Under the pieces are notes generated by a model. It did not search any database. It was not told where the DNA came from and saw nothing but the letters and a program-made list of their open reading frames with translations. Shown here piece after piece: positions 1 to 24,430 of a DNA stretch of 24,430 nt. The position numbers were made by a program, and so were the translations under genes. How positions within the stretch are numbered: position 1 is the stretch's first letter; every line of letters begins with the position of its first letter. Source of the DNA: Promethearchaeota archaeon (GTDB taxonomy: Archaea > Asgardarchaeota > Lokiarchaeia > Sigyniarchaeales > SOKP01); contig JAEOTA010000087.1 of the NCBI GenBank assembly GCA_016840085.1, positions 1-24,430 on the forward strand, in the 5' to 3' direction.

Positions 1-2140
1 AGCCAAAACTTACATAGACACCATGCCCAATAGCTTCTCCAATGTTTTTTATAGTAATATTAGGATACCACCGTTCTCCTGCGTCAATAAATATATCTCC
101 ATCCCCTTCCCATTCAATTAGCTCAAAATTATAAATCTTATAATCAGCAGTTCCATTTACAGTTATATCAAATATTAATTCCCAGATAGTACCTTCAATA
201 TCAATTAAATTAAGGGCAAAATTCATTTGATATTTGTCTGGACACGCTCCCGAAACATTTATTCCAAATCTTCCTGAATTTTCTCCGCCATCACTGTTTA
301 TAGTTCCAAAATCCCCAGAGTCATCATCAATTATTATATATGGATCATTTTCTTTGATTTGACCAGTCACTCCATATAGATTTGCACCACCAAGATTTTT
401 TATTATAAGATCAAATACTATTATTTCTCCTGCATCAATAATATCATCATTATCAGCAGGTAAATCTCCATCTGATTCAGAGTAGACTGAAAATGAATGA
501 TACACAGGATTTCCATTCCCAACGATATGAATTTGGAAGGAATCATACCAAGGTTCCCAATTTGATGCATTGATTTCCATATCTATTGAAATATAATAAT
601 CCGAAGGACATGAGCTGTTTAATTTGAAAATATAATATGAAGCGCTTGATCCTGTGGCATTTTGCGGGATGTTTACAAAATTTTGAAAGCCATTAATAAT
701 TGTAATATTTTTATCAGAAGAAGAGATTGTTACATTAACATTAAAAGCATCTAATTCTCCTTTATTTTGAAGTGTGATACGTAATTCAATGGTTTCACCT
801 GCATCGATAAGATTATCGTTATCTCCCTGACTATTTCCAGTGTTATCATCGTTTATTTCGAGATTGAAAAAATTAATGTCTGGACTTGGATTATGAGCTT
901 TTAAAAGAATAACATCATTCATTCCAGCTCCATAACTGTTTGTAACACCTGTAATATATATGTTATTATATGAATCAAGTTCAATCCCAAAACCAGTATC
1001 CATATTCCCTCCATCCCAAGAAAAATTCCACTCAAGAACTCCTGAACTTTGATATTTTAATAAAGTGATATCATTTTCACTACTTATCTCTTTTTCACTA
1101 TAGCCTGTGATATAAATGTCATTATAAGAGTCAATAACTAAATCCCTTCCTCTATCCTTACTCTGTGTGCCCCAAGTTCGATTCCATTGTAAGACTCCTG
1201 AATTATTATATTTCAATACAACTAAATCTTCATCTCCATCCCCATAACTTTTTGTACTACCCACTATGTAAATATTATTATCTAAATCTATTTCAATACC
1301 CCACCCAATGTCTTGATCATCATTCCCCCACGTTGTATTCCATTTAAAGTCTCCTGAATTATTATATTTTAATAATATTATATCCTCATCTGGCCAAACT
1401 CCACCTTCATTACCAGTAATATAGATATTATCTGAAGAATCGAATGCGATACTTCTCCCCGCTCCATTTATGCCTTCATCCCAAATTTGCATCCATTTTT
1501 CATTTCCAGAAGAATTAAGCTTTATTATAATTAAATCAGTAGAATCACTAGTTTTATTGTATCTATAACCTGTAATATAAATATTATCTTCTGAATCTAT
1601 AGCAATATCTTCAGGTATTAGACGTGATGATGCAGTATTACCCCAAATTTTTTCCCATTCCTTTTGACCAGAGCTATTATATTTTATTAAACATATGTCT
1701 ATTTCCCCAACACCATAAAGTTTATATCCAACTAGTGATATATAACCTTTTGAGTCTACGGCAATATTTCCCCAAGTATCTCGTTCAGTACCTCCCCATG
1801 TAATATTCCATTGTAATATTCCAGAATTATTAAATTTCAATAAAGACAGATCCTCATCTCCAGCCCCAAAACTTCTTGTAAATCCGCCTATATAGAGGTT
1901 ATTATCATAATCAATATCTATACTAAAAGCATAATCGTTATCACTACCACCCCACGTTTTATTCCAATCGAAAATCGAATTTGAATTTTTTGGTGTGATG
2001 ATTCCTAGATCTTGCTTATTTCTAAATTTTCTCTCAAGATAATTTGTATTTTGGAAATCCATGTTAAAAATAATAAAAATAATAGATATAAGAATAAATA
2101 AACATCGAATAGAATTCTTTCTTTTTTTTTTCTGCTTCAT
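1..2140 (-). CDS. Secreted/surface protein with SBBP (beta-propeller) repeats followed by repeated Ig-like domains; runs off the left edge
   Basis: Not in the ORF track (no stop inside the window). Translated by hand from ATG 2140: MKQKKKRKNSIRCLFILISIIFIIFN (signal-like), then WNKTWGGSDNDYAFSIDIDYDNNLYIGG and WNITWGGTERD repeats. These are followed by three modules starting DNDNLIDAGETIEL / DNDDIIDAGEIIVF / EGDGDIFIDAGERW. The same frame is still open at position 2. Confidence 0.85.
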   Translation of the reverse strand, partial: MKQKKKRKNSIRCLFILISIIFIIFNMDFQNTNYLERKFRNKQDLGIITPKNSNSIFDWNKTWGGSDNDYAFSIDIDYDNNLYIGGFTRSFGAGDEDLSLLKFNNSGILQWNITWGGTERDTWGNIAVDSKGYISLVGYKLYGVGEIDICLIKYNSSGQKEWEKIWGNTASSRLIPEDIAIDSEDNIYITGYRYNKTSDSTDLIIIKLNSSGNEKWMQIWDEGINGAGRSIAFDSSDNIYITGNEGGVWPDEDIILLKYNNSGDFKWNTTWGNDDQDIGWGIEIDLDNNIYIVGSTKSYGDGDEDLVVLKYNNSGVLQWNRTWGTQSKDRGRDLVIDSYNDIYITGYSEKEISSENDITLLKYQSSGVLEWNFSWDGGNMDTGFGIELDSYNNIYITGVTNSYGAGMNDVILLKAHNPSPDINFFNLEINDDNTGNSQGDNDNLIDAGETIELRITLQNKGELDAFNVNVTISSSDKNITIINGFQNFVNIPQNATGSSASYYIFKLNSSCPSDYYISIDMEINASNWEPWYDSFQIHIVGNGNPVYHSFSVYSESDGDLPADNDDIIDAGEIIVFDLIIKNLGGANLYGVTGQIKENDPYIIIDDDSGDFGTINSDGGENSGRFGINVSGACPDKYQMNFALNLIDIEGTIWELIFDITVNGTADYKIYNFELIEWEGDGDIFIDAGERWYPNITIKNIGEAIGHGVYVSFG

Positions 2141-2394
2141 TATGTTGTTATTTCATATAATTTCTAATTTAATTGTTATTTTTGTCTTTAATATTATAAT
2201 ATAATCTTTGACAGTTATATAAAAATTTCAGCTTGGAATATATTTTTTAATACCATCATTTATATGAATTTTTACCTTGGATCATAAGGGACAATAATAT
2301 CTTCCTTAGTTAATTTTGCTAAGTTCTGAACAATGTGAAGTGGCAAGATTGTTTTTGGTTGTTGAAATAGAGAACTCCAGTCTAAGTAGCGTAA

Positions 2395-2583
2395 ATCATT
2401 ACCAATTTAGTTCAAAAAATTAGATTAGAAGATAGAGGATTTCTTTTTAGATTTTGCTATTATTACATAAATTTTAACAATGAAAACCCGAAATGGATAT
2501 TTGGTCAATATGCTTTAGCGCTGCTTGAAAATAAATACGAAGAATTAATTAATAAAATGAAAGAAAAAGGTTGGATAAAATAA
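2395..2583 (+). pseudogene. 5'-truncated fragment of a small hypothetical protein
   Basis: Frame reads ...LVQKIRLEDRGFLFRFCYYYINFNNENPKWIFGQYALALLENKYEELINKMKEKGWIK*. It has in-frame stops just upstream and no start codon near its 5' end. Confidence 0.45.
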
Positions 2584-2612
2584 AAATAAAAAATGATGGA
2601 GGTGATATATAG

Positions 2613-2864
2613 ATGGTATTATGTGAGAAAAATATAAAGAATTTAATAACTTTTTCGAAAGAAAATTTTAATGCTAAAATACGTGATAATCCTGAAGATT
2701 CTAAACAATTAAAAAATAAATTGATAAGAGATGATATTAAAGATTTATACAATTTATATTATTATCAGGCTCACTATTATAAATTAGCATTTTGTACAAG
2801 AAAAATAACATTGTACGGACTTCTTTTTATTCCTTTGGTTTTAATATTTATGATAATATTATAA
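2613..2864 (+). CDS. Small membrane protein with a C-terminal TM helix
   Basis: Strong SD GGAGGTGAT at 2598-2606 upstream of the ATG; hydrophobic C-terminus ITLYGLLFIPLVLIFMIIL. Confidence 0.55.
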   Translation: MVLCEKNIKNLITFSKENFNAKIRDNPEDSKQLKNKLIRDDIKDLYNLYYYQAHYYKLAFCTRKITLYGLLFIPLVLIFMIIL

Positions 2865-2887
2865 ACCATTAAGAAAATATTAAATAA

Positions 2888-3298
2888 GTGAGAATATTGA
2901 TTGAAAAAGAATTTGGTTTTATTTACTTGGAAAAGAATGAAATTGCATATTATATAGCTAATTTGTGGGGAGGAGAATTGAGTATCCAATCTATCAAGGA
3001 CAAAAAATATTCTAATGATGATATTGAAAAATTTCATCTTGAATTATGGAAATTGATTCTTAAAAACTGGGATGGTAAAAGCTCATTTCGTTTGACTCTA
3101 AAAGGAAAGACCACAGATCCCATTCTTTCCCAAGCTTGTCATCGATCTGGCATATGGTATAATGATTTACCGAAGGAATTCTCAGTTTTTCGCCCAAAAA
3201 GCTATGCTATTGAATGGAGAAAACAACTTCATCCCTGCAAATTTCATAAAGATAATCAAGAAAATATCAAACCATTTAAAAATATTGGAGAACCATAA
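2888..3298 (+). CDS. Hypothetical protein with BTG/Tob (APRO)-like sequence pattern
   Basis: 136-aa ORF with motifs KNEIA...IEKFHLELWKLI...W...FR...DPILSQACHRSGIWYNDLPKE, collinear with the BTG-family pattern as I recall it. Confidence 0.55.
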   Translation: MRILIEKEFGFIYLEKNEIAYYIANLWGGELSIQSIKDKKYSNDDIEKFHLELWKLILKNWDGKSSFRLTLKGKTTDPILSQACHRSGIWYNDLPKEFSVFRPKSYAIEWRKQLHPCKFHKDNQENIKPFKNIGEP

Positions 3299-3427
3299 AT
3301 ATTGAGTGAAAAAGATATATTTCTGTTCGTTTTATTTAATGATAAGACAAAGAAGTAATAACTATAATTTTAGATTAAATAATGCAAGAGTTTAAGGAAG
3401 AATAAAAAATAGAAATAGTGTTTATAT

Positions 3428-4789
3428 ATGTTTAGAATGATTGATTTTCTTGATGCATTTAAATCAGCGTTGGACGATAAAGACTATATATATCTTGAAC
3501 CTATGAATAAAAGTGGAGGGTGGGCTGAAATATTTTATGTTTTCAGTCAAGAAGAGAAAGAAGTAAGAGTCGCTAAAGTTTATAAAGAACCATTAGGGCG
3601 TATTAATGAAGATATATACAAATCAGATGCTAAAAAATTAATGAAAATTAAACATGAAAATGTTGTAAAGATTATTGATAAAGGTATTATAGAATATGGT
3701 GACAAAAAAAAATTTTTCCTTATCTTAGAACATATTAGAGGTAAAAATTTTGAAGAAATAGATTCTCGATTATTTTTAGAAAAGCCTTATAATGAAAGAT
3801 TAAACTATTTTGTTCAAACTCTTGAGGGAATTAACGAATTTAGGGAAAATTTCGATTTACACCGTGATTTACATCCTGGAAACATAATGCTTTCAGACGA
3901 GGATATTAATAAAATAAGAAAAATTAAAATTATTGATCCAGGTTCCTCCAGATATTATTATGAACCTGAAGATGAAGATATAGATTTATATTCAATAAAA
4001 AAGGGGCTTCTAAATCTCTTCCTGCGCCCAGAAGAAATAAAGAAAATTAATGAAAGTAAAGTATTAGAAAATTTAGAATTCCCAGAATTTAGAGAAATAA
4101 TCAAGAAACTAAGTATGGAAGAAGAAAGAAAAATCAATTTTGGGCATAAGAATTCTGAGATTAATAAAGAAAAAATCAATTTTCTTTTCCAAGATAGATT
4201 ACACGAGTTAAATAATGGAGAATATCATATAAATATTCCAGATCAAATTAGGATGCTGATTCACATGATTTCAATTGATGCCTTGATAGCTAACAGATCA
4301 CTCGATCTTGAAATAGTGTTCAATAATTTTGAGGATTATTTAAAACCACCCGGCTGTACTTTTGGTAGAGAAATTGAGCGAAATTTACACGGATTATTTG
4401 TATCTTGTGGTCCAGATCCATATTCGGATAATTATGTGGGATATGTTCAATTATACCGGAATGGAATGATAGAAGCTATTGACAGTTCTCTTTTAAAACC
4501 TACTACACACCTTCATGGTAGGCATTATAATAAGCCCGTAAGAAAACTTGGTATGTGGTATTTGGAAAAAAATATTATCCGTTCATGCGTGATGTATCTA
4601 AAAACTTTAGAAAAAATAGGAGCTAGTTTACCTATTTTTCTCTATCTCTCATTTACTCATTTAAGAGACTATAAAATTTCATTAGTTCCTTATGAAGATT
4701 CATTTATCAGCAAAGACTCGGATGCACCTAAGAGAGATGAGATTCTACTTCCGAGAATAAAAATTGATAGTTTTGAGGTTGATTTTTGA
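3428..4789 (+). CDS. Hanks-type Ser/Thr protein kinase fused to a domain like the C-terminal domain of AlbA_2/Schlafen-type proteins; interrupted by in-frame TGA
   Basis: Kinase motifs SGGWAEIF, VAKVYK, HENVVKI, HRDLHPGNIML, KIIDPG, DLYS. Second domain has GYVQLYRNGMIEA, PIFLYLSF, EILLP and continues past the TGA in frame as KKLKPSFDIFWNAF. Confidence 0.8.
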   Translation: MFRMIDFLDAFKSALDDKDYIYLEPMNKSGGWAEIFYVFSQEEKEVRVAKVYKEPLGRINEDIYKSDAKKLMKIKHENVVKIIDKGIIEYGDKKKFFLILEHIRGKNFEEIDSRLFLEKPYNERLNYFVQTLEGINEFRENFDLHRDLHPGNIMLSDEDINKIRKIKIIDPGSSRYYYEPEDEDIDLYSIKKGLLNLFLRPEEIKKINESKVLENLEFPEFREIIKKLSMEEERKINFGHKNSEINKEKINFLFQDRLHELNNGEYHINIPDQIRMLIHMISIDALIANRSLDLEIVFNNFEDYLKPPGCTFGREIERNLHGLFVSCGPDPYSDNYVGYVQLYRNGMIEAIDSSLLKPTTHLHGRHYNKPVRKLGMWYLEKNIIRSCVMYLKTLEKIGASLPIFLYLSFTHLRDYKISLVPYEDSFISKDSDAPKRDEILLPRIKIDSFEVDF

Positions 4790-5266
4790 AAAAAATTAAA
4801 ACCTTCTTTTGATATATTTTGGAATGCGTTTAATCAGCCAGGTTCAAGAAATTATGAAGAAATAGCAGAAAAGTATGTAGGTTTTGTAATTGAGGTAATG
4901 AGAAAAACTGAAATTTTAGGAAAATATGAAAATTTACCCCCAACAAATATTTATTCTGGAAGAATTAGTCAGGAACCTTATATTACATCTAAGCAAAAGA
5001 ACTATCAAAAATTTTATAATACCTTAAAGGATATTTCTAATGAAAATCGTGTTAATGCTGTATATATTCAAATAAAAGAGCTACAATATAATATTGAAAA
5101 GGATTTCAATATGATTTTCAATAGTAATTGGGGAATAAAATTCTTCCGTAATGCTTTTTGGGAATTAGAAATTCGTAGTACTACATTTAGCATTCATAAT
5201 CAAAAAACTCATAAAGCTATATTTCTACGGGAGTTAAAAAAATTGATGAGAAGACACTTACATTGA
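4790..5266 (+). CDS. In-frame continuation of the kinase gene after the TGA (track ORF 4898..5266)
   Basis: Same frame as 3428..4789, with no other stop between 4790 and 5263. Confidence 0.6.
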   Translation, partial: KKLKPSFDIFWNAFNQPGSRNYEEIAEKYVGFVIEVMRKTEILGKYENLPPTNIYSGRISQEPYITSKQKNYQKFYNTLKDISNENRVNAVYIQIKELQYNIEKDFNMIFNSNWGIKFFRNAFWELEIRSTTFSIHNQKTHKAIFLRELKKLMRRHLH

Positions 5267-6684
5267 ATGGATTTAATATTTATACTCAAGATTTGGAGTA
5301 TCCAAAACTATTAAATGCTATGAAAAAAAAGTATGGACAAGAAATTGAAATCAATGGTATAAAATATTTGCAAATTCAACACTCTAATATTTATGCTCAT
5401 TCTCCTACTAATCATTTACTCGTATCTTTCAGACTCAAATGGGAAACCTACACTGATGAAATGTTTAATGAGCTTCAAAACAATATGGAAACTATTTTTA
5501 ACTCGATAAAAGATTATAATAAAATTTATTATTTCAATACGAATTTATTTGTTGATTTTCAAATCTCATCATTCATAGATGATTATATTTCATCAGAATT
5601 AATGGATGAGGATTTAAATGTCGGTCCTGCATATAGAATTCAAAGGACAGGATTTTTTATTACATTTATCTCTTTTGTTCATAAAAACTATTCTGAAATT
5701 ATTAGTAAAGCGATAAAAAGTTTCTTAGACAACGAATTTGCTAATCTTATGGGAAAAAATGCTTTAAATGTGAATGAAATTAAGTTACATCACTTGTCAG
5801 AGGGAAATTTTAAAAATTTAGAAGGTTATATGTCTGTGGAATTATTACCTTTTCTCTCCCGACAAATCTCTAATTATAATATTAATATTGTCCATTTATT
5901 GCAAACTTTTCAGAGGATTTTGTTTGATATGCAAAATTCTATTGAGAATTATGATTATTCAGCCCTAATTAATTTAGAGAGATATTTTAATGAAATCAGA
6001 AATAATTTAGATGCAAAATTTGGATTGTTTCCGAATATAGAATATGGAGATCTCTTTTTTACTAAAAATCAAACTAAACTAAATCAAGAAAGTCATCTAT
6101 ATAAAGAAAATTTGTTAAAACTGCATAAAGTCTATTATCAGGATTTTCAATTAAATCGAAATAATTTAAAAAAAGAATTAAATAGAATTATGAGTATTAT
6201 TAGATATCTGGTAAATCAGAAAAGAGAGACTATAAAAAAATATTCTAAATTGGAATTAGAGCAAAAATTAGGTAATATATCTAAAGAGGAGGAATTCAGA
6301 CAACTATTAAAAGAAATACTTGAAGACTTAGGGTTTCAAGATATAGAGCTCACTCATGGAACAGAGGAAATGGGTAAAGATATTGTTTTTTCGAATAGGA
6401 ATAAGTTTAAAATGAAAGAATGGAATGCTATAGTAGCCAAGGTTGGGAAAATAAATACAGATGATGCAAGAAGATTACCAGATAAAATAAAATTGATAAT
6501 TTATCAAGTTGAGGAAGCTTATGATTTCAAATATCAAGATGATAAAGGTAGTAGACATCCTATTACGAGAGTCTTTATTGCGACGAATGAAAGTATTACG
6601 AAAGATGCCAAAAAAAGAATACGTAAAAAATTAAAAGGGAATGTATTTTTTATTGAAAAAGATACATTCTTAGATTTATGTTGA
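5263..6684 (+). CDS. Protein with C-terminal Mrr-like (type IV-like) PD-(D/E)xK restriction endonuclease domain; probably the 3' part of the kinase gene
   Basis: C-terminal EEFRQLLKEILEDLGFQDIELTHGTEEMGKDIVF...AIVAKVG...VFIATNESITKDAK. The frame is open from 5215; TTG start without a clear SD. Confidence 0.7.
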   Translation: MNGFNIYTQDLEYPKLLNAMKKKYGQEIEINGIKYLQIQHSNIYAHSPTNHLLVSFRLKWETYTDEMFNELQNNMETIFNSIKDYNKIYYFNTNLFVDFQISSFIDDYISSELMDEDLNVGPAYRIQRTGFFITFISFVHKNYSEIISKAIKSFLDNEFANLMGKNALNVNEIKLHHLSEGNFKNLEGYMSVELLPFLSRQISNYNINIVHLLQTFQRILFDMQNSIENYDYSALINLERYFNEIRNNLDAKFGLFPNIEYGDLFFTKNQTKLNQESHLYKENLLKLHKVYYQDFQLNRNNLKKELNRIMSIIRYLVNQKRETIKKYSKLELEQKLGNISKEEEFRQLLKEILEDLGFQDIELTHGTEEMGKDIVFSNRNKFKMKEWNAIVAKVGKINTDDARRLPDKIKLIIYQVEEAYDFKYQDDKGSRHPITRVFIATNESITKDAKKRIRKKLKGNVFFIEKDTFLDLC

Positions 6685-6827
6685 TCTCGGATTAATTAAA
6701 AAGTATGGAAGAGAAAAGCGTTTCTTTTATATCTCTCTAGGTTGATAACTTTTAGTGTTATTACTTCTAATGTAAGTTTCCACTATAGCAGAACATTGTA
6801 CTCGCTGATTTTTAGAAAATTGCTTTG

Positions 6828-6943
6828 ATTCCTTTAAGATTAAGCTAATATGGCTAAATTGTCGTTTATTAATGCATACATTCCTTTAAGATTTGCCAGT
6901 TATATAGAAAATAACAGTAATATTGATTTTTGCCTTTTAGATT
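6828..6943. repeat. Three spaced 14-bp direct repeats (two identical, one degenerate)
   Basis: ATTCCTTTAAGATT at 6828-6841 and 6880-6893, TTGCCTTTTAGATT at 6930-6943; unique spacers of 38 and 36 nt. Confidence 0.55.
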
Positions 6944-7065
6944 ATAATAATTTAAAATTAATTCCACCAAATAAACAAAAAAAAAATAATTGAATATCGG
7001 TAATCTACTCTTTTTTATTAATTATTTTTTTAAGATAACCATCAATGATTAATGCTGAGATTCTA

Positions 7066-7866
7066 TTAAAATTGATTTAATTTTAATCTTTTCTTTATTG
7101 AATCTTTATATCTAATTTTATTATAGTTTTTAGTCCATTGAAGAATTTTCATCAAATTCTCCTTTTTTTTTAATTCTCTCGCATTGTCATAAAACCTACA
7201 TTCTTCAATATGCACATTTTTTGCAGGAATATAATTTATAATTCCCAACCAAAAAGATTCTGTTATATAATGATATAAATCATTTATTAGTGGTCTAGGA
7301 TCAAAATCTAATAAAGGTTCTGATGAAATTGAATTTTTGAAACCATTTTTGTAAGTAAAAATTAATGAATCTTTACGTTCACTGTAGGATGGGGCTTTTG
7401 GTTCCCAAAATCTAAGTAAATTATTATTAATTGAACCTATAGTAAAACGAAATTGTATTTGTTGCTTATATTTAGAAAATTCATGACAAATTTTTTTAAT
7501 AACAAACAAAGATGGTTTAGTGGTAATTAATACTTCGTTCCCTTTCATCAGAATATTTTCAAGAGTCTTCAAACATGCAGATAAAAAAGGTTCAAATGGA
7601 AATATATCATGAGTTGTAGGAAACATAAACCTACCATTACGAAGTCTATAAATTTTTCTTACCGCCTTTTCATTAATTTCCATAATAGACCAATTTTTAT
7701 GATTTTTCCTACCAAATCTTATTGCCATAAATTTAGCATAGCAATACTTACAATTATAAAAACACCCATTGATACAATTTACATTATAATCTGCCCATTC
7801 TTTTGTTCCTGAGGGGATTTCTTTTTTAATTCTCTCCCCTTTATTCATTTTAATGACAACAAACAA
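7066..7866 (-). CDS. Radical SAM protein (SPL-like / DUF5131-related)
   Basis: N-terminal GTKEWA..NVNCINGCFYNCKYCYA (CxxxCxxC), MFPTTHD, VLITTKP, FRFTIGS, FWEPKAP, SISSEPLLD. The real start may be ATG 7848. Confidence 0.85.
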   Translation of the reverse strand: MFVVIKMNKGERIKKEIPSGTKEWADYNVNCINGCFYNCKYCYAKFMAIRFGRKNHKNWSIMEINEKAVRKIYRLRNGRFMFPTTHDIFPFEPFLSACLKTLENILMKGNEVLITTKPSLFVIKKICHEFSKYKQQIQFRFTIGSINNNLLRFWEPKAPSYSERKDSLIFTYKNGFKNSISSEPLLDFDPRPLINDLYHYITESFWLGIINYIPAKNVHIEECRFYDNARELKKKENLMKILQWTKNYNKIRYKDSIKKRLKLNQF

Positions 7867-7879
7867 TGATTATTTTCAA

Positions 7880-8746
7880 TTAAAAATTGTTGAAGGGATT
7901 TTCGGTTGAGAAAAATTGATTACCTTTAATATATTTTTCTTTACCATCTTTTCTAATTAAAATTATATCACTTTCAGTTAACATCTTTGAATCTATATCA
8001 CTAAAATCAATATGCGCCTTGATGTTTTTTATCAAATAATAACATAAATGCACCATTATATTTTGATTAGCTTGATAAACTATAATTTTAAACTGTTTAA
8101 CATCAAAAAGATTAAGGCACTTTTTAAAAATTAAAACGGGTAATACGTATGCAATCTTTTGATATTGTCGAACATTATTATCGGGTGATAATAACCATTT
8201 AATTTCTTTACGATTATTTTTTCTAAAGAGACTTTTCAAAGCATTTTCAAAAATCGAAATATCTCTTCCTCTGTGACCATTAATCGTTATGAAAAATAGA
8301 AATCCTCTACCGGCTTTAAGAAAAGCTCCTTGTTTTTTAATGATTTTATTAAATACTTCAATTCTTTCAATTCTTTTTTCTTTATTCTTATTATTAAATT
8401 GATATATAAATGTTCCTAAAAAATCAAAGTTTATTATATCAAAAGGATAATCAATTCTAGGATCATTTGAACAAATTAGTTTTATAACATCGCTATTGAC
8501 CAATCTCGTCTTAGAGTCTAACTTATAAGCATGGATATTTTTGATTAATTCAGGAACTAAGGATTTATTATACTCGACCGTCAATATATCTTGAATATAT
8601 GAATTCCAATCAAGAATATCACTAAAATCTTTTCCTGTTAAACCAAAATATCTACATTTTTTATTATAATCCCTACAAAATTGCTTAATAAGTGGTAAAT
8701 TGTATTTAGTTCTGACTTTTTTTTTTACTATATTGTTATAACTCAT
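7880..8746 (-). CDS. Putative SAM-dependent methyltransferase-fold protein
   Basis: Rossmann-like series of motifs: RYFGLTG (motif I-like), LTVEYN (acidic motif II), LVNSDV (motif III), PFDIINFDFLG (motif IV), GFLFFIT. Confidence 0.6.
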   Translation of the reverse strand: MSYNNIVKKKVRTKYNLPLIKQFCRDYNKKCRYFGLTGKDFSDILDWNSYIQDILTVEYNKSLVPELIKNIHAYKLDSKTRLVNSDVIKLICSNDPRIDYPFDIINFDFLGTFIYQFNNKNKEKRIERIEVFNKIIKKQGAFLKAGRGFLFFITINGHRGRDISIFENALKSLFRKNNRKEIKWLLSPDNNVRQYQKIAYVLPVLIFKKCLNLFDVKQFKIIVYQANQNIMVHLCYYLIKNIKAHIDFSDIDSKMLTESDIILIRKDGKEKYIKGNQFFSTENPFNNF

Positions 8747-8755
8747 TGGTTTTTT

Positions 8756-10612
8756 TTATACTATTGTTTTTTTTATACTATTAATTATATTGTCTAATAT
8801 TGAAATTAAATCATCAACTGATATTTTTTTCAAAATTGGAGCTTTTTTTCTTAAAAATAAATTTTTATTCTTGATAATGAATTCAAATTTTTTTATCAGT
8901 AAATCTATAATATCTGGCTTTTCTGCTTCTTGAGGTATTTTTGTCTTTACATCCTTCTTAATTGGTTCTAGCTTTTCTACTTCCTGAGATGTTTCTGTCT
9001 TTACAGCCTTCTTAATTGGTTCTAGCTTTTCTACTTCCTGAGATGTTTCTATCTTTACAGCCTTCTTAATTGGCTCTGGCTTTATAGATTCTTTCTTTAA
9101 ATCACTCCCATTTTCAGTACTTCTTTCTCTATCCTTATCTATATAGTTATGAGATTTTTGGTTATATTTTTTACAAATTTTAAGTTGGTGTGTACAATCT
9201 TTCTTATGTTTTTTGAAAATTGTTTCAGCCTTCTTCAAAAGATTTATTGTATCTTCATATCTTTTATTTTCATATAATTCTAAAGCATTACTTAATAAAT
9301 CTTCTCCATTGTCAATCTCATCTTTTTTATTCCTTCTTTTCTTCTTACTAATTTCACCCGCTCGATCTCTAACTTCTTTACATAAGGTTTCTATTTGTCT
9401 TATTATCTGTTCTTTAACCTTTTCCCATCCATATGTATATTGGAAATCTATCCGATTTGTTTGTGGTAAAATTTGAATTTTATCACGAAAATATTTTGTT
9501 CTGGGCTTAACGATATGACAATCTCCAAAAAAGTGAAGAAAACGTGTATTATATTTTCTAATATAACCTCTTACAGCATTTCTAGACATAATTTCAACAT
9601 TTTTATGCCTTATCGCCATACCCTCTAAAAATCCTTGATCCGATTCAAACCCTTTATTTGATGATCCAATTCTATGCAGATGAGGATTAATTGCAACCCA
9701 CATTTTTGCCACAATATCTCTTTTACCCTTAATTTCCAAGTAAATATTGTAAGTCTTTGGATTTTCTAAAGTTATTTTAGGTACAGTTCTAAACAATTGA
9801 GTACCATTAAAAAAAACTTTAATTTTATGGTTAACCCAACCATTTAAAAATTTATCAATTTCCCCTTTATGTGACCAATCAGGAGGAAAATCTATAGGTA
9901 ATATACTACAAAGTTCTCTTAGAAACTCTCCACTTTCAATCTTTTCCAAAACATCATCTCTTAGATTTACTAATTGTATATTAGTAAAATGATCATTAAT
10001 TTCATCTTTCGGAACAGCTACTTTTCTTAATTTAAATTTAGTTACGTTTTTGACTAATAAACCTTCTTTTTCTTCATTTCTCTGTTTAGTTGAATTAATC
10101 CATTCTTCTATTGGCAATTCTGCTTCAATGTAATAGTGCATACCTTTTTTTTTTGATAAAATTCTTATTTTTTCACAGATTTTTCCACCAGCATATAATC
10201 CTATGCCCAATTCGCCAATATAATCATCTTCGTGCGTTTTATCACCATCAAACATTATAAGTCCAAGTAACAATTTTTCTTCATCCATTCCAGTACCTTC
10301 ATCATAAAAAGATATAATAGGTTCTTCTTTTTGATACCAAATTGTTATTTTCTGAATTTCGCTCCCTGAATCAACGGCATTACTTATATATTCTCTAAAC
10401 ATATGAATTGGATCTTGGTAAGTCCCTCCAACAATAACATCTAATGCACCTTTTCCTACTTGGATAAAATCTTTAATGATTATATCTTCATTGATTTTTG
10501 AATTTTTGATAAGATTTTTTATATCTTCGTCTATGAAAAAATCAATTTTTTCTTTAATTTGAGAATGTTCATTTAATTCATTTTCATTTTTCCAAATTTC
10601 TCTCATTATCAT
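8756..10612 (-). CDS. GHKL (Hsp90/MutL/MORC-like, HATPase_c_3) ATPase
   Basis: Bergerat motifs FREYISNAVDS (N box), DEGTGM (G1), IGELGIGL (G2) and HFTNIQL. These are followed by an S5-like region, a TPR-like hairpin and a charged tail. Confidence 0.85.
   Translation of the reverse strand: MIMREIWKNENELNEHSQIKEKIDFFIDEDIKNLIKNSKINEDIIIKDFIQVGKGALDVIVGGTYQDPIHMFREYISNAVDSGSEIQKITIWYQKEEPIISFYDEGTGMDEEKLLLGLIMFDGDKTHEDDYIGELGIGLYAGGKICEKIRILSKKKGMHYYIEAELPIEEWINSTKQRNEEKEGLLVKNVTKFKLRKVAVPKDEINDHFTNIQLVNLRDDVLEKIESGEFLRELCSILPIDFPPDWSHKGEIDKFLNGWVNHKIKVFFNGTQLFRTVPKITLENPKTYNIYLEIKGKRDIVAKMWVAINPHLHRIGSSNKGFESDQGFLEGMAIRHKNVEIMSRNAVRGYIRKYNTRFLHFFGDCHIVKPRTKYFRDKIQILPQTNRIDFQYTYGWEKVKEQIIRQIETLCKEVRDRAGEISKKKRRNKKDEIDNGEDLLSNALELYENKRYEDTINLLKKAETIFKKHKKDCTHQLKICKKYNQKSHNYIDKDRERSTENGSDLKKESIKPEPIKKAVKIETSQEVEKLEPIKKAVKTETSQEVEKLEPIKKDVKTKIPQEAEKPDIIDLLIKKFEFIIKNKNLFLRKKAPILKKISVDDLISILDNIINSIKKTIV
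8915..9076 (-). repeat. Three tandem 54-bp (18-aa) repeats inside the GHKL ATPase tail
   Basis: EPIKKAVKIETSQEVEKL / EPIKKAVKTETSQEVEKL / EPIKKDVKTKIPQEAEKP. Confidence 0.9.
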
Positions 10613-11165
10613 CCTTCTCCTTAAAAAAATTTTGTAGAACTTCTTTTATATTTGGATTAAGTAAATAGATACCATTATTTATATACCAAATTGGTTCAAA
10701 ATTTAAAGAATTCCATTTTCTTGTCATTCCAGCAACCAATCCAGCAAGTTTTTTTGTCAATCCTTCTTCATTTTTTAACATTTTCTTTCTTAGAAGACTA
10801 TCTACTAGTTTTTCTCTTGAAATTTGTTTATTTTCATACACCTTAATGATTATTTCTTTTTGTCTTTCAGATAATTTTATCCAAAACACCTTAAAAGATG
10901 AAATATCCCATTTTTTATTGAAAAGATAAGAATGTTTATTATTATCGTAAGAAAAACATGTTAAGTCAACATATAACTCTAATTCTCTTAATAAAGGCAG
11001 TAATTTTTCTGTAAAGTCATTAAGACTAATACTTTCTTTTAAAGGTAATGTTCTACCATTTATTCCTAGTTGGATTACTTTAGTATCTTGAATTATGGGA
11101 ATAAAAAAACTCTTTTCTATAGATTTAGATAATGCATTTTTATAAACTATATTTCTTCCAGACAA
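10584..11165 (-). CDS. Hypothetical protein with probable C-terminal winged-helix domain
   Basis: LSERQKEIIIKVYENKQISREKLVDSL...KKLAGLVAGMTRKW...IYLLNP pattern; overlaps the GHKL start by 29 bp. Confidence 0.6.
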   Translation of the reverse strand: MSGRNIVYKNALSKSIEKSFFIPIIQDTKVIQLGINGRTLPLKESISLNDFTEKLLPLLRELELYVDLTCFSYDNNKHSYLFNKKWDISSFKVFWIKLSERQKEIIIKVYENKQISREKLVDSLLRKKMLKNEEGLTKKLAGLVAGMTRKWNSLNFEPIWYINNGIYLLNPNIKEVLQNFFKEKDDNERNLEK

Positions 11166-11474
11166 AATGATTTAGACCTAATTCACTAAAAACGATTCAA
11201 ATACTAATAAATTGTGATCGATTCGATTATATTCGTTCTTTTGAAGAAAAAATTAAAACTTATATTTATACTAAAAGACCCACCTAATTTATCATAAATT
11301 AGATTAAATCTAGAAATAATTTTATAGTTCAATTATAGGAACTTAATAATATAATCCTCTGGCTTCATGATTGGAGTTACTAAGTATAAGATTTTTAGAT
11401 AACTAGTGCTGAAGATTTAAAATAAATTCAAGCTTTTCCGACTTCTAAAAAAATTTTAAAACTAGTGCTTTTTT

Positions 11475-11642
11475 CTATTTCTTAAACAAGAATAATCCTT
11501 TTTTATCGTTTTTAACGTCAATTATTATACCAATTTCATCTTGGTGTTCCCAATTTAACGCTTTAGCTAGTGCAATAGGAATTGTAACACTCCCAGACCC
11601 TGAACTGTCATATTTATAATATTTTGTTATTTCTCCGTTCAT
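11475..11642 (-). CDS. AbrB/MazE/SpoVT-like DNA-binding protein (55 aa)
   Basis: Below the track cutoff. Translated by hand: MNGEITKYYKYDSSGSGSVTIPIALAKALNWEHQDEIGIIIDVKNDKKGLFLFKK*. The S-V-T-I-P-x-x-x-A-x-x-L-x-W-x-x-x-D-E-I pattern is typical of AbrB folds. Confidence 0.75.
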   Translation of the reverse strand: MNGEITKYYKYDSSGSGSVTIPIALAKALNWEHQDEIGIIIDVKNDKKGLFLFKK

Positions 11643-11664
11643 ATGAATTAATACACTTTTGTTA

Positions 11665-11771
11665 TTGTTTTAACAATTATTATAACAAATATCATAACAT
11701 TTATATATATTATTTACTTTTTTATATTATAACAATTGTTATAACATTAGTTATATTATTTGTTATAACAT
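11665..11771. promoter_or_regulatory. Array of seven 12-bp palindromic boxes (consensus TTGTTATAACAA) in two blocks around a TATA-like element; divergent promoter
   Basis: Boxes start at 11665, 11677, 11689 and at 11724, 11736, 11748, 11760; TTTATATATA lies at 11700-11709 between the blocks. Confidence 0.7.
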
Positions 11772-11874
11772 TTTTTTATTAATTGCTTATGAGTTTAAAT
11801 AAATAAGTATAAAAAATTAACAAATAATTGAATTTAATGAAATTAACTGATAATTAAAATTAAAGAAACTTAAA

Positions 11875-13959
11875 ATGTCCTTATCTAATGATATATTGAA
11901 TAAATTTAATTTAAAACCTGATAATATTGATATATTCAATATTCTTGTAGCAAGTTTAAGAGAAATTCTTAAATTCTATAAAGAAATAAAATTAAAGAAT
12001 ATTCAAGATAAGGATATTCCATTATTGTCTTATTTGAAAACGTTAAATGATAATGAAATTGAATACTTGGAAAAAGAAATACAACAAAATGAAATTTCTA
12101 TAGAAGAATGCCAAATTAAAGTCCAAAAAAAGATTCCTCAAAATGAAAGAAAAAAATTAGCCGCATATTACACAACTGATGAAGGTATAAATTTAATGGC
12201 TTCTCTTGTAGAGGAATATATAAAAAAAAATAAAAATAAACAATTCGTTATAGCTGATCCATTTTTCGGCTCTGGTAGGACATTAACTGAGACGGTGAAA
12301 AGAATTGGGATTAATAATATTAAAAAAATATGGGGTATTGAACCTTACACTTTATCTGCGTTAGTAGGATATGCCGCACTGTTGAAAGTCGTTAAAGGAA
12401 GGAGATCTCTGATCAAAATAATCTCAGGAGATGCCTTTACGGAAATCTCAAAAGAAATCTTAATAAAGAATAATAAAGAAAGACTAAATGCTGATATAAT
12501 TTTGACAAACCCACCATTTACTCGATGGAAATATATGGACAATAATTATCGAAATACGTTATTAAAACTTTTTGATGGATTGGGTTATTCAAAATTTATA
12601 ACAAGAAAAGAAACAAGCTTACAAATATTAAGTATGTTTCTCGTTGATTATATCTTAAAAAAGAATGGGCTCTTAATTTCAGTTCTCCCTGCTTCTACTT
12701 TTTATACTATATATGGAAGAGGTTATAAAGAATTAATTAAAGAAAAATATTTTTTACTCTCATTTTTAGAATCTGGCTCACAAGCATCATTTTCAATCGA
12801 TAGTGGCTTCAAGGAAGTAATAATTATTGGTTTGAAAAAAAAAGAAATAGATGGTTTAACAATTTTTACCCAAATTAATGGCGTTAATATTCAAGACTTC
12901 GCTTTTCATTTATTAAATAGTAATATTGAATATTTCAAACAAAAAGATGAGTTTTATCTTGTAAATGTTAAGAATTTAGCTCAATTTCTTGATAATAATT
13001 GGTTGTCTCTTGTTGGAAATAAAAAATTAAAAGAATTGGTTATAGAGGTATTTAATCAGGGCATTAGTACGGGAATTTTAGGTTTTTGGAAAGACATACT
13101 AGGAATAGAAACACTCATAAGAGGTATTGAAATGTATGGTCCAGACTTTTTTTTTTTAAGAAATAAATACTGGGATATTTGTAAAGATGTTAAAAATCAT
13201 ATTGAAATTGAAAATAAGGAAACAAAAGAAAGTCTTATTATTGATAAAAAGTACTTAATTAAAACTCTTAGAAAACCTAGCTTATATAGTTATACTATTA
13301 ATCCTGCTGTTGATACTTATATGATTTCTATACCTCCTGAGGAAGTTGAAACTTTTCCAGAGAATTTGAGAGCTTATATTAATTGGGGTAAATCTGCTAA
13401 AACTGCCGAACCAGCAATTAGAAAGCACAGAAAGTACTGGTATAGTCATGTATATTATCAGGTTCAATCAAAAAAGCCTTTTGGTAACATTTTCATTACT
13501 GATAAAGTAGATTTAAATTTTATTAATAGAGGAATATTTGCTAACTTCTCTGAAATAGAGTTAGCAGCATCAAAAAATTTTTACATAATTAGAAACATCA
13601 ACTCAAAATATTCCATTCTCCTTACTGCTTGGTTTAATAGCACTATCTTCATATCAATCCTTATATTGTTTAGCAGAAAAATTTCAGATACATGGACTAG
13701 ATTTTTAATAAATGATTATCTAGAAGTTCCTATATTGAATATGGTAAAGATTTCTGATGATTTATACAAAGAAATTTCAGTAAATTTAATAAATATTCTC
13801 AATGAAAAATTATTACCTTTTTGGGAACAAATAGGAAAAAGATATCGTTATGATCTAGATTTAACTATTTCTAAAGCTTTAAAAATTGAAAACCCAACAA
13901 ATTTTATTAAAGAATTATATAATTCTCTAAAAGATTATCTCAATTCTATAAAACGCTAA
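11875..13959 (+). CDS. Amino-DNA methyltransferase (N6-adenine type, gamma-class motif order) of a type II-like R-M system
   Basis: RKKLAAYYT (motif X), IADPFFGSG (motif I), WGIE, SGDAF, IILTNPPF (motif IV), LKKNGLLISVLP, and a long C-terminal TRD region (AWFNST). Confidence 0.9.
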   Translation: MSLSNDILNKFNLKPDNIDIFNILVASLREILKFYKEIKLKNIQDKDIPLLSYLKTLNDNEIEYLEKEIQQNEISIEECQIKVQKKIPQNERKKLAAYYTTDEGINLMASLVEEYIKKNKNKQFVIADPFFGSGRTLTETVKRIGINNIKKIWGIEPYTLSALVGYAALLKVVKGRRSLIKIISGDAFTEISKEILIKNNKERLNADIILTNPPFTRWKYMDNNYRNTLLKLFDGLGYSKFITRKETSLQILSMFLVDYILKKNGLLISVLPASTFYTIYGRGYKELIKEKYFLLSFLESGSQASFSIDSGFKEVIIIGLKKKEIDGLTIFTQINGVNIQDFAFHLLNSNIEYFKQKDEFYLVNVKNLAQFLDNNWLSLVGNKKLKELVIEVFNQGISTGILGFWKDILGIETLIRGIEMYGPDFFFLRNKYWDICKDVKNHIEIENKETKESLIIDKKYLIKTLRKPSLYSYTINPAVDTYMISIPPEEVETFPENLRAYINWGKSAKTAEPAIRKHRKYWYSHVYYQVQSKKPFGNIFITDKVDLNFINRGIFANFSEIELAASKNFYIIRNINSKYSILLTAWFNSTIFISILILFSRKISDTWTRFLINDYLEVPILNMVKISDDLYKEISVNLINILNEKLLPFWEQIGKRYRYDLDLTISKALKIENPTNFIKELYNSLKDYLNSIKR

Positions 13960-13969
13960 TTTTTTAAAC

Positions 13970-14551
13970 AAAATTTGAAGTTTCTATAATTGAACTCAAT
14001 TGTTTAGAACCGGACCTAAAATAGATCTAAAAAATATAAAGATGTATAATATATACTTGGACATTGATCGTAAAAAAGATATTGTGGCAAAAATGTGGGT
14101 TGCTATTAATCCTCATTTACATAGAATTGGTCATTCAAGAAAAGGGGAAGATTTGGATGCAGAATTATTAGAGGGGGTCGATACGACATAAAAATGTTGA
14201 AGTGCTGTCTAGAAATGTTTTAAAAGGTATATTAGGAGATATAGTGAACCTAAAAAATTCTTAATATTTAAATATAAAAATGGATTTAAATCTTTAATCT
14301 CAGCTGAACCTTTATTAGATTTTGATCCGAGACCAATAATAAATGGCTTATATCATTATATAACTGAATCTTTTTGGTTGGAATACTGAACTATATTCTA
14401 ATAAAAAAGTGTGACTAAATAACAACTTAAGTTTTATAATAATGTGAGAAAACTAAACGGAATAGAAAATTTAATGAAAGTCTCTCATTGGATTAGATAC
14501 TAAAAAAAAATTAGATATAAGGATTTAATCAAGAAAAGATTGAAAATATAA
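13970..14551 (+). pseudogene. Inverted, internally deleted relic of the GHKL ATPase / radical SAM operon
   Basis: ~13970-14255 matches the GHKL gene ~9825-9540 (LFRT.PKI...DIVAKMWVAINPHLHRIG, RHKNVE). ~14260-14551 matches the radical SAM 3' part ~7370-7075 (EPLLDFDPRP, LYHYITESFWL, KIRYKD.IKKRLK). It contains frameshifts and stops. Confidence 0.9.
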
Positions 14552-14567
14552 GATCTTATCAAATTTG

Positions 14568-15491
14568 TTAGAGTTTGTAATCTATAATATGTGATTTTAA
14601 TAAGTTGTTTTTTTCAATATATTCAGCACATTGTACAGGTGTTATTTTAAATTGAATCATATTACTCGGATGCCTATAATCCGTCTTAGGATATTCTTTC
14701 CTATTCCCATCTCCAGATTTTCTTTGCATTTTTATAAAATCTCCTAGCCATGGATATCCTATATTTGAAAGAGTTGTATTATCAGACATATTATCATCTA
14801 GAAAATTTATAAAATCATCCATTTTGTATAAATAATATTTTTTTTTTTGCGCATCATTTATCACCATTACATCTAAGTTTTCCTCGTTCTTTGTTAATAA
14901 ATCTCTAACAATTTCCTCTTTTTTTGCGATGAAAAAATTTTCAATAATCTCTCGATCTTCTTCCAAGATAAATTTTCCAGGTTTTCCTTCTCTTGCTTTT
15001 CTTAGAATTCCATCTTTCATTATATCATATATAGTTTCAGGGATACTCAGTTTTTCCTTCCATACCTCTAACCATCTCTTATCCACCCCTAGATTAGATC
15101 TTGTAGTAGTTGTTTTTATATTTGTTCCAATACTAGTTTCACCAACATTCACAACAATATCTGTTTTTTTTTCCTTACTTTCTTTATAGGCACTGATCTC
15201 ACCATCATAATTCAAACCAAATTTCTTAAAACATTCTCTTAAATGATCTTGAAATTCTTCATTATTATTTGCTGCATCCATAAATCCTCTTTCACCCCAT
15301 GCACCAATAAAAACAGATTTTCTGCCGGGTGTCTCTTCTTCAAAAATACCACTAGAATCCGTATCAGACTTTATTTCAACTTCTAATTTATTCTCAATGT
15401 CATCAGGTTTTTCTTCAACTAATTCTTCTTCAATATTTAAAGATTCAGAAATATTTTCTTCATCATCATTATTATTCGAAATTTTAACCAC
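14568..15491 (-). CDS. HinP1I-like PD-(D/E)xK restriction endonuclease, paralog A (acidic N-terminal extension)
   Basis: KTDIVV..NIK, VDKRW, MQRKSGDG and MIQFKITP match the HinP1I-family pattern DKRW / QRKGGD / LQFKINP. Confidence 0.7.
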   Translation of the reverse strand: MVKISNNNDDEENISESLNIEEELVEEKPDDIENKLEVEIKSDTDSSGIFEEETPGRKSVFIGAWGERGFMDAANNNEEFQDHLRECFKKFGLNYDGEISAYKESKEKKTDIVVNVGETSIGTNIKTTTTRSNLGVDKRWLEVWKEKLSIPETIYDIMKDGILRKAREGKPGKFILEEDREIIENFFIAKKEEIVRDLLTKNEENLDVMVINDAQKKKYYLYKMDDFINFLDDNMSDNTTLSNIGYPWLGDFIKMQRKSGDGNRKEYPKTDYRHPSNMIQFKITPVQCAEYIEKNNLLKSHIIDYKL

Positions 15492-15595
15492 ATCATTATA
15501 TAAATTTAAATTTAGATTTTCTAGACAATTATTTCATTATTCTTGCTTATTAAAATAGCAGTATATACATCAAAAAAAATTAAGAAAAAATTTAT

Positions 15596-17632
15596 TTATG
15601 ATTTTTCTAAAGTTTCCAATTTCAAAGAAAAAATGTTTTTTAATGCTTCTATACCAGCTTCTACACCAAAAGTTTGTTTATAAGCAATTACTGCTTGATC
15701 ATATTTTTTATCTTTTAATAATTCCTTCACTAAATTCAAACCTTCTATTATTCGTTCATTTTCCATTTTCTTCTTCCTAATTTTCTCTATTCTATAATAG
15801 TATGAATAATCATCTAAAGCATTGACTTTTCCCATTAGAGCTTCTACTATAACCCCATCCGTCTTCATTGTTAATATTTTATTCGAAAGTATGATCCCAT
15901 CAACAAATCTAGCATCTTCCTTTTGGATTATATTTCCTTGGTCATCCCTTTTCTCTGGACGCATTATATATTTTTGCTGACCATTGGGTTCTCCTTTTTC
16001 ATCTAAAGGTGGCTTAACTCGTAAATATGGAGGTTCTTCCCCATAGGGATTGAATTCTTCTATTAATGCTCTAGATTTTCCATAATAATCATAAACCTTA
16101 CCATATTCATCTTTGATCATATTCTTTAGTTCTTCAAGAAATTGTTCTTGAAATTCTTCTTTTATATATTTATAAACAAAATGTCCTATATCGCATAATG
16201 CATATTCTCGAAGACTTCCAGGATATCCATTATAGAAGCCTAATCGTAAATCAACTAGATGGAGAATTGAATGGTATTCCTGATTCATTTGGCGAAAGGT
16301 AAAATTTAATGTTCTAGTAACATTTAAATTTCGAATACTTCTCATAATGACAGTCTCTTCTTCTTCTTCTTCTCTTCTTTCATGTTCAGTATCTATAGAT
16401 ACTTCACGACTTGCACTAGCTCTTTGACTATTCTTTGCCGTTGCACTCATTACATTTTTTGCGGATTCCTCTCTTGATGATTTTACACTTCCTTCTGTAC
16501 CTCCACTGACACTAGCACTACCCCATCCCCAATTTGCACTTGCACTAGCTTTTACATGATAAGATGATGCTTTATCTATTTTGGAAGATCTTGCACATTC
16601 TGCTTGAACAGAATTTTCAAATTCATTTGCTTTTTCTTCAGTATAAGAATCTAATACTGATGATGCCTTTTTAATGGTTTCCTCACTTTTTTTCCAAGTT
16701 TTAATACTAATTTCAGTACTTTCTCTTGGTAAAAGAGAAAAGGTCTTTATTACTGTTCCAGCACCATAGTCACCAGGAAAATTCGTCATCTTTAAAGTTT
16801 CAATATATACAATTCTAGGTCTTAGCTCTTCTACTTTTAAAAATTTAATTTTAAAATTACCACCCATTGAAATATAAAAGGCGGGATATAAGTCATGCAC
16901 AAACATCGCTATTTCTAAGTAGTATTTAAAAATCTTGTATCTCACATCGATATTATCGACACCTTCCGGGATAGTTGGTCTTTCTGGATAATCTTCCATA
17001 GATTCTTCAATTTGAGTTAATTTTGCTTCTAATTTTTTTAGTTCCTTTTTCTTGATAGAAATTTGATTATTTATGAGTGCAACAAGTAAATATCTTATTA
17101 AAATAATAATACCTGTGTTAGCTAATATAGCATCACGTTGAGTTTCTAAAGCAGCAATTCTATTTTTTTTATGTGTAATTTTATCTCTAAGTTTTTGAGG
17201 ATCTTCAGGAGGAACATAAGGTTCGATATCTAAATCAAATAATTCTTTTTCTAAATCATGCATTGTTAAATTTGACAAGTATCTTTTAATTTCATCTCTA
17301 TTCTTAAACAAGAGATCTTCAAGAAGTATTGTTTTCGTTATTTTTTCCTCTTTAAATTTCTCGATTAGTATATCGTTCAGTTCGATATAATTTTTTCCCT
17401 CAAATGAAGAGGGACTTGGAAGATCATATCTTAAAATTGGTGCAGTAGCATCACTTTCGAATTCAATTAAAGGTGTACCAACACTTTCCACTGACGGAGC
17501 AATATTTGTAAGTATTTCTTGTTCTTTCAATAATTTTTCAAAAGCATTATTTACTGCCTCTTCAATTTGTTTTTGTATTCTCTTTGATAATTCACGGGAC
17601 TCGGAACTTTGTTCCTTTGATTTTTGAGACAT
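15596..17632 (-). CDS. Hypothetical protein: N-terminal coiled-coil hairpin plus putative beta-pore-forming-toxin-like domain
   Basis: 678-aa ORF with GAGGT SD. Ser/Thr/Ala-rich alternating segment YHVKASASANWGWGSASVSGGTEG sits between KTFSLLPRESTEISIKTW and IRNLNVTRTLNFTFRQMNQEY. Confidence 0.55.
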   Translation of the reverse strand: MSQKSKEQSSESRELSKRIQKQIEEAVNNAFEKLLKEQEILTNIAPSVESVGTPLIEFESDATAPILRYDLPSPSSFEGKNYIELNDILIEKFKEEKITKTILLEDLLFKNRDEIKRYLSNLTMHDLEKELFDLDIEPYVPPEDPQKLRDKITHKKNRIAALETQRDAILANTGIIILIRYLLVALINNQISIKKKELKKLEAKLTQIEESMEDYPERPTIPEGVDNIDVRYKIFKYYLEIAMFVHDLYPAFYISMGGNFKIKFLKVEELRPRIVYIETLKMTNFPGDYGAGTVIKTFSLLPRESTEISIKTWKKSEETIKKASSVLDSYTEEKANEFENSVQAECARSSKIDKASSYHVKASASANWGWGSASVSGGTEGSVKSSREESAKNVMSATAKNSQRASASREVSIDTEHERREEEEEETVIMRSIRNLNVTRTLNFTFRQMNQEYHSILHLVDLRLGFYNGYPGSLREYALCDIGHFVYKYIKEEFQEQFLEELKNMIKDEYGKVYDYYGKSRALIEEFNPYGEEPPYLRVKPPLDEKGEPNGQQKYIMRPEKRDDQGNIIQKEDARFVDGIILSNKILTMKTDGVIVEALMGKVNALDDYSYYYRIEKIRKKKMENERIIEGLNLVKELLKDKKYDQAVIAYKQTFGVEAGIEALKNIFSLKLETLEKS

Positions 17633-17758
17633 ATTTCGACCTCTTAATATATTTATATTTTTGAAATTTAATTTTTATTAAATTGGTTTTTGCGTTAGAT
17701 TTACACTAATGTAAAAAAAGTACGATTTTATATTTAAATCTTTGTCTAATTTTAGTAT

Positions 17759-18664
17759 TTATTGGAAAATTTGGAGTTTATAATCAAATTCGCTAAAAAG
17801 AATTAATTTATTTTCTTTAATGTAAATAGCAAACTCTATTGGGTAAAATTTAAATTGTAAATCATTCCCAGGATGTTTCCAATCAGTTTTTGGAATTTTT
17901 ATATGCTTACCATTTCCACTTTTTCTTTGTATTGTCAAATAATCTCCCAGTTTTATTATACCATTAACTGTAAAATCAATATTATTTGATACATTTTTAA
18001 TTAAAAATTTAAATACATCGCCCATTCGGTATAAGTAAATTTTTTCATCTTTTATATTGTTTATTAGAAGTATTAACAAATCTTTTTCTTCTCTTGAAAA
18101 AATTTCCTTAATTATAATCTCATATTTTGCAGAAAAGAAATTCCGTATTGTTTTTTTATCTTTATCTAATATAAATTTACTTGCCCTTCCTTTTTCTGCC
18201 TTTCTTATAATTGCTGTTTTTATAATATCATATATGTTATCAGGCATATTTAGGAATTCTTTCCATTTTTCTAATCTTCGTCTATCAGTCTGATGAAAAC
18301 TTGTTTCTTTTATTGATTTAATACTTACTCCAATTGGTCTCCTAGCAATTTTAATCGTTATATCTGTTTTCATATTTTTTGGAGCGTCTTCACAGGTCAT
18401 TTCACCTTCATACATAAAACCTAGATTTTGTAAGCAATTTCTTACTAGTTCTCTAAAGCTTTGATTAGTATTAATCGCATTGATAATTTCTTTTTCACTA
18501 TCTAAACCAATTCTTGCAGCTTTTTGTCCGGTAGCTAGGCTTTCATAATTAATTTTTGAATCTTTCTTAGAATTTTTATTTTTCTTTGAAGATTTTCCTT
18601 TTATAAAATCATAGATATCTTTTTGAGTTTTTTCATTCTTTTTAAAATCGTCTTCTTTCGCCAT
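17759..18664 (-). CDS. HinP1I-like PD-(D/E)xK restriction endonuclease, paralog B (basic N-terminal extension)
   Basis: GQKAARIGLDSEKE, KTDITI..VSIK, FHQTDRR, TIQRKSGNG, NDLQFKFYP; alignable along its length with 14568..15491. Confidence 0.75.
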   Translation of the reverse strand: MAKEDDFKKNEKTQKDIYDFIKGKSSKKNKNSKKDSKINYESLATGQKAARIGLDSEKEIINAINTNQSFRELVRNCLQNLGFMYEGEMTCEDAPKNMKTDITIKIARRPIGVSIKSIKETSFHQTDRRRLEKWKEFLNMPDNIYDIIKTAIIRKAEKGRASKFILDKDKKTIRNFFSAKYEIIIKEIFSREEKDLLILLINNIKDEKIYLYRMGDVFKFLIKNVSNNIDFTVNGIIKLGDYLTIQRKSGNGKHIKIPKTDWKHPGNDLQFKFYPIEFAIYIKENKLILFSEFDYKLQIFQ

Positions 18665-19163
18665 AATTGTATGCTGTTTTCTTCGTATTAAATATTTATT
18701 ATTATTTTTATATAGGAACTCTTTTCTTAATTATAGCATTGATTTCGATAAATCTGATTTCACTATATTGGTTATTTAAGATGTGACATATATAAGCTCT
18801 TAAAATTTTCAATTTTTATTTAATTTTCTTTAAATTTTAGTTTCATATCCATTAATCTTTTCTATATTAAGTATAAAATAATAACTTCCATCTAATTCAT
18901 AAATGTGAATCAATATATAACTCAGAAAATAAGTTTAGTATTTGACATGGCAGAAATCATAACAACATATATTAGTCAAGGCATAGCTGTAGCTTCAATA
19001 TTATTTTCTTTAATCCACTTTTCATATATTGCCTTAGTATATCTAATTCAAATTTGTATTATACAAAATTCTTAAAACAAATAGAAAACATCTTTATATT
19101 GGAAAAAATATCCAAATAATCTAGGATAATTAGATCCAATAAGATATAAAAAGAATTTTTATT

Positions 19164-19433
19164 ATGAAACCAAAAAGTAATTATCACATATGTCTAAAAT
19201 ATTCTGGATTAGATATACCATATATTCTTGAGACTGATCTTTTTTTCATTATTCCTTCTGATTATAAAAAAAAATTAGACAAATTTTTACAAATATATAA
19301 AGAGAATATTACTATACCAAATTTAGCTTGTAAATGGAATATTGACTCTGAAATCTATGTTTTATTAAAAAATGAGATTGAATTTCATCATATTATTAAC
19401 AATCAATTGAATCAATTAGAAATGGAAAAATAA
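19164..19433 (+). CDS. Hypothetical protein (possibly part of a degraded gene with the downstream HEPN)
   Basis: 89-aa ORF only; no recognisable motif. Confidence 0.3.
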   Translation: MKPKSNYHICLKYSGLDIPYILETDLFFIIPSDYKKKLDKFLQIYKENITIPNLACKWNIDSEIYVLLKNEIEFHHIINNQLNQLEMEK

Positions 19434-19735
19434 CTAGAACAATCCAAGAAAGAAAGAAGCAAGAAGTAAATCAAAATTATTTGCCCATTAGAGGAGACCA
19501 CGATATCTATTATTTGGATTTAAATGAATTGATTGGAGTCATAAGACATATATGGAAAGATTGTTTTGAAGACAAATTCAAAGACCAACATTGGATTATT
19601 GCGAGAATCGATTCATTATATTCAATAAGAAATCGTGTAGCGCATAGTTCGGGATATCTAACACGCGATGAATTGAAATCGGTTGAGACCTATTGCAGAG
19701 AAATAATCAAGCAAATCGACCAATACATTAAATAA
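19400..19735 (+). pseudogene. Swt1-type HEPN domain, N-terminally truncated
   Basis: Frame open from 19400: IQERKKQE...RGDHDIYYLDLNELIGVI...W...F...IRNRVAHS (RxxxxH). The N-terminal helix and WW motif typical of the family are absent from this frame. Confidence 0.65.
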
Positions 19736-19851
19736 TTGATTTATTTAAGATAAAGTGATAAAAATAGTAAAATCAACTATAAATGATACTTAAAAATTAG
19801 AAATTTAAATCACTTTAACATTTTTAAATTTGCAATACTTTGAATATATGT

Positions 19852-20076
19852 ATGTCAAAAAAAGAAATAAAAAATCCTTTGGCAAAAATAATATGCAGAG
19901 AATCTGGAAATGAAAAATGCATTATTAAAGATATGAGATCAATCATTAATGGAAAATATATTGAAGCAGAATGTACAGATGAATTTGGGACAAAAAGAGA
20001 CTATAAATATCTACTAGATAGCAATGATAAGCCAATATTTTGGACATCTGAAGAAAGATATAAAAAATCTGAATAA
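19852..20076 (+). CDS. Small hypothetical protein
   Basis: Track ORF 19840..20076. ATG 19852 (MSKKEIKNP) is the more plausible start, preceded by an AT-rich TATA-like TTTTAAA. Confidence 0.5.
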   Translation: MSKKEIKNPLAKIICRESGNEKCIIKDMRSIINGKYIEAECTDEFGTKRDYKYLLDSNDKPIFWTSEERYKKSE

Positions 20077-20222
20077 TAGACGCTTATAAGTCGTATTATT
20101 CGTTTATTTCAATAGTAGAGAATATCTGAGTTATAAATTGCCAGATATAACATTATTTAATGTGCTCTTTCAAGAACACTTTGATTTCATCTACATATTC
20201 TTGAACTTTATTATAATTTGGA

Positions 20223-22103
20223 TTAAACGGTAATATTAATTTTATCTTCAATTCTACTAATAATGACTCTTTTACACTGATCAACTGCCGTATTAATGGC
20301 AAATGTTTCTTTTATTTTAACAAGGAAGCTCTCTTCTTCTAATGATGTATATTTACATATTCCCGCATTTGTTAGTTCTTGGGCTATTTCTCTATATATC
20401 GTATTTAAATCAATAAAGGGCCATTCTACTCCAATATTTTGAAGTGGTGTACTTAGGCCTCTAAGTTCTGCTTCGAGTTTAGTTTTCATTCCTTTGTGCT
20501 TTCTTCTTGTGACACTGTCTAAATACTGAAAAGTATTTTCTAACAATCGCGAGACTCTATCATTTATATCGTCTAAATCGACTTGGGTTGGTCCACCATC
20601 GTCTGATATCTCTCCCCCTAGTGGTATTACTATTGGTTGCCCAATCATCCATTGATTGAACAATATTTTAGCATATTTTTTTAAAAACGTCTCTATATTA
20701 CTCATTATGTCTTTTCTGAATTCTTCAAGGAGACTAAAAGCTCTATCTTTAACCATTAATGTATACTGGATTAAATCTCTTGGTAAAAGAATTCTCTGAA
20801 GGTCATTTCTCACTTCTTCATCAAATTTCTCTAATTCTTCGTTTATAATACGTCTATCAATAAAGATCCAGATCAATAGAGTTATATGATCTTCTGTAAA
20901 GGCTCTGAGCTGTTTCTTTTTCCGTCCAGAATGAATTTTCTTTTGGGTAGTGATCTCAACAGGCATGAATCCAATTTCATTGTCACCTATTCGAAAATCA
21001 TAATATCCATCTGTTTTGTGGTCTTTAATTAGTCTTTCTTCATTTTTATAAGATGCAATAATGCTATTTCCATTTTCATGAATGATAAAAGGTCTATTCT
21101 TCCTGAGGAGGTATGTTTTAAGAATTCCCTCAAGAGCATTTCCTACATAGCTGTCGTTTCCTAAATTTATAGATCTTAATTGATCATCCTCCACTCCATC
21201 GAATATAATCTCAAACATATTACGAAGTCTTTCTACTAAATCCCCTACCACTAAACTCTGAATATTTAATCCCAAGAAATCTAAATTTTCTATAAAATGT
21301 GTTAATAAGTTGCCCATTACTTCTTTAAACCTAAAATCATTTTCCCTCAATTTTGTTTTAATATTTTTATAGTTCGACGCCCAAAGAACCGCAAAAAAGT
21401 TGACAGCAAACGCCTCAATATCGTTGTTATCGAAAAGAAGATCAGCCCTAAGAAAAGGATTAATTCGTCTTTTAATACGATGTGGAGCGTATCGTTCAAA
21501 ATCTTCAAGAATACGATTGCTTAATACTAAAAATATGTAAAAAGGTAGCTCTCTATTATACGCTTCCTCCGAAGTGCTAATAAGAATATTTCCAAATCTT
21601 TCAATTAATGTAACTTTCACTTCTTCACTTATTTCAGGGTCATCAATTAAGTCAATCTCATCCACAAAAAAATAAAATTCTCTGTTATTATTACATTTAC
21701 TGAAGCAGAGGCGTAATTGATCCTTAAAATTATTAAAACCCTCATCCGATGGATCAAAGATATGATATTCGGAGAGACCCAAAGGAGTCGCATTTTCATA
21801 CAATGATCTTAAAAAGTGGGCAAATTGAGACTTTCCCATCCCATATTGAGTCTTTTCACTGTAAATTGAGTATATCCCCCCGGGATAAAGGGTATCCTTC
21901 ATCTCTTTCAACTTTTCTTCTAATATTTGCCCAATTTCAGAAGGTTTTATTAGAATGCGATTGACTTCACTATAAGGTGCTTTGATAGGTCGAGCAAGCG
22001 ACCATGCTTGTCGAATTTTGCGAAAGACTTCAGGTTTCTCGGACTGAAATTGTTCCATTGCATTTATTGCATCCCTTATATCATTATATCCTACGATTTT
22101 CAA
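20223..22103 (-). CDS. P-loop ATPase fused to a probable PD-(D/E)xK nuclease-like domain
   Basis: Walker A-like QYGMGKSQ, Walker B FYFFVDEID; downstream GNALEGIL...KTDGYY...MPVEIT...KKKQL. Confidence 0.7.
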   Translation of the reverse strand: MKIVGYNDIRDAINAMEQFQSEKPEVFRKIRQAWSLARPIKAPYSEVNRILIKPSEIGQILEEKLKEMKDTLYPGGIYSIYSEKTQYGMGKSQFAHFLRSLYENATPLGLSEYHIFDPSDEGFNNFKDQLRLCFSKCNNNREFYFFVDEIDLIDDPEISEEVKVTLIERFGNILISTSEEAYNRELPFYIFLVLSNRILEDFERYAPHRIKRRINPFLRADLLFDNNDIEAFAVNFFAVLWASNYKNIKTKLRENDFRFKEVMGNLLTHFIENLDFLGLNIQSLVVGDLVERLRNMFEIIFDGVEDDQLRSINLGNDSYVGNALEGILKTYLLRKNRPFIIHENGNSIIASYKNEERLIKDHKTDGYYDFRIGDNEIGFMPVEITTQKKIHSGRKKKQLRAFTEDHITLLIWIFIDRRIINEELEKFDEEVRNDLQRILLPRDLIQYTLMVKDRAFSLLEEFRKDIMSNIETFLKKYAKILFNQWMIGQPIVIPLGGEISDDGGPTQVDLDDINDRVSRLLENTFQYLDSVTRRKHKGMKTKLEAELRGLSTPLQNIGVEWPFIDLNTIYREIAQELTNAGICKYTSLEEESFLVKIKETFAINTAVDQCKRVIISRIEDKINITV

Positions 22104-22822
22104 TCCCCTTTAGGATATAATTTATAATTATCAGAAAGTGCAATTCTAGCTCTAAGCTCCCCTGTCTCTCTTACTCTATAAGTCTCTATAGATTTGTATT
22201 CTTTCACTTCATCAGGAGGTAAACTTTTATAATCATATTCATGGCAAAGTTTCTTTGGGATATCAATTCCTTTAATATCAATTTTGTCATCAATCCACAA
22301 TTCTATAAGGTAATCATTTATTCTATGGGCTCTCTGAGACTCCCTAAAATACTTCTTTACTTTCTTTACACTGAGGAAATCCTTACTTCTTAATAAATAA
22401 TGATAGATAAGCTCCTTATCTTGAGTTTCCTCATCTGTTATATTAATAATCTTTATGATAGGAATTTGATCAAGGAGATGGACCTTCATTAACAAGGAGA
22501 GAAGATTTTTTACCGATGATAATGAAATCTGATGCTTTTTCCTTTCAAGCAAGTTCTTAATAATTATAGGGGTAAATGGTCTATTATCAAGTTGAGATAA
22601 ATCTTCCTCAGATATTATTTTTGAAAGTATACGCTTTCGAAACTTTTCAATAAAAATGGCATAAGATTCGGCTTTAATAGATCCTCCAAAGAGGTAATCT
22701 CTAAACTTTTTGTAAGATTTGATCGTCTTTTCGTTAAGTCTGACATCCTTAGCTGATATATTTTGAAACGCACACAATTTATAGAACTTCTTAAGATCCA
22801 CATTGGGAATTACAAATTTCAA
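22100..22822 (-). CDS. Hypothetical protein, possibly winged-helix; translationally coupled to the ATPase
   Basis: 240-aa ORF with TTGA start/stop overlaps at both ends; LSVKKVKKYF...INDYLIELWIDDKIDI resembles a wHTH. Confidence 0.6.
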   Translation of the reverse strand: MKFVIPNVDLKKFYKLCAFQNISAKDVRLNEKTIKSYKKFRDYLFGGSIKAESYAIFIEKFRKRILSKIISEEDLSQLDNRPFTPIIIKNLLERKKHQISLSSVKNLLSLLMKVHLLDQIPIIKIINITDEETQDKELIYHYLLRSKDFLSVKKVKKYFRESQRAHRINDYLIELWIDDKIDIKGIDIPKKLCHEYDYKSLPPDEVKEYKSIETYRVRETGELRARIALSDNYKLYPKGD

Positions 22823-22986
22823 AGAACATCCCTCTCTATAATAATATAACCACTACTTTCTAAATCTACTGCTTTTATTATTGCTGATCCTGAAGTTTCT
22901 AAAATACTTAAGACACGAGATGCAATCTCTTTATTTACATTTAACAGAGAATCTTTTAATTCATCATACTTTTTCTTCAACTTCAT
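22819..22986 (-). CDS. 55-aa ORF or C-terminal remnant of a larger upstream gene
   Basis: Translated by hand: MKLKKKYDELKDSLLNVNKEIASRVLSILETSGSAIIKAVDLESSGYIIIERDVL*; its TGA overlaps the TTG of 22100..22822. Confidence 0.5.
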   Translation of the reverse strand: MKLKKKYDELKDSLLNVNKEIASRVLSILETSGSAIIKAVDLESSGYIIIERDVL

Positions 22987-23351
22987 TTAATGCACTTCAT
23001 GTGGATTTAGATCAAGAGGTGTATTAAATTTATACAATTTTGAATAATATTTAGAGCTTCTTATTTTCTTTTAATAGATGAAGAACTATTTAAAAATCAA
23101 CTATCTGAAATAATACTATAATAAAAATTGAAAGTATAACTCTATCAATATATACTTTAGAAAAATATATCAAAGACAAAGAGTATACAGCATCGGCATA
23201 GATATTTTCCTTTCACTTCATAAGAAGCAATTTTGTTATTATATACTTGGTATAAATGATGAGTATATTTAAATAGAAAAATATCTCATCTTTACCCATA
23301 GATTCCAAAAATGTAAAAAAAGACAAAAATAAAGTATTTATTGATTTAGAA

Positions 23352-24014
23352 ATGAAAAAAAGAAATGTTTATTTTATTGGAGTTTTAACTTTTTTATCAC
23401 TAATCCAATTATTACTGGTTAACGCTGAAGAAACCATATCATTGCCAACCTACACATACAGAGATCATAATTTTAAAATGGGAAATTTTGATTGTTATGT
23501 CTGGGAGTTTTCTGCTTCCACTGATGATATTTTAGTTCTTGCTTTAACTCAAAGACAGTATGATGCATTCTACAATATTTTTTTATCAGAATACACCGCG
23601 ATCCTTAATAAGCACAGCGGATTTCAAGACTCAGGACGGTGGCGACCACCTAGCTCTAGTACATGGCATTTTCTCTATATCAATAGAGGGTATTCGACTA
23701 CTTCACTCACCATAAGCGACAATGTCCAGATAAATTATTATTTTCCTTGGATTCCATTAATATTGGGATTATTAATAGGCGTTCCATTACTAGCAATTGC
23801 TGTATATTTTACGCTTAAAAAAGTCAAGCAAAGAAAAGAATCGCTTATAAGACCGCCAGAACCATCAATTAAATCACCACTGCCCTCTCCATCTATTCAA
23901 TCGTATCAGCAATCTCAGCAATCCATTAAATTTGAATTTTGCCCTAAATGCGGAACAAAGATTACTATAGGGAAGTTCTGTACAAATTGCGGTTTTGATA
24001 TGAGTAAATTATAA
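23352..24014 (+). CDS. Type I membrane protein: signal peptide, GOLD-like beta-sandwich, TM helix, P/Q-rich linker, C-terminal double zinc ribbon
   Basis: N-terminal signal ending VNA; SGRWRPPSSSTWHFLYIN; TM WIPLILGLLIGVPLLAIAVYF; CPKC...CTNC. Confidence 0.8.
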   Translation: MKKRNVYFIGVLTFLSLIQLLLVNAEETISLPTYTYRDHNFKMGNFDCYVWEFSASTDDILVLALTQRQYDAFYNIFLSEYTAILNKHSGFQDSGRWRPPSSSTWHFLYINRGYSTTSLTISDNVQINYYFPWIPLILGLLIGVPLLAIAVYFTLKKVKQRKESLIRPPEPSIKSPLPSPSIQSYQQSQQSIKFEFCPKCGTKITIGKFCTNCGFDMSKL

Positions 24015-24081
24015 TATATTACTGGTATAGCAATTAACTTGAAGTTAAGATTTAAATGTTAAGCTGATAATTTATTTATTG

Positions 24082-24111
24082 TATAGGGAAACTTATAGGG
24101 TTCCCTATAAG
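24082..24111. promoter_or_regulatory. Palindromic operator-like site or hairpin upstream of the DNRLRE gene
   Basis: CTTATAGGG-tt-CCCTATAAG (24092-24111) plus an extra TATAGGGAA half-site at 24082-24090. Confidence 0.5.
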
Positions 24112-24140
24112 GCTTTAATTATATTAAAAGAAGGGTTAAC

Positions 24141-24430
24141 ATGAAAAAAAAGATTTTATTTTTGGTTGGTGTTTTATTTATAGCTGTATTGGTGTTCTTT
24201 CCTTCCCCTACAAGAGCCATAATTAGAGATCAGACTGTTTCAACAATAGCAGAAAAAGATAGCTATGTGGACTCAGATGATCCAACTTCGAATAACGGTG
24301 GACAAGATTGGTTGATATTTGGAAATTATATTTTAGGATGGAATGAAGCATATTTATACTTTAATTTTTCTGATAAACCAGCTGATTGGACAAAAGCAGA
24401 AATTTCAATAGACATGTATTCTGTGTCAGA
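24141..24430 (+). CDS. Secreted protein with DNRLRE-like domain; runs off the right edge
   Basis: Not in the track. Translated by hand: MKKKILFLVGVLFIAVLVFFPSPTRA (signal), then AEKDSYVDSDDPTSNNGGQDWLIFG...EAYLYFNFSD...KAEISID. Confidence 0.75.
   Translation, partial: MKKKILFLVGVLFIAVLVFFPSPTRAIIRDQTVSTIAEKDSYVDSDDPTSNNGGQDWLIFGNYILGWNEAYLYFNFSDKPADWTKAEISIDMYSVS

Follow-up and report, generated by a model that had tools for sequence, protein, structure and literature searches.

To our knowledge, the BTG fold has been treated as restricted to eukaryotes. A SCOP-based study lists the fold as a marker of Opisthokonta (PMC9541633), and Dictyostelium also possesses it (PMC2837350). A literature search of incomplete coverage returned no description of prokaryotic or viral BTG domains, and the fold goes unmentioned in the main texts of structure-based Asgard surveys and of an archaeal fold survey. 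The closest described systems are the eukaryotic BTG/Tob (APRO) domains of PF07742, for which human Tob1 (5ci9, 2d5r) and BTG2 (3dju) serve as references. Binding of the CAF1 deadenylase requires Tyr65, Trp103, and Asp105 of BTG2, or Trp93 and Asp95 of Tob (PMC2588512, PMC4656213), and CAF1 is dampened by BTG2 in vitro (PMC2588512). The fold can also bind RNA, since FOG-3 of Caenorhabditis elegans does so directly (PMC6066285).

The stretch of DNA analyzed here, termed the window, comprises 24,430 nucleotides of Promethearchaeota archaeon (assembly GCA_016840085.1, contig JAEOTA010000087.1, positions 1 to 24,430, forward strand). The first-pass annotation placed a possible BTG/Tob homolog at 2888–3298 on the forward strand, and this open reading frame and all the sequence blocks quoted for it are present. 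The GTG start at 2888, which adds three codons, is probably not the true one, as the TTG at 2897 is in register with the ATG, GTG, and TTG starts of homologs. The sequence from this start probably encodes a product of 133 residues with a pI of 9.1 (residue numbers are counted from 2888 throughout; coordinates are collected in Table 1). Comparison with ten homologs gives a dN/dS of 0.08–0.24, which shows a real gene maintained by purifying selection. A word-seeded search found 18 relatives at 60–79% identity, and profile searching brought the total to 24 clusters, several of which are fragments. For one homolog (L016:10010) the start codon appears to be ATA, which aligns with the ATG of other members; the public 113-residue call is therefore probably too short. 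A promoter scan stayed at chance level, and no longer fused forms of the protein were found, which is weak evidence.

Table 1. Coordinates of the BTG-like gene, its domain features, and neighboring genes in the window.
Feature	Position	Strand	Basis
83-aa ORF, hydrophobic C-terminus, upstream of the BTG-like gene	2613..2864	+	
BTG/Tob-fold gene, basic 133-aa product (probable length)	2897..3298	+	Homolog starts, dN/dS, model
Extra N-terminal beta-hairpin, residues 5-13	2900..2926	+	DSSP of model; conserved in family
BTG (APRO) domain core, residues 14-120	2927..3247	+	
Shortened Box A	3068..3097	+	HMM alignment to Tob1, column counts
Altered Box B	3167..3199	+	HMM alignment to Tob1, column counts
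Family-specific C-terminal strands, conserved IEWRxQxHPC motif, terminal helix	3206..3277	+	Family conservation, model
Ser/Thr kinase-domain ORF, downstream of the BTG-like gene	3428..4789	+	
Radical SAM/DUF5131-like gene of the island	7066..7866	-	54% identity to L049, L053 ORFs

The archaeal protein belongs genuinely to the BTG/Tob superfamily, though as a highly divergent member, and its homology to BTG is held with high confidence. The predicted model (pLDDT 92) matches the BTG fold, a helical bundle with a small antiparallel sheet, among solved structures that include Tob and BTG2, which supports the fold first proposed. The N-terminal hairpin lies outside the range aligned with these two, where alignments begin at residues 14–16. 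Of the checks proposed alongside the first annotation, the structural one with Foldseek gives a match at only E 2e-3 and the Pfam BTG profile falls short, the best family members reaching about 13–15 bits (E 0.015–0.1) under a curated cut-off of 23 bits. The full window protein matches nothing in Pfam, and PDB phmmer and NCBIfam searches were likewise empty. Matches to PF07742 across the phylum are all below the cut-off, and most are either broken by stops or embedded in long, unrelated ORFs. No match to the archaeal family came from tblastn against phage and plasmid collections or from a motif scan of IMG/VR, and none from a structure search of BFVD. Profile matches to phosphoserine aminotransferase and to the 624-residue repeat protein P0021 were rejected, as the structure search gives them no support. 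A profile link does join the archaeal family to the phage family phrog_8937 over 80 columns (HHalign 94.1%, E 1.3e-7; reversed alignment 0.1%, best of 30 block shuffles 20.7%). Since phrog_8937 includes proteins that exceed the Pfam BTG cut-off, this link and the collinear motifs bear out the suspected homology.

A CAF1-adaptor role is unlikely for the archaeal protein, as judged from a sequence (HMM) alignment to Tob1 and not from a per-residue superposition in three dimensions. The nine-residue Box A loop of Tob, which carries HW-x-P-x-x-P in CAF1 adaptors, is missing. Residues F67-R68 align with Tob F55-R56 (BTG2 Y65-R66), and the aromatic at the Tyr65/Phe55 position is kept in 15 of 17 members; the column equivalent to Gly64 holds glycine in none of the 17. 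The L-P-x-E of Box B is invariant. F101 falls on Tob W93, a column that is Phe or Tyr across the 17 members, and the Asp position is Pro or Ser, or Arg, Ser, or Asn if shifted by one, and never Asp. The shortened Box A, the missing W-x-D of Box B, and the resulting doubt over CAF1 binding, all raised in the first reading, are thus upheld. CAF1 (PF04857) was not found in the window genome (98.8% complete), and 301 genomes of the phylum gave one short, stop-interrupted match, in searches where no positive control rang; RNase_T and RRM_1 were not found in the window genome while controls rang.

The phage family phrog_8937 is of unknown function and is exemplified by a hypothetical protein of Faecalibacterium phage FP_Toutatis. 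Its profile finds no match at E ≤ 1 in the window's own genome. Phage proteins score higher to eukaryotic BTG than the archaeal protein does. Those encoded at L146:883–1329 and L148:2838–3497 (both on the reverse strand), L120, L076, and L088 lie above the Pfam BTG cut-off at 31–57 bits. Several of them keep the Box B W-x-D/N-P, so that a CAF1-type surface may be largely preserved in some phage members. The phage relatives examined are located in small-ORF or replication regions and offer no functional hint. Two giant-virus MAGs supply further sequences. L184:2707–3081 (reverse strand; IMG/VR GVMAG-M-3300013133-39_000001) encodes a protein of 124 residues that combines a phage-type helix-1 WW, the full eukaryotic Box A loop, and the DY motif, and is a possible link between phrog_8937 and eukaryotic BTG. 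L185:866–1423 (reverse strand; GVMAG-S-1004280-25_000001) is a canonical eukaryote-type BTG gene (E 2e-23 to BTG2), either a viral capture or a mis-binned eukaryotic contig.

G149 is a member of the window genome's family, and its corresponding locus coincides with contig JAUWGH010000004.1 of Promethearchaeota archaeon CSMAG_2237. The window genome is therefore that of a Loki-type archaeon, in line with the Asgard host first suspected. Contamination of the contig was judged unlikely: its composition stays inside the 95th percentile (rank 134 of 161 chunks), and one flanking gene has paralogs at 82–85% on other contigs. Near the end of the window, a 220-residue membrane protein with a C-terminal zinc ribbon (23352–24014) has expanded recently, with paralogs at 82–85% identity on contigs C1 and C10. 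The BTG-like gene is real but very rare, with turnover. Of 400 genomes of the phylum, 3 have it: the window genome with an intact copy, G149 with an in-frame TGA, and G145 with a 25-codon remnant. None of 53 other genomes of the genus carries it. A full scan of 1.84 billion representatives yielded nothing credible beyond the family. Broken copies comprise a nonsense codon in L003, a truncation in L053, and remnants in L011, L017, and L018. A selenocysteine reading of the L003 TGA was rejected because the column is non-Cys, with Arg in most members.

Neighbors of the BTG-like genes vary and, by simple inspection of the loci, are mostly of defense type, and the link to defense islands is one of guilt by association. 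About eight contexts count as independent, since the contigs are mainly short ones and some of the loci nearly duplicate each other. In the window, a kinase, a 122-residue ORF, and an Mrr-domain ORF are consecutive (3428–6684). The suggested link to the Ser/Thr kinase is not supported, since a kinase adjoins none of the other loci examined; the C-terminal half of the window's kinase may resemble the domain often seen trailing AlbA_2 proteins. In CSMAG_2237, a homolog of the upstream 83-residue ORF precedes the broken copy by about 1 kb (52% identity over 64 residues). The window also holds Mrr, a GHKL ATPase, a methyltransferase, and a radical SAM/DUF5131-like gene whose family members in L049 and L053 are placed two genes ahead of the BTG-like gene, where a radical SAM/PDC-M41-like pair and DpnII are nearby. 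The recurring segments are window 7066–11165 (reverse strand), L049:90–2046, and L053:473–2442. In PADLOC the L049 radical SAM homolog matches PDC-M41B and the L049 pair matches PDC-M41A/B; contig C1 of the window genome bears a further copy of such a pair.

Elsewhere, the BTG-like gene directly follows MazF/PemK (L007, 14 bases) or an NYN RNase (L050, 6 bases), or comes after AspBHI/Mrr (L051). An AAA15 ATPase follows it in L001, L005, L015, L016, L018, and L054, the neighbor in L001 being an AAA15-TOPRIM-like protein. A cassette in L016:9404–12400, L005:1263–4369, and L054 consists of a small nucleotidyltransferase, the BTG-like gene, and an AAA15 ATPase fused to Schlafen AlbA_2, and is a candidate for an undescribed Lokiarchaeial defense module; its nucleotidyltransferase weakly matches a PADLOC cyclase (E 9e-7), and its ATPase is split in L005. 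No system model of PADLOC 2.0 matches the BTG-like protein itself at E ≤ 0.01. The island location and the phage relatives agree with the alternative, already entertained in the first reading, of a mobile-element family.

Common ancestry with BTG could be questioned on the grounds that identity to Tob/BTG2 is 14–17%, that no significant sequence match to eukaryotic BTG exists, and that the Foldseek E is only 2e-3. A convergent fold or a model artefact is nevertheless highly improbable given the gap in Z (8.7–10.6 versus 4.6), motif matches that are collinear and independent of the model, and the profile link to phage members passing the Pfam cut-off. The family may have come from a mobile phage or bacterial pool, been back-transferred from eukaryotes or giant viruses, or descended vertically; its distribution makes vertical descent the least likely of the three. 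The trees held a single eukaryote-type sequence, L185, standing in for eukaryotic BTG. The archaeal family forms a compact clade whose stem measures about four changes per site, and two trees pair it with L185 (98/88 and 94/82), both with a long-branch warning. The family is a mosaic, eukaryote-like in having L-P-x-E and in having neither the helix 1-2 insertion nor D-Y-x-P/G-Y, and phage-like in its helix-1 Trp and short Box A. Those eukaryote-type characters are absent from the phage family, identity is 19–25% to L185 versus 11–22% to phage members, and giant-virus MAGs carry BTG genes, all of which, with the two trees, would suit transfer from a eukaryote or giant virus into Lokiarchaeia followed by loss of the CAF1 surface and recycling as island cargo. 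Such a history is rather unlikely, as the family jumps to another long branch once L185 is removed, L185 joins L184 once the family is removed, the data do not reject a clade of L184 and L185 (p-AU 0.29), the family keeps a helix-1 Trp characteristic of phage members, and the comparison had one eukaryote-type sequence only. Vertical descent from the archaeal ancestor of the eukaryotic BTG/Tob proteins, with the gene surviving as a relic after loss from almost all Asgards and perhaps still regulating RNA turnover via a non-CAF1 nuclease, could draw on the host, the eukaryote-like characters, the placement beside L185, and the two loci where the gene directly follows an RNase; the distribution makes it improbable. 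Just as doubtful is a scheme that sees in the Lokiarchaeial family the surviving archaeal sister to eukaryotic BTG/Tob and has the domain passing from virus-host conflict systems, via Asgard defense islands as an RNase regulator, to its role as CAF1 adaptor in eukaryotes. The protein is probably not a eukaryotic-signature protein: that early proposal has weak support in the Asgard host and the unstable placement beside L185, against which stand its presence in 3 of 400 genomes, the defense islands, and the closer phage proteins.

The gene looks like mobile defense-island cargo, not an inherited eukaryote-like trait. It is somewhat favored to be a stand-alone, horizontally shuffled accessory gene in the defense islands of one Lokiarchaeial family, and it is likely an island accessory rather than a core mRNA-decay factor. 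By analogy with known BTG domains, its product would be a non-catalytic binding module. Invariant basic residues of the family are K37, K40, R68, K72, and K121, and family members have a pI of 7.7–9.8 and a net charge of +1 to +13, basic pI being common in this AT-rich genome. The basic surface would most likely contact nucleic acid or else a protein that processes it, and the BTG-like protein would in this way tune a defense or growth-arrest response, with no CAF1-adaptor function. Such a binding role in defense is tentative. Because the neighbors are unrelated to each other, the target would more likely be a conserved host or viral molecule than an adjacent gene product. The gaps of 6–15 bases after the NYN and MazF RNases, the recurrent AAA15 ATPase, and the dampening of CAF1 by BTG2 could instead indicate a dedicated partner, antitoxin or regulator, of the adjacent nuclease, ATPase, or kinase. 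This too is improbable, as the neighbors have unrelated folds while the protein stays 59–79% identical, the window genome's 70%-identical AAA15 ATPase is on another contig with no BTG-like gene beside it, and a kinase is a neighbor only once.

The BTG fold is now seen in giant-virus MAGs, in a large family of phage proteins, and in an archaeal family, so that the origin of a tumor-suppressor domain becomes testable, and mobile or conflict DNA is indicated as its reservoir. An Asgard genome can contain a eukaryote-like fold without having it from the eukaryote ancestor.

Compared with eukaryotic BTG/Tob, the archaeal protein has an extra N-terminal hairpin and a C-terminal motif and is without a PAM2 tail. 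The eukaryotic adaptors act with CAF1 and a poly(A)-binding RRM protein, neither of which was found in the archaeal genome (the CAF1 search lacking a positive control). FOG-3 (5td6) is 10% identical to the archaeal protein. L184 and the archaeal family share a compact domain, a helix-1 Trp, and no helix 1-2 insertion; L184 keeps the full eukaryotic Box A loop that is missing from the archaeal family. The invariant D-Y-x-P, G-Y motif, and helix 1-2 insertion ('DNGD') of phrog_8937 are absent from the archaeal family, which forms its own long-stemmed clade apart from it. Both families have a helix-1 Trp and G-I before Box B, the short Box A loop is shared with most phrog_8937 members, and both consist of small genes that stand alone in mobile DNA. 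The archaeal family is a new, divergent variant of the BTG superfamily, outside the CAF1-adaptor family.
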